In this document: positions 1 through 38,789 of the stretch, piece after piece
How positions within the stretch are numbered: position 1 is the stretch's first letter
Layout: every line of letters starts with the position of its first letter
DNA from: a virus
Strand: one strand, 5' to 3'
IMG/VR virus record: IMGVR_UViG_3300020354_000001
Coordinates: 1-38,789 of that record
DNA: 38,789 bases
The notes under the pieces: generated by a model
What the model was told of the DNA's origin: nothing
The model's input: the letters and a program-made list of their open reading frames with translations, nothing else
Databases searched by the model: none
Made by a program: the position numbers and the translations under genes

Positions 1-55
1 ATACTATACGTATAGTATGGGGCCAGTGTGCATACATAGGTGGCCCAATATAGGG
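1..55. repeat. telL: left terminal inverted repeat, one half of the protelomerase target palindrome. Nt 1-18 are a self-complementary 18-mer
   Basis: Nt 1-55 equal the reverse complement of 38735-38789. ATACTATACGTATAGTAT is its own reverse complement, with the dyad between nt 9 and 10. Confidence 0.85.
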
Positions 56-88
56 GTAGGGGTGTATATGTATGTAGGGGTTAGGGTG

Positions 89-116
89 TGTATGTATGCT
101 ATTTGGCATACATACA
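89..116. repeat. Inverted repeat TGTATGTATGC-N6-GCATACATACA (11-bp perfect arms) built from the telomere-flank octamer
   Basis: Read directly: arms at 89-99 and 106-116, spacer 100-105. It contains TATGTATG (91-98) and CATACATA (107-114). Confidence 0.7.
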
Positions 117-357
117 TAAGTAGCCCTATTGTGTTTAAGGCGCTTTCTTTTTGAATGGCATGAATTGGAGGTTTAGTAGATAAGCAGTAAATAGCGCCAC
201 GGTGATCGAGTAGCGAAGGGAAAAGGCATGTGTATGAAAGGGACTGGCAGCGAGCAGCAGCGCGCCTAACCAGCCAGAAGCCGCATGGTTAGCGGCATGA
301 GGGATTGTGAGAAAGGATCCAGGCGAAAAAAGCGCCAAGCAGCTCTGGCAAATCTAC

Positions 358-397
358 TATTGTACTTTTGTGTTTTTGTGCTAATGTACATTTGTGC
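358..397. promoter_or_regulatory. GTAC-box array A: five contiguous 8-bp units upstream of parA. Candidate par operator/centromere overlapping a candidate promoter
   Basis: Units are TATTGTAC TTTTGTGT TTTTGTGC TAATGTAC ATTTGTGC, in phase. Possible -35 TTGTAC (360-365) and -10 TAATGT (382-387). Confidence 0.6.
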
Positions 398-425
398 TTT
401 GAACAAACCGAGGAGAAACGGGCAA

Positions 426-1061
426 ATGACTAAAGTGATTGCAGTACTGAACCAGAAAGGTGGGGCGGGAAAGACCACCGTAGCTACCAACCTAGCGTGC
501 TGGCTGCACGCATCGGGCCACAAGGTGGTACTTGTCGATTTAGACCCGCAGGGCAGCTCTACTGAGTGGAGCGAGACGCGCGAAAGCGACGATGTGTTCC
601 CGGTCATGGGAATGGGCAAGCAAGTGGCGCGTGACCTCCCCCGCGTTACTGGCGGGTACGACTACGTAATTCTGGATGGCGCGCCGCAAATCAGCGAGCT
701 GATCACGCCAGCCATCAAAATAGCCGATGCGGTGCTGATCCCCTGCCAGCCCAGCCCCTTCGATATCTACGCCTGCGAAGATCTGGTCGATCTAATCCAC
801 GCGCGACGCGAAGTGACGGACGGCAAGCCTAAAGCCGCTTTCGTCGTATCACGCGCGATCAAAAACACTCATCTTGGCCGCGAAGTGCGCGATGCCCTGG
901 CTGAGTACAACCTGCCCATCTTTAACGCGCTAACCACTCAGCGCGTGGCGTATGCCGACTGTGCCAACGGCGGTAGCGTGATGGATCTACCCGAGGGCGA
1001 CAAGGCCCGGCAGGAGATCGAGGCGCTGGGCAAAGAGACACTGGAGTTTATCCATGGCTGA
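426..1061 (+). CDS. parA: ParA-family partition ATPase (small, type Ib, ParF/Soj-like)
   Basis: ORF track 285..1061. An internal ATG at 426 is preceded by GAGGAG (410-415). MTKVIAVLNQKGGAGKTT is a deviant Walker A. About 211 aa. The stop overlaps the next start (ATGGCTGA). Confidence 0.9.
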   Translation: MTKVIAVLNQKGGAGKTTVATNLACWLHASGHKVVLVDLDPQGSSTEWSETRESDDVFPVMGMGKQVARDLPRVTGGYDYVILDGAPQISELITPAIKIADAVLIPCQPSPFDIYACEDLVDLIHARREVTDGKPKAAFVVSRAIKNTHLGREVRDALAEYNLPIFNALTTQRVAYADCANGGSVMDLPEGDKARQEIEALGKETLEFIHG

Positions 1062-1353
1062 ACGCAAAAAACTGACGACACGCAAGCCCGCGTCGACCAC
1101 GGAAGCAAAGGAAGCGCCGAAGCACGTAGAACGCGCGCTCCGTGATGTAACTGAGGAAGTGAAGCCCAAGCGGGTGCCGTATGACACGCATCCAGACACA
1201 CACCGCAAGCTCAGCAGCATGCGCGTCATGAGCCGCGACAACGTGCCGGTGAAGAGCTTCCTGGATGAAGCGGTAGAGGATCTTTTCGAGAAGTACCGGC
1301 GAGGGGAAGGGCGTTTCGACGTCAAAGACATCGACCGGATCCTGGGCGAGTAG
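1054..1353 (+). CDS. Small centromere-binding partner of ParA (ParG/omega-like, putative ribbon-helix-helix)
   Basis: 99 aa, translationally coupled to parA. Basic disordered N-terminus. The C-terminal KRVPYDTHPDTHRKL...SFLDEAVEDLFEKY has a strand-helix-helix pattern. Position is typical of type Ib ParB/ParG. Confidence 0.55.
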   Translation: MAERKKLTTRKPASTTEAKEAPKHVERALRDVTEEVKPKRVPYDTHPDTHRKLSSMRVMSRDNVPVKSFLDEAVEDLFEKYRRGEGRFDVKDIDRILGE

Positions 1354-1429
1354 CCCTTAAGTGAAAATGCCCGGCAGTCGGCGGCCACCGACTACCAGGC
1401 GGACATAAACAAACCGAGGATGGAAAGCT

Positions 1430-1579
1430 ATGTCGAAGCAAGAGATTACCACAATCCGCCAGATCACGCTGCAAAACGCGCTGGCGCATCGCGACCTGGT
1501 CGCACGCTATGCCGCTGAGGAAACTACTCCCGCCTGTGTATCCCGCAGCCTGCTGAGACTGCTGGGGGAGGCGCAATGA
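1430..1579 (+). CDS. Hypothetical small protein (49 aa, below the ORF-track cutoff)
   Basis: ATG at 1430 with CGAGGA 9 nt upstream, the same RBS motif as parA and the 2835 and 3336 genes. Its stop overlaps the next start as ATGA (1576-1579). Translation: MSKQEITTIRQITLQNALAHRDLVARYAAEETTPACVSRSLLRLLGEAQ. Confidence 0.45.
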   Translation: MSKQEITTIRQITLQNALAHRDLVARYAAEETTPACVSRSLLRLLGEAQ

Positions 1580-1842
1580 ACACCACTATCTCACGCGTAG
1601 AGAAAACCCTGGAACGCCAGCAGGCGCGCATACAGGCGCTAGAAGCTGCCCTCGCGCCGTTTGCCCAAGCCTGGGAGTTTCGCCGCCCCAGCGGCAATGG
1701 CGACGCCATGGCGCGCCGCCTTCGCCAGAAGCGCTGCCTGGATGGCTTTTACACCGCGCGCGAGATGGGCAGCGAGCGAACCCTCACGCTCACCGGGCAG
1801 CACCTGAAAGACGCCCACGACGCCCTGAAGGCCAAGCCATGA
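1576..1842 (+). CDS. Hypothetical protein (88 aa)
   Basis: ORF track. ATGA coupling on both sides within a same-strand gene string. Confidence 0.6.
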   Translation: MNTTISRVEKTLERQQARIQALEAALAPFAQAWEFRRPSGNGDAMARRLRQKRCLDGFYTAREMGSERTLTLTGQHLKDAHDALKAKP

Positions 1843-1949
1843 GCGCGCTCAAGCGCCTGGGGCGCGGCTTACTGGCCTTGCTACTCATCATTTGGGGCGT
1901 GCTGTACGTCCTTTATGAACTGTTCGACGACCTGACCAAGCGACGCTAA
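1839..1949 (+). CDS. Hypothetical small membrane protein (36 aa)
   Basis: The ATG at 1839 overlaps the previous stop (ATGA). MSALKRLGRGLLALLLIIWGVLYVLYELFDDLTKRR has one hydrophobic helix. It ends just before the RBS of the next gene. Confidence 0.4.
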   Translation: MSALKRLGRGLLALLLIIWGVLYVLYELFDDLTKRR

Positions 1950-1959
1950 GGAGACCACC

Positions 1960-2217
1960 ATGACCAAACTGACAAGGAAAGAAGCGGCATGGGTTGCCAG
2001 GCTGCAGGCGGTAATAGATGAATGCCCGAGCAAGCGCCTTGCGGCGTACACCGTAGGGGATGCTGACATAACGCTTTATGACGGCTCAAAGCAGGCACAA
2101 ATACTTGCCATCCAAGACGCTAACCCCAGTCAAGAGTTTGGCAATGCCGTCGAGGCTGCCGAAGCAACACTGGCTCGTGTGCCGCTCCCCTTTCAAATTC
2201 ACTCAGTTGCCGGATAA
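1960..2217 (+). CDS. Hypothetical protein (85 aa)
   Basis: ORF track. AAGGAG RBS 6-7 nt upstream of the ATG. Confidence 0.6.
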   Translation: MTKLTRKEAAWVARLQAVIDECPSKRLAAYTVGDADITLYDGSKQAQILAIQDANPSQEFGNAVEAAEATLARVPLPFQIHSVAG

Positions 2218-2325
2218 CCCCACCCCAGCCCCGCCACCCAGCGGGGCCTTCTGTTGCACTCCCCACACCACTTTCTGCGCGCACACCATGGTAGCCTTTA
2301 CTGATCAACAGTAAGGGAACACCGC

Positions 2326-2739
2326 ATGAAGTTAATCACCAAGCTCGCCGCAGGCGCATTTGTGGCCATCGCATTCATGGCCTGGCAGAACGACCGCAAT
2401 AATCCAGACGGCCGCGACATGGAGCGCCTGCACGCAGACGAAGGCATGCACCGCATGGATTGCACAGAGAGCGAGTACCAGGGCAATCGCTGGATGGCGT
2501 GCCGTTACCCTGACCAGGAGCAACGCGGCTCGCTATGGGTATGGCACGATGACACGTTCGGAGGCTCCTGGGTCGCGCGCAACAACCTGGCGCACCGCGT
2601 GGCCAACAGCGCCCTGGAGAAAGCCCGCCAGAATGAGGCCACACCCGCCGCCGATATCGCATGGCTAAACCCTCTTACCGAGGAGTACCGGGAGTGGTCG
2701 CAGCGCCTGCCCTCAGCGCCTTGGGAGCATCTCGACTAA
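2326..2739 (+). CDS. Hypothetical exported or membrane-anchored protein (137 aa)
   Basis: ORF track. N-terminal hydrophobic segment KLAAGAFVAIAFMAW. RBS-like AAGGGA upstream. Confidence 0.6.
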   Translation: MKLITKLAAGAFVAIAFMAWQNDRNNPDGRDMERLHADEGMHRMDCTESEYQGNRWMACRYPDQEQRGSLWVWHDDTFGGSWVARNNLAHRVANSALEKARQNEATPAADIAWLNPLTEEYREWSQRLPSAPWEHLD

Positions 2740-2744
2740 AACAC

Positions 2745-2768
2745 AAATGTACATTTGTACTTTTGTAC
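2745..2768. promoter_or_regulatory. GTAC-box array B: three perfect 8-bp units, including the 16-bp perfect palindrome ACAAATGTACATTTGT (2743-2758)
   Basis: Units are AAATGTAC ATTTGTAC TTTTGTAC, with degenerate flanking units out to 2776. Confidence 0.6.
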
Positions 2769-2783
2769 ATTTTGGCTTATAGT
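2755..2783 (+). promoter_or_regulatory. Candidate sigma70 promoter for the 2835-3958 operon
   Basis: -35 TTGTAC (2755-2760, inside array B), 17-bp spacer, -10 TATAGT (2778-2783). Confidence 0.45.
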
Positions 2784-2792
2784 GTGTTTAAC

Positions 2793-2812
2793 GGCAGGCC
2801 GCAGGGCCTGCC
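2793..2812 (+). other. Stable stem-loop in the 5' leader of gene 2835 (GGCAGGCC-GCAG-GGCCTGCC)
   Basis: 8-bp perfect GC-rich stem with a 4-nt loop. No T-tract follows, so it is not a classical terminator. It lies between the candidate promoter and the RBS. Confidence 0.5.
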
Positions 2813-2834
2813 ATAACAAGCCGAGGAAACCAGC

Positions 2835-3278
2835 ATGGCTATTAAAAAGTACACTCTCAACGAGCAAGATTTCGAAACCCTGAAAGAAGCCGTCGCTGAA
2901 TCGATCAGCATTTACACGAGCAGAGGGAATGCAGCCCAACCTCAGCAAGCGCTCGGCATTGACGACCAGCCAGACGAAGCACCCAAGCCTGATGTTGTTC
3001 AAGTCTCCATGGCCCTGGCAGCACTCAGCCTGCTGCACAGCGTTAAGAATTCGATGCGCAACATCGATGCCGTGATCAGAGCCACGTCGAATTACCCGGT
3101 GCAGTTTGCGATCTCTGAAGCGGCTGGGGAATACGACTCATATATCCTCGCTTACGACGACTCAATCGACAGCATGGGCTACAACGCACTGCTCGCGATC
3201 TCCAATGCCTGCGTTCAGTACAAACAGCCGCTGGCTAGCCAGCGGCTGCTATACAAAATCCTGGAAGAAGCTGAGTAA
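2835..3278 (+). CDS. Hypothetical protein (147 aa)
   Basis: ORF track. CGAGGA RBS upstream. Confidence 0.65.
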   Translation: MAIKKYTLNEQDFETLKEAVAESISIYTSRGNAAQPQQALGIDDQPDEAPKPDVVQVSMALAALSLLHSVKNSMRNIDAVIRATSNYPVQFAISEAAGEYDSYILAYDDSIDSMGYNALLAISNACVQYKQPLASQRLLYKILEEAE

Positions 3279-3335
3279 AAGCAAACAAAGGCGGGCACGG
3301 CCAAAGGCCCGCCAATACCAAACGAGGATGGGCAA

Positions 3336-3563
3336 ATGATTACACTCCACGTCGACTCTGATCACGCAACACCTGAAGTCATGAAGCGCCTGCACGCACT
3401 CGCCGAAAGCTATGCGGCCAACGACCCGGTCTTTTCCGGGGCCGTGATCGAGATCGAAAAGGGCGACTACAGCGACATCGAGGACGATAGCGGCATGGAC
3501 TGCTATGACCTCCAGCGCTTTTTTAACGACGCGATGGCCATCATCCAGGAGGCCCAGGCATGA
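3336..3563 (+). CDS. Hypothetical acidic protein (75 aa)
   Basis: ORF track. CGAGGA RBS. About a quarter of residues are D/E. The stop overlaps the next start (ATGA). Confidence 0.6.
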   Translation: MITLHVDSDHATPEVMKRLHALAESYAANDPVFSGAVIEIEKGDYSDIEDDSGMDCYDLQRFFNDAMAIIQEAQA

Positions 3564-3958
3564 ACATCCACACCAGCACACGCCACAAGGCCACCGCCCA
3601 CATCGCGCGCGACACTGACGACGAGATCATCATGGTGATCGAAGGCCCGCGCGGCCCGATCAACGTCGAGATCCACTCGGCAGACGAAGACAACATCGAG
3701 CAGCTCATCGAGGACGGCGACGAGGAAGAGCTCGAGGACGCCTGCGAGACGGTGATCGGCTTTATTTTCAGCGACCTCGGAAAGTGCTTCCCTGGCCAAA
3801 CCTTCAGCCATTTTGCCGACGCACCCGACGACAACAGCGAGCTGGTGATGCGGGAGCGCACGGTCGGCGACCTCAAGCGGGCACGCGAGTCGATCGCTTA
3901 CCGCGACCTGGTCGAAGGCGGGCTGAGCGAGCAAGAGATCCACACGCTCATCGCGTAG
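3560..3958 (+). CDS. Hypothetical strongly acidic protein (132 aa)
   Basis: ORF track. Contains acidic runs such as DEDNIEQLIEDGDEEELEDACE. Last gene of the plus-strand operon, followed by a terminator. Confidence 0.6.
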   Translation: MNIHTSTRHKATAHIARDTDDEIIMVIEGPRGPINVEIHSADEDNIEQLIEDGDEEELEDACETVIGFIFSDLGKCFPGQTFSHFADAPDDNSELVMRERTVGDLKRARESIAYRDLVEGGLSEQEIHTLIA

Positions 3959-3980
3959 AACATCGCATGGCCACAACGCA

Positions 3981-4020
3981 AAACGCCCCACCGCCAAAAG
4001 GCAGTGGGGCGTTTCGTTTT
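3981..4020. terminator. Rho-independent terminator between convergent genes (bidirectional, stronger on the plus strand)
   Basis: 11-bp perfect stem AAACGCCCCAC/GTGGGGCGTTT (3981-3991 and 4004-4014), with further inner pairs, followed by CGTTTT. Confidence 0.7.
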
Positions 4021-4040
4021 GCGAGATCTTGCTAAGCTGC

Positions 4041-4376
4041 CTACTCGGCAGCTTCAACACCATCCCCGCTTTCGCGGGGAACGCCTTCATCATTGCTCAA
4101 TGCGTCCAGTTCATCAAGCATCGGCTTCAGGCCACTGCAGAACGCGTCGAACTCCTCTTCCAGCATCGGCCGAAAGCGCCTCACACGGCGATTCTGATCC
4201 GCGTTGCGGCGACCAGCAGCACGCTTTTTTGCGTCCGGTGAACGGTTCCAGCTACTCGCGCGGTAGCGGCTCGCCTCGCCACCGCCCAGCACAACGGCGC
4301 GAGCAATGTCCCGATCCTGCAGCTCCAGCGCGCTGGCGATCGCTTTCAATCGACGGTTAAACGGATAGTCGCTCAT
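4041..4376 (-). CDS. Hypothetical protein, possibly DUF1456/YehS-like
   Basis: ORF track 4041..4418. An ATG at 4376 (MSDYPFNRRLKAIASALELQDRDIARAVVLGG...) has a GGGGA RBS. The resemblance to the YehS repeat was judged by eye only. Confidence 0.5.
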   Translation of the reverse strand: MSDYPFNRRLKAIASALELQDRDIARAVVLGGGEASRYRASSWNRSPDAKKRAAGRRNADQNRRVRRFRPMLEEEFDAFCSGLKPMLDELDALSNDEGVPRESGDGVEAAE

Positions 4377-4416
4377 GTGTTTCCCCAACGATGTGCTTTC
4401 CAGAACTATATCACGC

Positions 4417-4446
4417 AAAAATCCCCCACCGCCTCGGCGGTGGGGG
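4417..4446 (-). terminator. Rho-independent terminator after dam
   Basis: On the minus strand: CCCCCACCGCC-GA-GGCGGTGGGGG followed by ATTTTTG. Confidence 0.7.
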
Positions 4447-4456
4447 TTTCTCGCTT

Positions 4457-5212
4457 CTACCAGTTGTAAATCACCAGTTCCTTGGCCTTCTTGCTGTTGC
4501 TCGCGCCCACCGTGTAGTTGAGCGACACCTCCTCGATCCGCAGCCCATCGAACACCTGGCGTATGTCAGGGTGGTCGTTGATCGAGATAATCACCTTCCC
4601 CTGCACCTCCCGCGCAAGCGTGGCCATCGCCTCGTACTCCTCGAACGGGAACTCGCATTCATAGCCAGCGGTGGCCCAATACGGCGGGTCCAGGTAATGC
4701 AACGTGTGCGGCCGGTCGTAACGCTTCATGACCGCTTTCCAGTCCATGTTCTCAACGAATACCCGCGCGAGCCGCAGGTGGGCCTGGCTGAGGTTCTCCT
4801 CGATCCGCAGCAGGTTCAGGCCAGGGCCAGACGTGGTGGATATGCCAAAGTTCGAGTTGAGCTTACCGCCAAAGCCCTGCTGCTGCAGGTAGTAGAACCG
4901 CGCGGCCCGCTGGATATCCGTTAGCGTGTCGGTGTGTTTGAGCTTCTCCCACGCGAACATCTCGCGCGAGACCAGCGCCCATTTGAACTGGCGCACGAAC
5001 TCCTCCAGGTGGTGCTGCACCACCCGGTACAAGTTGACCAGGTCGCTGTTGGTGTCGTTGATCACCTCCACTTTGCTGGGTTGCTTCATGAAAAACAGCG
5101 CCGCGCCGCCCGCGAAGGGCTCAACGTAGCACTGGTGGTCAGGGAAGTTCGGCAGAATGTGTTTAGCCAGGCGGCGCTTGCCGCCCATCCACTGAATGAA
5201 TGGTTTAGACAT
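4457..5212 (-). CDS. dam: DNA N6-adenine methyltransferase (Dam family)
   Basis: 251 aa. EPFAGGAALFF is the AdoMet motif FxGxG and LDPPYW is the catalytic DPPY motif. The N-terminal KPFIQWMGGKRRL is typical of Dam. Confidence 0.9.
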   Translation of the reverse strand: MSKPFIQWMGGKRRLAKHILPNFPDHQCYVEPFAGGAALFFMKQPSKVEVINDTNSDLVNLYRVVQHHLEEFVRQFKWALVSREMFAWEKLKHTDTLTDIQRAARFYYLQQQGFGGKLNSNFGISTTSGPGLNLLRIEENLSQAHLRLARVFVENMDWKAVMKRYDRPHTLHYLDPPYWATAGYECEFPFEEYEAMATLAREVQGKVIISINDHPDIRQVFDGLRIEEVSLNYTVGASNSKKAKELVIYNW

Positions 5213-5358
5213 CTTCGTCCTTGTGGGTCAGTTACTTATCGGGTAGCCTCCCCAGCGCCTGTGCAGGCATGGGGGGCCATGGCTGGCCCACTCGGTGCAT
5301 CGAGTGTGTCAGCGCGGCAGCGGTGTTACCGCACCGTTGTCGCGCCCTCCATCTAGAT

Positions 5359-6381
5359 CTACTCTTCGCGGCCTTCTGGCCACGTTGCTTCCAAAACGCA
5401 GCGGTAGCCATATCGGCGAGATCCGCGCGCAGTCACCCGGTCGAGCGACCACTCACCCCGCATGTAGCCTGGCCAAGTGTCGTCGAGAAGGATCCGCCCC
5501 TCGGCTGCAAGTGCCGGATTTCCGGGGCATTCCACCCGCAATTTCTCTCGCTCCCGCTTGAGTTTTCGCTGCTCACCTTCCGCTGCCCGGCGCGCTTCGC
5601 TTTCATTGGCATAGCTCTGGCGCAGCCGCTTGAACGGCTCGCCGCCTGCTTCCACCGTCGCCTCCACGCCCTCTTCACCGTTCAGCCAGGCCGCGCGCAC
5701 GCCGCTAAAGCGCACCCGCGCCTCGCGCTCCATCGTTGCGTTCGTGAACCCCATCTCGCCGGGCTGGTTGTTCGGCGGTACCGAGAGCGTGACGATCGGC
5801 AGATCCTGCCCGCTGATCGACTTCACTTGCCCACGCCGGGCAAGCACGTAACGCTCGCCCACCGGCTTGGCCACCGCGTCATGCTCGCGAGCCAGGCGCG
5901 TGATGAACGACATATCCGTCTCGTCTGCCTGATCGGCGTGCGCGACCGGGATCCCTTCCAGCTCTGGTGCTACGCGTGGCGAAAATCCGTGGCGGCTGGC
6001 CAGCGTGCGAAACACCTCGCCCAGCGTGGTGCCCTCAAAACTGGCCGAACGACGCTCCCGGAACGCGCTTTCATCTGCCGTGCGAAACGGTGCGGCCGTG
6101 GCCACAATCAAAATTTGCTCCGGGAAAAGTCGCGGCGTCACGCGGGAGATCACAAAATCACCCTTGTTAACCACCTCGCCCTCGGCGTAGCCGTACTCGA
6201 TGCCCAGCCGCTCGCCTTCGCGGGGCAGCCCTTCCACGCCGCGCGTGTCGACCGTCAAATGCAGCCGGTCAGATTCAAGCCCGGCGGCGTCGATATGCTC
6301 CCAATCGATCAAGCGACGGTCGTTGATCATGTCCGCGTGCATGCCGGTGATGCGCACCACCGGCGTGTAACCTAATCCCAT
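5359..6381 (-). CDS. Tail protein D (P2 gpD, late control D family)
   Basis: 340 aa. Last gene of the P2-like T-U-X-D tail block. By-eye similarity to the gpD family. Confidence 0.8.
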   Translation of the reverse strand: MGLGYTPVVRITGMHADMINDRRLIDWEHIDAAGLESDRLHLTVDTRGVEGLPREGERLGIEYGYAEGEVVNKGDFVISRVTPRLFPEQILIVATAAPFRTADESAFRERRSASFEGTTLGEVFRTLASRHGFSPRVAPELEGIPVAHADQADETDMSFITRLAREHDAVAKPVGERYVLARRGQVKSISGQDLPIVTLSVPPNNQPGEMGFTNATMEREARVRFSGVRAAWLNGEEGVEATVEAGGEPFKRLRQSYANESEARRAAEGEQRKLKREREKLRVECPGNPALAAEGRILLDDTWPGYMRGEWSLDRVTARGSRRYGYRCVLEATWPEGREE

Positions 6382-6599
6382 GCGGTCACCACTCGGCGCG
6401 CCGTGTTGGCGCGCGGTTTAATGTCCGGCAGCGTTACCCGCACGCCAGACGGCAAAAGCGGCCCGTAGGCCGCCAGTCCTGGGTTGAGCGCCCAGACCGC
6501 TTCGATCGTTGTGTCATCGTCCCGGCGCAGCTCACGCCAAGCGATGCGCCCTACGCTATCCCCCGCTATCGTCATCACTGCTCGCGGCATCGTCGACAA
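6372..6599 (-). CDS. Tail protein X (P2 gpX-like, LysM-like)
   Basis: 75 aa between the U-like and D-like genes. The GDSVGRIAWRELR...AVWALNPGL pattern resembles gpX. Start uncertain, with alternative ATGs at 6590 and 6575. Confidence 0.65.
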   Translation of the reverse strand: MSTMPRAVMTIAGDSVGRIAWRELRRDDDTTIEAVWALNPGLAAYGPLLPSGVRVTLPDIKPRANTARRVVTAWD

Positions 6600-6972
6600 A
6601 CTCCTCTAGCTGCAGCACCCACGCCACTTTCATGGCCGTGCCATCGTCGATCACACGGGTCTGCTGCTCCTCGACCGACATGATTTTCCAGCGGCCCAGG
6701 TTGTTACCCAGGCCGTCTACCAGCACATACGGTCGGCGTTCGTTCTGCATCGCCCGCAGCTCATCCAGCCGCTGCATGCCCGCCGCATAGAACGCCGTGC
6801 CCGAGAGCCGGATCTGCTCGAGCGCCTGCCCGGTGTTCTGACTGCTGGGCTTCGCATACGTGATGTCGATCTCGATCCACCCGCCATCGCTTTTGCGCTG
6901 CAGGCTGCTATAAGGGAAGCCGCTACCCAGCGAGAACACGAACTCCTCGCCTAACGCCATCTGTTGCCGCAT
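6556..6972 (-). CDS. Tail protein U (P2 gpU-like)
   Basis: 138 aa. The start overlaps the tape-measure stop (TGATG). MALGEEFVFSLGS...YSSLQRKSDGGW...GRWKIMSVEE resembles gpU. Confidence 0.8.
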   Translation of the reverse strand: MRQQMALGEEFVFSLGSGFPYSSLQRKSDGGWIEIDITYAKPSSQNTGQALEQIRLSGTAFYAAGMQRLDELRAMQNERRPYVLVDGLGNNLGRWKIMSVEEQQTRVIDDGTAMKVAWVLQLEEFVDDAASSDDDSGG

Positions 6973-9857
6973 CAGTCACTCCTATCGGTTAACGAAGCGC
7001 CCAGGCGCACATCGAGGCCGGAGGTACCCGCGCCCAGCATCGGCATCAGCTCGCTACGTAAGCGCTCCATCAAGCGATCAAGCAGCTCACGGTCGCGGTC
7101 AGCGTCGCCGCTGGCCTCGATCTTGATGTCGAACGTGGGGGAAATAACACGGGAGTCGGTCTGGTTGGTCTGCGTGATGCTGCCCGCCACCTCGCTCGGT
7201 GCGGCCAGCAGGCTGGGCGGGTTGGCCAGGCGCTCATCCAGGGCGTCGAGGGCTTCGCGGTGCTGCGTTGCGGCCTCGCGTACCTCTTTCGTAAACGCCT
7301 GGCTACTACCCAATATCCCGCCGCTGGCACTCGGCGACGCACTGCCAGAATCGGTCGGCGCAGAATCGCCGGTACTCGGCATCACCGGCAACGCCAACAG
7401 CGGCGGCGGCTCAGCCGCCTGGGGCGCAAGGCGCGCCTGGTTCACCTGCTGGGTAAACGACCCGCTGCCGCCCAGGACCCCGCTACCGGATCCGGCAGCT
7501 TGCTGGCTCGGTGCTGCAGCAGGGCTTTCATCGTCGCCGAACGCCCACTCCCAGCCAGCGCCGAGACGCTCGCCCACCCAGGATCCTGCAGCGGTACCCG
7601 CCAAGCTGCCCGCGATACCACCGGCCATACCGCCCACAGCAGTGCCCACGCCAGGAAACACCATCGTACCCAGCGCGGCACCGGCCGCCGAACCACCCCA
7701 GAAGCCACCCATGCCGCCGACAAGCCCACCGGCCGTGCTGCCCACCTCGGCCGCATCGCCATCGCCAACAGCGTTGGCCACACCGATAGCACCGGCAGTG
7801 AGCGCAACGGGTAACGCTACCTTGCCCGCCACTTGGCCTGCGCGGCTGTTACCCACATTGGCCATCCATGCTCGCCAGCCGTTTTGTACACCGGGCGCAG
7901 CACGACTCGCCGCGCCTGCGGCTCCAGCAGCCCCGGCAGCGCCTGCCGCCGCGCCTGCTCCGGCGGATCCAGTGGATCCGGTACGCCCTCCACGCTGGCC
8001 TCCTGCTGCTGCGGCACCGCCTACCGCGCCCAGCCTGCCCAGCGTGGCGTTCAGCCGTGCAACCGCACCATCGGCCATCAGTGCCGTTTGAGCCGTCCGC
8101 TGGTCTAGCCGCGCACGCATCAGCGCACCGCGATTACCCACCTGACCGATGAGCAGCCCGGCATAACGCACGCCCAGCACCGCCGCTTTCACCGCAATCA
8201 GGCCCGCCGCGCCTGCGGCCAGCACGCCGACCAGCTCGGTGTTCTGCTCAGTAAAGTCAGCCATGAGACCAACCACAGCGGTAATCGGTGGCGCAACGGC
8301 TTCGAACACCGGCAGCATGCCGTTGCCGATCTGTGTCACCAGCCGATCAACTTCGGCGGTCATCACGTTCAGCGTCGTCCGGCTCGTATCAGCAACGCCC
8401 TCCGCTTCGCGCAACATCGAGCCGCTGTACTGCGCCGAACTCGATACCTCGCTGAACGCCTTGTCCACCTCGCCCAGGTTCGTGAGCAGCGGTGAAATAG
8501 CCTTGATCGACTCTTTGCCGAACAGCGTCTCGGTGATCGCGCTTTGCTCCTCTTCGGGCGCAGCTCGAATCGCCTGAAGCACTTCCCGTATGACTGACGG
8601 CGCATCTTCCTGCATGCGCCTGGCCAGCTCTTCAGGCTCGAAGCCCAGCTCTGCCCACTGCTCGCGGCGCTTGTTCGTCGTCGCTCGACCCTGAGTCAGT
8701 GCCAGCGTAAAGTTCTGCAAGCCGGTGGCCGCTACCTCACGGTTAGTGCCAGGGTTGAGGAACGCCGCGCCCAGCGCCGCCGCCTGCGTGGGAGTCATGC
8801 CCGCATTCACTGCCAGTGAGCCAGTGCGCGTCAGCAGCTCCGTCAAATCAGCGGCGGTAGTGTTGAAGTTGTTGCCCAGGTGGTTCGCCGCATCGGCCAG
8901 CTCCAGCGCCTGGTCGCCGTCCAGGCTCATGCCCTGCCGCCACGACACCATCGCGGATCCGGCCTCGCCCGCGCTCACGTCAAACGCCGCCGCCATGATC
9001 GCGGCCTGACGCGTAAAGTTCATCACGCCATCAAAGCGCTCCTGGCCCTCCATGTCGTTGAAAATGCCCGACTGGCCAGCCGCGTATTGGATCTCGGTAA
9101 TGTCCGTGCCACGGATGCCCGACGACGCGATCAAACGGTCGCTAGCCAGGCGCAGGTTGGCATTGGCGTACTGCTCGCGCTCGCCTTCGGCGAAGTCGAT
9201 AACCTTGGCCACGTCCGCCATGGACGTTTGCATGTCCATCGCGCTGTTCATCGGTCGGCTAGCGATGTAACCCAAAGCCAACGTCTCGACGATCTCGCCG
9301 CGCAGCCGCGAGCGCTCCTGCCGGTTCGCCTCGATGCGGCCCTCAGCCGCCGTTACCCGCGCCTGAGCATCGCTAACGGCCTGCATCCGTGCCCGCTGGT
9401 CTTCCAGCACCGCGTTCGTCGAGCGCGTCGCGTCCTCGATCCGCCGCTGCTCGTCAGCAAAGCGGTTGAGGTCGACCCCCGCGCCTTCCAGGCTGCCCTG
9501 CAGCCGGTCCAGCTCGTTTGTCTGAGCGCGATGCTCAGCCGACAGGCTGGCCACCGTGGCCGTCGTCCGGTCGTACTCATTCTGCAGGCGTCGGCTCGGC
9601 TCTTCCGAGTTGCGCATCTCACGCGCTAACCGCGCCTGCTTTTCGCGGGCATCTTCCAGCGCGGCGGACGTCGCTGATAGATCCCCCTGCAGGCTCTGGT
9701 AGCCTTCCATCTGCCTGCTGAGCCGGTTGAGCTCACGCAGCTCGGCCTGGTGGCCACGCATGCTCTCTTGCATCTCTTCAGCGGCTTCGGCAAAGCCCCG
9801 GAACGCGGCGCTATAGCCGTCATCAGCCGCGAGAGTAACGCTGTACTTACTCGCCAT
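6972..9857 (-). CDS. Tail tape measure protein
   Basis: 961 aa. Coiled-coil N-terminal half and Gly/Ala-rich glycine-zipper region. Lies directly downstream of the frameshifted chaperone pair. Confidence 0.9.
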   Translation of the reverse strand: MASKYSVTLAADDGYSAAFRGFAEAAEEMQESMRGHQAELRELNRLSRQMEGYQSLQGDLSATSAALEDAREKQARLAREMRNSEEPSRRLQNEYDRTTATVASLSAEHRAQTNELDRLQGSLEGAGVDLNRFADEQRRIEDATRSTNAVLEDQRARMQAVSDAQARVTAAEGRIEANRQERSRLRGEIVETLALGYIASRPMNSAMDMQTSMADVAKVIDFAEGEREQYANANLRLASDRLIASSGIRGTDITEIQYAAGQSGIFNDMEGQERFDGVMNFTRQAAIMAAAFDVSAGEAGSAMVSWRQGMSLDGDQALELADAANHLGNNFNTTAADLTELLTRTGSLAVNAGMTPTQAAALGAAFLNPGTNREVAATGLQNFTLALTQGRATTNKRREQWAELGFEPEELARRMQEDAPSVIREVLQAIRAAPEEEQSAITETLFGKESIKAISPLLTNLGEVDKAFSEVSSSAQYSGSMLREAEGVADTSRTTLNVMTAEVDRLVTQIGNGMLPVFEAVAPPITAVVGLMADFTEQNTELVGVLAAGAAGLIAVKAAVLGVRYAGLLIGQVGNRGALMRARLDQRTAQTALMADGAVARLNATLGRLGAVGGAAAAGGQRGGRTGSTGSAGAGAAAGAAGAAGAAGAASRAAPGVQNGWRAWMANVGNSRAGQVAGKVALPVALTAGAIGVANAVGDGDAAEVGSTAGGLVGGMGGFWGGSAAGAALGTMVFPGVGTAVGGMAGGIAGSLAGTAAGSWVGERLGAGWEWAFGDDESPAAAPSQQAAGSGSGVLGGSGSFTQQVNQARLAPQAAEPPPLLALPVMPSTGDSAPTDSGSASPSASGGILGSSQAFTKEVREAATQHREALDALDERLANPPSLLAAPSEVAGSITQTNQTDSRVISPTFDIKIEASGDADRDRELLDRLMERLRSELMPMLGAGTSGLDVRLGASLTDRSD

Positions 9858-9865
9858 ACGTGCTC

Positions 9866-10632
9866 CTAGTGCCCGGCTTTAAGCCGCTTCAAGGCCAGTT
9901 CATAACGCCTAAACGCTTTATCCACCGGCCAGCTCAGCAGGTCTTTCTCGCTTACCTGATACACCAGCGGAATCACATCGCCGAAGACGTCGATGTCGGC
10001 AAGGGAAACGATTCCGCCGTCTCGTTCAAAAAATCGTTCACCCGCTGCTGGAGCGTGTTCCAGTCCGGCACGGTGAGCTGATGAAGGTCATGCGCGATCA
10101 GACCCGTACACTTGGCGGTGATGAACTCCGCGCGCTCCAGACGATCCTTGATCTTGCGCATCATCCGGCTGGCCATCAGGTCGGGCACTTCCAGCTCGAT
10201 CCGCTCATACGTCACGCCATCGCTGGCTTTCAGTGGCACCAACAGCACCGGATTATCCTTCGTCGACGCGCGCTGCTGCTCGGCGGTCATAAAGTGGTGG
10301 CTGGTCAGCGAGACCATCTTCTGGACCCGCTTGGCCAGCGCATTAAAGTCGGGGCGCTTCATCTTCAAAATAACGCTTTCCGGCTGCTCGGTCGTCAGCG
10401 TGGCCAGCCCCAAAAAAGCGAGCTCGTCATACTCGGCATCGTCCATCGCATCGCCGTTGCCCGCGCGCGCGGCTTTCTGGTTGTCTAGCTCGGCTAGTAG
10501 CGTCGTATGCTCTTTGTGCAGAATCGGGCGCAGGGGCAGCTCTTTAAGCACTTGGCCATCGTCCAGCGTCAGCGGCCAACGCAGCGGCAGGGGGTCGGGT
10601 TTCCACATCTCGTCAATCCTTCGTGCAGGCAT
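9866..10632 (-). CDS. Tail assembly chaperone, -1 frameshift-extended form (gpE+E' analogue)
   Basis: Slipping at T-TTT-TTG (complement of 10027-10033) opens a stop-free -1 frame. It encodes FFERDGGIVSLADIDVFGDVIPLVYQVSEKDLLSWPVDKAFRRYELALKRLKAGH and ends at TAG (9866-9868), 8 nt before the tape-measure ATG. Confidence 0.7.
9973..10632 (-). CDS. Tail assembly chaperone (P2 gpE analogue, zero-frame product)
   Basis: Lies between the tube and tape-measure genes. The C-terminal half VPLKASDGVTYERIELEVPDLMASRMM...LTVPDWNTLQQRVNDFL is gpE-like and the TTTTTTG slippery site is near the 3' end. Start uncertain. The ATG at 10632 abuts a T8 terminator tract, and an ATG at 10608 has an AAGGA RBS. Confidence 0.75.
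   Translation of the reverse strand: MPARRIDEMWKPDPLPLRWPLTLDDGQVLKELPLRPILHKEHTTLLAELDNQKAARAGNGDAMDDAEYDELAFLGLATLTTEQPESVILKMKRPDFNALAKRVQKMVSLTSHHFMTAEQQRASTKDNPVLLVPLKASDGVTYERIELEVPDLMASRMMRKIKDRLERAEFITAKCTGLIAHDLHQLTVPDWNTLQQRVNDFLNETAESFPLPTSTSSAM
10027..10033 (-). other. Programmed -1 ribosomal frameshift heptamer TTTTTTG
   Basis: Zero-frame codons are GAT TTT TTG. This is the same heptamer as the P2 E/E' site. Confidence 0.7.
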
Positions 10633-10666
10633 AAAAAAAAGCGCCGCCCTGGTACCAGGACGGCGC
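10633..10666 (-). terminator. Rho-independent terminator after the tail tube gene
   Basis: Minus strand: GCGCCGTCCTGG-TA-CCAGGGCGGCGC (12-bp stem with one mismatch) followed by TTTTTTTT. Confidence 0.75.
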
Positions 10667-10688
10667 GGTGTGGTCAGCAGTCAGCGCG

Positions 10689-11195
10689 TTACGCCATCAA
10701 AATGTTGCGGCGATGACGCTCCATGATGTCGCCCTGCCCCAGGTTGATCACCTGGGTGCGCAGGTTGATGTTGTGAATAGTCGCGCCGTTCTCGAGCATG
10801 ATCGAGCGCACCGGCGAGATCGTCAGGGTCACCTGGGGCTTCTCGCGCATCTTCGAGGGTGTCCGCTCGACGTTGATCACCTCGCCCGATACCTGGTGCC
10901 ACACGGCAAAGGTGTTGCCCTCGAGATCCTCCTGCGACTCGCGCACGTCCAGCTCGACGGTATCGCCAGCGGTGATGCCCTGGGCGATCACCAGCTCGAG
11001 TCCGGCGCCCATCAGCACGATCTGGCACTCGAGCTCCTCGAGGCCGACCCACATCCGCTCTGGTGCGAAGCGGCCGCCCTGGGCCGTCTCCATCACCTTC
11101 TGGATATTCACCGGGGTGAACTCCTCAAGCTGGTGCATCAGCGGCCAGCCGTTCAGGCTGCCGCCGAGGATCATTCTTTTACGTTCAGTTGCCAT
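10689..11195 (-). CDS. Tail tube protein (P2 FII-like)
   Basis: 168 aa, immediately downstream of the sheath gene. The N-terminal region GGSLNGWPLMHQLEEFTPVNIQKVMETAQGGRFAPE resembles contractile-tail tube proteins. Confidence 0.85.
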   Translation of the reverse strand: MATERKRMILGGSLNGWPLMHQLEEFTPVNIQKVMETAQGGRFAPERMWVGLEELECQIVLMGAGLELVIAQGITAGDTVELDVRESQEDLEGNTFAVWHQVSGEVINVERTPSKMREKPQVTLTISPVRSIMLENGATIHNINLRTQVINLGQGDIMERHRRNILMA

Positions 11196-11198
11196 GGC

Positions 11199-12368
11199 TT
11201 ACAGCACCTCTTCCAGGAACTCTTCCACGATCGAATCCACCGCGTTGATGTGGAAGATCATGTGCTCGTTGGGGGAATAGCGGCCGTACTCGATGACGAT
11301 GTACCAGCTACCGTTTTTGTAGCGCTCGACCGTGTTCAGGTCGGGGTGCAGGTACACGCGGCCACCGGGAATGATCTCCGCCGCGACCTGGTCCTGAATG
11401 AACGCATCGACCTTGCGCACCTCCTGCTCCATAAAGCTCTTGGTCAGGTTCTGCGCCATGGCCTTCTGCGACGCGCCGACGATCTTGCGGCCGATGGCGT
11501 CCTCCAGGCCCACGTGCGAGACAAACTCGCCGGTCACCGTGCGGTTGCCGATCAGCGAGAACCCGCCCATCGAGGTGCGCGCGTAGTAGCTGATGCCGTA
11601 GCGGTTGAGCAGGTCGCCGTCAGTGGTTTTATCAAGAATGTTGTAGTCAACATGCCGCGACACGCCCTGAATCAGCACGCCCTGGTTGCCGGGACTTTCC
11701 CACGGCTGCACAGCCGCCAACGCGCCGATCGCATGCACCGAGGGCGCAACGAACACGTTGCCCTGCGCCGCGCGCGAGTAAACTTCGCACATCTGATACG
11801 CCACGTAGCAGCGGCGGTAGCCGGTGCCCTCGCCGCCCAGCGTCTCGCTGAACTCAACCGCCTCGCTGATCTGAACGTCAGGCCCATCGATCACAAAGCG
11901 GCAGTAGATGCGGCGAGCCAGCGTGGCCAGCGCATCGCTGACCGCTTTCTCGTCGGAGTAACCCGGCGCGCCGATGATCGTCGGCACCTCCGCACAGCCT
12001 GCCAGGGCGGCGATACCCAGCGGCTGGCCAGACGCAGGATCCACACCGCCCACCACGTTACCCGTGGTCGCTTCCGGCAGCTCGCCCTCTTCCACCACCA
12101 CCACGTAAACCGGCACGCTGGCTTTCTTGAGGATCTCGCTTACCGCATGCCAGCCGGTGCCGCCTTCATCGCCGGTGGTGTCCAGCAGTTGCGCCTGGGT
12201 CATGTTGGCAATGCGGAACGGTACGTTTAACGGCACGCTGGGGTCACGATCCGGCGCAGTGACCACCAGCCCCACCACGTTAGGGCCAAGCGGCCCCATC
12301 GGCGCAGGCGGGCGATTCGTCTCCAGCGTGATGCCGTTATGCTCAAAGTTTGGAATCTCAGCCATCAT
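11199..12368 (-). CDS. Contractile tail sheath protein (P2 FI-like)
   Basis: 389 aa. Sheath-tube-chaperone-tape measure order. By-eye similarity to the sheath family. Confidence 0.88.
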   Translation of the reverse strand: MMAEIPNFEHNGITLETNRPPAPMGPLGPNVVGLVVTAPDRDPSVPLNVPFRIANMTQAQLLDTTGDEGGTGWHAVSEILKKASVPVYVVVVEEGELPEATTGNVVGGVDPASGQPLGIAALAGCAEVPTIIGAPGYSDEKAVSDALATLARRIYCRFVIDGPDVQISEAVEFSETLGGEGTGYRRCYVAYQMCEVYSRAAQGNVFVAPSVHAIGALAAVQPWESPGNQGVLIQGVSRHVDYNILDKTTDGDLLNRYGISYYARTSMGGFSLIGNRTVTGEFVSHVGLEDAIGRKIVGASQKAMAQNLTKSFMEQEVRKVDAFIQDQVAAEIIPGGRVYLHPDLNTVERYKNGSWYIVIEYGRYSPNEHMIFHINAVDSIVEEFLEEVL

Positions 12369-12562
12369 TGTGCCTTTTGCTTGGCAGCGGGCTTAGCGAC
12401 CGCCTGAGTGGTAGTTTTCGCGCGAATGCGTTCGGCACGCAGCAGCGCACGCGCTTCAACGGGCAGCAGGTCGACCTCCTGCCCTTTCGTCGTCCAGCCG
12501 CCCTGGTAGGGGAAGGCAACCAGCACCTCGTAGGTGGTGCGTTGTGGTTTTTGCTTGGCCAT
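12365..12562 (-). CDS. Hypothetical small protein upstream of the sheath gene (65 aa)
   Basis: ORF track 12365..12664. The ATG at 12562 has a GGAG RBS. MAKQKPQRTTYEVLVAFPYQGG.... The stop overlaps the sheath start (ATGA). Confidence 0.55.
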   Translation of the reverse strand: MAKQKPQRTTYEVLVAFPYQGGWTTKGQEVDLLPVEARALLRAERIRAKTTTQAVAKPAAKQKAQ

Positions 12563-12626
12563 AAGGCTTTCTCCAGGCACAAAAAAACCGCCTGTAGGCG
12601 GGTCGGTGTAGCGGGTAGCGTTGCGG

Positions 12627-12932
12627 CTAGCTGAGCAGCGGGCAGTAGCGGGACAGCCAGGCAATCAGCCAGCAGGCCAGCAGCGGCGACAGCACATCGA
12701 GTACTGAGTCAGGCGTCCAGCCGCGCCAAAAACCTTCATGCCAGCGCACCGGCTTCGGCCCGCCCCACTTCCAGCCGCGAAACACCGCCAAGCGGTATTC
12801 GTGCTGAGCGATCTCACGGCCCAGGAACACCGCCACCGCTACCGCACCGGCAGCCCATAGGCCAATGAACGGGTAAAGCGCAAACTGGATCAGCAGCGCA
12901 ATTAGCGCGTGTTCAAGATGGGTTCGGTTCAT
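12627..12932 (-). CDS. Hypothetical polytopic membrane protein (101 aa) embedded in the tail module
   Basis: ORF track. Contains 2-3 hydrophobic helices (ALIALLIQFALYPFIGLWAAGAVAVAVFLG and VLSPLLACWLIAWL). Followed by a weak hairpin plus T7 tract (12581-12601). Confidence 0.6.
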   Translation of the reverse strand: MNRTHLEHALIALLIQFALYPFIGLWAAGAVAVAVFLGREIAQHEYRLAVFRGWKWGGPKPVRWHEGFWRGWTPDSVLDVLSPLLACWLIAWLSRYCPLLS

Positions 12933-13420
12933 AGCGCGCCCTCTTGCGGCCGGTACTGGTTAAGCTGCTCAATCGCCGCCTGGGCCGCTGCCTCGGCTTG
13001 CTCAATCGTTTCGGCGCGGCTAACCGCCGCTTTGCCCCCCAGCCGTAGCTGGCGGATCTCGCGCAATGCGGTTTCCCAGGCCTCGGCGGTGGCGACGATC
13101 TCGGTGGCGGCCGCTTCGGCGCCTACCTCAAACATGGCCATGTGGTCTTCCACGCTGGATGGGATCGCGTTGGCGTCTTTGCCGTTGTCTAGCCAGGCCT
13201 GTGCTTCCTGTTTGGCGAGCAGATACTCCTGATCGATGTAGCTGCCTGGGGAGACGAAAGAGGCGCGGGCGTTGCCGGCGGCGGTGTCGATGTCGGATGC
13301 CAGCTCAATAGATAGCGCATTCCGCAACACGGATTCGGGCACCCCGACTTTAATGGCATGATCCATGCTGAAGTTCAGATATTTCTTGCCTTGATAAACA
13401 AACGTTACTTCTCTCATCAC
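12929..13420 (-). CDS. Putative tail fibre assembly chaperone
   Basis: 163 aa, immediately downstream of the distal fibre gene. Assigned by position and by general resemblance to gpG/Tfa-type proteins. Confidence 0.5.
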   Translation of the reverse strand: MMREVTFVYQGKKYLNFSMDHAIKVGVPESVLRNALSIELASDIDTAAGNARASFVSPGSYIDQEYLLAKQEAQAWLDNGKDANAIPSSVEDHMAMFEVGAEAAATEIVATAEAWETALREIRQLRLGGKAAVSRAETIEQAEAAAQAAIEQLNQYRPQEGAL

Positions 13421-13428
13421 TAGCTCCT

Positions 13429-14229
13429 TTATGAAACGAGGTTCATATCTGAAACAATCAGGCGCTTATCTGTTGCTATCAGCGCAGATGCATCACGGAA
13501 CACGACCGCTTTGTTCTTCACTTCATCACTAGAAAACGTCGTGTTACTGGCGATGAAGACGGCAAAGTTGTTCGTGATTTCCATCAGCTTCATTCCGCCC
13601 ACTGCGCCACCTGTCTCTGCATAGGACTTCTCGATAAACAAGGAGAGATCACACGCTCTGAAACGCACATACATATTGGGTGCCAGGGCAGAGCTGGCAT
13701 TGGTTTGGATGGCACTGTTCCTGCTGGTTCTGAAATTAAACCCATCACTGGCGGCGGATGTGTCTATGTCGAATTGAATCTCTTGGAACGACAGGCTCAC
13801 ATTTTTCCAGCGGTGCAGTGATCCGAAGCGATGATAGCCTTCTGCATCTGTATAGAGCGTGAAGACTATCTTCGGAACCCTGTCCCCATACCCTCTGATC
13901 CAGACGTTCTGGTTGTAGTTAAACGTGTGATCCGCTGCGACTATCAGGTCATTCATAAGCTCTATGACAACGACCGAGCCTGCGACCATTTCTCGTTCGA
14001 TCGCTAGTAGCGTTTTCTTGGCGGTGTTCGTAGTTCGGCCGTCATTGCTATCGTTGCCAGCCATCGGGTCTAAATAGAACCGCGAATAGGCTTTTTCATT
14101 GATAGTGCGCGGAACACTCGTGACTGCTTCGTCGACCTTCTGATCGATCTGGTTCATCTTCCCAGCCACTTGGCTGGTGAGGCTGTTGGCGGCGCTGACA
14201 AGCGCGGCGATTTGGCTTTCTAAACTCAT
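13429..14229 (-). CDS. Distal tail fibre / receptor-binding protein (low-GC cassette)
   Basis: 266 aa. The N-terminal ~25 codons are GC-rich like the flanks, and the remainder is visibly AT-richer. YLDPMAGNDSNDGRTTNTAKKTL resembles the N-terminal motif of right-handed beta-helix (pectate-lyase-like) proteins. Confidence 0.6.
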   Translation of the reverse strand: MSLESQIAALVSAANSLTSQVAGKMNQIDQKVDEAVTSVPRTINEKAYSRFYLDPMAGNDSNDGRTTNTAKKTLLAIEREMVAGSVVVIELMNDLIVAADHTFNYNQNVWIRGYGDRVPKIVFTLYTDAEGYHRFGSLHRWKNVSLSFQEIQFDIDTSAASDGFNFRTSRNSAIQTNASSALAPNMYVRFRACDLSLFIEKSYAETGGAVGGMKLMEITNNFAVFIASNTTFSSDEVKNKAVVFRDASALIATDKRLIVSDMNLVS

Positions 14230-14235
14230 CGGTGT

Positions 14236-14613
14236 TTACTCCGGTGTGGCCGCGCTGATCGTGGCAGCGCCTTGGGTGAATGCGTCGGTGAGCTGCGCCA
14301 GGGCGTTTTCCAGCTCGGCTTTAGTGGCCTTCGCTGCCAGCGCCGTGGTCACCGTGCTGGCAAAATCCGGGTCGTTGTTTAGCGCGTTGGCCAACTCGAC
14401 CAGGGTATCCAGCGCCTCCGGCGCGCTGCCGATCAGCGACTGGATGCGCGCCTCGATCTCAGCGGGCGTGAGCGTTTCGCTCTTGTTGGCTTTCAGCGCT
14501 AAGCCGTCCGCTAGCTCGGTTTTACTGGCCTTGTTGCGCAGCTTGCCGTCGATGGTGCCCAGCAGGTTATTCACCGCCGTCAGCATCGTCTCAATCGTGG
14601 TGGGTAGTGCCAT
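14236..14613 (-). CDS. Tail fibre protein segment with the phage tail-fibre repeat motif
   Basis: 125 aa. GSAPEALDTLVELANALNNDPDFASTVTTALAAKATKAEL matches the widespread fibre motif (ALDTLxELAxALxNDPxFA). Confidence 0.75.
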   Translation of the reverse strand: MALPTTIETMLTAVNNLLGTIDGKLRNKASKTELADGLALKANKSETLTPAEIEARIQSLIGSAPEALDTLVELANALNNDPDFASTVTTALAAKATKAELENALAQLTDAFTQGAATISAATPE

Positions 14614-14621
14614 GGTGGCCT

Positions 14622-14969
14622 CTATTCCTCATTAACGCCGATGGCTCCGGCGTGGTATTCAAATGCGTTTTGGAGTGAGCGTATCAGCGTGTTAACGCTC
14701 TCAACGGCTCCCGTTGCCGCCTCTTGGGCGGTAGCCGCTGCCAGTCCGGCAGTATCTGCTGATTCGCGGGCAGCGGCTGCATCGGCGCTGGTCTGCTCGA
14801 CCCGCTGCAGCACGTTACCGCTCAGCGTGCCCGCTGGGCCTTGGTAGCCGAACGTCAGTACCTGCAGGCGCGGCGCGGCGGGCTGTCGAACCTCTACCAC
14901 CGTATCGCCCAGGCGCACGGTGACGATCCGCTCAACCGGCACCGTGACCACCACCCGCTGGCTACTCAT
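14622..14969 (-). CDS. Tail fibre-associated protein (hypothetical)
   Basis: ORF track 14622..14978 (GTG). The ATG at 14969 (MSSQRVVVTV...) overlaps the upstream stop by 8 nt. Ala-rich coiled segment. Confidence 0.55.
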   Translation of the reverse strand: MSSQRVVVTVPVERIVTVRLGDTVVEVRQPAAPRLQVLTFGYQGPAGTLSGNVLQRVEQTSADAAAARESADTAGLAAATAQEAATGAVESVNTLIRSLQNAFEYHAGAIGVNEE

Positions 14970-15324
14970 TGGCAACACCAGGCGTTAGCGTGGCCTTGCC
15001 CCGCAGCAGACTGTAAACATCGCCACTGGGGAACGTGATGCGCAGCTCATAGCGGGCGTTTTTCCAAGCGTCCGAGAGCTGCTCGGCGGTCTGCTCAGGC
15101 GCAACGCGGATGCTGATCGTGCCGGTGGCCACGTCGATCTCGATGCCGCCGTTTTGCGTGGTGCATTCCACCAGGGCGCGGCGGGAATCCTCCGGCACAA
15201 TCACAAAGCGCGCCGTGCAGCCGGTCATATCAATCGGCGTGCGCGCCTCGTCGTCCGTTGCCCACTCGGTAGAAAACGCCAGCGTGGTGCCCTCGATCAG
15301 GGCAAGCGTGGGTGCAGTGGCCAT
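14962..15324 (-). CDS. Tail fibre/baseplate-associated protein, probable Ig-like beta-sandwich
   Basis: 120 aa. Shows the alternating beta-strand pattern (TARFVIVPEDSRRALVECTT..GTISIRV..YELRITFPSG) seen in BppU-N-like Ig domains. Position within the fibre block. Confidence 0.5.
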   Translation of the reverse strand: MATAPTLALIEGTTLAFSTEWATDDEARTPIDMTGCTARFVIVPEDSRRALVECTTQNGGIEIDVATGTISIRVAPEQTAEQLSDAWKNARYELRITFPSGDVYSLLRGKATLTPGVANE

Positions 15325-15332
15325 CGTGTCTC

Positions 15333-15851
15333 CTAGTGCTGTTTTTCCAGCTCCATCACGCGAAACAGCAGGTCGGTCTGGCGTGCCATGTTGCTAATCG
15401 TGGCCGCGCCCACCGTGGCTAGCTCAGCGGCCATGAGAAGGTTGACGTTAGGCACGCCCACATTGACCGTCACGCTCTCGCTGGGCAGCGGCGTCAAATC
15501 CAGCGTGAAGCGCTGCAGCCAGTGCGAGTACTGGCTCTTATACGTCAGCGTGGTATTCGGTGCGGAAAACACAGCCAGCAGCGTGCCGCTGGCTAGGTAA
15601 AAACCAACTTCGCCAACCTCGTACTCTTTGTCGCTATCAAATCGCGCCGCTAGCCGAATTTGAGTCGGACCAATATCCTCATAGTCGGCAACCAGAACTC
15701 GATCACGCTCATTGCGTAGGCGTGTTTGTGAGTGAGAAGGGGTGTACTTTTCAGTGCCCGCCGCGACATGGGTAATCGCGCCTTTTAACCCTTCGTTTTT
15801 TGCCGATATCAGCTCAGCCAGACCAGCATTTGTGTATCGCAAGATGCTCAT
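15333..15851 (-). CDS. Proximal tail fibre protein (tail-collar / P2 gpH N-terminal domain-like)
   Basis: 172 aa. The N-terminal ILRYTNAGLAELISAKNEGLKGAITHVAAGTEKYTP resembles the gpH N-terminal ITNAGLAA...ALG motif. Directly downstream of the gpI-like gene. Confidence 0.7.
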   Translation of the reverse strand: MSILRYTNAGLAELISAKNEGLKGAITHVAAGTEKYTPSHSQTRLRNERDRVLVADYEDIGPTQIRLAARFDSDKEYEVGEVGFYLASGTLLAVFSAPNTTLTYKSQYSHWLQRFTLDLTPLPSESVTVNVGVPNVNLLMAAELATVGAATISNMARQTDLLFRVMELEKQH

Positions 15852-15854
15852 GCG

Positions 15855-16580
15855 TTAGCCCTCATGATCGGTGAACACCAGCCACGCGGCAGCACCCGCG
15901 ACACTAAGCGTGGCGGCCGCCGTAGGGCTGGCAGTAATTCTTGATGCCGGATTGGCATCAAACGTAGTGCTGGCAGACTCAGCAACCGCCACCGGGCAAA
16001 GCGTGGCGGTCACCGTAGGGCTGGCAAGGATGCGGCCGTCTGGCGAATCATCGCGTGCCATTACCGAGGGATCAGCCGCACCGCTCAGCCCGAAGGCGCT
16101 TTCGGCACCGAGTGCCAGCGTCAACGTTAGTTCGTCACGCTCGCTCTTCGCATAGCTCAGGTTTCGGAGCATTTGCTCAGTAATGGCCTGATCAATCGGC
16201 GCATTGCCGCGCTTCCAGGCGATCACCTCCAGGTGGTACGGATCCGCGAACTCGGCGTTCCCGTCGTACCACGCAATAACTTCGGCGTCGTAATCCAGCT
16301 CATCCACGGCCAGCACCAGGGCGTGGCGGGTGCCCGCCAAGCGCCGGATCGGCCACACGTTCGCCACGGTGCGGCGCAAAAGCTCGGTCGAGGCGTCCCC
16401 ATCCCACTCAGCAACGCCGCGATCCTGTGCCAAATACGGCAGCATGGCGGGCGGTGTGCGCTGCGGATCGAGCAGCTCCGGGAACGGCGCTTCAATGCCC
16501 TCCAGCATCCCGGCAAACGCACGCTCGAACGCGCGCTCCAGGCGGCTGGCGTTCTCCGGCAGCAGCGAGTACTGGCTCAT
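15855..16580 (-). CDS. Baseplate protein I (P2 gpI-like)
   Basis: 241 aa. The N-terminal SLLPENASRLERAFERAF...PELLDPQRTPPAMLPYLA is typical of the gpI family. Confidence 0.85.
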   Translation of the reverse strand: MSQYSLLPENASRLERAFERAFAGMLEGIEAPFPELLDPQRTPPAMLPYLAQDRGVAEWDGDASTELLRRTVANVWPIRRLAGTRHALVLAVDELDYDAEVIAWYDGNAEFADPYHLEVIAWKRGNAPIDQAITEQMLRNLSYAKSERDELTLTLALGAESAFGLSGAADPSVMARDDSPDGRILASPTVTATLCPVAVAESASTTFDANPASRITASPTAAATLSVAGAAAWLVFTDHEG

Positions 16581-17569
16581 AACTGGAGCACCTCGATCTC
16601 GATGCCGGTGCAGTACGGCGCAGTGAAGTCAGCAGCGGCGAGGCTCTCGGCTGGCATGTCTAGCTCGATGCGCACGGCTCCGGCGTTGTGCAGCTCGGTA
16701 CCCAGCGCGCTGCGCTCGATAAAGCCCTCGATGCGGTGCTGTTCATCCGCGTAGCGCTGCACGTTTTTAATCGCCTGCTGATGCACCACGCGGGGATCCG
16801 GCCCACGGTTGATGTAGATCACCGCGCGGCACTGCCAGTTGACGATATCCGCCGCGGTTACTGTCACTTCATCCGTGGCCGGGGCAACGTCATTGCGTGC
16901 GAAGTGCGCGCGCGCCTCGTCGAGCAGCGCTTCGCTCGGCGTGCCGTCGCCCTCCCGGGAGAGCAGCGCGACACGTACTTGCCCAGGCGCAGTGCGCTTG
17001 CCCACCGCATCCTTCACCTTGCCCGCCAGCGTGCCGCTGGGTAGCCGGTACGTGACCGTGACCACCCCCTCTTCTGGCGTGGCCACACTAATTTGTGGCC
17101 GGGCGCTGAGGGTCATTGCGTGAAACTGATACGCCAGGCGCGGCCCCGCCACGCTGAAGCTGTACGGCGCGAGAAAGTGCCGCAACCGCAGGCTTTCGTC
17201 GTCTTCCTTCACCGCCGGTACCGGGGGAAACGCCGATGGGTCGCCTTCGGTGATCGTCTGTCGCTGCAGGCCCAAGTCGGCCACCTTGGCGTCCAGGTTG
17301 CTGCCCTCGGCCCACCACGCCAGCATTTGCTTGATCTGCTCATTGCGGTGGCGGCGCTCGGTCTGCAGCATCACCGTGGCCACCTCGACCAACTTGGTGA
17401 AAACCTCCGATTCGCTTTCCAACGTGGCGCGGATCCTTTCCGAAAGTGCCTGGTCGCTTTCCGCTACGTGGGCAATCGTTACCGCTTTGAACGTTGCGAG
17501 CATCTGCTCGAACGGCGGCACCTCGACGATCGCCGGGTCGGCGAGGCGGTTTTGTCCGGGTATCAGCAT
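16577..17569 (-). CDS. Baseplate protein J (P2 gpJ-like)
   Basis: 330 aa. V-W-J-I gene order with ATGA-type overlaps. Confidence 0.85.
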   Translation of the reverse strand: MLIPGQNRLADPAIVEVPPFEQMLATFKAVTIAHVAESDQALSERIRATLESESEVFTKLVEVATVMLQTERRHRNEQIKQMLAWWAEGSNLDAKVADLGLQRQTITEGDPSAFPPVPAVKEDDESLRLRHFLAPYSFSVAGPRLAYQFHAMTLSARPQISVATPEEGVVTVTYRLPSGTLAGKVKDAVGKRTAPGQVRVALLSREGDGTPSEALLDEARAHFARNDVAPATDEVTVTAADIVNWQCRAVIYINRGPDPRVVHQQAIKNVQRYADEQHRIEGFIERSALGTELHNAGAVRIELDMPAESLAAADFTAPYCTGIEIEVLQL

Positions 17570-17901
17570 TAGACGCCCACCTCGAATTGCACGCGCTGCC
17601 GCTGCCAGGTGCCGTCGAATGCCAGGCGTAAGCCGGTGGCGTGGCGGCTGGCAACGCAGCGCGTGGGTTTAAAGTCGCCGATGTTATTGATCGGCTCGTA
17701 AAACGCGGCAATCGCGCGGCTCTGGGCGAGAATCAGCACATCATCGCTGTTCAAGCGGCCCAGCAGCTCCGGCACCCGGCAGCCAAAGCGGCGGCGGTGT
17801 TCGCGGCCACCGATGGGCGTGGTCATCACTTGGGTAATGCGTGATACCAGTTGTGGCCACGCGTCTATCGTGCGGCCGGTTTCTCTGTCCATGCCGATCA
17901 T
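17569..17901 (-). CDS. Baseplate protein W (GPW/gp25 family)
   Basis: 110 aa. MIGMDRETGRTIDAWPQLVSRITQVMTTPIGGREHRRRFGCRV resembles the gp25/gpW family. Confidence 0.85.
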   Translation of the reverse strand: MIGMDRETGRTIDAWPQLVSRITQVMTTPIGGREHRRRFGCRVPELLGRLNSDDVLILAQSRAIAAFYEPINNIGDFKPTRCVASRHATGLRLAFDGTWQRQRVQFEVGV

Positions 17902-18521
17902 ACGGGTTCACCTGTCTGCGCTGGACCTGGCTGGATGCCGTCATGCTTGTGGTCTTCACCCACGTTTTTGCCGTTGTGATCCAGACCGTTGCCGATTGCA
18001 TGCACGCCACTGGCATCGATGCGGATGCCGTTGCCGCCGTGCATCAGCACGATGGCGTCCCGGTCGTGAGTGATGGACGTTTGTCCGTTCGTCCATTGGT
18101 ACCGATGCGCCGCAAAATCGTACTGCTGCACCGTGCCGTCCTTGTACGTCAGCCGGTGCTGGGTGCCGCTGCTACCTGCAGGCGGGTACGCCGCCGTGGG
18201 TATGCCCGGCACCGCGATGCTCTGGCCGCTATCGTTACCGCCGCCGTGGTTGATCAGCTCGCAGCCCTCGCCCAATGACGGCGGTCGCCACTCGCTCACT
18301 TCGCCCGCCGAGGCGCTCGCCCAGCGGATCCACGGCGTGGTGTTGCCGCCGTGCTTCACTTTGCACAGCCCCTTGCCGTAGTCGACGGCCACCACCACGC
18401 CCCGCCTGCCCTGGTTGCGGGCGCGCCGGTGCAGGTCGTTGACCTCGTTCTCTAGCTCGGCAATGCGGTCGATGTAGGGCGCGAGGGCATCACGGACAAT
18501 ATGATCGATCAGCTCTCTCAT
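17898..18521 (-). CDS. Baseplate assembly/spike protein V (P2 gpV-like)
   Basis: 207 aa. GVVVAVDYGKGLCKVKHGGNTTPWIRWASASAG...WRPPSLGE matches the gpV OB-fold region. Confidence 0.85.
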   Translation of the reverse strand: MRELIDHIVRDALAPYIDRIAELENEVNDLHRRARNQGRRGVVVAVDYGKGLCKVKHGGNTTPWIRWASASAGEVSEWRPPSLGEGCELINHGGGNDSGQSIAVPGIPTAAYPPAGSSGTQHRLTYKDGTVQQYDFAAHRYQWTNGQTSITHDRDAIVLMHGGNGIRIDASGVHAIGNGLDHNGKNVGEDHKHDGIQPGPAQTGEPV

Positions 18522-18532
18522 AAGCGCCTTTA

Positions 18533-19090
18533 CTAAGTAGTTAGCGGCTCGTAGCTCGCCTCGTCGTTCGGGTCGAGCTCAGGGTTACGCGACAGCCAGG
18601 CAATGCCCGGCATGCCCGCTGTGACGGGATCCTCTTCAGCCAGCGATGGCCCGAGGCTGATCTGCTGCTGGAAGCTCACGCCCCAGGCGTCGTAGCCATC
18701 CGCACCCTCTTTGAAAAAGCTCGGCTCGGCGCGTAGCTGCTCCGGGCGTTTGATCTGATCGAACGGCAGCCCCCACAGCGCATCCGTAGCTACCCTCTGC
18801 ACGGCTGCCGAAAGGTTCACGGCTTCCAGCGCCGCGCGGTGGCTGTGCCTGCCCACTACGCAGTGCAGCGTGATCGCGTAGTCGTAGCCGTAACGGCCAT
18901 CCGGCCAGCGGTCGGTAGGCATGGCACGCTCAAACTCGATCAGCACCTCGCCGTTGATACCGTCACCGCCGACCACTGCACTGCCGAACTCGTCATAATT
19001 GCCGACCCGGATCGCCTGGACCCGGTCGAGCAACGTGTCGCGTATCGCGTCGAAAAGGTCGCTGGGCTGCTCAAGTGCTCGATAGGACAT
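18533..19090 (-). CDS. Putative neck/tail completion protein
   Basis: ORF track 18533..19198 (TTG). The ATG at 19090 (MSYRALEQPSDLF...) is more plausible. Assigned by position between the head-tail joining and baseplate genes. Confidence 0.5.
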   Translation of the reverse strand: MSYRALEQPSDLFDAIRDTLLDRVQAIRVGNYDEFGSAVVGGDGINGEVLIEFERAMPTDRWPDGRYGYDYAITLHCVVGRHSHRAALEAVNLSAAVQRVATDALWGLPFDQIKRPEQLRAEPSFFKEGADGYDAWGVSFQQQISLGPSLAEEDPVTAGMPGIAWLSRNPELDPNDEASYEPLTT

Positions 19091-19601
19091 AACGCGCCTC
19101 TTGCTCAAACAGTTCGATAAATCGCGCCTCCACGCGGCGCTCCCAGCGGCGCACCACAGCCTCGCCCAGCTCGGCAATCTCTTCGGTGACGCGCTCAATG
19201 GGCAAGCGCTCGCGGCCCTTTCGACGCCACACCATCACTTGCCGACTGCGCATCGGATTAACGAATGCACCGTCGTAATTCTTGCGACCTACGCGAACGC
19301 CGGTCACCGTCTGCCGTGGGCTGCCCAGGTAATGCACGCTCAACGGCGTCAGGCCCACCCACACTTTCACTTCGCCATCGGCGAGGCGGGAATACATGCG
19401 AAAGCGTTGACGCAGCGGCCGCTGGACAATGCCCAGCTCCCGGCCCAGCTCACGTACTGAGTGAGTACGCAGCCATTGACCAGCGCCCCGCAGGGCGCGG
19501 TTGACGGCGGTGTCGAGCTGTTTGCGTGTCGCGTTGATCAGCTCCGGCATGCGGTTCTGCGCGTCTTGCATGCGCAGGCTAACCTCGAAGCCACCCGGCA
19601 T
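19071..19601 (-). CDS. Putative tail completion / virion morphogenesis protein (lambda gpZ-like)
   Basis: 176 aa. RKQLDTAVNRALRGAGQWLRTHSVRELGRELGI resembles minor tail protein Z / HK97 gp10-type proteins. By-eye call. Confidence 0.45.
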   Translation of the reverse strand: MPGGFEVSLRMQDAQNRMPELINATRKQLDTAVNRALRGAGQWLRTHSVRELGRELGIVQRPLRQRFRMYSRLADGEVKVWVGLTPLSVHYLGSPRQTVTGVRVGRKNYDGAFVNPMRSRQVMVWRRKGRERLPIERVTEEIAELGEAVVRRWERRVEARFIELFEQEARYVLSST

Positions 19602-19938
19602 GCTGCTTCTCCCGTTCGCTATACGGCACTAACACCAACGCCACCCGGATCCGGCCCACCGGCAGCACCTCGACGGCGGTGTAAATCTTGCCGTCGAGAT
19701 GCACCTGACGTTGTGGCCAATCCTCCGGCAGCTCACTGCGTGGCACCTGGCAGATCGTCTCGCCCGGCTTCGCCCTCACACCGCCCTGGTTACGGTTGCC
19801 AGTGCGTAGCTGGTCAGGCGAGCGCGGCGCGCCCAGCATGCCCGACACTTCCCGCACATCACCGCCCAGCACCATTCGCAGCTCGCAACCGAACTCATCC
19901 GGGTCGAAGAACGACCGCCAATCGTCGTCGCCGATCAT
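19579..19938 (-). CDS. Head-tail joining protein (lambda gpFII-like)
   Basis: 119 aa. FFDPDEFGCELRMVLGG...ICQVPRSELPEDW...LDGKIYTAVEVLPVGRIRVALVL follows the gpFII pattern. Confidence 0.5.
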   Translation of the reverse strand: MIGDDDWRSFFDPDEFGCELRMVLGGDVREVSGMLGAPRSPDQLRTGNRNQGGVRAKPGETICQVPRSELPEDWPQRQVHLDGKIYTAVEVLPVGRIRVALVLVPYSEREKQHAGWLRG

Positions 19939-20159
19939 TACTCGTCGCCTTTAGCGGCCGTTTTACCCTTTGCTGCCGGGGCTGCTGCTTTCTTGATCTC
20001 TTCCTCGGTGGCTTCACGCACCACCTTAGCCGCGATCGCTTCCTTCGCTTCCCGCTTGGCCATGTGCGTCAGCGCGTCTTTCTTCACAAACTCACCGTGA
20101 TCCCAATGCCCTACCAGGGCAATAACGGCAACACGAGAGGAGGGTTTTGCAGTCGCCAT
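19938..20159 (-). CDS. Hypothetical head-associated protein (73 aa)
   Basis: ORF track. Follows the capsid gene after a terminator. Lys/Ala/Glu-rich C-terminus. Confidence 0.55.
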   Translation of the reverse strand: MATAKPSSRVAVIALVGHWDHGEFVKKDALTHMAKREAKEAIAAKVVREATEEEIKKAAAPAAKGKTAAKGDE

Positions 20160-20177
20160 ATCGTTTCCTTGTTGCGT

Positions 20178-20199
20178 AAAAAAGGGGGCTTACGCCCCC
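20178..20199 (-). terminator. Rho-independent terminator after the capsid gene
   Basis: Minus strand: GGGGGC-GTAA-GCCCCC followed by TTTTTT. Confidence 0.65.
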
Positions 20200-20221
20200 A
20201 AACCTGCCCGCTAGTTAATGA

Positions 20222-22201
20222 TTAGGGCGCTGGTGGCGCTTTACGGGCGATGCTGAACGCCTCTTTACGGCGTGCGTTGACGTCTACATCTTGGAAGACA
20301 CGCAGGATCAAGCCGTCGCTGGCCGCCTTCGTGGCCTGATCGACCTTGAGATCCACCACGCCCCACAGGGCAATCAATACCTGCGCCCAGTCGCCGAAAA
20401 TCCAGGTATCTGCGTTCACCTGGTTCGACGCTATAGCGCGGTAGCCATTGACTTCGTTGTTATGCCAGAGCCGTTCGCCGGTACCCGCTGCCACAAAGGT
20501 TTTCTTGCCCGCACCGCGCTGGCCAACGCTGGTCAGGTAGCCCATGCCGTTAGCGCTGACGTTGGCCTGGCCCACTTGAGTTTCCATGTCTACCGCGTCA
20601 TCCCAGCCGAACTTATCGTCATACGTCAGGCCCGGAATGCCCGTCTGGTACATCAGGCCCAGCGGCTGGTTATCTTCACCGGTGCCGTACAGGTAGCCCT
20701 TGTCGGTTGTCACCGCAACGCCGCTTAGCAGTTCGTTACGGACAAGGTTCTCGATCGACATGCTGGACTGTTTGCGCAGGCGGCGAGTGATCGCGATCGC
20801 GCCAGAGATGGTCTTCGGCGACAGGCCGATAGTGCCGAAGTCGATATCGGTCAGCGGCGCTTCACCGTCCTCATCCAGCCAGTAGAAGTTGCCCTCGCTG
20901 AGCTGCTTGGGAATGTCCACGTCGCCCTGCAGGCCGCTCAATACCGTCGCGCCCATCGCGCCCAGCACCGTGCGATTTTTCAGGATCTCGGTGTACATAT
21001 CGGTACGCAGATCGGTATCGACCAGCACGCCACCCTTGCTGGGAGTTTTCTTCTCCTGCTGACGCAGCATGCCGCCGAACAGCGCTTCGTGCGGCATGAA
21101 GAGGCCGCGCGCCTCGGTGCCGGACGCGTCCGCGATGGCGTTTGATACCTCACGCTCGAACCCCGCGTCCTTATAGTCGCCGGTGGCCATCGCGTTGATG
21201 GCACTCAACAGGCTGTACTTGCTCATGTCGCGCTCGGTAATGCCCAGCTTTTCTACGTTCTGGCCACCCTTCTGGTGGTTGAATTGCGGCAGGTCGCGCT
21301 GGTTGTCACCAGGGTTCGTGTCGATAGGCTGCGGCGCTTGGCGCTCCAAGAGCTGGGCGCGAAAGCTATTGACTGAATGGCCCTGGGTGACTGCCTGCAT
21401 TGCCAGATCACGCTGCTGGAAGCGCTCGCCCAAGGCGAGGATGTCCGCGCTACGCTGACGCTCTTTTTCCAGCGCGGTGTCTTTTGGCTCAGCAAATGTG
21501 CGCGTGGTCGGCTCTTGATGCTCGCCGCCATCGTTGCCGCTGGGCTGGGTTGTCGTGGTTGTAGTGGTGCTTTCGTTCGGCTTCGGCATTTCCGATCCTC
21601 GAATGGTGATAGTGCTGGTGGTCTGGTCGGTTGAACGACCGATGCCGACCGTCGGGTCGGCGGCAACCGAAACGATGGAAATTTCAAACGGCTGCCAGCG
21701 GGTTACTCGGAAGTGCTCCAAATCGCCTTCGCGTTTTTCGAGCACCATTTCTTGCGGTAGGTATCCGCACGACACGTTGCGCCGGATGCCATCCACTACA
21801 TCGCGCCAAATCTCTTCGGCCTCTTTGCCTTTAGAGAACCGCACACGCACGCGCATGCGGCGGTCATCGTCCAGCCAGGCTTCCTCGACGACACCGATCT
21901 GCCCTTTCGTCGACCAGCGGTCGTGCTGGGCCAGCAGCGGTGCGCCGGAACGCATCCGCGACCAGTCAATCGCGCCCTGGCTGTGATCCAGCACCTCCAT
22001 GCCGAACCAGCGCTGTACCGGGTACTCGCTGGTGGCCGACATCTCGACCGTGCGGTTTTCCTCGTCGATCGTTTCGCGCTCGACGCTCAGCGACCGCACG
22101 ACCGGCTGGCCTTCGATCTGGCGCAGCACCGGCAGCGTTGAGGGGTCAATCGGTGCCGGTGGCGTTTGGCTCGTCGTCGTCTTCTTCGTCGGGTTCGGCA
22201 T
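20222..22201 (-). CDS. Fusion of HK97-family prohead protease, scaffold-like linker and HK97-fold major capsid protein
   Basis: Single 659-aa ORF. The N-terminal third is S78 prohead-protease-like (EMSATSEYPVQRWFGMEVLDHS...APLLAQHD...FEISIVSVAADP). The middle has a Thr-rich tract plus ALEKERQRSADILALGERF. The C-terminal half is HK97 capsid-like (GAIAITRRLRKQSS...LLSGVAVTTDKGYLYGTG). Confidence 0.85.
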   Translation of the reverse strand: MPNPTKKTTTSQTPPAPIDPSTLPVLRQIEGQPVVRSLSVERETIDEENRTVEMSATSEYPVQRWFGMEVLDHSQGAIDWSRMRSGAPLLAQHDRWSTKGQIGVVEEAWLDDDRRMRVRVRFSKGKEAEEIWRDVVDGIRRNVSCGYLPQEMVLEKREGDLEHFRVTRWQPFEISIVSVAADPTVGIGRSTDQTTSTITIRGSEMPKPNESTTTTTTTQPSGNDGGEHQEPTTRTFAEPKDTALEKERQRSADILALGERFQQRDLAMQAVTQGHSVNSFRAQLLERQAPQPIDTNPGDNQRDLPQFNHQKGGQNVEKLGITERDMSKYSLLSAINAMATGDYKDAGFEREVSNAIADASGTEARGLFMPHEALFGGMLRQQEKKTPSKGGVLVDTDLRTDMYTEILKNRTVLGAMGATVLSGLQGDVDIPKQLSEGNFYWLDEDGEAPLTDIDFGTIGLSPKTISGAIAITRRLRKQSSMSIENLVRNELLSGVAVTTDKGYLYGTGEDNQPLGLMYQTGIPGLTYDDKFGWDDAVDMETQVGQANVSANGMGYLTSVGQRGAGKKTFVAAGTGERLWHNNEVNGYRAIASNQVNADTWIFGDWAQVLIALWGVVDLKVDQATKAASDGLILRVFQDVDVNARRKEAFSIARKAPPAP

Positions 22202-23702
22202 GGGTTACTCCGTTAGCCTGGAGAGCTTTTCCGTAGGGGTTGGGTATACCGAGACGCTCGAACCGGCGAATGTCCTCGCTGATCTGGTTGTAAACGTCAT
22301 CCGGGTCGCGGCCTTTGCGGCGCATGATGTCCGAGACTGAGTCGGTCAGCGTCTCGATGCCGGTCTTCGCGGCATCGCTGTCTTTCTTCGGATCGACCCA
22401 ATCCCAACCGCGCGGCAGCCACTCAATCGGCGCGAGACGATCCCAGGCACGCGGCGGGATTTTCAGCACGCCCTTGAGCATCGAGCACTCCATCCACACT
22501 TCGCCGACCCACTCCAACAGCTCACTGATCGCGAACTGCTGGATGCATTTGTAAAAGTCGCGCTCGTCAATCTCGCCGCTGCGCAGGCTCGAAAAGCTGA
22601 CGCCTTCGAGGTCATGGGCAAGGCGGTTGTAGGAAGGCCCGAAGGCTCCGGCAATACGGCGCACCGCCGCTTTGGTGAACGGCGCGAAGTTGGTCGAGGG
22701 ATGCTTGTTGTCGTAGGGCTTGAACGTCACGCCATACGGCAAGAGGCGGGCACTGCCCGCCTCGATCTCTTCGATGATCACGCCCTGATCGGCGTCGTCG
22801 CTATCTTCATCACCCGGCGGGTCGACCCACTCGGCATCTTGTTCATAGAAGCCGGTCATCTTCGCGCCCTGCTCGGCCGCGATCAGCTCGGCACCGGCGT
22901 ACTCTTCGACGTGGTGCAGGTCGTTGGCACCGGCATGCGTCCAGGTAAAACCGCGCGACTGGTGTGGACGCCAAGGGTCGAACGTCAGGCGCAGCTCCTC
23001 GGCGGGGATCCGCTGATACTCTTGCTCTGCGGGGCGCTCGAAGCTGTCGCCGGGGTGTGAACGCTTGAGCCAGTAGGCGATGGGCTTTTCCCACTCGTCG
23101 ATCTCGACACCCATGCGCACCCGGTTGCCGTTGCTCAGCCAGGTATTCAGCGTGGTATCGAGCAAATCCGACTCGATGATCTGCAGCGCAAATCCCCAAC
23201 GGTTGGGCCAGTTACGCAGGATGCGCACCATGACCTCTCCGTCGCGGGCGAGCGTGTCGATCCATAGCCACATGAAGGTCACGAAGCTATAGCGCCCGGT
23301 GACGTCGCAGTTACCGCGCTTCGACCACTTTTTGAACTCCTGCTCGATCACCCGGCGCATCTCGTCGTCGGCGTAGCCGTTCGCTTTCAGCGCCTTTGAA
23401 CGCATCGTGATGCCATGCGGCCCGATCACGTTCTGGCGCAGCAGGCGATAAAACCGCTTGGCATAGCCGGAGTTGATCGACTGCTCGCGGGCACGCTGGC
23501 GAAGCGTTTCATGGTCTTTGTAAATGACGTGGTCGGCGTCGCCCGCGTTACTGCGCCCGGTCCAGGAATTATTGAGCCGAGTCTGCCGCGCCATTTTGAA
23601 GCTGCGCGTGAGCGTGGGCTCTTTTCGAGCTGGCTGTGCAGGCGGCGAATCGGCCTGCCCAGCGAGCTTCCACGCGCGAGCTGCTCGCTTGAGTAGGCCC
23701 AT
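22146..23702 (-). CDS. Portal protein (lambda gpB family)
   Basis: 518 aa. RLNNSWTGRSNAGDADHVIYKDHETLRQRAREQSINSGYAKRF is typical of lambda-family portals. Acidic C-terminus. Overlaps the next gene by 56 nt. Confidence 0.88.
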   Translation of the reverse strand: MGLLKRAARAWKLAGQADSPPAQPARKEPTLTRSFKMARQTRLNNSWTGRSNAGDADHVIYKDHETLRQRAREQSINSGYAKRFYRLLRQNVIGPHGITMRSKALKANGYADDEMRRVIEQEFKKWSKRGNCDVTGRYSFVTFMWLWIDTLARDGEVMVRILRNWPNRWGFALQIIESDLLDTTLNTWLSNGNRVRMGVEIDEWEKPIAYWLKRSHPGDSFERPAEQEYQRIPAEELRLTFDPWRPHQSRGFTWTHAGANDLHHVEEYAGAELIAAEQGAKMTGFYEQDAEWVDPPGDEDSDDADQGVIIEEIEAGSARLLPYGVTFKPYDNKHPSTNFAPFTKAAVRRIAGAFGPSYNRLAHDLEGVSFSSLRSGEIDERDFYKCIQQFAISELLEWVGEVWMECSMLKGVLKIPPRAWDRLAPIEWLPRGWDWVDPKKDSDAAKTGIETLTDSVSDIMRRKGRDPDDVYNQISEDIRRFERLGIPNPYGKALQANGVTHAEPDEEDDDEPNATGTD

Positions 23703-23705
23703 GGG

Positions 23706-24221
23706 TTACATCCTTGCTTGAATTAAGCGACCAAAGGGGGAACCGCTGCGCTCGCGATTGAGTTCGCGGCGGTACGCGCGGCGTAGCTCCTGGAGCCTCT
23801 CAATGGGGATACGGTCAAGGCGCTGGCCATCGATCTCGTAGCTTTGCTGATCTTTCGGTATGCGCTTCTCCAGCGCTGCTTCGATCAGATCCAGCATGCG
23901 CTGGGCATGGCTGCGAACGTCGCCCGGCTCGGCCAGCAACCAGTTGGGCGCGATGACGATGTTGCCGGTGTCGATCGTGTAGCGCTGATCGTTTGGCCCC
24001 ACCACGAACGCCGCCCAGCGATACTGCCCAGGCGACCACTGCTCGGTGCTTGATGCCTCGATCTCAACGCGATAAACGCCGTGGTCGTCGAACGCCTCGA
24101 TCTCGATCACCTGGGGGCCATGCAGCACATAACGCAGCGCCCAGCCGTCGCTGGCCGGATACTCAGGCACAGCACGGCCCCAGGCGACGGAATCGCCCGC
24201 GTGTAGTTTTTTCGGTTCCAT
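23706..24221 (-). CDS. Head-tail joining protein, gpW-like C-terminal region with an N-terminal extension
   Basis: 171 aa between terL and portal, which is the lambda W position. The C-terminal HAQRMLDLIEAALEKR...SYEIDGQRLDRIPIERLQELRRAY resembles gpW. Confidence 0.5.
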   Translation of the reverse strand: MEPKKLHAGDSVAWGRAVPEYPASDGWALRYVLHGPQVIEIEAFDDHGVYRVEIEASSTEQWSPGQYRWAAFVVGPNDQRYTIDTGNIVIAPNWLLAEPGDVRSHAQRMLDLIEAALEKRIPKDQQSYEIDGQRLDRIPIERLQELRRAYRRELNRERSGSPFGRLIQARM

Positions 24222-24224
24222 GAG

Positions 24225-26366
24225 TTACCGCCGTTTCTTAATCACTTTGAAGCGACCGCGCTTTTTGGGCGGTGCTGGTGGCGTGCTTTCGTCAGGGGTA
24301 GAGACCGCCTCTGCTGCTGGCTCGGCTGGTGTGTCGGTATCATCGACTGACTCACCGCTGTCGCCTTTCGCTAAGCGTTTCAGATCGCCCAACGTGAGTG
24401 CGCCTCGCTTGCGTCTGTGCAGTTTCGCGCGTAGCGCCATGATGTATTGCATCGCTTCGCAGTCGAGCTTGTGGTTCTCGCCGATTTTCTTATACGTGCC
24501 GGTTTCCTCGCTCCACTCTTCACCGACGATCTGTTTGCAGTAGTCGTCGGTAACGTCCGTAGGGAGCAGCCACCAGCCGGGGTAACGATCAGCTTCACCG
24601 CTTTGCGCGCGGCTGATGCGGCTATGCACCCACCGTTTGGCCAGCGGCGAATCGAACGCCCAGCGGGCATCGCCGCGCTTGCGCACCTTGCCTTGCTTGT
24701 TGACCTCGACCAGCTCTTTCTTGAACGGCTTATCGAGCCGGTCACGGCCACGCAGCGCGATCGCCCGGCCCTTGTGCGCGTTGATGAACTTGTAGACCTG
24801 GTCGTCGCGGTAGCCGATGTCGATGCCGGTTTCATTGATCGGATGACCGCCGTACTCCTGATCCATCTGCTCGGCGAGATCTTCCCAGACCGCATCCTCA
24901 TCGGTGTTTCCCCACAGCTCGCCCTCCTCGAGGAGCTGCGAACCCATGCCGGTAAACCAGGCGCGAACCACGTATTCGAGGCGCGTTTTCTGCACGTCGA
25001 TGGTCATGAAGATCTGGCGCGGCTCAGGGAGAATGAGCTCGCCGCTGGCGTAGGCCCAACGCATAGAGCGAATCTCCTCCCAGGTGGGCACATCGCCGAC
25101 TTCGGCGAACAACTGACCAAAGCCGGTGTTAGTGACGCCCTGGAGCGTGGCGGGGTCGCCCGATTGCTGCGCTTCCAGCAGCTTCTTAGCAAGAAAGCCG
25201 TAGGATTTTTTAGCCGCGAAGCTGACCAGGCCGGACACCCACAGCGAGTAGTGGCTCGACCCTTCGGTCTCTGCCGTGCCGGTCACTTCACCAGGCAACA
25301 CCTGGTCGCCCTTGCGGCGCGCTTTAGTGACTGATTGACCAGGGGCAACGGCAACGCCGCGCGCATTCATCCAGGGACGGTACTTGTCCTCGACACCTTC
25401 GCCACAGCAGGAACAAATCAGGCGCGCCTCGCGCTCTGCGACGTCCGGCGAGCACTCCTCTTTGCTGCCCTGGCCAGGCCACCACAGCAGATCCATGTGC
25501 GGGATGAAGTAGTCGAGGCAGTTGGGGCATGGGATCGCCCACTCGTGGCGCGTGCCCGACTGCCAGAGCCGCCACACTTTCGATGTGACCGCGCCTTTTT
25601 TGCCCACTTGCCAGTGCTCGAGGCCTGTGTCTGGGTGCTTTCGTTTCGTTACCCGGCCACGCAGCGGCGTCGCGGTATAGCCGACTTTCGAGTCGACATA
25701 CGCATCGCCACGCGCTTCGATGATCTCGGTAGTGTCGCCTTCGCCGGTGTTGACGATCCGGTCCACCTCGTCGACCAGGATCAGACCGGCAGAGTCGGCG
25801 GCGAGCTCAGTGGGCGAGCCTGCCCAGGCAAAACGAAACTTGGTGCCACCGATCCACTTCGTGAACTGGGTCGAACGGCGCTTGTCGTACTTCCGCCAGA
25901 GCGCTGCGCACTCGCGGAACATGTCCATGAACTTCGGCTCGACCGTGCTAGTGATCAGCGGCTTTGTCGGTGTGACGTACAGCACCGGGGTCGGATCTTC
26001 ATCGATGCGATGCCCGACCACGTTCTCCATTGTCACTGATTTGCCCATCTGCGTGCCCATGACGAACGTCACGCGGCGAAACTGTGGCTGGGCGAATGCC
26101 CACGCCACTGGCTTCATGTACGGGTTACTGTCAGGGTTAAACGGCCCAGGCACCGGCGCGGCCGGTGGCATGATCCGCTTGTCGCGTGCCCACTCGTCAC
26201 TCGTCCTCGGCGGCGGTGCCTCCACCATCGTCGCCGTCAATCGAATCAAGCGCGTCAAGCTCAGCAACGATTGCCGATGCTGCATCGTTAAGTCGTTCGG
26301 CAGTAGACCCACGGATGCGGCGGGTCTCGGCGTGGATCCGCTCTCGCACTTTTGCTGGGTCATCAA
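24225..26366 (-). CDS. terL: Terminase large subunit (lambda gpA family)
   Basis: 713-aa ORF. SDEWARDKRIMPPAAPVPGPFNPDSNPYMKP and GTQMGKS (Walker A-like) resemble gpA. Start uncertain, with ATGs at 26366, 26285 and 26228. The 26228 start gives a 32-nt overlap with terS. Confidence 0.9.
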   Translation of the reverse strand: MMTQQKCESGSTPRPAASVGLLPNDLTMQHRQSLLSLTRLIRLTATMVEAPPPRTSDEWARDKRIMPPAAPVPGPFNPDSNPYMKPVAWAFAQPQFRRVTFVMGTQMGKSVTMENVVGHRIDEDPTPVLYVTPTKPLITSTVEPKFMDMFRECAALWRKYDKRRSTQFTKWIGGTKFRFAWAGSPTELAADSAGLILVDEVDRIVNTGEGDTTEIIEARGDAYVDSKVGYTATPLRGRVTKRKHPDTGLEHWQVGKKGAVTSKVWRLWQSGTRHEWAIPCPNCLDYFIPHMDLLWWPGQGSKEECSPDVAEREARLICSCCGEGVEDKYRPWMNARGVAVAPGQSVTKARRKGDQVLPGEVTGTAETEGSSHYSLWVSGLVSFAAKKSYGFLAKKLLEAQQSGDPATLQGVTNTGFGQLFAEVGDVPTWEEIRSMRWAYASGELILPEPRQIFMTIDVQKTRLEYVVRAWFTGMGSQLLEEGELWGNTDEDAVWEDLAEQMDQEYGGHPINETGIDIGYRDDQVYKFINAHKGRAIALRGRDRLDKPFKKELVEVNKQGKVRKRGDARWAFDSPLAKRWVHSRISRAQSGEADRYPGWWLLPTDVTDDYCKQIVGEEWSEETGTYKKIGENHKLDCEAMQYIMALRAKLHRRKRGALTLGDLKRLAKGDSGESVDDTDTPAEPAAEAVSTPDESTPPAPPKKRGRFKVIKKRR

Positions 26367-26772
26367 TCACCGCCAAATCTGATGCAAGCCGACTCGATAG
26401 AGAGTCGAGCTGGGTAGCGAACACAGCGCCCACCCCCTGCAGGATCCTCCCGACCGCGTCCAGCGGCACCAGGCGGCGGCGCGCCAAATCGATATCAATC
26501 TGCAGCTTTTCCCGCCGCGCTTTCTTCAGCAGCCGATCCTCGGCACTCGCCGAGCCGACGCCGTCTTCTGTTTCGTCGTCATCGTCACCGTACTGGCGGC
26601 GTACCTCACGGCGTATCAGCCAGTCGATCGCGTCTTCGGTGTCGATCTCCAGCACGCGGCCTTTACCACCGCCGCCTGCCGTGGGCATGCCCTCATCGAC
26701 CCACTTGCCTATCCAGCGCTCTGACTTGCCAACCATTTTGGCGAACATCTTTTTGCTGACGATCTCGCCCAT
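26197..26772 (-). CDS. terS: Terminase small subunit (lambda Nu1-like winged HTH)
   Basis: 191 aa. KKMFAKMVGKSERWIGKWVDEGMPTAGGGGKGRVLEIDTEDAIDWL parallels the Nu1 N-terminal DNA-binding domain (GMP...GGGKG). Confidence 0.85.
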   Translation of the reverse strand: MGEIVSKKMFAKMVGKSERWIGKWVDEGMPTAGGGGKGRVLEIDTEDAIDWLIRREVRRQYGDDDDETEDGVGSASAEDRLLKKARREKLQIDIDLARRRLVPLDAVGRILQGVGAVFATQLDSLSSRLASDLAVIDDPAKVRERIHAETRRIRGSTAERLNDAASAIVAELDALDSIDGDDGGGTAAEDE

Positions 26773-26852
26773 GAGCAGCTCCGGCAGAAAGGACTAAGGC
26801 GCGCGGCCGTGATGACGTGCAAATGTAGAAACGTCCTTTCTCACGAAAGGGC

Positions 26853-26884
26853 ATTTGTACATTTGTACTCTTGTTCAAATGTGC
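26853..26884. promoter_or_regulatory. GTAC-box array C: four contiguous 8-bp units upstream of terS
   Basis: Units are ATTTGTAC ATTTGTAC TCTTGTTC AAATGTGC. AAATGTAG at 26821-26828 is in the same 8-bp phase. The small hairpin CCTTTC-TCAC-GAAAGG (26835-26850) lies between them. Confidence 0.55.
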
Positions 26885-27044
26885 GTGGTTGCTGGGCTGC
26901 CGGGGCGTTGACGCCACCCCGGCTAGTCCCTTCTAAAACGGAAGTAAGGACTCGAAAAATTCACCCAAAAACGCGCGAATCCCGCGAGTTTCTCACCCGT
27001 GAAGGGCGTGTGGCGGGGGAGTACCTAAAAGATGATAGGCGTTC

Positions 27045-27596
27045 TCATTTGCCATAATCGCCCAAATCCCGCAGGTTTTTCCCGCCTAGCTCAGCCGGTT
27101 GCTGAGGCTTGCCACCACCATAGAAGAAGCGAACGACACCACCGACCAAGCCAGCGACTAAGCCGGTCATGATCAGGTCAGCGTAGCGCTCACCGGTGGT
27201 CGACAACGGGATGAACGTAACGGCGGCGGCAAAGCCAAACGCAAACAGCAGCAGGATCGTAGTCATCAAGTACAGGAAGTTGCTAGCCAGCCAGCCGCGA
27301 TTAGCCTGAAGCGTGGCCACTTGCAATGCACGAGCATCGACACGATCCAGGTGAGCGATGCGCTGCAGCTTCACCTCGCTATCAACCAATGCCTCTTCAA
27401 AGCGCAGGCGTGCCTCTGGGTCAGCGTTCAACGCTTCGAGCGCATGCTCGCCGCTAGGCGCGCCGGTGATCAGCTTCGCCATGTCGACCACGCGGTCGGC
27501 TACTTCAGCGCCGTTTTTTGCGTCGAGCAGCTCGCCAATCTTTTTTCCTAATCCCACCGCACTTGCTAGCCCTGACGCGATAGCGATAACACTCAC
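27045..27596 (-). CDS. Putative holin (3-TM, GTA-type holin-like)
   Basis: 183 aa. ADPEARLRFEEALVDSEVKLQRIAHLDRVDAR is followed by hydrophobic helices (FLYLMTTILLLFAFGFAAAVTFIPL and LIMTGLVAGLVGGVV). Its start overlaps the endolysin stop. Confidence 0.5.
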   Translation of the reverse strand: MSVIAIASGLASAVGLGKKIGELLDAKNGAEVADRVVDMAKLITGAPSGEHALEALNADPEARLRFEEALVDSEVKLQRIAHLDRVDARALQVATLQANRGWLASNFLYLMTTILLLFAFGFAAAVTFIPLSTTGERYADLIMTGLVAGLVGGVVRFFYGGGKPQQPAELGGKNLRDLGDYGK

Positions 27597-28228
27597 AAAA
27601 CACCCCCGCGCGGCACTGCCGCGATTTCATTGAGCCAATGGCTAGGCACCGGCTGTTGTTGCAACACGTTAGAGAGCAGCTCGACCACACGTCTGAACCA
27701 GCCATACGTAAACGCCTCCTGGCTTTCGCTGCGCTCTGCCAATCCACGGCAAAACACGATGCGCTCGGCATTGATCGTGTGAGCCAACACCTCAAGGCCA
27801 CCGTTGCCACGAGCAGCAACAAACCCGGCCAGCGCTTTCAGCGTCTCGCCACCGACCGAACCATCCACCGCGATATCCGCGTAAAAACGGCCACGATTGT
27901 TCAGCACGTTCAACTGACGCTGCAGGTATTCAGCCGCGCGGCCCGGCCCGCTGTTCACCCCAAAATCGAACAGCACCAACGCTAAGTCGGTGCTGAATGC
28001 GGCGATCTCATCGAGCTGCAACGAATGCCAGTAGTCAGCCGCATAGATCGCGGCCGCTTGCTGGCGTGACAGGGCGCGCATGTCGCCGGTGTAGCCATGG
28101 TGGCGAGCCACTGCGATCGTGATACCCCAATTCGTAGGCCCGCCGCGATCCGCTGGATGGTTGACGTAGCCGCCTTCGCGGTCGATCACTTCCGCGATCA
28201 ACTGGCGTTTGAGTGTGTCGATGCTCAT
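27593..28228 (-). CDS. Endolysin, glycoside hydrolase family 108 muramidase with a C-terminal peptidoglycan-binding domain
   Basis: 211 aa. REGGYVNHPADRGGPTNWGIT is the GH108 signature. The C-terminal region is PG_binding_3-like. Confidence 0.9.
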   Translation of the reverse strand: MSIDTLKRQLIAEVIDREGGYVNHPADRGGPTNWGITIAVARHHGYTGDMRALSRQQAAAIYAADYWHSLQLDEIAAFSTDLALVLFDFGVNSGPGRAAEYLQRQLNVLNNRGRFYADIAVDGSVGGETLKALAGFVAARGNGGLEVLAHTINAERIVFCRGLAERSESQEAFTYGWFRRVVELLSNVLQQQPVPSHWLNEIAAVPRGGVL

Positions 28229-28551
28229 GACTGGATACCTACTCTGCTCAGAATGATCTCAACCAGCACTGGCCCGGCCACCAGCCCGAAGAACGCCAAA
28301 ACGCCGAAAAACACTTTCGAGAACGTGCCCCATCGATGCCCGGACGTTGAGCTCAATTTTTCGACCTCGGTTTTCAGCGTGGCCATCGCACCCTCGACCG
28401 TGTCTAAGCGATCCTCAACGTGGGCGATGTCTCTTTCGTTTCTGTCCTGCCGCTCTTCGAGTCGCACCACGCGATCGAGCTTCTCCTCAATGCGCACCAG
28501 GCGCGCGAAAAGCTCCTGGCTCATTAAGTCGGAGTTCATAGTCGTATCCAT
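28225..28551 (-). CDS. XhlA-like lysis-associated membrane protein (coiled coil plus C-terminal TM)
   Basis: 108 aa. An N-terminal heptad coiled coil (LVRIEEKLDRVVRLEERQDRNERDIAHVEDRLDTVEG) is followed by the TM segment VFFGVLAFFGLVAGPVLVEIIL. First gene of the lysis cassette. Confidence 0.45.
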   Translation of the reverse strand: MDTTMNSDLMSQELFARLVRIEEKLDRVVRLEERQDRNERDIAHVEDRLDTVEGAMATLKTEVEKLSSTSGHRWGTFSKVFFGVLAFFGLVAGPVLVEIILSRVGIQS

Positions 28552-28578
28552 AAGCGAGTTTTAGCGGAAGCCAGAAAC

Positions 28579-28602
28579 AAAAAAGCCCGCACGAAGGCGG
28601 GT
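28579..28602 (-). terminator. Intrinsic terminator 2 in the late leader
   Basis: Minus strand: CCCGC-CTTCGT-GCGGG followed by CTTTTTTGTTT. Short 5-bp stem. Confidence 0.5.
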
Positions 28603-28622
28603 AAAGGTTGTCACCGGGAACG

Positions 28623-28649
28623 AAAAAGCCCGCCGGGTGAGGGCGGGCT
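28623..28649 (-). terminator. Intrinsic terminator 1 in the late leader
   Basis: Minus strand: AGCCCGCC-CTCACCC-GGCGGGCT (8-bp stem) followed by TTTTCGTT. Confidence 0.65.
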
Positions 28650-28675
28650 TTCGCAATAAGGGCAATTTGACATAG

Positions 28676-28703
28676 AGACTACTCGGATACGGACTTTTGT
28701 CAA
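28676..28703 (-). promoter_or_regulatory. Candidate late promoter (PR'-like)
   Basis: Minus strand: -35 TTGACA (28703-28698), 16-bp spacer, -10 TAGTCT (28681-28676). The -35 overlaps the first unit of array D. Confidence 0.5.
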
Positions 28704-28758
28704 TATGTGCAAACGAACTAACGTTACTTTGTGCAAATGTACATAAGTACGCTTGTAC
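28695..28758. promoter_or_regulatory. GTAC-box array D: eight contiguous 8-bp units (64 bp) upstream of the late promoter
   Basis: Units are TTTTGTCA ATATGTGC AAACGAAC TAACGTTA CTTTGTGC AAATGTAC ATAAGTAC GCTTGTAC. The array starts 1 nt from the stop of the Lar-like gene. Confidence 0.6.
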
Positions 28759-28759
28759 A

Positions 28760-29065
28760 TTACCGCAGAGCGCGCGCCCAGCCTGCCACTGCGCCGGGCA
28801 GCGACATAAAGCCACCGGTTCGCTTATCGCATCCGGTGCAGCCTGCCCACCACTGCTGATCACGCTGCTTAAAGCGCACCGGCTTAGCCTCACAGCAGTA
28901 GGGCAGGTCGGTGCGGTTGACCTCACGCCAGGAAGCCACCGCCCAATCATGGCACTTGCTGCCCTCGCCACGATTGTTGCACACCGGGCAGATCAGCAGC
29001 AGCGCGCCGTCTTTCTCACGGCGCTCTGGCGGGTGCTGGCAGTGGTTGCAGTTGGGTAGCGTCAT
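28760..29065 (-). CDS. Cys-rich protein with two Lar-like zinc-ribbon modules (restriction-alleviation-like). Alternative role: late regulator
   Basis: 101 aa. First module: CNHC...CPVCNN...AVASW. Second module: CC...CTGCDK...AVAGW. Each module ends in A-x-x-x-W, as in the Lar family. Confidence 0.55.
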   Translation of the reverse strand: MTLPNCNHCQHPPERREKDGALLLICPVCNNRGEGSKCHDWAVASWREVNRTDLPYCCEAKPVRFKQRDQQWWAGCTGCDKRTGGFMSLPGAVAGWARALR

Positions 29066-29310
29066 CAGACCTCCGGCACATCCCTGGCTTTCAAACTCTT
29101 AACCAGGCCTATGCTCTCAGGATCCACACGAAACTTTTCCATCTGCCTAACCATTTCCTTACGCGCTGCTAAAAACTGAGTAAAAATCGCATCCCAGCCA
29201 AGCCGCGCGGCCATTTCCTCGCTGTTAAACTCCACCTCTTTAGCATCAACATTGGCAGCCACCATATCGCCGCGCTCGATGCCTGTGTCATCCCAGCCAT
29301 AGACCTTCAC
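29065..29310 (-). CDS. Hypothetical protein (81 aa)
   Basis: ORF track. Coupled starts and stops within the early-left operon. Confidence 0.6.
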   Translation of the reverse strand: MKVYGWDDTGIERGDMVAANVDAKEVEFNSEEMAARLGWDAIFTQFLAARKEMVRQMEKFRVDPESIGLVKSLKARDVPEV

Positions 29311-29915
29311 TCAGTCACCCTCCAAAGCGCTTCCAGCGCTTCCCGGTCAATATCATTCAGCAGGCGGTGCATCGCCTGCCAACGTCCGCACCAGTGCTTG
29401 TCCCAATTCGCCCGTTTCACGTCCAGCAGCTCCTGGAGCCGCTCAGGCGTATGGACAGGCTGCCCGCTGTTCTTGCGCGCTTTATGACACTGCACAGCAA
29501 GGTGAACCAGCCCTTTACACAACCTGAGCGTTTTGGCCCGAACACTCCCCAGCGTCGGCTCGAAACGCGCCCACAAGGCCACCGTGACCCCTTGCTCGTC
29601 ACACCACTCCCGGCTATCCGCATAGGCGTAGCGCAACCAGTGCTGGTATGCAGGCTCAAGCGTGCGGATCGCCGCCACGATCCGGGCATCGTCAAACGCC
29701 CACGGCGATAGCGGCATGCTGCTTTTGGGCTTAGGCCGGGTACCACTAGCCACCAACCGGGTCGACTGGCGCTTCATCTCAGCACACCACCGCCGATGGC
29801 CAGCCGGTGGCAACCGATCCCGGTACGTTTCATCGGTATAACGTGCAGGAGCGTCCGACTCGCTAATGCGGCGGGGCGTCGGCGCAGCGTGCGCATAAAC
29901 CACTGTACGGCGCAT
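29307..29915 (-). CDS. Putative late-gene antiterminator (Q-like), low confidence
   Basis: ORF track 29307..30131. The long N-terminal extension overlaps the TraR-like gene, so the ATG at 29915 or GTG at 29948 is preferred. Local, colinear resemblances to lambda Q (RYAYAD vs FAYAD, and LAVQCHKAR vs LVVQCHKEE). Position upstream of the late promoter. Confidence 0.35.
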   Translation of the reverse strand: MRRTVVYAHAAPTPRRISESDAPARYTDETYRDRLPPAGHRRWCAEMKRQSTRLVASGTRPKPKSSMPLSPWAFDDARIVAAIRTLEPAYQHWLRYAYADSREWCDEQGVTVALWARFEPTLGSVRAKTLRLCKGLVHLAVQCHKARKNSGQPVHTPERLQELLDVKRANWDKHWCGRWQAMHRLLNDIDREALEALWRVTE

Positions 29916-29952
29916 GTACGCCAATCCTTGAGCGTCCAGCACGGGCACCCCC

Positions 29953-30189
29953 TCATCGACAGCGCTGACCGCGTTGGTCAACGAACTCCTGGCAAGGCAC
30001 GCAGCGCGTGACCCACGGCATCGCTTCACGGCGTCTCGGGTCGATGTCGAAGCCACACTCGACGCAATACTCAGACCCCGGCTGGCTCTCGCGCGCCGCT
30101 TGCTCACGCGCCCAACGCGCCGCGCGCTCATCTTCCAGGCGCGCCTGTTCTTCCCCTGCGATATCGGCTACATCACTCAAAATTGACAC
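29953..30189 (-). CDS. DksA/TraR-family C4 zinc-finger protein
   Basis: 78 aa. CVECGFDIDPRRREAMPWVTRCVPCQE is the TraR/DksA C4 motif. Confidence 0.8.
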   Translation of the reverse strand: MSILSDVADIAGEEQARLEDERAARWAREQAARESQPGSEYCVECGFDIDPRRREAMPWVTRCVPCQEFVDQRGQRCR

Positions 30190-30707
30190 CCCTTGGCACC
30201 CTTAAAACCCTCCCAGCAGCCGTTCAAATAACCACGGTCGCCATACAAACCATTGGGCTTACGAAGCTTCTTAATTTCTGCGGCGGTATGCTGATGGCCC
30301 GAATCTTCACTCCACTTTCGCGCATACCATTTCTCGAATAACTCGCGCTCTTCGGCTTCGTTATCCGGCGTGCTCAGCAAACTCCAACCGTTAAGAGGGC
30401 TGGTTAAAGCGATCAAAACTCGCTCATCCAATGACTGGTGCGGCTCGGCAGGCACGCCAAGCTTTTCACGGATCAGATCCAGCAGGCGCGCCCGGTCTTC
30501 GGCATAGTCCTTTGCTGCCTGCAGCTCTTCCTCAAGCTTCTCGATCCGTTCTATGTGAGCGTTTTGCTGGTCTAGTAGCCCTTTACGATCACTCACGGCG
30601 TCATGGCAGTCGGCCATGAACGCCTGAAAACGCTTACCATTAGCCGCTGAAAGCGCAAAGCTCACCGGATCCTGGCCATCCATAAGGTCAAACGTCATCT
30701 GCGGCAC
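30177..30707 (-). CDS. Hypothetical protein with a coiled-coil segment (176 aa)
   Basis: ORF track. GTG start with an AGGGAG RBS 7 nt upstream. Confidence 0.6.
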   Translation of the reverse strand: MPQMTFDLMDGQDPVSFALSAANGKRFQAFMADCHDAVSDRKGLLDQQNAHIERIEKLEEELQAAKDYAEDRARLLDLIREKLGVPAEPHQSLDERVLIALTSPLNGWSLLSTPDNEAEERELFEKWYARKWSEDSGHQHTAAEIKKLRKPNGLYGDRGYLNGCWEGFKGAKGCQF

Positions 30708-30709
30708 GG

Positions 30710-30976
30710 CTACGCTCCCTTCGCTTTTGTGTGCGAGATAAAATCCTGCAGCAGCTCTTGCATGCGTTTTTCATCACCACAGTGGCCAAGCGTGTCATGC
30801 CATACCTTGGCAAGAACGAGCATTTCAAATAGCGACAGCAGACCATGGTCATTATCAAAATCACTCATGCCTGCAATCGACTCAAAGGCGTCGCAGGCTC
30901 TACGTAGCGCGTTTGTATTTCCGGCTACTGCGAGCATCACCCGCTGATTGACTGGCGACTGGTTTCCCATCCTCAA
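30710..30976 (-). CDS. Hypothetical protein (88 aa)
   Basis: ORF track. Start overlaps the upstream stop. Confidence 0.55.
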   Translation of the reverse strand: MRMGNQSPVNQRVMLAVAGNTNALRRACDAFESIAGMSDFDNDHGLLSLFEMLVLAKVWHDTLGHCGDEKRMQELLQDFISHTKAKGA

Positions 30977-31593
30977 CCCCCAATCTCAAAAGCGAGCATA
31001 CGCATACGCGGCAGCGGCCGACCGGTGCCCCGGCTGACCGCCGCAACTTCGCTCAATACCGCTTCCACCAGGTCGACGGCCTCTTTCATCATTCGATCTG
31101 CCTGTGCAGGGCAATCGTTGCGGTCATAACCGCCGTTGTGGGCTGGCTGGGAGTACTGCAGGAACTCGCCGAACTCCTGGCTGATGCGGTGAAGCTGGGA
31201 AGCCGCCCGCGCGAGATCGTCGACGGCTGAGAAGCGAGGCACCGGCACGTACAGCGAACCGGCCATGGCCATCAACTCCCGGCGCACCTCGATCTGGTAC
31301 TGCTCTGGCAACAGATTGACCCACGGCCACTTCCACGCCATCGGAAACGGCTGATCGCCGCGAATGATCCGGCCAACTTTCATCGAGACGCTGCGACGCC
31401 AGCGCATATACGCATCGGTGCTGCGCTCGACCTCGTCCCGGTCCACTTCCACCATCCCTTGGCGCTCCAGCGCTGGGATCAGGTGGATGGTCGAGAACGA
31501 CTCGATGGATTCACGGCTATTCGCGAACCAATCCAGGGTCGCTTTGATGATGACGTCGCACTCAGTGCGGGGCTTTGATGACATGACAACCAT
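30973..31593 (-). CDS. First early-left gene, possible 186 CII / CP76-family regulator
   Basis: 206 aa, divergent from the repressor gene. GSLYVPVPRFSAVDDLARAASQLHRISQEFGEF and IIRGDQPFPMAW resemble the CP76 family by eye. The ATG at 31584 has a better RBS than the one at 31593. Confidence 0.35.
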   Translation of the reverse strand: MVVMSSKPRTECDVIIKATLDWFANSRESIESFSTIHLIPALERQGMVEVDRDEVERSTDAYMRWRRSVSMKVGRIIRGDQPFPMAWKWPWVNLLPEQYQIEVRRELMAMAGSLYVPVPRFSAVDDLARAASQLHRISQEFGEFLQYSQPAHNGGYDRNDCPAQADRMMKEAVDLVEAVLSEVAAVSRGTGRPLPRMRMLAFEIGG

Positions 31594-31724
31594 CCTTTTT
31601 CGTTATCGTATTCAGCCCATCTTGTGTGGGCATCCCCACATTCTGCTTATTCGTAGAATTTAGTTCAATGCTTTCTGCTTATCAGACTTTGATTTTATGC
31701 AGATTCAGGGAGGAAAATTGCCGG

Positions 31725-32393
31725 ATGGATATTGGAAGCGCTATACGCCACCTCAGACGCCAGCAAGGGCTTACCTTGCAAGAGCTCTGCGACGCGATCG
31801 GTAATGACATGCAGACCGGCTATCTCTCACGCGTTGAGACGAATAAGCTGAATCCTAGCGTCTATACCGTGGCGGATATCGCCCGCGCGCTCGGCACCAC
31901 CGTCGATGATTTGCTGAAAGGTAGCAACACTTTTCATGCCTACAAGGAGACGAAAGCATGCCGAAAAATACCAGTTTTCCCGTTCGTTGCTGCAGCTAAT
32001 CCATACGCTGTAGGAATGTACCCACCTACGACTGCACTCACGACCATTCCATCGCCTGTAGACGTGCCATTGGGCAGCTTTGGATTGATTCTTGATGATG
32101 ACTCGATGCAGAGCAGCGAAGGTCTAAGCTTTTCGCAAGGTAGCGTGGTTATCTTCGCGCCTTATGACAAAAACCGACTAATACGCGAGAAACAAATCCA
32201 GCTTGGGCAATACGTTATTGTTCATTCCCAAAATGCCAGACCCGGCACCCCACCCCTATTTCGCCAGCTAGTTGCCGATGGCGCTGAACGCATGCTCCGA
32301 CCACGCAACTCTCGCTACCCCATCCGCCCGTTGCCGCCTGAGCCGGTTTTTGTAGGCTATGCAGTAGTCCAAATCCTAGACCTGACCTCATGA
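31725..32393 (+). CDS. Prophage repressor: XRE-type HTH plus S24 (LexA/cI-like) C-terminal domain
   Basis: ORF track 31626..32393. The ATG at 31725 has a GGGAGG RBS. The HTH is QGLTLQELCDAIGNDMQTGYLSRVETNK. The C-domain has PVFPFVAAANP, LDDDSMQ and LFRQLVADGAERMLRPRNSRYPIRP, which align with lambda cI / LexA. Confidence 0.85.
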   Translation: MDIGSAIRHLRRQQGLTLQELCDAIGNDMQTGYLSRVETNKLNPSVYTVADIARALGTTVDDLLKGSNTFHAYKETKACRKIPVFPFVAAANPYAVGMYPPTTALTTIPSPVDVPLGSFGLILDDDSMQSSEGLSFSQGSVVIFAPYDKNRLIREKQIQLGQYVIVHSQNARPGTPPLFRQLVADGAERMLRPRNSRYPIRPLPPEPVFVGYAVVQILDLTS

Positions 32394-32515
32394 TTCTACT
32401 CATGAGTGCATGAATATTTTACCTATCGGTAGATTATGGCGTAACATAATAGCGCAACTCGCTACGCGCGCCGCTATGCGTTATATTCAGAAGGTTTAGG
32501 GAAAGCAGAAACGAA

Positions 32516-32545
32516 CAACGGCCGGGTTTAGCGGCCCGGCCGTTG
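32516..32545. other. Strong hairpin in the repressor-repA spacer (11-bp stem CAACGGCCGGG / CCCGGCCGTTG)
   Basis: Arms at 32516-32526 and 32535-32545, with an 8-nt loop. On the minus strand it is followed by TTCGTTTCTGCTTTCC. Confidence 0.6.
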
Positions 32546-32549
32546 GAAG

Positions 32550-32567
32550 CTGTGAGACCACTCACAG
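32550..32567. other. Second hairpin, CTGTGAG-ACCA-CTCACAG
   Basis: 7-bp stem with a 4-nt loop. On the plus strand it is followed by AACATATATTTCC. Confidence 0.5.
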
Positions 32568-32700
32568 AACATATATTTCCTTCGCACGTTGTTGCCAAGC
32601 TGTTGATTTCAAAGAACTGTTAGCGGGCAGATCTATGAAAGCCGGACACAACTATAGGTAGTATATGGCGTGGTCTCGTAGCGTTCAACTTTCTGCTGAC

Positions 32701-32732
32701 GTTTGTACAAGAGTACAAACGTACAAAAGTAC
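32701..32732. promoter_or_regulatory. GTAC-box array E: four to five contiguous 8-bp units just upstream of repA, in opposite spacer polarity to arrays A-D
   Basis: Units are GTTTGTAC AAGAGTAC AAACGTAC AAAAGTAC, then a degenerate ACGGGAAC. Includes the inverted repeat GTTTGTAC-AAGA-GTACAAAC (32701-32720). Confidence 0.6.
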
Positions 32733-32752
32733 ACGGGAACGGAACGCACGCA

Positions 32753-35700
32753 ATGACGAATGTAGGACGCCAGGGATTAGCCAGTTTTTACGAAGAGCGT
32801 TTCCGCAGCGACCCCCACGCGCTGCTGGATTACTGCCACGGCGAGATCGCTCACATCGCCGCCGAGGTATCGGTCGACTGGGACAAGCTCGCCGGTGACC
32901 TGCGCCTCGATGACAAAAAGCATCGTGGAAAAATCCCCACGCTCGCTAAAGGCGAGCGTCATCGTGTTGCGGTCTTCGGCTCGCTCAAGCGCGCCCGTAA
33001 CGGCATCGAATACCCCCACATAAATTTCCACACCCTAGCCCAAGGCGGTTACAACGCTACCTGGTCAGGCTATGACGCACTGCTCGAACTCTACCGCCGC
33101 GAAGGCGGGCAAGCGGCTGACGCAAAGCACGCCGCCTGGCTTGCCAAACAAGAGGCACGGCGCGCGGAGCGCGCCGCGCGCATGGCAGAAGTGGAACGCC
33201 AGGAGCGCATCGAGCGCGAACGTCTTCAGGGCGAGCATGACGCCTATGAGCAGGCGTTCTATCGCGGTGGGGCACACTCCTTTGAATACGCACCGGGCAA
33301 GTTCGACACGGTCGAGCTGATCGGCGATGCGGACGGTACCGAGCCATATCTGCAGAACAAACAGATCGAGAGCATCGTCGATGCCGTGACGCTCAAACGC
33401 ATGCGCGACCGCCACGGCGAGTTCGTAGCGTTTGCCCTGCAGGGTATCGACGGCGACTATCGCGGCCTGCAGCGGCTATACCCCACGTTCAAAAAATACA
33501 CCGTAGCCGTGCGCGGCGGGCAGTTCGACGGCGCGCACCTGCTGATCGGCGACATCTACGCCAAGCGACTTTATAGCGTCGAGGGCTTCGCCACCGGCGC
33601 GAGTGTCTGGCTGGCTGAAACCGCTATCAAGAGTGCAGAGTGCGGCGTCATCGTTGCGATGAACGCTCAGAACCTGCCGAAAGTGCTGCGCGCCTACAAG
33701 CGCTGGGACGACAAGCTGCGCCCGGTGAACGCCGCCGATAACGACTGCTGGAAACCCATGGCTGGCAACGCTGGCCAGCTTCGCGCCCTGGAAGTGAAGC
33801 GCGAGCTGGAAGTGCGCAGCGTAATGCCGCGCTTTCATGAGCTGCTCGACGATGACGCGATCGCTGACGCGCTGGCCACCGGCAAAGGCCCAAACGACTG
33901 GAACGACATGCACTGCCAGTTTGGCCTGGACGTTACTGCCAAAGCCCTGCGCGCGCGTGCCAGCAAGGTCGAGGTCGAGACCGCCTTTTTCGATTACTGC
34001 CTGCAGCGCGTTCAGGCGTCCGGCAGCATGAACGTGATGGAAGAGGCGCTGAAAGCGGTCAACGCAGGCATGCAACTGGCACCGACTAAGTACACTGGCC
34101 GCGCCGTTTTCCGTACCGTCTGCGAAGCGATCCCGCAGGGTTTACCGTTTAACCGCCACCGCTTGCTCTCCCGCGTATGCTGGCTGGCGAAAAAGAAACT
34201 GCAGAGCGCCGCTGGCCTGCGCAGCTTCACCGCTGAAGGGCTCAATCGTCCCAACGTTCAGTATCACAAGGTGCGCGGCGTGCGCGCCGATCACGGCAAC
34301 ATCCTGCTGCCCGACCACATTCAAGACCTCGTCCAGTCGCTCAACGGCATGGTGATTGTTCGCGGCCCGATGGGAGCCGGTAAAACCGAACATCTGATTC
34401 GTCCATTGATGCAGGCGTCACCGAAAGCCGCTTACATCGCTCACCGCGTCTCGCTCGTCGGCGATGCCGCTTACCGCCTCAACACCACGCACTATCGCAA
34501 CGTGATCGCCGCCGAGATGCCCTACGTATCGCACCTCGCGTGCTGCGTAAACTCCATCACTCACCCCAAATTTCACAACGGCGACGGCCGCTCCTGGTTC
34601 ACGACCGTCGACACGCTCTGCATCGACGAAGCCAGCCAGGTGCTACGCCACATCGCCACCGGCCCGGTGGACCAGCCCACCCGCGTCATGGATGGCCTGG
34701 TCGAGGCCATGCAGTCCGCGCGCCTGGTATTGATGTGCGACGCCGACGCCAACGACTCACTGATCGAGCTATGCGAAATGGCGCGCCCCGGCGAGCCGAT
34801 TCACATTCTCGAAGTCGACCCTGCCAACGATCATATCCGCATCGATCACGCTGACCATGAGAGCGTGTGGCAGAAAGCGCTGGATGCTGCAGTTGCCGGT
34901 GAGCGCGTATTGATCGCCAACGACAGCGCCGAAAGTGCCAAAAAACTGGCGGTGATGATCGAGCAGCAGCGCCCGGACGCGAAAGTGCTGCTGGTTCACA
35001 AAGAGAGTAAAGCGAACCCGGATGCCGAGCGCTTCCTCGACCGTCCCAACGATGAGGCCGTCAATTATGACGTACTGATCTACAGCCCAGCGATCAGCTC
35101 CGGCGTGTCGATCACAACGCCCCATTTCACCCGGCATTTTGGTATTTTCAGCGGCCAGACGGTCAGCCCAAGCGACGCTATTCAGATGATGCGCCGCGAC
35201 CGCACCGCCCGCCACTACGTGGTGGGCATCGGCATATCCCGCGTGATGCGTGAGACCGACCGCGAAGCGCTATTCCGTGGCCTGATCGCCGCCGACGAGC
35301 TTAGCTGTGATTTTGACGAGACCGACACCGAGATCGTGCTGCGACGGACGAAAACGGTATTCGATGAGATGTTCCTTAGCTGCAGCACTGGCGATAACCA
35401 CGCGCGCAATGATTTTGCCAATCACCTGCTGCTCATGCTGATCGCGGACGGCTACCGCGTAAACCGCTTGGCCACCGATGAACAGGAGGTCAGCCAGAGC
35501 CGCTCAAACCGTAAAGAGGCGGGCATCCTGGTGCGCCACCGCCGCCTAGAGATCCTGTACAGCGTCGAGACGCCCGACGAAGAGCGTTTCGCCCGGCTCA
35601 ACCGCCAGGAGATCAAATCGGAGACCGAGCAAGCCGAGATCGACCGCCACCACATTGAACACCAGCTCTGCGTTCCAGAGATCGAAAACCACCACGTCGA

Positions 35701-36739
35701 TTTTTACGACGACCAGGGCATCCGCCACGTGACCGCCATCGAGCTGCTGCAGGCCACCGAGGCCCAGGCAGACGCTTACGACAAGGCGCAACGTAAAGCT
35801 CGCGTCACGCTGACCCGCCACCGCTGGAAAAAGCCCGTACACCGCCTGCTCAACCAGGTGTTTGAAACCCTGGGCGTCGACCCGCACACCGGCGAGGGCG
35901 AGTTCACCGCCGATCAGTGCCGCGCCGTGCGCGACACGCTGCTCGCTAATCAAGCCGCGATAGAGCTGTATAACGCGCTCCGGATCGGCCGCTACGTGAA
36001 CCCGAAAGCCTCGCCGAAATGCGCTACTACGTTCGTGAAGTCGATCATGGAGCGCCTTGGCCTCGCCCTGCACAAGCGCAAATCGGACGGCCGGAACGTG
36101 CTGTTTATCAGCACCGACTCATGGGAAGAGGTCATGTACTACGTGCGCCTGCGCGCCGAGCGCGGCGTTCACAGCCTGACCACCCACGAGGCCGCTAGCA
36201 TCCACCAGCCAATGCCCGCGCCGGTACGTGAAACCACCGACGAAGCCCACAACCACGCGGATTCCAGCGAAAGGGATACTTTGCGTGAAGGGGTAGCAGC
36301 AGCAGATGTAAGGTATCCCTCCCTGGGCGATAGCGAAAAGCTCTATGCCGCCGCGAAAGCCGCTTCAAGCCCTCTCAGTTTAGACACGACGCTGGTGGAA
36401 GCGGTGCAGGCGTTGCCTGACGAGATCCGGCAGGCGGTGGTGAACGGGCAGGTTAGCCCGGACGAGCTGGCCTGGGCGATCGGCTACGCATCCAGCATGC
36501 ACAAGCGGGGCAGCGCTGACGAGCTGCACTGCAACCCCGGCGTTATCAAGCGCCTGTATGACGCAGCCCGTGACCTGCCGCTAGCGCTGCCGCTGGTGGA
36601 TGTCGTTGCCCTGCTGCACCCGCAGATCCTGACCAGCATCAGCCAGTACAGCACCGACAACCTGCTGATGACGTTAGAATTTGCTGCTGAGTATATGCGA
36701 AAAAAGTTAACTGGATTGACCCCTGAACATGGGCAATAA
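32753..36739 (+). CDS. repA: Replication protein RepA (N15 RepA / P4 alpha-like primase-helicase)
   Basis: 1328 aa. A Toprim/primase-like region (VEGFATGASVWLAE...VIVAMNAQNL...NAADND) is followed by an NTPase with Walker A GPMGAGKTE and Walker B LCIDEASQ. Size and placement match N15 RepA. Confidence 0.88.
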   Translation: MTNVGRQGLASFYEERFRSDPHALLDYCHGEIAHIAAEVSVDWDKLAGDLRLDDKKHRGKIPTLAKGERHRVAVFGSLKRARNGIEYPHINFHTLAQGGYNATWSGYDALLELYRREGGQAADAKHAAWLAKQEARRAERAARMAEVERQERIERERLQGEHDAYEQAFYRGGAHSFEYAPGKFDTVELIGDADGTEPYLQNKQIESIVDAVTLKRMRDRHGEFVAFALQGIDGDYRGLQRLYPTFKKYTVAVRGGQFDGAHLLIGDIYAKRLYSVEGFATGASVWLAETAIKSAECGVIVAMNAQNLPKVLRAYKRWDDKLRPVNAADNDCWKPMAGNAGQLRALEVKRELEVRSVMPRFHELLDDDAIADALATGKGPNDWNDMHCQFGLDVTAKALRARASKVEVETAFFDYCLQRVQASGSMNVMEEALKAVNAGMQLAPTKYTGRAVFRTVCEAIPQGLPFNRHRLLSRVCWLAKKKLQSAAGLRSFTAEGLNRPNVQYHKVRGVRADHGNILLPDHIQDLVQSLNGMVIVRGPMGAGKTEHLIRPLMQASPKAAYIAHRVSLVGDAAYRLNTTHYRNVIAAEMPYVSHLACCVNSITHPKFHNGDGRSWFTTVDTLCIDEASQVLRHIATGPVDQPTRVMDGLVEAMQSARLVLMCDADANDSLIELCEMARPGEPIHILEVDPANDHIRIDHADHESVWQKALDAAVAGERVLIANDSAESAKKLAVMIEQQRPDAKVLLVHKESKANPDAERFLDRPNDEAVNYDVLIYSPAISSGVSITTPHFTRHFGIFSGQTVSPSDAIQMMRRDRTARHYVVGIGISRVMRETDREALFRGLIAADELSCDFDETDTEIVLRRTKTVFDEMFLSCSTGDNHARNDFANHLLLMLIADGYRVNRLATDEQEVSQSRSNRKEAGILVRHRRLEILYSVETPDEERFARLNRQEIKSETEQAEIDRHHIEHQLCVPEIENHHVDFYDDQGIRHVTAIELLQATEAQADAYDKAQRKARVTLTRHRWKKPVHRLLNQVFETLGVDPHTGEGEFTADQCRAVRDTLLANQAAIELYNALRIGRYVNPKASPKCATTFVKSIMERLGLALHKRKSDGRNVLFISTDSWEEVMYYVRLRAERGVHSLTTHEAASIHQPMPAPVRETTDEAHNHADSSERDTLREGVAAADVRYPSLGDSEKLYAAAKAASSPLSLDTTLVEAVQALPDEIRQAVVNGQVSPDELAWAIGYASSMHKRGSADELHCNPGVIKRLYDAARDLPLALPLVDVVALLHPQILTSISQYSTDNLLMTLEFAAEYMRKKLTGLTPEHGQ

Positions 36740-36759
36740 TACTGTATACTTGAACAGTA
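36740..36759. promoter_or_regulatory. LexA (SOS) box, gammaproteobacterial type CTGT-N8-ACAG
   Basis: TACTGTATACTTGAACAGTA matches 16 of 20 positions of TACTGTATATATATACAGTA. All four mismatches lie in the central spacer. It contains a -10-like TATACT (36745-36750) and sits 26 nt upstream of the ATG at 36785. Confidence 0.7.
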
Positions 36760-36784
36760 AATATAACCGTAGGGGGGTAACTTT

Positions 36785-37072
36785 ATGACCGATGAAACCG
36801 TGTATGACGTACAGGACCAACTGGAAGAGCGCTTGGCCAGGGCGAGTGCCTTGCTTCACCTGCTCTCGCAGTCAGATGGCGTCGATAGCCAGACGCTGCA
36901 AAGCGTGGCACAGGACGCCGCCGACCATGTGACCCAGGCGCAGTCGCTTTGCCAGACGCTGGCAGAGACGCACAAAAAAGGGCCAGCGCTTGAGCGCCAG
37001 CCCCTTCATGCCGCGTTATCGATGCACCTAGTGGGCGCGCGCTCCCCTCAGCGCCCACCCGCCGCTTTATAG
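36785..37072 (+). CDS. Small LexA-box-associated protein, candidate SOS-controlled antirepressor (Tum-like role)
   Basis: 95-aa ORF with an AGGGGGG RBS 7 nt upstream. The helical, acidic N-terminal ~60 aa look protein-like. The 3' end overlaps the convergent telN by 25 nt. No recognisable family. Confidence 0.5.
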   Translation: MTDETVYDVQDQLEERLARASALLHLLSQSDGVDSQTLQSVAQDAADHVTQAQSLCQTLAETHKKGPALERQPLHAALSMHLVGARSPQRPPAAL

Positions 37073-38610
37073 GCCGCCTTCATCGCTTCGATCCGGCCTG
37101 CCTGGTTGCCCACCCGCGCAACCTCCACCCCGTTGATTGAAGCCACCCCGACCCACTGGCCATCCCCTTGCTGGTGGGCGACCAGCCGGGGCTTCGCCTC
37201 GGCTACTTCCTTCGGCACTGCCGCCGCGACCTTGTCCAGATCGACGTTCGGCGTGTCGAGCGCCTCTCGCGCCAGCTCCAGGTACGCCTTGATGGCAGGG
37301 CGATAAACGCCCAGCTCTCGGCTGATCAGAGACTGCGTAATTTTCGCGTCTGGCTCCTGCTCGATCTGCGCTTTCACCCAGGCATGCACACGCGCCTGGG
37401 CGTCGCTGCTCTCAAGCTGCTCATGGCCGTCCAACGCCTGCAGCGCAGCGAGGCGGCTAGCGTGTTCGTGCTCCTCCTGGTCGGCTTGATCCGGCTCGTC
37501 GTAGACGATCTTAAAGGCGCGGTAGCTGCGCTGGGTGTCCATGTCCTCGTGCCCCAGCATCTCGCGCCAGAACACGTCCTCGGTGACTTTCTTCCAGCGC
37601 TTGTCGCGAGAGAAGTGCAGCTCAAACACCAGCCGCGCCCAGATCGCGCGGCTGTCCTTGAACACGCGCTCATCGTTGTTAAAGATCCGCTTAGTGAGCG
37701 TGTTGAGCGTCTTCGCCGTGCGGCGGTTCACATCGCTGTTGTCCATGCCCTGCAGCTCAGCAACTTCCGGCAGCGAGCGCAGCTCGTCCCACGCTTCGAT
37801 CACCAGGTCAGCCTTCACCAGGGTATAGATGTGGTAAGCCTCGCTATAGTCGACGCCGCCGCGCTTTTTCGCTTGGCCGCTGAACTCCAGCTCATACTCG
37901 CCCACTTTGCTGATTCGGCCGGTCTTCAGCACCTCGATCGCGCGCCGCCCGGTGGCCAACGCCAGCCCCAGCGCTAGGTAACTGAAAAAGCCGCGATACT
38001 CGCCATCGACCACCCTCTCTCGGTTACTCAGCAGCTCGTAAACCGTCTCCATCAACCAGTGGTAGTTGATCTCGACCGTGTTCACCGCGCGCTCTTCCAG
38101 CGTCTCGCTGGCCTCTTCAGCCAGCGTGCTTTTCTGTGCAGAGCTCAACGTCAGGTGGCGCATGATTTCATGGTCGAGCTTCATCGCCCGGATGTCCTCA
38201 TAAGCGTCGTCATCGTTGCGGATCTGGTCGAGCAGCTCGCGGTGGGCCATACGAATGGCGCTGATATCGGTCAGCTTGCCGAGCGCTTTCAGCTTACTGG
38301 CATAAGCCGGGTAGCGGCTGGCCAGCCGCTCGATCTGTTGGTCGAAGCTGTGATGACGCCAGTTCTGTGCAGTCACCGCCTTGCGCGCTTCTGTCATGTA
38401 GCGGCGAAAGGTCGTGACCGCGATCCGCTCAGAATCCTTGCGGCGCTTGTCATCATGCAGGCGCGTTTTGAAGCTACGTGCCAGCCGCGCCATGCGCTTG
38501 GTTTTCTCTTTACGTGGCATCTCATCATCGGCGTCGATCTCTTTGATCTCGCTGAGCAACCACTCTATCAATTCCGCTAAATCAACCTTTCTACGTGACT
38601 CACCGCTCAT
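37048..38610 (-). CDS. telN: Protelomerase (telomere resolvase, TelN/TelK family)
   Basis: ORF track 37048..38679 (TTG). The ATG at 38610 has an RBS. Blocks match N15 TelN: FSGQAKKRGG, VFKDSRAIWARLVFE, and DVFWREMLGHEDMDTQRSYRAFKI, where SY corresponds to the catalytic Tyr context. Confidence 0.95.
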   Translation of the reverse strand: MSGESRRKVDLAELIEWLLSEIKEIDADDEMPRKEKTKRMARLARSFKTRLHDDKRRKDSERIAVTTFRRYMTEARKAVTAQNWRHHSFDQQIERLASRYPAYASKLKALGKLTDISAIRMAHRELLDQIRNDDDAYEDIRAMKLDHEIMRHLTLSSAQKSTLAEEASETLEERAVNTVEINYHWLMETVYELLSNRERVVDGEYRGFFSYLALGLALATGRRAIEVLKTGRISKVGEYELEFSGQAKKRGGVDYSEAYHIYTLVKADLVIEAWDELRSLPEVAELQGMDNSDVNRRTAKTLNTLTKRIFNNDERVFKDSRAIWARLVFELHFSRDKRWKKVTEDVFWREMLGHEDMDTQRSYRAFKIVYDEPDQADQEEHEHASRLAALQALDGHEQLESSDAQARVHAWVKAQIEQEPDAKITQSLISRELGVYRPAIKAYLELAREALDTPNVDLDKVAAAVPKEVAEAKPRLVAHQQGDGQWVGVASINGVEVARVGNQAGRIEAMKAAYKAAGGR

Positions 38611-38650
38611 TTTCCTACCCTCTTTCCATACATAATAAACCCTACAAATA

Positions 38651-38679
38651 TTTATAGACCATACATACCTACACGTCAA
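38651..38679 (-). promoter_or_regulatory. Candidate telN promoter
   Basis: Minus strand: -35 TTGACG (38679-38674), 17-bp spacer, -10 TATAAA (38656-38651). The spacer contains one telomere-flank octamer (CATACATA, 38660-38667). Confidence 0.55.
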
Positions 38680-38734
38680 GCCCTATATATACGCATACAT
38701 ACATGGATAGACAGGGGGCAACATACATACACGA

Positions 38735-38789
38735 CCCTATATTGGGCCACCTATGTATGCACACTGGCCCCATACTATACGTATAGTAT
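38735..38789. repeat. telR: right terminal inverted repeat, the other half of the protelomerase target
   Basis: Reverse complement of nt 1-55. The terminal 18-mer is identical to nt 1-18. Confidence 0.85.

Follow-up and report, generated by a model that had tools for sequence, protein, structure and literature searches.

Dispersed arrays of 8-bp repeats in a phiHAP-1-like linear plasmid-prophage: candidate centromere and operator sites of a type Ib partition system

Five intergenic sites in the viral DNA analysed here (the window, 38,789 nucleotides) carry arrays of contiguous 8-bp units that are real, far above chance expectation and specific to a period of 8. The 38.8-kb window is a complete linear plasmid-prophage of the phiHAP-1 type, with about 88% identity to Halomonas phage phiHAP-1, and its partition cassette is, judged by sequence, of type Ib (ParF-like). 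It is probable that an omega/ParG-like protein encoded in this cassette coats the arrays, autoregulates parA, and makes of them a dispersed centromere and operator. The original prediction had interpreted the arrays along these lines, and three results support it: the synteny of the arrays among related phages, the concerted change of their boxes with protein clade, and the lack of arrays in PY54. The clade concerned, that of Hapunavirus, Vhmlvirus and relatives, is made up of marine and Pseudomonas phage-plasmids with telomeres.

The partition cassette

The par operon begins with parA, which is followed by the candidate gene for a centromere-binding protein (CBP) and by a short conserved reading frame:

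426 to 1061, + strand: parA, encoding a 211-aa type Ib (ParF-like) partition ATPase; Pfam CbiA/AAA_31.
1054 to 1353, + strand: candidate CBP gene, 99 aa, whose start overlaps the parA stop (ATGGCTGA).
1430 to 1579, + strand: conserved 49-aa ORF, the third gene of the par operon, which always accompanies parA and the CBP gene.

Type Ib ATPases are deviant Walker-A ParA proteins of about 200-220 aa that are homologous to ParF and have no N-terminal HTH. The window's ParA, at 211 aa and with the sequence KGGAGKT, belongs to this class; it scores 243.7 bits against NCBIfam ParA_partition (cutoff 180), and its closest PDB relatives are TP228 ParF (4dzz, E 9e-30, residues 3-207 of 211) and also 5u1g. 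With TP228 ParF as the best solved relative over the full length, the earlier description of the gene as a small type Ib parA holds. The layout of the cassette is likewise that of type Ib systems, in that the CBP gene lies directly 3' of parA in one operon with an overlapping stop, and the same order of parA and CBP gene is found in the gene tables of five further related loci, VP882 and VP58.5. Reading frames of 49-51 aa occupy the third position of the operon in three of the related loci, VP882 and pPHPALO418; the 49-aa product has no match in Pfam, NCBIfam or PHROG.

The 99-aa protein is 100% identical to HAPgp32 and falls in phrog_15913, a family of unknown function. It has a basic, flexible N-terminal tail followed, at about residues 39-82, by a probable ribbon-helix-helix (RHH) domain, which is the layout of a ParG-like centromere-binding protein. 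The top PDB profile match is the CopG-family RHH protein 7by2 (E 0.018), spanning the strand and both helices, and among 32 members of the CBP family Pfam Antitox_RHH matches 23 and RHH_3 matches 10, all below threshold. An AF2 monomer model, where an earlier run with a shallow alignment had given low confidence, reaches a pLDDT of about 90 at residues 40-90 and places an extended segment ahead of helices at 47-59 and 66-82. The RHH assignment is built on sub-threshold matches whose signals are mutually consistent, and they agree with the proposal that the C-terminal half of the protein is RHH-like. A Foldseek search of the monomer model against PDB and BFVD gave no significant match, the best in PDB being the RHH regulator Reg576 at E 8.2, a result to be expected of an obligate-dimer fold. 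ParG itself (PDB 1p94) was not recovered in PDB profile searches with the 99-aa protein at E values up to 10, and hhalign of the CBP family profile against the verified ParG sequence produced an alignment in register at 5.7% probability, that is, no detectable homology.

Five arrays of 8-bp units

The repeat unit of the arrays (ATTTGTAC) consists of an AT-rich spacer and a GTAC or GTGC box, with the motif wTTTGTAC. All five arrays had been predicted from the sequence, and each is present at its predicted position:

350 to 397, + strand: array A, upstream of parA, 5-6 in-phase 8-bp units (TATTGTAC TTTTGTGT TTTTGTGC TAATGTAC ATTTGTGC).
2745 to 2768, + strand: array B, 3 strong units (AAATGTAC ATTTGTAC TTTTGTAC), with degenerate flanking units over 2737-2776.
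26853 to 26884, + strand: array C, 4 units (ATTTGTAC ATTTGTAC TCTTGTTC AAATGTGC), 80-110 bp upstream of terS.
28687 to 28762, + strand: array D, with four contiguous strong units (28727-28758), a fifth strong unit at 28703, and degenerate in-phase units.
32705 to 32736, - strand: array E, in inverted polarity, with three strong units and a single weak one.

All of them are intergenic, the contact of array D with the 28760-29065 ORF being confined to its stop codon. The original count of 24 good units is slightly generous, as 19 units score 7.5 bits or more (4 in A, 3 in B, 4 in C, 5 in D and 3 in E) and about 4 more are weak. Array D in particular had been credited with eight units, of which about five are good, while the other three, though in phase, are poor (0.7, 3.4 and -2.9 bits).

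The relation of the arrays to promoters differs from site to site. Array A covers the inferred parA promoter, assigned by inspection (-35 TTGTAC at 360-365, a 16-bp spacer, and -10 TAATGT at 382-387), and the TAATGT hexamer and the array are both kept upstream of parA in relatives. For the 2835-3278 gene, too, the inferred promoter is overlapped by an array, B (-35 TTGTAC at 2755-2760, a 17-bp spacer, and -10 TATAGT at 2778-2783). The units of array D extend over a conserved TTGACA hexamer (- strand, 28703 to 28698); past the array on the same strand come two intrinsic terminators about 50-100 nt downstream and then the lysis genes, and the block ACATATTGACAAAA with its terminator is conserved with VP882 and phiHAP-1. 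Array E stops 17 bp short of the repA ATG (32753), and 16 bp separate it from the downstream -35 of a conserved leftward promoter; no convincing sigma-70 promoter was located for repA itself, so that a regulatory effect at this array is speculative. The boxes of array C read GTAC twice and then, in phase, GTTC and GTGC, and no recognisable promoter was found at this array, nor a convincing sigma-70 promoter for terS (26772 to 26197, - strand). The designation of these sites as five control regions is accordingly accurate in part: A, B and D overlap promoter hexamers and E abuts a conserved promoter, but C has no recognisable promoter. An Rfam scan of the window returned zero matches.

Significance of the arrays over chance

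Two tests were applied. In the first, which uses no PWM, runs of at least three GTAC, GTGC or GCAC boxes at fixed spacing were sought at periods from 5 to 13; four runs were found at period 8 (A, B, D and E) and none at any other period in that range, against a mean of 0.13 runs and a maximum of 2 in 500 local shuffles. In the second, a PWM gave three-unit in-phase scores of 29.6-38.7 at the five sites, whereas nowhere else in the 38.8-kb window reaches 18; the highest score in shuffles is 18.6, and their mean count is 0.01. The PWM test is circular for the window, because the PWM was built from the same five sites, but the PWM was validated by independent genomes (see below). The pattern at 8-bp phase scores only at the five intergenic sites, is absent from the coding DNA of this genome, and, as the original prediction had stated, does not occur in the cI / 'cII-like' intergenic region (31594-31724). 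Chance AT-rich sequence is rejected by the shuffles.

Arrays in related phages

The arrays occupy syntenic positions in four phage lineages: phiHAP-1, VP882, VP58.5 and the Pseudomonas plasmid-phages. The PWM derived from the window finds arrays at all five sites in phiHAP-1; at parA, at repA, in the accessory arm and in the lysis region in VP882 and VP58.5; and, in pPHPALO418, at parA, at repA and in the lysis region. The single universal position is the promoter of parA and the CBP gene, where an 8-bp array is found in all 36 CBP-encoding loci with usable sequence upstream of parA, and also in three further relatives taken from whole-genome records (VP882, pPHPALO418 and VP58.5). Tandem short repeats overlapping the parA promoter are the layout of a type Ib operator and centromere.

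Counterparts of array B are present in four related loci, VP882 and VP58.5, and in one of them (locus L007) the array sits between convergent genes. Weaker counterparts of array C lie just upstream of terS in VP882 (170-197), pPHPALO418 (13554-13577) and VP58.5 (42330-42393). The position of array E is also occupied in nine related loci, VP882 and pPHPALO418, in either orientation; the flips at repA between relatives suit a binder that is a symmetric dimer and speak against an activator that depends on orientation. PY54 has homologues of the 'cII-like'/ORF42 protein, of the Q-like and Lar-like proteins, and of TelN and RepA, but its partition system is SopAB and it has no CBP; scanned with the window PWM it shows no arrays, its best score of 12.3 lying below the shuffle mean of 14.8.

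These comparisons bear on a group of readings in which no partition protein is involved and the arrays are taken for iterons of RepA or parts of an origin, operators of cI, sites for a host factor or an AT-rich silencer of the H-NS/MvaT type, or AT-rich promoter sequence that arose by chance. Such readings have some basis in composition, the arrays being islands of 59-75% AT in a genome of 60.5% GC, in the adjacency of one array to repA, and in the TGTACA-type palindromes that some TetR-family regulators of unrelated bacteria bind. Against them, VP58.5 keeps ATTTGTAC unchanged although its RepA and cI are only 22% and 27% identical to those of the window; the array-bearing relatives have hosts that span Halomonas, Vibrio and Pseudomonas; and strict 8-bp phasing, together with boxes that are clade-specific and change in concert, argues for a specific binder encoded by the element, so that the group as a whole appears very improbable. 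RepA iterons are rejected on the VP58.5 comparison. Operators of cI are rejected as well: the motif is kept across phages whose cI proteins are 27-44% identical to that of the window, and the cI region has an exact repeat of its own (TTCTGCTTAT, present twice) and no arrays.

Box sequence and protein clade

In the arrays upstream of parA the sequence of the box follows the clade of the CBP, the clades being named here for a sequence motif of the protein:

RV[PI]YDT clade: boxes GTAC/GTGC.
KRIP[FL]EVP clade: boxes GGAC/GCAC/GTCC.
KKIPLLAP clade: boxes GTTC/GCTC.
KQLKVLAAP clade: boxes GTAC/GGCC/TCAC.
ERVYFTGP clade: boxes ACGC/GCGC.

The array at repA, about 6.4 kb away, bears the boxes typical of its own clade (for example GCGC GTGC GTGC GCGC in locus L028 and GTAC TCGC GTAC GGCC in locus L033); the boxes of widely separated arrays in a single genome change together. 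This covariation alone cannot single out the CBP as the binder, because ParA, CBP, cI, the 'cII-like' protein, RepA and TelN, when compared across the clades, all diverge in parallel.

The arrays might be operators of another phage regulator, such as the 206-aa 'cII-like'/ORF42-like protein encoded at the cro position or the product of the 49-aa ORF of the par operon, with the 99-aa protein binding elsewhere or at array A alone. All marine telomere phages have a conserved ORF42-like protein, and that of VP58.5 has repressor activity and is reported to be a second prophage repressor; in these phages, the intergenic region between cI and cro shows no recognisable operators. Moreover, the putative DNA-reading strand of the CBP is poorly conserved among phiHAP-1, VP882 and VP58.5, yet all three use GTAC, so that strand residues vary where the box is constant. 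This reading nevertheless seems unlikely. PY54 has the ORF42 homologue but no arrays, and the universal array lies on the promoter of parA and the CBP gene, which in type Ib systems is a CBP site. Runs of 3-8 contiguous 8-bp units in free orientation fit coating by an RHH protein better than binding by a two-site activator or repressor, and it would be strange for an immunity repressor to shut down parA and repA in a prophage.

Comparison with known partition systems

A close parallel is found in plasmid TP228, in which OF and parH consist of degenerate 4-bp boxes with 4-bp AT-rich spacers, bound by one ParG dimer per box; orientation of the sites is flexible, and OF acts as operator and centromere. 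The window resembles this system in its full-length ParF homologue, in a small partner with a flexible tail and an RHH-like domain, and in degenerate 4-bp boxes that with their 4-bp AT-rich spacers give the 8-bp period, the sites being contiguous, in either orientation, and overlapping the par promoter. It differs in that the box is the palindromic GTAC/GTGC and not ACTC, the partner protein has no significant sequence similarity to ParG, the units are distributed as 3-8 at five dispersed loci in place of 20 boxes in one place, and the replicon is a linear phage-plasmid.

In pSM19035, the RHH protein omega of the delta/omega system binds contiguous short repeats, 7-10 heptads in a run, at three promoter regions (copS, delta and omega) that serve copy control, parA and its own operon; these sites are the parS centromeres and couple partition, replication and maintenance, and at least four contiguous repeats are required to activate ParA. 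The likeness to the window lies in contiguous short repeats at several promoters, which here a putative RHH protein would bind. The repeats of pSM19035 are, however, 7-bp heptads (WATCACW) on a circular Firmicute plasmid, whereas no period-7 runs occur in the window, where the period is 8; omega has no detectable homology to the 99-aa protein, and the targets of the phage arrays include the late/lysis and packaging regions. The accounts of TP228 and pSM19035 on which the original prediction drew agree with the literature.

N15 is, like the element studied here, a linear plasmid-prophage with a protelomerase and with partition sites that are scattered and not clustered; its SopAB system uses the centromere sites IR1-4. 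The Sop system is of type Ia, with a large SopA, an HTH protein of the ParB type (SopB) and single 16-bp inverted repeats, and N15 has neither an RHH protein nor 8-bp arrays; PY54, of the same type, has none of the arrays. The window's ParA of 211 aa, and the lack of a ParB-like protein in its par operon, set it apart from the type Ia systems of N15 and F, in which a large ParA has an N-terminal HTH and the sites are sopC-like inverted repeats.

The N15 IR sites are reportedly dispersed near genes for replication and lysogeny control. Two further systems may be compared. In the IncC/KorB system of RK2, KorB is a partition protein and also a global repressor at 12 dispersed OB operators, although KorB is an HTH ParB. 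MetJ binds as an RHH dimer to tandem 8-bp palindromic met-boxes in runs of 2-5, but it is a chromosomal metabolic repressor with no partition role.

Proposed mechanism

In the mechanism that is preferred here, the 99-aa product of 1054-1353 would be the centromere-binding protein of the cassette, a dimeric RHH protein with a flexible basic N-terminal tail. One dimer would read one 8-bp unit, in which a T-rich spacer is followed by a G-N-N-C box (here GTAC or GTGC) that is palindromic or half-palindromic, and dimers would load cooperatively on 3-8 contiguous units, comparable to ParG on ACTC boxes and omega on heptads. Binding to array A, which spans the par promoter from the -35 through the spacer to the -10, would bring about autorepression and form the primary centromere. 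Arrays B (overlapping an accessory-gene promoter), C (upstream of terS), D (running into the -35 of the Q-type late/lysis promoter) and E (flanked by repA and a divergent small-RNA promoter) would offer additional sites for loading. With them, the linear replicon would gain centromere capacity on each of its two arms, and in the plasmid state the partition protein would be able to dampen the promoters of accessory, replication and late genes. The identity of the binder, its stoichiometry, repression, and the partition activity of the arrays are what we infer in this scheme.

The 99-aa protein might instead be purely a global transcriptional repressor, with centromere activity at array A alone or at no distal array, so that dispersal would reflect regulation and not partition. 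The promoter hexamers under A, B and D and the conserved promoter beside E are in keeping with this, as is array B, whose 3 strong units fall short of the four or more contiguous repeats that ParA activation needs in pSM19035. A function confined to repression is, on the other hand, hard to reconcile with array C, which has no recognisable promoter, and with the counterpart of array B between convergent genes in L007; the operator arrays of TP228 and pSM19035 are also proficient centromeres, and the sites here lie on both arms of a linear replicon, like the N15 centromeres. We regard pure repression as improbable.

A more ambitious version of the preferred, combined centromere and operator role can be put forward tentatively, as less likely than not: one small predicted RHH partition protein may be the master regulator of the plasmid state across the clade and, through its coating of the phased 8-bp arrays, act in three ways simultaneously, providing dispersed centromeres on both arms, setting the expression of repA or of an antisense RNA, and clamping the Q-dependent late/lysis promoter and the terS region. 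If this is true, lysis would be controlled at a second level that does not depend on cI and that has a physical link to segregation.

Implications

A full-text literature search (VP882 with partition or RHH, and the repeat sequence) found no description of these sites, although a mention in the original phage papers is possible; the repeat sequence retrieved only unrelated papers on TetR operators. In the papers that could be searched, the partner protein and the centromere of the ParA of phiHAP-1 and VP882 type are undescribed. Assignment of an omega/ParG-like CBP would explain how these linear prophages are inherited, and arrays that act as its docking sites would tie plasmid inheritance to the control of phage genes. 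Should the late-promoter and repA arrays be functional operators, partition would feed directly into the control of copy number and lysis, a link that matters for VP882 as a model for phage quorum-sensing decisions and for the engineering of linear phage-plasmid vectors. Five concrete sites are named here, and because the box changes with the protein clade, the specificity code is easily testable.

Phased arrays in the window

The 38,789-bp window probably carries a ParF-type partition system, in which a ribbon-helix-helix (RHH)-like partner of ParA would coat phased 8-bp arrays; autoregulation would act through array A, and four further arrays, on both arms, would be additional centromere and operator sites. 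The window is a complete linear plasmid-prophage that begins inside a telomere palindrome. It is ~88% identical to Halomonas phage phiHAP-1 (20 kb compared), and its gene order is collinear with the phiHAP-1 annotation:

426-1061, + strand: parA
1054-1353, + strand: gene for the 99-aa protein
to ~4 kb, + strand: small genes
minus strand: tail, head and terminase genes (terS, 26772→26197)
between the terminase block and the Q-like gene: lysis genes
30131→29307: Q-like gene
between the Q-like and 'cII-like' genes: DksA-like gene
31593→30973: 206-aa 'cII-like' gene
31725-32393: cI-like HTH_3/S24 repressor gene
32753-36739: repA
38679→37048: protelomerase gene

The telomere-proximal stretch (1-130) holds a terminal palindrome, ATACTATACGTATAGTAT, and then repeated GGGGT.GGGGTGT(A/G)TATGTATG-type motifs that are presumably protelomerase or telomere-associated sites.

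Arrays A to E, upstream of parA, the 2835 gene, terS, the lysis genes and repA, are runs of 8-bp units comprising an AT-rich spacer and a GTAC or GTGC box. Inspection of the sequences at all five sites found them as the original prediction had described. When the window was scanned for runs of at least three GTAC, GTGC or GCAC boxes at fixed spacing, four were found at period 8 and none at periods 5-7 and 9-13; local shuffles gave a mean of 0.13 runs. At site C the in-phase boxes are GTAC, GTAC, GTTC and GTGC. Three-unit, in-phase scores from a unit PWM (consensus wTTTGTAC) were 29.6-38.7 at the five sites, and no other window position scored 18 or more (shuffle maximum, 18.6). Strong units (at least 7.5 bits) number 19, with about four weak ones; the eight units predicted at D are indeed in phase, but three of them are poor by PWM score. 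All arrays are intergenic, with an AT content of 59-75% in a genome of 60.5% GC. As also predicted, the cI / 'cII-like' intergenic region is free of arrays. It does hold a 10-bp exact direct repeat, TTCTGCTTAT (31641-31650 and 31673-31682, 32 bp apart), whose copies are candidate immunity operators separate from the GTAC arrays.

Conservation of the arrays

Applied to independent genomes of four lineages, the window-derived PWM finds discrete arrays at matching relative positions. All five sites are occupied in phiHAP-1. VP882 has arrays upstream of parA and repA, in the accessory arm and, twice, before the lysis genes. Arrays occur at parA, repA, the accessory arm and lysis in VP58.5, which belongs to another genus, and at parA, repA (7 units) and lysis in P. 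aeruginosa pPHPALO418. In each of these three the terS array is weak. Among loci with a gene of the 99-aa protein family, usable upstream sequence was available for 36 (31 from IMG/VR, the others on genome and metagenome contigs), and in each of them an 8-bp periodic array lies just upstream of parA, as it does in VP882, pPHPALO418 and VP58.5. Throughout the Halomonas-type group (the window, phiHAP-1 and related contigs L002, L005-L007 and L012), TAATGT follows a TTGTAC/TTGCAC box by 16 bp, which places the par promoter within the array. Nearly all Halomonas-type box variants keep one GT/AC half-site. The repA array has opposite orientations in window/phiHAP-1 and in L005/L012, a flip that fits a symmetric dimer centred on palindromic GTAC.

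ParA and the 99-aa protein

ParA (211 aa) is without an N-terminal HTH and scores 243.7 bits with the NCBIfam ParA_partition equivalog model, above its cut-off of 180. Its closest solved structures are TP228 ParF (4dzz) and 5u1g (E 9e-30); the match is full length, so ParA is a ParF-type (type Ib) ATPase, which bears out the small type Ib ParA originally proposed. The 99-aa ORF starts within the parA stop (ATGGCTGA). Its product is 100% identical to phiHAP-1 gp32 and falls in phrog_15913, labelled 'unknown function', a small family of 27 clusters at 50% identity among 1.8 billion proteins. In the family alignment, the N terminus carries a basic motif (M..RK.LTTRR); a variable linker then leads to a conserved C-terminal half, K-R-h-P-h-D/E-h-P ... 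NVPV..F..EA..DLFEKY..GEG.

Searches are consistent with an RHH fold for this protein at below-threshold scores. Pfam Antitox_RHH matched 23 of 32 family members (best E 1.4e-4) and RHH_3 matched 10 of 32, all sub-threshold; in a PDB profile search the CopG-family regulator 7by2 ranked first (E 0.018 and 0.082), with the strand and both helices aligned. The AF2 model from a deeper alignment (pLDDT ~90 over residues 40-90) has an extended segment followed by helices 47-59 and 66-82. Foldseek with this model returned no significant matches, and hhalign detected no homology of the family to ParG (5.7% probability), although strand and helices are in register.

Directly 3' of the gene is a 49-51-aa ORF (1430-1579, + strand), conserved in L002, L005, L007, VP882 and pPHPALO418, with no Pfam, NCBIfam or PHROG matches; its product may be a third par-operon component.

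Which protein binds the arrays

The promoter of the parA/99-aa operon is the sole universal array position, which points to the 99-aa protein as binder; the par operon promoter is where the centromere-binding proteins of type Ib systems act. Upstream of parA, the T-rich spacer and 8-bp frame are constant across clades, and the two central box bases differ according to the clade to which the small protein belongs.

Strand motif of the small protein and boxes of the parA-upstream array
RV[PI]YDT: GTAC / GTGC
KRIP[FL]EVP: GGAC / GCAC / GTCC / GTGC
KRLPPVYARP: GTGC / GCAC
KKIPLLAP: GTTC / GCTC / GATC
KQLKVLAAP: GTAC / GGCC / GGTC / TCAC
ERVYFTGP: ACGC / GCGC

With locus-specific PWMs, a second array with clade-typical boxes is found ~6.4 kb off, upstream of repA (GCGC GTGC GTGC GCGC in contig L028; GTAC TCGC GTAC GGCC... 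in L033; GTTC GTGC GCGT GTGC in L031/L037/L038). This concerted change indicates one trans-acting factor whose specificity would differ between clades. All phage proteins diverge in parallel, and the box-clade change alone thus does not identify that factor.

A real candidate is the 'cII-like' (ORF42-like) protein, since the ORF42-like protein of VP58.5 is a reported second prophage repressor and published work describes cI-cro regions of marine telomere phages as lacking evident operators. PY54, however, carries an ORF42 homologue, along with Q-like, Lar-like, TelN and RepA homologues, but no arrays (the best scan score, 12.3, did not reach the shuffle mean of 14.8); its partition system is SopAB-type, and a homologue of the 99-aa protein is absent.

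RepA and cI are unlikely binders: the VP58.5 proteins are 22% and 27% identical, respectively, to those of the window, yet the ATTTGTAC motif is kept in VP58.5.

Anatomy of the sites

Promoter elements were assigned by inspection:

350-397, array A: spans the par promoter (-35 TTGTAC 360-365, -10 TAATGT 382-387)
2745-2768, array B: encloses -35 TTGTAC 2755-2760 and the spacer; -10 TATAGT 2778-2783
26853-26884, array C: 80-110 bp upstream of terS; promoter not recognisable
28687-28762, array D: four strong units, then in-phase degenerate units over TTGACA 28703→28698, - strand
32705-32736, array E: ends 17 bp before the repA ATG, 16 bp upstream of a leftward promoter -35
32688→32660: leftward promoter, TTGAAC-17-TATACT, conserved in phiHAP-1, L005 and L012
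32510-32690, - strand: candidate small RNA of ~140 nt between cI and repA, adjoining array E

Arrays A, B and D have the appearance of operators, and C that of a simple loading site. For E, either of two promoters could be the target; a convincing repA promoter was not found. The B counterpart in L007 lies between convergent genes. At D, the block ACATATTGACAAAA and a downstream intrinsic terminator are both conserved with VP882, and the region has, by inspection, the apparent layout of a Q-antiterminated late promoter before lysis genes. The candidate small RNA, which the leftward promoter would drive, would end at a strong intrinsic terminator (32545→32516); it has a predicted fold of z = -4.36 against shuffles and no Rfam match. 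Should the repA mRNA begin further upstream, it could serve in replication control or as an antisense RNA. The 19-mer CTATnGGTAGnnTATGGCG flanks its putative gene (32424-32442 and 32654-32672), the second copy overlapping the leftward-promoter -10. Between the inferred B promoter and the 2835 gene start is a strong GC-rich hairpin without a T-run (2791-2815, GGCAGGCC-GCAG-GGCCTGCC).

Comparison with known partition systems

OF of TP228 consists of eight degenerate ACTC boxes, set apart by AT-rich spacers of 4 bp and each bound by one ParG dimer; box orientation is flexible, and the site serves as operator and centromere. Omega of pSM19035 binds 7-10 contiguous heptads at the copS, delta and omega promoters, which double as parS, and ParA activation needs at least four contiguous repeats. 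The proposed system would resemble both in mode of action, although by sequence the 99-aa protein belongs to neither the ParG nor the omega family. The dispersed arrays resemble N15, where IR1-4 are dispersed. These N15 sites are cited in the literature. No description of the 99-aa protein/array system was found in the literature searched, which comprised sources other than the primary phiHAP-1, VP882 and VP58.5 papers. VP882 or phiHAP-1 would suit ready testing of the array reading.

Duplicated genes and arrays

Several Pseudomonas 'plasmids' of 75-79 kb (NZ_CP096940.1, NZ_CP102178.1, NZ_AP022474.1 and NZ_CP115281.1) have two 99-aa-protein genes, related elements being ~38 kb; these records may represent linear phage-plasmids with hairpin ends that are joined head to head as dimers or were mis-assembled. 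The IMG/VR contig L039 carries the parA-upstream array twice, inverted (8053-8108 and 8773-8828, ~700 bp between), a pattern that would fit an assembly having read through a hairpin telomere beside parA.

Follow-up and report, generated by a model that had tools for sequence, protein, structure and literature searches.

A phiHAP-1-type telomere prophage encodes a repressor with degenerate self-cleavage determinants and a small ORF behind a conserved LexA box

How a prophage could respond to DNA damage when its lambda cI/LexA-type repressor carries altered residues at the positions required for self-cleavage is the question raised by the gene at positions 31725-32393 (+) of the window, by which we mean the whole stretch of 38,789 nucleotides analyzed here (IMG/VR record IMGVR_UViG_3300020354_000001). 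The initial annotation, made from the sequence, described the product of this gene as a cI/LexA-type repressor with Ala-Ala at the cleavage site and Arg in place of the catalytic Lys, and proposed that it is non-cleavable and is inactivated by an antirepressor. These assignments were re-examined by multiple alignment, profile searches, structure prediction and comparison with related loci.

The element and its repressor gene

The window shares 95% nucleotide identity over 6.2 kb with the Halomonas phage phiHAP-1 (EU399241 / NC_010342) and is in essence this phage, a linear-plasmid (telomere) prophage. It is marked as such by telN (37048-38610, -), which encodes a protelomerase (ResT-TelK_cat, E 3e-30) and is convergent with both repA (32753-36739, +), a primase/helicase-type plasmid-prophage replication gene, and a small ORF that is described below. 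The repressor gene encodes a protein of 222 aa that is homologous and 98.6% identical to HAPgp37. It consists of an N-terminal HTH_3 domain (residues 1-66; Pfam E 3.2e-10, 40.3 bits against a gathering threshold of 23), a divergent linker (residues 67-112) and a C-terminal domain of predicted S24 fold (residues 113-222), and it matches phrog_4 'transcriptional repressor' with an E-value of 8e-17. The protein starts with MDIGSAIRHL. Since an M-x-I-G start is common to every repressor homologue in the alignment, the ATG at 31725 is favored over the longer GenBank start, which supports the residue numbering that had been adopted from this codon. HAPgp38, which GenBank names 'prophage antirepressor' (window 30973-31593, -), was rejected as a candidate for that function, because its match to phrog_4834 (E 8e-66) identifies it as a CII-like activator.

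The GC content of the repressor gene is 52.6%, compared with 60.5% for the window, which places it among the lowest 4.7% of windows of the same size. Values of 41-47% were obtained for the intergenic stretches on either side and 61% for the neighboring genes. The earlier remark that the gene and its surroundings are poor in GC holds for the gene and its intergenic flanks. It had also been suggested that the repressor belongs to an exchangeable immunity module. This is corroborated by the comparison of related elements, in which RepA and TelN are 90-92% identical between backbones whose repressors share only 37% identity.

Fold and active-site residues of the repressor

The relationship of the C-terminal domain to the S24 family was not apparent from simple searches. 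Pfam Peptidase_S24 (PF00717) scored 17.9 bits on the repressor, under the gathering threshold of 23.3, and single-sequence phmmer against the PDB returned HTH proteins only (DdrO, ClgR, 434 repressor and SinR, all matched through the HTH). Therefore, profile and structure methods were needed. A HMMER profile built from the family matched the lambda cI C-terminal-domain chains 2ho0 and 1f39 with an E-value of 1e-7 (1.4e-7) and paired the segments ldddSmq, lfRql and PvfkfedAAnpf of the family with GNSMT, FKKL and PVFSHVQAGM of lambda cI, respectively. An AlphaFold2 model of the repressor, which is of moderate quality (pLDDT 71, from a 6-sequence alignment), had 3bdn, 8gmu, 2ho0 and 1f39 as its top Foldseek matches (E 1e-8 to 1e-6, TMt about 0.68-0.70). 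Based on the Foldseek search of this model and on the family profile, the C-terminal domain is predicted to adopt the lambda-cI/LexA beta-fold, and the assignment of the protein as a cI/LexA-type repressor was borne out by MAFFT alignment as well as by both of these approaches.

The residue correspondences, originally drawn by eye, were then compared in four independent alignments: a MAFFT alignment with LexA, lambda cI, P22 C2, mEp213 cI, VP882 cI and N15 CB, a second MAFFT alignment with 82 distant S24 representatives, the HMMER profile, and the superposition of the AlphaFold2 model by Foldseek. All four agreed with each other and with the assignment by eye, and neither a Lys nor an Ala-Gly or Cys-Gly site was placed at the catalytic positions. 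The segments on which that assignment was based are present in the protein as quoted, namely PVFPFVAAANP at residues 83-93, LDDDSMQ at residues 123-129 and PLFRQLVADGAERMLRPRNSRYPIRP at residues 177-202. In both the MAFFT alignments and the HMMER profile, Ala90-Ala91 (codons GCA GCT, 31992-31997, +) occupies the site of the scissile Ala-Gly of LexA, lambda cI and VP882 cI. Ser127 (codon TCG, 32103-32105, +) aligns with the nucleophiles Ser119 of LexA, Ser149 of lambda cI and Ser130 of VP882 cI and is invariant in the clade of phiHAP-1-like repressors. At the position of the general base, which is Lys156 in LexA, Lys192 in lambda cI and Lys172 in VP882 cI, Arg180 (codon CGC, 32262-32264, +) is found, and Arg is present here in all members of the clade. 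The repressor resembles LexA, lambda cI and P22 C2 in its domain architecture, its predicted S24 fold, the Ser within a G/D-x-S-M motif and the F-x-x-L and L-x-P-x-N-x-x-Y-P motifs, but differs from them by Arg in place of Lys, by the absence of Ala-Gly and by its sub-threshold Pfam S24 score.

Self-cleavage determinants among related repressors

The phiHAP-1-like repressors fall into three alleles that are 37-46% identical and comprise more than 11 distinct sequences. In all three alleles the Ser is kept, the Arg is fixed and the Ala-Gly is absent. The dipeptide at the scissile position is AA, GS, AY, AL, AD, AF or HH, so that no Gly is found at P1', and within this clade the C-terminal domain contains no invariant Lys that could act as an alternative general base. 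Conservation between alleles is lowest in the linker, with 14-35% identity compared with 56-71% for the N-terminal domain.

A similar association was seen among the 82 distant S24 representatives, about a quarter of which carry Arg at the general-base position. Ala-Gly was kept in 44 of 60 proteins of the Lys class and in only 1 of 20 of the Arg class (Fisher p = 5e-8), and the Ser was lost in 7 of 22 Arg-class and 2 of 60 Lys-class proteins. The nearest characterized relative is VP882 cI, which is 31% identical overall and 47% identical in the N-terminal domain and has A91-G92, S130 and K172 at the aligned positions; the substitutions G92D, S130A and K172A each abolish its RecA*-stimulated cleavage (bioRxiv 10.1101/2019.12.16.877910).

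As judged from these alignments, the repressor of the window lacks two of the three self-cleavage features, the Ala-Gly and the Lys, and only the nucleophile Ser is left. Since its self-cleavage apparatus appears degenerate, the repressor is most likely not cleaved at physiological pH upon RecA activation.

The active site has two further properties, both of which count against the explanation favored below: a dead active site would not be expected to keep its nucleophile Ser invariant throughout the three alleles, and the replacement of Lys by Arg is a conservative change. In LexA, the K156R variant still autodigests at very high pH.

A conserved LexA box upstream of a small ORF

The LexA box at 36740, which had been taken to fit an antirepressor model, was located at 36740-36759 (+) with the sequence TACTGTATACTTGAACAGTA. 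It directly adjoins the stop codon of repA and is the sole exact CTGT-N8-ACAG in the window. The expected number of such matches by chance is 0.39, and at least one was found in 35% of shuffled windows. A lone match is therefore not significant by itself; it becomes significant because the same position is kept in relatives. Ten related loci with Arg-type repressors include the repA-telN interval (the window, L001, L009, L018-L021 and L059-L061), and each of them contains a single site of this kind. The invariant block ATACTGTAT..T...ACAG is found at the same position in all ten loci amid diverged flanks: both palindromic half-sites and the flanking TA are invariant, while the surrounding sequence is only about 66% conserved. 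The box matches 16 of 20 positions of the consensus TACTGTATATATATACAGTA, which is that of E. coli, its use by Halomonas LexA being assumed from the Gammaproteobacteria.

A sigma-70-like promoter (TTGACC-16-AATACT, 36716-36743, +) overlaps the box with its -10 element, and its -35-like element is kept as TTG(A/C)CC in relatives. The box lies 25 nt upstream of the ATG of a small ORF at 36785, and box, Shine-Dalgarno sequence and ORF have each been preserved in 10 of the 10 loci. Thus the box overlaps a promoter-like site of a conserved small ORF, as an antirepressor model would have it. The module of box and ORF is absent from all four telomere phages with canonical AG/Ser/Lys repressors (VP882, Valp1, HY01 and K242). 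No terminator was found between repA and the small ORF, and read-through could therefore express the small ORF in the lysogen, which counts against the favored explanation.

In phiHAP-1 the LexA box is identical to that of the window, and HAPgp37 is called only 'prophage repressor' there and HAPgp35 'hypothetical protein'. phiHAP-1 appears in Supplementary Table 1 and Fig. 1A of Silpe et al. 2023. A literature search, which did not reach the original 2008 genome paper, returned no description of the Arg/Ala-Ala state or of the LexA box of phiHAP-1.

Properties of the small ORF

The small ORF (36785-37072, +) encodes 95 aa, is homologous and 97% identical to HAPgp35, and is a candidate for a LexA-controlled antirepressor gene. 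It lies outside the immunity region, between the convergent genes repA (ending at 36739) and telN (ending at 37048), which is the position of qtip in VP882. Since the gap between repA and the small ORF is only 45 nt, the interval harbors no transcription-factor gene. Residues 1-66 are predicted to form a helical hairpin (H2-29 and H35-65) with a block-mean pLDDT of 85-90 over residues 11-60 in an AlphaFold2 model for which the alignment contained database sequences only. The same residues are under purifying selection (dN/dS 0.07-0.09). Residues 67-95 make up a tail under little constraint, which overlaps both the terminator and the 3' end of telN; this intrinsic terminator (36974-37007, -) consists of a 14-bp stem followed by UUUUUU and lies inside the 3' tail of the ORF.

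The small ORF matched no Pfam or PHROG family and had no detectable similarity to Qtip. Homology to AntC of phage N15 was considered and rejected (BLASTP E 0.033 over 36 aa; hhalign probability 0.4%, E 0.13). A Foldseek search of the model against the PDB returned nothing below an E-value of 0.6 and generic helical hairpins only. The phage anti-activator Aqs1 was among the matches, at a non-significant E-value of 1.6.

When the ten loci and their repressors were compared, no signal of co-variation between repressor and candidate antirepressor was obtained: divergence of the small ORF parallels that of the RepA/TelN backbone and not that of the repressor allele. This would be explained if the small protein acted on the conserved N-terminal domain, which is the target of Qtip in VP882. 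Mitomycin C induces the phiHAP-1-like phage HMP1, whose repressor region is a different one (PMC9170930), and a SOS-linked route of induction therefore exists in this phage group.

Proposed mechanism and alternative explanations

Our best explanation, which we hold to be probable though well short of certain, is that the gene at 31725 encodes the lysogeny repressor of a phiHAP-1-type prophage whose self-cleavage is degenerate, and that DNA damage is sensed through the LexA-controlled small ORF. The repressor would retain the two domains of lambda cI, an XRE-type HTH and an oligomerization domain of predicted S24 fold. We infer that LexA of the Halomonas host would occupy the SOS box at 36740-36759 and thereby cover the promoter of the 95-aa ORF. 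LexA cleavage induced by RecA* would then derepress the ORF at 36785-37072, and its helical-hairpin product, a putative antirepressor, would bind and inactivate the repressor, probably via the conserved N-terminal domain, in the manner of Qtip in VP882. Inactivation of the repressor would free lytic transcription.

The repressor could instead be non-cleavable as proposed and the small ORF a SOS-induced accessory gene, for example a modulator of RepA/TelN, of RecA or of cell division, with induction brought about by a host protease or another phage factor. We consider this unlikely, even if several properties of the ORF speak for it: none of the known antirepressors is homologous to it, its divergence follows that of repA and telN instead of that of the repressor allele, it sits between, and overlaps, the genes for replication and telomere resolution, and its predicted helical hairpin is a generic fold. 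The absence of allele co-variation is, however, accounted for by the conservation across alleles of the N-terminal domain that Qtip targets. Further, no gene in the 38.8-kb window other than the small ORF lies behind an exact SOS box, yet relatives are inducible by mitomycin C, and this ORF is present with Arg-type repressors and absent with canonical ones. The same locus encodes the repressor-inactivating proteins Qtip, smORF72 and smORF63 in telomere phages (PMC10432266).

That the repressor is still a SOS-responsive self-cleaver, using a Ser127/Arg180 dyad or the Ser with another base on a non-canonical linker site, appears quite improbable. In that case, the small ORF would supply an accessory, or a redundant, input, comparable to Ant for P22 C2 and Qtip for VP882 cI, two repressors that are both cleavable and targets of antirepressors. 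The conservation of the Ser, which lies in a D-[DT]-S-M-[QN] motif that is invariant across the three alleles at 37-46% identity, the intact S24 fold of the predicted model and the chemical proximity of Arg to Lys are in line with such an activity. Against it, no Gly is kept at P1', the linker that would have to be cut is the most variable segment (14-35% identity), the C-terminal domain is without a conserved Lys, and G92D alone stops cleavage of VP882 cI. In addition, the family-wide Arg accompanies the loss of Ala-Gly and frequent loss of the Ser, a signature of decay and not of an alternative active site. It is very improbable, finally, that CTGT-N8-ACAG does not function as a LexA site in the Halomonas host and has been kept for another reason, for example as part of the small-ORF promoter or of a repA 3' element. 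About 35% of shuffled windows contain an exact core match by chance, the TATA-rich segment within the motif could serve as a -10 element, and an E. coli-type specificity is assumed for the host LexA, but such a role is at odds with half-sites and flanking TA that are invariant amid far less conserved surroundings, with the 16 of 20 matches to the E. coli consensus and with the occurrence of a sole such site in each of the ten loci.

Comparison with known systems

The strategy of combining a repressor that does not cleave itself with a LexA-controlled antirepressor is already known from N15, 186 and Gifsy. The repressor CB of N15 and its LexA-controlled antirepressor AntC were described by Mardanov and Ravin 2007, as related in PMC3121763 and PMC4488713; the non-proteolytic nature of N15 cI has been demonstrated (PMC10432266), and CB of N15 and phiKO2 is without cleavage site, Ser and Lys (PMC4997575). 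The element analyzed here is similar to N15 in being a telomere phage, in the order of repressor and then repA, in having a cI-like repressor that is probably non-proteolytic, and in encoding a small protein behind a LexA box. The only LexA box of N15 was found at N15 position 39564, and the downstream ORF of 75-79 aa matches phrog_10889 'anti-repressor'. Differences exist as well: CB lost both Ser and Lys, whereas the repressor of the window retains the Ser and has Arg; antC is located elsewhere in the N15 genome and not between repA and telN; and AntC (phrog_6301 / phrog_10889) and the small protein of the window are not detectably homologous. Nevertheless, N15 with CB/AntC is the closest precedent, nearer than the Gifsy prophages or coliphage 186, which had been named initially. 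The CI protein of 186 is not known to be an S24 protein. The regulatory logic of the Gifsy (GfoA/GftA) and 186 (CI/Tum) systems is nonetheless the same, with a non-self-cleaving repressor and, away from the immunity region, an antirepressor gene under LexA repression, although the Gifsy repressors are short and without a C-terminal S24-like domain (PMC3121763).

VP882, the phage of the cI and Qtip system of Silpe and Bassler, belongs to the same genus (Hapunavirus) and likewise has a small ORF of less than 100 aa between convergent repA and telN. The small-ORF products of VP882 and of phages 72 and 63 inactivate cI without proteolysis, and they are encoded in modules of a transcription factor and a small ORF (PMC10432266). 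In contrast to the repressor of the window, VP882 cI has a functional A91-G92/S130/K172 set and is cleaved with RecA* (bioRxiv 10.1101/2019.12.16.877910). The small ORF of VP882 is activated by the phage-encoded VqmA-Phi independently of the SOS response, whereas no transcription-factor gene is present here and host LexA is the putative repressor of the small ORF.

Implications

A more general reading, possible but in our view doubtful, is that Arg at the general-base position together with the absence of Ala-Gly defines a broad and largely unrecognized class of phage repressors, 'S24 pseudo-peptidases', which would have ceded SOS sensing to small antirepressors controlled by LexA or otherwise. 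The repA-telN slot of hapunaviruses would then hold either a LexA-controlled small ORF in combination with a dead repressor or a small ORF controlled by a transcription factor in combination with a live one. A still more radical variant of this reading takes the invariant Ser as its point of departure: the Ser/Arg domain might have kept a cleavage or acyl-enzyme activity of a conditional kind, triggered by the small protein instead of RecA*. For annotation, a 'LexA family / S24 repressor' label or a Pfam S24 match is not equivalent to a RecA-cleavable repressor, and the Lys and Ala-Gly columns need checking, since roughly one in four of the distant relatives recovered here has Arg, and Ala-Gly is kept in hardly any of these.

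Marine telomere phages of the phiHAP-1 type are abundant in ocean viromes (PMC9170930). If the favored model of a degenerate repressor and a LexA-controlled antirepressor is true, it explains how induction of these phages is coupled to DNA damage without autoproteolysis of the repressor. Within one genus and at the same locus, VP882 with a cleavable cI and a small antirepressor under quorum-sensing control would be paired with phiHAP-1, which has a degenerate cI and a small ORF under putative LexA control. This pair would allow the migration of the SOS input from the active site of the repressor to a separate module to be studied.

Element type and local gene order

The element is a phiHAP-1-type linear-plasmid ('telomere') prophage, as follows from the gene content of the phiHAP-1 record and the domain match of TelN. 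When the segment 31000-37200 was used as megablast query, Halomonas phage phiHAP-1 (EU399241 / NC_010342, genus Hapunavirus) was 95.2% identical over the full 6.2 kb. The gene order in phiHAP-1 is a CII-like gene (-), the prophage repressor gene HAPgp37 (+), repA (+), the 95-aa hypothetical ORF35 (+) and the protelomerase gene telN (-); all five are also encoded by the window, whose TelN matched the ResT/TelK catalytic domain (E 3e-30). The gene divergent from the repressor (30973-31593, -) is labelled 'prophage antirepressor' in EU399241; it matched phrog_4834, a CII-like transcriptional activator (E 8e-66), and was discarded as antirepressor candidate. In the Vibrio telomere phages Valp1 and K242 cro is followed by a cII-like gene, whereas in the window a cro-sized ORF is absent from the 131-nt intergenic region between the cII-like gene and the repressor gene.

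Cleavage determinants of the repressor

The repressor is encoded at 31725-32393 (+). All sequence strings quoted in the initial annotation were found at their residue numbers in the 222-aa translation, and its start, the ATG at 31725, is favored over the upstream GenBank start, as M-x-I-G begins all homologues. With Pfam, HTH_3 was detected (E 3e-10) and Peptidase_S24 stayed below threshold (17.9 bits vs 23.3); the PDB matches in a single-sequence phmmer search were HTH proteins only. The S24 alignment, which had been made by eye, therefore needed real testing, and four independent analyses were performed: a MAFFT alignment with E. coli LexA, lambda cI, P22 C2, mEp213 cI, VP882 cI and N15 CB, a second one with 82 distant representatives, a HMMER family profile and an AlphaFold2 model. 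The profile matched lambda cI C-terminal-domain chains (E 1e-7) and paired ldddSmq with GNSMT, lfRql with FKKL and the linker PvfkfedAAnpf with PVFSHVQAGM, while lambda repressor and LexA structures were the top Foldseek matches of the model (pLDDT 71; TMt ~0.68-0.70). All four concur with the proposed correspondences: Ser127 occupies the nucleophile position, Arg180 that of the general-base Lys and Ala90-Ala91 that of the scissile Ala-Gly.

Relatives obtained by database and locus searches from marine metagenomes, IMG/VR contigs and two Halomonas genomes carry three repressor alleles, namely the window/phiHAP-1 type (allele 1), allele 2 (loci L009, L013 and L016-L021; 42-46% identical to the window) and allele 3 (L059:1973-2617, L060:629-1273 and L061:1969-2613; 37% identical to window 31725-32393). 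The Ser is present (D-[DT]-S-M-[QN]) and Arg stands at the Lys position (F-R-[QER]-[LIM]) in all three alleles. Gly at P1' was found in none of them, the dipeptide being AA, GS, AY, AL, AD, AF or HH, and the C-terminal domain of the clade contains no invariant Lys elsewhere. The motifs of allele 3 are TDTSMN and IFRRL, and Ala-Gly is missing. Identity within the clade is lowest in the linker (14-35%; N-terminal domain 56-71%, C-terminal domain 35-47%), as expected if the cleavage-site region has lost selection.

The nearest characterized homologue is VP882 cI (31% identical overall, 47% in the N-terminal domain), which has A91-G92, S130 and K172 at exactly the positions where the window repressor has Ala90-Ala91, Ser127 and Arg180. 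In LexA, the K156R variant reportedly undergoes autodigestion only at very high pH. VP882 cI no longer undergoes RecA*-stimulated autoproteolysis in vitro when it carries any one of the substitutions G92D, S130A or K172A (bioRxiv 10.1101/2019.12.16.877910). The N15 repressor has lost both Ser and Lys in our MAFFT alignment, as also described in PMC4997575, and was shown to be non-proteolytic in ciprofloxacin-treated cells (PMC10432266). Lys to Arg is not among the substitutions in the VP882 cI and N15 work, the Lys mutant of VP882 cI being K172A (bioRxiv 10.1101/2019.12.16.877910; PMC10432266).

A full phmmer scan of the C-terminal domain against 1.84 billion representatives left 82 usable proteins after realignment, drawn from a match list biased towards proteins resembling the Arg-type query; the general base is Lys in 60 of them, and Arg takes its place in 22. 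Ala-Gly was kept in 44 of 60 Lys-class proteins and in 1 of 20 alignable Arg-class proteins (Fisher p 5e-8; 2.5e-7 without the window's own clade), and Ser was lost in 2/60 and 7/22, respectively (Fisher p 0.001), the cluster representatives counted not being phylogenetically independent. By these counts Arg-for-Lys is recurrent and goes together with decay of the remaining catalytic apparatus. The only Arg-class protein with Ala-Gly, P0026, also keeps the Ser; its N-terminal domain is similar to those of hapunavirus repressors, and it could be an intermediate. The invariant Ser of the three clade alleles is a misfit, since drift, as in the seven Arg-class proteins without it, is expected at a dead site. 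From the residue states it is nevertheless likely that the window repressor is not inactivated by RecA*-stimulated self-cleavage.

Probable exchange of the immunity gene

The low GC content remarked on initially was borne out, as the repressor gene has 52.6% GC compared to 60.5% for the window, which places it among the lowest 4.7% of windows of its size. The flanking intergenic regions have 41-47% and both neighboring genes 61%, so that the repressor gene and its two intergenic regions form a low-GC island. This agrees with the proposed exchangeable immunity module, as does the 37%-identical repressor on the L059, L060 and L061 backbones. RepA and TelN of these loci share 90-92% identity with those of the window, and the pattern indicates that the immunity gene was replaced there. 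Repressor divergence falls mainly in the linker and C-terminal domain, not in the DNA-binding domain. No obvious operators were described for marine telomere phages (Hammerl et al., 2015). Candidate operator or regulatory repeats in the window are TTCTGCTTAT at 31641-31650 and 31673-31682, 32 nt apart in the repressor/cII-like intergenic region, and, between the repressor gene and repA, a 20-nt direct repeat CTATnGGTAGnnTATGGCGT (32423-32442 and 32652-32671) flanking a perfect 11-bp hairpin (32516-32545), and a palindrome ACGTTTGTAC-N4-GTACAAACGT (32699-32722) 30 nt upstream of the repA ATG.

A conserved LexA box precedes a small ORF

The LexA box reported at 36740 was recovered as TACTGTATACTTGAACAGTA (36740-36759), beginning one base past the repA stop codon. 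No other exact CTGT-N8-ACAG occurs in the window, which is unremarkable alone (0.39 expected; at least one in 35% of shuffles). The predicted box overlaps the -10 of a sigma-70-like site (TTGACC-16-AATACT), and 25 nt downstream lies the ATG of the small ORF (36785-37072, +), preceded by AGGGGGG. In every related locus with the repA-telN interval (window, L001, L009, L018, L019, L020, L021, L059, L060 and L061) there is a single exact SOS box, at the same position; a GGGAGG-type Shine-Dalgarno sequence and then a homologous 89-96-aa ORF come after it. In the DNA alignment the box (ATACTGTAT..T...ACAG), the Shine-Dalgarno sequence and the ATG are invariant, the remainder being 66% identical on average. 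LexA is predicted to bind the box in Halomonas. A terminator-like structure was not found between the repA stop codon and the small ORF (36739-36785), and read-through from repA in the lysogen must be tolerated or blocked. In the plasmid-prophage state, repA transcripts would be expected to extend into the putative antirepressor gene unless they are stopped by bound LexA.

The small ORF is a real gene, because the databases contain a conserved family of homologous proteins, residues 1-66 are under purifying selection (dN/dS 0.07-0.09 against L059 and L061) and AlphaFold2 confidently predicts a two-helix hairpin (H2-29 and H35-65; block-mean pLDDT 85-90 for residues 11-60). Residues 67-95 are disordered in the model (pLDDT <50) and evolve near-neutrally (dN/dS ~0.6-0.7), and thus the functional small protein is probably the N-terminal hairpin of ~66 residues. 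This tail is translated across the 3' end of the convergent telN and its intrinsic terminator (36974-37007, -; 14-bp GC-rich stem and UUUUUU), which probably explains the conserved 'KKGP...QP' motif. The product showed no similarity to Qtip, the VP882 antirepressor, or to AntC, and neither a Pfam or PHROG family nor a significant structural neighbor was found. Its putative antirepressor role is suggested entirely by genomic context.

Comparison with other phages and proposed mechanism

In VP882, vqmA-Phi and qtip fill the slot between the convergent repA and telN that holds the small ORF in the window. Qtip and the proteins made from small ORFs in other linear plasmid phages inactivate cI non-proteolytically, and these ORFs are switched on by a phage transcription factor encoded next to them (PMC10432266). 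In the window only 45 nt separate repA and the small ORF; hence there is no transcription-factor gene before it, and the SOS box is the sole recognizable control element. VP882, Valp1, HY01 and K242 have canonical AG/Ser/Lys repressors, and no exact SOS box was present in the 12-19.5 kb inspected around their repA and telN. In the 22-kb right arm of N15 that was inspected, a single exact SOS box lies between genes 47 and 48 (L058:5565-5580; N15 record 39564-39579), directly upstream of a 75-79-aa ORF (L058:5593-5832; N15 record 39592-39831) that matches phrog_10889 'anti-repressor' and is presumably antC. The RefSeq feature table does not list it. Among these phages, the pairing of an SOS box with a small ORF therefore goes with non-canonical repressors. 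HMP1, a phiHAP-1-like phage, is mitomycin C-inducible and is reported to differ from phiHAP-1 in its repressor region (PMC9170930); an SOS-linked route to lysis thus exists in the phiHAP-1 group. Allele 3 may correspond to HMP1.

We consider the following chain moderately probable as a whole. The repressor would maintain lysogeny without being open to RecA*-stimulated self-cleavage, and LexA would repress the small ORF. Upon removal of LexA by DNA damage, the helical-hairpin protein would build up and inactivate the repressor, most plausibly via the conserved N-terminal domain, which is the target of Qtip in VP882. Such a target would explain that the small ORF does not co-vary with the repressor alleles.

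Silpe et al. (2023) already divided telomere-phage repressors, phiHAP-1 being in the set, into predicted autoproteolytic and non-cleavable ones; its accessible text gives no per-phage call for phiHAP-1 and mentions no LexA-controlled small ORF in it, and we found no paper linking phiHAP-1 with LexA in this sense. A non-cleaving repressor combined with a LexA-repressed antirepressor is known from N15 CB/AntC, 186 CI/Tum and the Gifsy repressors (PMC3121763), and for a specialist the same regulatory logic in the window would be tidy and testable rather than surprising. In the window repressor the S24 fold is complete, the Ser is retained and the Lys-to-Arg change is conservative. The candidate antirepressor is from a new family and occupies the Qtip/small-ORF slot but would be controlled by host LexA rather than by an activator of the phage.

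What the first reader, a model, noticed from the sequence alone, without database searches (positions are those of the whole stretch)
36740..37072. Near-consensus LexA box directly upstream of a 95-aa orphan ORF wedged between repA and telN: candidate SOS-controlled antirepressor
TACTGTATACTTGAACAGTA (36740-36759) has both CTGT and ACAG half-sites with the exact 8-nt spacing of gammaproteobacterial SOS boxes. It matches 16 of 20 consensus positions and overlaps a -10-like TATACT.

It begins one nucleotide after the repA stop codon. It lies 26 nt upstream of an ATG with a strong G-rich RBS. I found no other CTGT-N8-ACAG site in any intergenic region of the window.

The ORF (36785-37072) encodes an acidic, helical-looking protein with no family I recognise. 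Its last codons overlap the convergent telN end.

Taken together with the apparently non-cleavable repressor, the simplest model is a Tum/Gifsy-type circuit. DNA damage removes host LexA, the small protein is made, and it inactivates the repressor. This would be a different induction wiring from the quorum-sensing (VqmA-Qtip) route described for the related telomere phage VP882.
Basis: partly seen in the sequence, partly recalled or inferred. Interest (0 to 1): 0.75.

Follow-up and report, generated by a model that had tools for sequence, protein, structure and literature searches.

The report
SOS-gated small gene in telomere phage
A relative of Halomonas phage phiHAP-1 carries one strong, conserved binding site for the host DNA-damage repressor LexA in front of a small conserved gene, in the slot where phage VP882 keeps its quorum-sensing antirepressor; this gene most likely lets DNA damage switch off a phage repressor that has lost the residues needed to cut itself.

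Summary
TACTGTATACTTGAACAGTA (36740-36759) is the only LexA-type box in the 38.8-kb window. Its heterology index is about 5, and the next best site scores 14.3. It abuts the repA stop codon, overlaps a promoter-like site, and precedes a strong ribosome-binding site and a 95-aa ORF that overlaps the telN 3' end.

The window is 96% identical to Halomonas phage phiHAP-1, where this ORF is ORF35, annotated 'hypothetical'.

The box plus small ORF recurs at the same place in every short-gap relative examined:
- 37 viral contigs;
- 7 loci in isolate genomes, mostly Halomonas, Pseudomonas and Stutzerimonas;
- 11 loci from raw-read and metagenome assemblies.

The half-sites are invariant and the centre varies. 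The ORF is under purifying selection (dN/dS 0.12-0.21).

The neighbouring CI-like repressor has a lambda-cI/LexA fold but lacks the Ala-Gly cleavage site and has Arg in place of the catalytic Lys. None of 39 repressors beside such a module keeps the full cleavage triad. VP882 and its twin keep it, and they carry VqmA-Qtip instead of a LexA box.

LexA control is strongly supported. The antirepressor role is inferred from position and from this complementary pattern, and is not shown. I found no significant homology to Qtip or to the N15 AntC candidate.

This is a new protein family in a known kind of circuit.

The parts
36740..36759 (.). LexA (SOS) box TACTGTATACTTGAACAGTA
   Evidence: Only CTGT-N8-ACAG in the window. 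HI 5.06 against 14.3 for the next best site. 0 of 300 random windows do as well. Half-sites are invariant and the centre varies in all relatives.
36716..36743 (+). Promoter-like site: -35 TTGACC (36716-36721), 16-nt spacer, -10 AATACT (36738-36743). The -10 overlaps the left arm of the LexA box. An alternative -10, TATACT, lies at 36745-36750 inside the box.
   Evidence: Consensus scan found 1 site against 0.3 expected. TTGNCC and AATACT are kept in the phiHAP-1-type relatives. T at box position 11 is kept in all of them. Function is inferred.
36771..36777 (+). Shine-Dalgarno sequence AGGGGGG, 7 nt before the ATG
   Evidence: Read directly from the sequence. A GGAGG/GGGGG run sits at the same place in all relatives.
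36785..37072 (+). 95-aa small ORF (phiHAP-1 ORF35 homologue): an acidic helical hairpin plus a disordered basic tail. Candidate SOS-induced antirepressor.
   Evidence: Homologues at 72-97% identity plus 4 distant ones, always between repA and telN. dN/dS is 0.12-0.21 at dS about 1. AF2 gives helices 2-28 and 35-65 with pLDDT about 88, and residues 67-95 below 50. No Pfam or PHROG family.
37048..37072 (.). 25-nt overlap between the 3' ends of the small ORF and the convergent telN
   Evidence: The same tail-to-tail overlap is seen for qtip and telN in VP882.
32753..36739 (+). repA. Its last codons hold the -35 element, and its stop codon abuts the LexA box.
   Evidence: No terminator-like site between repA and the small ORF.
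37048..38610 (-). telN (protelomerase), convergent with the small ORF
   Evidence: Pfam ResT-TelK_cat, E 3e-30. 97.7% identical to phiHAP-1 TelN.
31725..32393 (+). CI-like prophage repressor with a degenerate S24 domain; presumed target of the small protein
   Evidence: HTH_3 E 3e-10; Peptidase_S24 only E 0.0025, below the curated cut-off. Alignment: the Ala-Gly site is absent (VAAAN), Ser is kept (DDSM), and the catalytic Lys is Arg (FRQL). The AF2 model matches lambda cI 3bdn at E 4e-8 and LexA.

Best explanation
In the lysogen, host LexA binds the box at 36740-36759. The box overlaps the -10/start region of a promoter whose -35 lies inside the end of repA, so the 95-aa gene stays silent. 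DNA damage activates RecA, LexA cleaves itself, and the promoter opens. The small acidic helical-hairpin protein is then made from its strong ribosome-binding site. It binds the phage CI-like repressor (31725-32393), which keeps a lambda-cI/LexA fold but lacks the Ala-Gly site and the catalytic Lys, and takes it off its operators. The lytic genes transcribed divergently from the repressor gene are then expressed.

Shown here:
- the box, its quality and its conservation;
- that the ORF is a selected gene;
- that the repressor lacks cleavage determinants;
- that the gene occupies the qtip slot.

Inferred:
- LexA binding;
- the promoter;
- the protein-repressor interaction.
For: 1. LexA site. It is unique in the window, with HI 5.06 against at least 14.3 elsewhere. 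A box with HI 2.5-9.6 lies within -9 to +38 nt of the repA stop in all 37 short-gap viral contigs, while no other part of those loci scores below 10 (apart from the inverted duplicate of the same site in contig L034/L045). The same holds in 7 isolate-genome loci, mostly Halomonas, Pseudomonas and Stutzerimonas, and in the loci from raw-read and metagenome assemblies. The half-sites are fixed while the six central bases differ.

2. Real gene. dN/dS is 0.12-0.21, and a strong ribosome-binding site is present everywhere.

3. Position. In VP882, qtip is the small gene that is convergent with telN, overlaps its 3' end and runs in the repA direction. Qtip and other small ORFs of this locus are experimentally shown antirepressors (PMC10432266; bioRxiv 10.1101/2019.12.16.877910).

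4. Complementary pattern. 0 of 39 repressors beside a LexA-box module keep Ala-Gly, Ser and Lys together. The phiHAP-1 clade has Lys to Arg; other clades have Ser to Thr, Leu, Gly or Ala. VP882 and L043, which carry VqmA-Qtip and no box, keep all three.

5. The repressor fold is cI/LexA-like.

6. HMP1 is induced by mitomycin C, and phiHAP-1 is too (own knowledge, Mobberley 2008). An SOS input must therefore exist, and this is the only LexA site in the genome.

7. The repressor N-terminal domain, which Qtip targets in VP882, is about 50-60% identical across all these phages.
Against: - No binding or expression data exist.
- There is no significant sequence similarity to Qtip, to the N15 AntC candidate or to any Pfam or PHROG family. 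Structure searches return only generic helical hairpins.
- The small ORF is inherited with repA and telN rather than with the repressor. In window vs L014 and in L006 vs L016, the small ORFs are 94-97% identical but the repressors only 40-42%. One protein would therefore have to act on two repressor types, or else it acts on something else.
- No terminator separates repA from the small ORF. Read-through from repA in the lysogen should give some expression.
- The heterology matrix was rebuilt from boxes recalled from memory, and the host's own LexA sites were not examined.
Confidence: 0.6

Rival explanations
1. The gene is LexA-controlled but acts on replication or telomere resolution, not on the repressor. 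Two versions are possible. The protein could modulate RepA or TelN to shift the linear plasmid into lytic replication. Alternatively, transcription from the SOS promoter could run antisense into the convergent telN and lower TelN expression.
For: The small ORF is co-inherited with repA and telN even when the repressor is exchanged. It overlaps the telN 3' end, and no terminator-like site lies between them. The arrangement is conserved in all relatives.
Against: Qtip has the same tail-to-tail arrangement with telN and is a proven antirepressor. This rival does not explain why the LexA box is present exactly where repressors have lost cleavage determinants and absent where they keep them. The mitomycin-C inducible phages would also still need another SOS input, and no other LexA site exists.
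Confidence: 0.15
2. The gene is an SOS-induced, host-directed accessory function. It might modulate RecA or LexA as DinI does, or inhibit cell division. The repressor would then be inactivated by some other route.
For: Prophages often place dinI-like or division-inhibitor genes under LexA control; the Gifsy phages are an example (PMC3121763). The protein has no recognisable domain.
Against: There is no DinI or other Pfam match. The predicted fold is a two-helix hairpin, unlike DinI. The fixed position in the induction-module slot and the complementarity with repressor decay would be coincidences. No alternative SOS input is visible in the genome.
Confidence: 0.1
3. The palindrome is not a LexA site. 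It could be a chance match, an RNA hairpin at the end of repA, or the operator of a phage protein.
For: The bare CTGT-N8-ACAG pattern is expected 0.39 times per window by chance. The palindrome forms a short hairpin in predicted RNA folds.
Against: HI is 5.06, and 0 of 300 random windows do as well. The site is conserved in more than 45 loci from different hosts, with invariant half-sites and an uncompensated variable centre, which is the pattern of a protein site and not of an RNA stem. The candidate cI operators and repeats in the cI and repA control regions look different.
Confidence: 0.03

Closest known systems
Qtip of Vibrio phage VP882, and the TF-smORF modules of linear plasmid-like phages (Silpe & Bassler 2019; Silpe et al. 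2020, 2023)
   Same: The genomic slot and orientation are the same: a small gene between repA and telN, running in the repA direction, convergent with telN and overlapping its 3' end. The protein is similar in size (79 vs 95 aa) and acidity (pI 4.95 vs 5.3). The neighbouring repressor is homologous, with an N-terminal domain about 52% identical. The TelN clade is the same, at 55% identity.
   Different: There is no adjacent transcription factor; a host LexA box takes the place of the VqmA-dependent promoter. No significant sequence similarity was found. The partner repressor here lacks the cleavage determinants that cI of VP882 keeps. The input would be SOS rather than SOS-independent.
AntC of linear plasmid-prophage N15 (Mardanov & Ravin 2007)
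   Same: It is a telomere phage with a non-cleavable CI-type repressor, induced through a LexA-controlled antirepressor (PMC3121763; PMC4488713). The best LexA box in the N15 stretch examined (record 23000-46375), HI 3.9, precedes a 79-aa acidic ORF.
   Different: The N15 box and ORF lie in the right arm between genes 47 and 48, not between repA and telN. No significant similarity was found (hhalign P 0.04). The phage lineage is different: a siphovirus whose TelN is 34% identical.
Tum of coliphage 186 and GfoA/GftA of the Gifsy prophages
   Same: The logic is the same: a LexA box, then a small protein, then binding and inactivation of a repressor that cannot cleave itself (PMC3121763).
   Different: The sequences are unrelated. 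No DinI-like part as in Tum was found (no Pfam hit). No terminator precedes the LexA box, unlike in Gifsy. The repressor here still carries a full-length, degenerate S24-like domain rather than being a short protein with only a DNA-binding domain.

Membership tests
Gammaproteobacterial LexA operator (SOS box) | CTGT-N8-ACAG palindrome close to TACTGTATATATATACAGTA | tested here: met
   16 of 20 consensus positions and both half-sites intact. HI 5.06, within the 0.8-9.7 range of 24 E. coli sites; the matrix was rebuilt from memory.
Gammaproteobacterial LexA operator (SOS box) | Overlaps the promoter or transcription start of the regulated gene | tested here: inconclusive
   The consensus scan places -10 AATACT at 36738-43, overlapping the box, with -35 TTGACC at 36716-21. 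No transcription start site data are available.
Gammaproteobacterial LexA operator (SOS box) | Conserved at orthologous positions across related genomes | tested here: met
   Present in 37 of 37 short-gap viral contigs, 7 of 7 isolate-genome loci, and all raw-read and metagenome assembly loci.
Gammaproteobacterial LexA operator (SOS box) | Bound by host LexA; the gene is derepressed by DNA damage | not testable with these tools
   Needs EMSA or ChIP and expression data. The named hosts found are gammaproteobacteria. Halomonas appears in the genus table of a LexA-box survey, but I could not confirm from the column headers that it was among the genera retained.
LexA-controlled antirepressor circuits (Tum / AntC / GfoA type) | The cognate repressor is not self-cleaving | tested here: met
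   By sequence only: no Ala-Gly site, and Lys replaced by Arg, in a cI/LexA-like fold. Cleavage itself was not assayed.
LexA-controlled antirepressor circuits (Tum / AntC / GfoA type) | The small protein binds and inactivates the repressor | not testable with these tools
LexA-controlled antirepressor circuits (Tum / AntC / GfoA type) | Sequence homology to a characterised antirepressor | tested here: not met
   No Pfam or PHROG hit. The N15 AntC candidate gives P 0.04. Tum and GfoA sequences were not compared directly.
repA-telN small-ORF induction modules (Qtip, smORF72) | Small ORF between convergent repA and telN | tested here: met
repA-telN small-ORF induction modules (Qtip, smORF72) | Adjacent, divergently transcribed phage transcription factor that activates the small ORF | tested here: not met
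   The repA-telN gap is 308 nt and holds only the box and the small ORF. The long-gap relatives (1060-1175 nt) carry additional genes in the gap.
repA-telN small-ORF induction modules (Qtip, smORF72) | Homology to Qtip | tested here: not met
   hhalign probabilities are 4% or lower, both with a single Qtip sequence and with a 4-sequence Qtip profile.
Self-cleaving S24 repressors (LexA / lambda cI), applied to the neighbouring repressor | Ala-Gly cleavage site plus Ser nucleophile plus Lys general base | tested here: not met
   Ser is kept (DDSM). The site reads VAAAN, and Lys is Arg (FRQL). Arg is invariant in 6 homologues.
Self-cleaving S24 repressors (LexA / lambda cI), applied to the neighbouring repressor | HTH N-terminal domain plus S24-like beta-rich C-terminal domain | tested here: met
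   HTH_3 E 3e-10. Foldseek gives lambda cI 3bdn E 4e-8, the cI C-terminal domain with target-normalised TM-score 0.69-0.70, and LexA E 7e-6. The model's mean pLDDT is 70.7.

The most novel reading that the evidence does not exclude
In phiHAP-1/VP882-type telomere phages, the repA-telN slot is a general plug-in point for the induction signal, and its usual occupant is a host-LexA-gated small antirepressor rather than a phage transcription factor module. Where this module is present, the repressor's peptidase domain has decayed into a pseudo-enzyme, and it has done so more than once: by Lys to Arg in one clade and by loss of the Ser nucleophile in others. VP882's quorum-sensing module paired with an intact self-cleaving repressor is then the exception. 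The several small-ORF families would be diverged relatives, or convergent solutions, that all bind a conserved repressor N-terminal domain.
Probability: 0.5. Interest if true: 0.65.

Novelty: new member of a known kind. Interest (0 to 1): 0.55.

Why it matters
It would explain how phiHAP-1 and HMP1, abundant marine telomere phages, respond to mitomycin C even though their repressors lack cleavage residues.

It would also fill in the set of loci that the study of repA-telN small-protein modules put aside because their repressors lacked catalytic sites (210 of 271 loci, mostly N15-like).

It adds a new family of small proteins to the few known antirepressors. The comparison with VP882 is clean: the slot and the repressor family are the same, but the input differs (host LexA versus a phage quorum-sensing receptor), and the repressor's self-cleavage has been lost in step with that difference.

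phiHAP-1 and HMP1 are cultured with their hosts, so every step can be tested directly.

Tried and rejected
- **Homology searches for the 95-aa protein.** Pfam and PHROGs gave nothing. A profile search of 1.84 billion representative proteins found only 4 more distant members, all in the same slot. GenBank phages hold it only in phiHAP-1.
- **Remote homology.** hhalign against Qtip (single sequence and profile), the other small-ORF families, N15 gp31 and the N15 AntC candidate gave P values of 0.003-0.5, none significant. The three Pseudomonas-type families are related to each other at 95-98% probability.
- **Structure searches.** Searches with the AF2 model against PDB and BFVD gave no match at E <= 0.001, only generic helical hairpins.
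- **Anti-Shine-Dalgarno idea.** A C-run inside the -35 element might pair with the ribosome-binding site in repA read-through RNA. The window folds that way. The consensus fold keeps only the box hairpin, and shuffling the upstream part gives similar pairing in most relatives. I dropped the idea.
- **Box as a cI operator.** The repeats in the cI and repA control regions are unrelated to the box.
- **phiHAP-1 ORF38 as the real antirepressor.** It is annotated 'prophage antirepressor', but it matches a CII-like activator family and no Ant or BRO domain.
- **Papers not held.** The original phiHAP-1 and N15 AntC papers could not be read.
- **Host LexA sites.** I could not fetch a Halomonas lexA or recA promoter to build a host-specific matrix.

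Full report
**What the window is.** Bases 36000-38789 are 96.4% identical to Halomonas phage phiHAP-1 (EU399241 / NC_010342), a telomere (linear plasmid-like) myovirus of the genus Hapunavirus. The gene order in the window is:
- a CII-like gene, 30973-31593, minus strand;
- the CI-like repressor, 31725-32393;
- repA, 32753-36739;
- the 95-aa ORF, 36785-37072;
- telN, 37048-38610, minus strand.

The ORF corresponds to phiHAP-1 ORF35, annotated 'hypothetical protein'.

**Checking the observation.**
- The box TACTGTATACTTGAACAGTA lies at 36740-36759 and starts at the base after the repA stop codon.
- It matches the E. coli consensus at 16 of 20 positions. The four mismatches are in the central AT-rich part.
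- AGGGGGG lies 7 nt before the ATG at 36785.
- The ORF's last 25 nt overlap the convergent telN.
- CTGT-N8-ACAG occurs once in the window on either strand.

The bare pattern is not rare: 0.39 are expected, and 35 of 100 shuffles have at least one. I therefore scored the full 20-mer with a Berg-von Hippel heterology index (HI). The matrix came from 24 E. coli LexA sites that I recalled from memory, which is a caveat. The box scores 5.06, inside the 0.8-9.7 range of the training sites, and the next best 20-mer in the 38.8-kb window scores 14.3. None of 300 first-order-Markov random windows reached 5.07 or lower, and 1% reached 8 or lower. A published re-analysis of E. coli K-12 sites reports peaks at HI 7.3 and 22.3, and takes the low-HI group as the likely LexA-binding fragments (PMC12527982). 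A consensus scan finds one promoter-like site: TTGACC (36716), a 16-nt spacer, then AATACT (ending at 36743). Its -10 overlaps the left arm of the box. The scan finds no terminator-like site between 36400 and 37500.

**Conservation of the box.**
- The protein has 11 homologues at 72-97% identity among 5.8 billion clustered proteins. A profile search of 1.84 billion representatives adds four more distant ones of 84-90 aa.
- Every contig recovered for them has the same order, repA, small ORF, then convergent telN.
- In all of them a box of the form TACTGTA(T/C)-N6-(A/T)ACAG lies 43-48 nt before the start codon. The half-sites are fixed, while the six central bases differ (ACTTGA, ACTTAA, AATCGT, AATTAT, CAATGA, ACTCGT) and the flanks diverge. 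This is the pattern of a protein-binding site and not of an RNA stem. The consensus fold keeps only four invariant pairs and shows no covariation.
- A TelN-based survey of viral contigs gave 46 loci, of which 42 could be analysed. Thirty-seven have a short repA-telN gap of 278-331 nt. All 37 have a LexA-type box (HI 2.5-9.6) within -9 to +38 nt of the repA stop, followed by a strong ribosome-binding site and an 81-111 aa ORF that overlaps telN. Elsewhere in those loci nothing scores below 10, apart from the inverted duplicate of the same site in contig L034/L045.
- Five loci have a long gap of 1060-1175 nt that holds additional genes, and no comparable box. One of them, L043, is VP882-like, with VqmA and Qtip.
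- Seven loci from isolate genomes all show the same module. They come from Halomonas sp. KAO, four Pseudomonas strains, Stutzerimonas, and a 'Spirulina' assembly that is probably contaminated.

**The small ORF is a gene.** Between relatives whose synonymous divergence is about 1, dN/dS is 0.12-0.21. AlphaFold2 with the family alignment gives a two-helix hairpin (residues 2-28 and 35-65, pLDDT about 88) and a low-confidence C-terminal tail. The hairpin is acidic (pI 4.45) and the tail is basic. The last eight codons are shared with telN on the other strand, which may explain part of the tail's conservation.

The small ORFs at this position fall into several sequence families. Three Pseudomonas-type families are related to each other (hhalign 95-98% probability). 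The phiHAP-1 family aligns with them collinearly but not significantly (P 0.01-0.03). All share the same layout: a hairpin, then a Lys/Pro/Gly-rich motif, then a tail.

**The repressor.**
- The 222-aa protein has an HTH_3 domain and only a sub-threshold S24 match. Its AlphaFold model (mean pLDDT 70.7) matches full-length lambda repressor (3bdn, E 4e-8), the lambda C-terminal domain and LexA.
- Aligned with LexA, lambda cI and VP882 cI, it keeps the Ser (DDSM). It reads VAAAN where the others have the Ala-Gly cleavage site, and it has Arg where they have the catalytic Lys (FRQL against VKRL, FKKL and FKQL). The Arg is invariant in six homologues.
- From my own knowledge, LexA K156R is cleavage-deficient at physiological pH (Slilaty & Little 1987; Lin & Little 1989).
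- Across the survey, none of the 39 repressors beside a LexA-box module keeps Ala-Gly, Ser and Lys together. The phiHAP-1 clade has Lys to Arg and no Ala-Gly. Other clades have Ser to Thr, Leu, Gly or Ala, and Ala-Ala at the site. Three keep Ser and Lys but lack Ala-Gly.
- The two repressors beside VqmA-Qtip (VP882 and L043) keep all three, and cI of VP882 is experimentally self-cleaving.
- Different residues are lost in different clades, which points to long-standing relaxed selection on catalysis.

**Why an antirepressor is the best reading.**
- In VP882, qtip is the small gene that runs in the repA direction, converges on telN and overlaps its end. vqmA-phage sits between qtip and repA.
- The window's ORF occupies that same slot and orientation, with the transcription factor gene missing and a host LexA site at the promoter.
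- Qtip, smORF72 and smORF63 from this locus inactivate their cI repressors without proteolysis (PMC10432266). Qtip binds the repressor's N-terminal domain, and that domain is about 50-60% identical across all the repressors here.
- HMP1, a 92% ANI relative of phiHAP-1, is induced by mitomycin C. phiHAP-1 is too, from my own knowledge of Mobberley et al. 2008. A repressor without cleavage determinants needs an SOS input, and this box is the only LexA-type site in the genome.
- The same logic is established for 186 Tum, Gifsy GfoA/GftA and N15 AntC (PMC3121763).

**What argues for caution.**
- Nothing here shows LexA binding, SOS-dependent transcription, or contact between the small protein and the repressor.
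- The protein has no significant similarity to Qtip or to the 79-aa ORF behind the N15 LexA box. Structure searches return only generic hairpins.
- The small ORF travels with repA and telN, not with the repressor. Window vs L014 and L006 vs L016 share 94-98% identity in the small ORF, RepA and TelN, but only 40-42% in the repressor. The HMP1 paper also notes that its repressor region differs from that of phiHAP-1. This fits an antirepressor that recognises the conserved N-terminal domain. It fits equally a protein that works with RepA or TelN.
- No terminator separates repA from the small ORF, so some read-through expression in lysogens is expected. I tested whether the ribosome-binding site is masked in read-through RNA and found no convincing support.

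**Comparison with what is known.**
- The circuit type, a LexA-gated small antirepressor for a non-cleaving repressor, is known, including in the telomere phage N15. There the box and ORF lie elsewhere in the genome.
- The slot is known as a site of induction modules from the Bassler laboratory's work. That work classified repressors by the presence of catalytic sites and set aside the 210 of 271 loci that lacked them. phiHAP-1 appears in their Figure 1A list but is not analysed, and LexA is mentioned only once, in the reference list.
- I found no paper in the held library that describes a LexA site in phiHAP-1 or in this slot.
- I therefore file this as a new member of a known kind. The protein family is new and the position is informative. 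The wider pattern, in which LexA is the usual input in this phage group and the repressor's peptidase domain has decayed alongside, appears not to have been described.

**Verdict.**
- LexA control of a real gene has a probability of about 0.9.
- The full model, including the antirepressor function, is at about 0.6.
- Interest is 0.55. The finding is solid, testable in cultured phage-host pairs, and fills a gap left open by recent work, but the mechanism is of a familiar type.

Noticed in passing
window 30973-31593 (- strand): The homologue of phiHAP-1 ORF38 is annotated 'prophage antirepressor' in GenBank. It matches PHROG 4834, 'CII-like transcriptional activator' (E 8e-66), has no Ant or BRO domain, and corresponds to VP882 gp60. 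The annotation looks wrong.
   Followed up: partly
window 31725-32393 vs L014 and L002; L006 vs L016: The immunity region is mosaic. Phages with 94-98% identical small ORF, RepA and TelN carry repressors only 40-42% identical, so the repressor gene has been exchanged by recombination.
   Followed up: partly
L060 (N15) 4856-5086, gene 31: N15 gp31 is a 76-aa protein in the immA operon between telN and repA. It reads like a two-helix protein (no structure was predicted) and shows weak, non-significant similarity to the phiHAP-1 small-ORF family (hhalign P 0.0026, probability 11%).
   Followed up: partly
L060 (N15) 16563-16832: The best LexA box in the N15 stretch examined (CCCTGTGTTTATATACAGTA, HI 3.9) precedes an unannotated 79-aa acidic ORF between genes 47 and 48. 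This is presumably antC, which is missing from the RefSeq annotation.
   Followed up: partly
window 32699-32730; also 374, 2745, 28735: GTACAAACGT / GTACAAAAGT repeats and an inverted repeat lie just upstream of the repA start. Similar TGTACA-containing 20-mers occur at three other places. They may be operators or origin elements.
   Followed up: no
window 32516-32545: A perfect 11-bp inverted repeat (CAACGGCCGGG / CCCGGCCGTTG, 8-nt loop) lies downstream of the repressor gene, in the long leader before repA. It looks like a terminator or attenuator.
   Followed up: no
L034 / L045 (IMGVR_UViG_2713897325_000002): One 31.7-kb viral contig carries two telN matches in opposite orientation, with the same LexA box at both. 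It is probably a palindromic assembly across the hairpin telomere, or a head-to-head dimer.
   Followed up: no
P0020, P0021 (from the Qtip search): These two proteins join the C-terminal part of Qtip to unrelated N-terminal sequence. They look like products of deletions within the vqmA-qtip locus, similar to the deletion contig described by Silpe et al. 2020.
   Followed up: no
L046/L047 and L057, repA-telN gap: These long-gap relatives carry a roughly 172-aa hydrophobic, probably membrane protein plus a 77-82 aa helical small ORF instead of a LexA box or VqmA. The L046/L047 repressor also has Arg at the Lys position. This may be another, uncharacterised input module.
   Followed up: no
window 38610 vs 38679: The longest telN ORF starts at a TTG at 38679 (543 aa). 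Comparison with the phiHAP-1 annotation places the start at the ATG at 38610 (520 aa).
   Followed up: no
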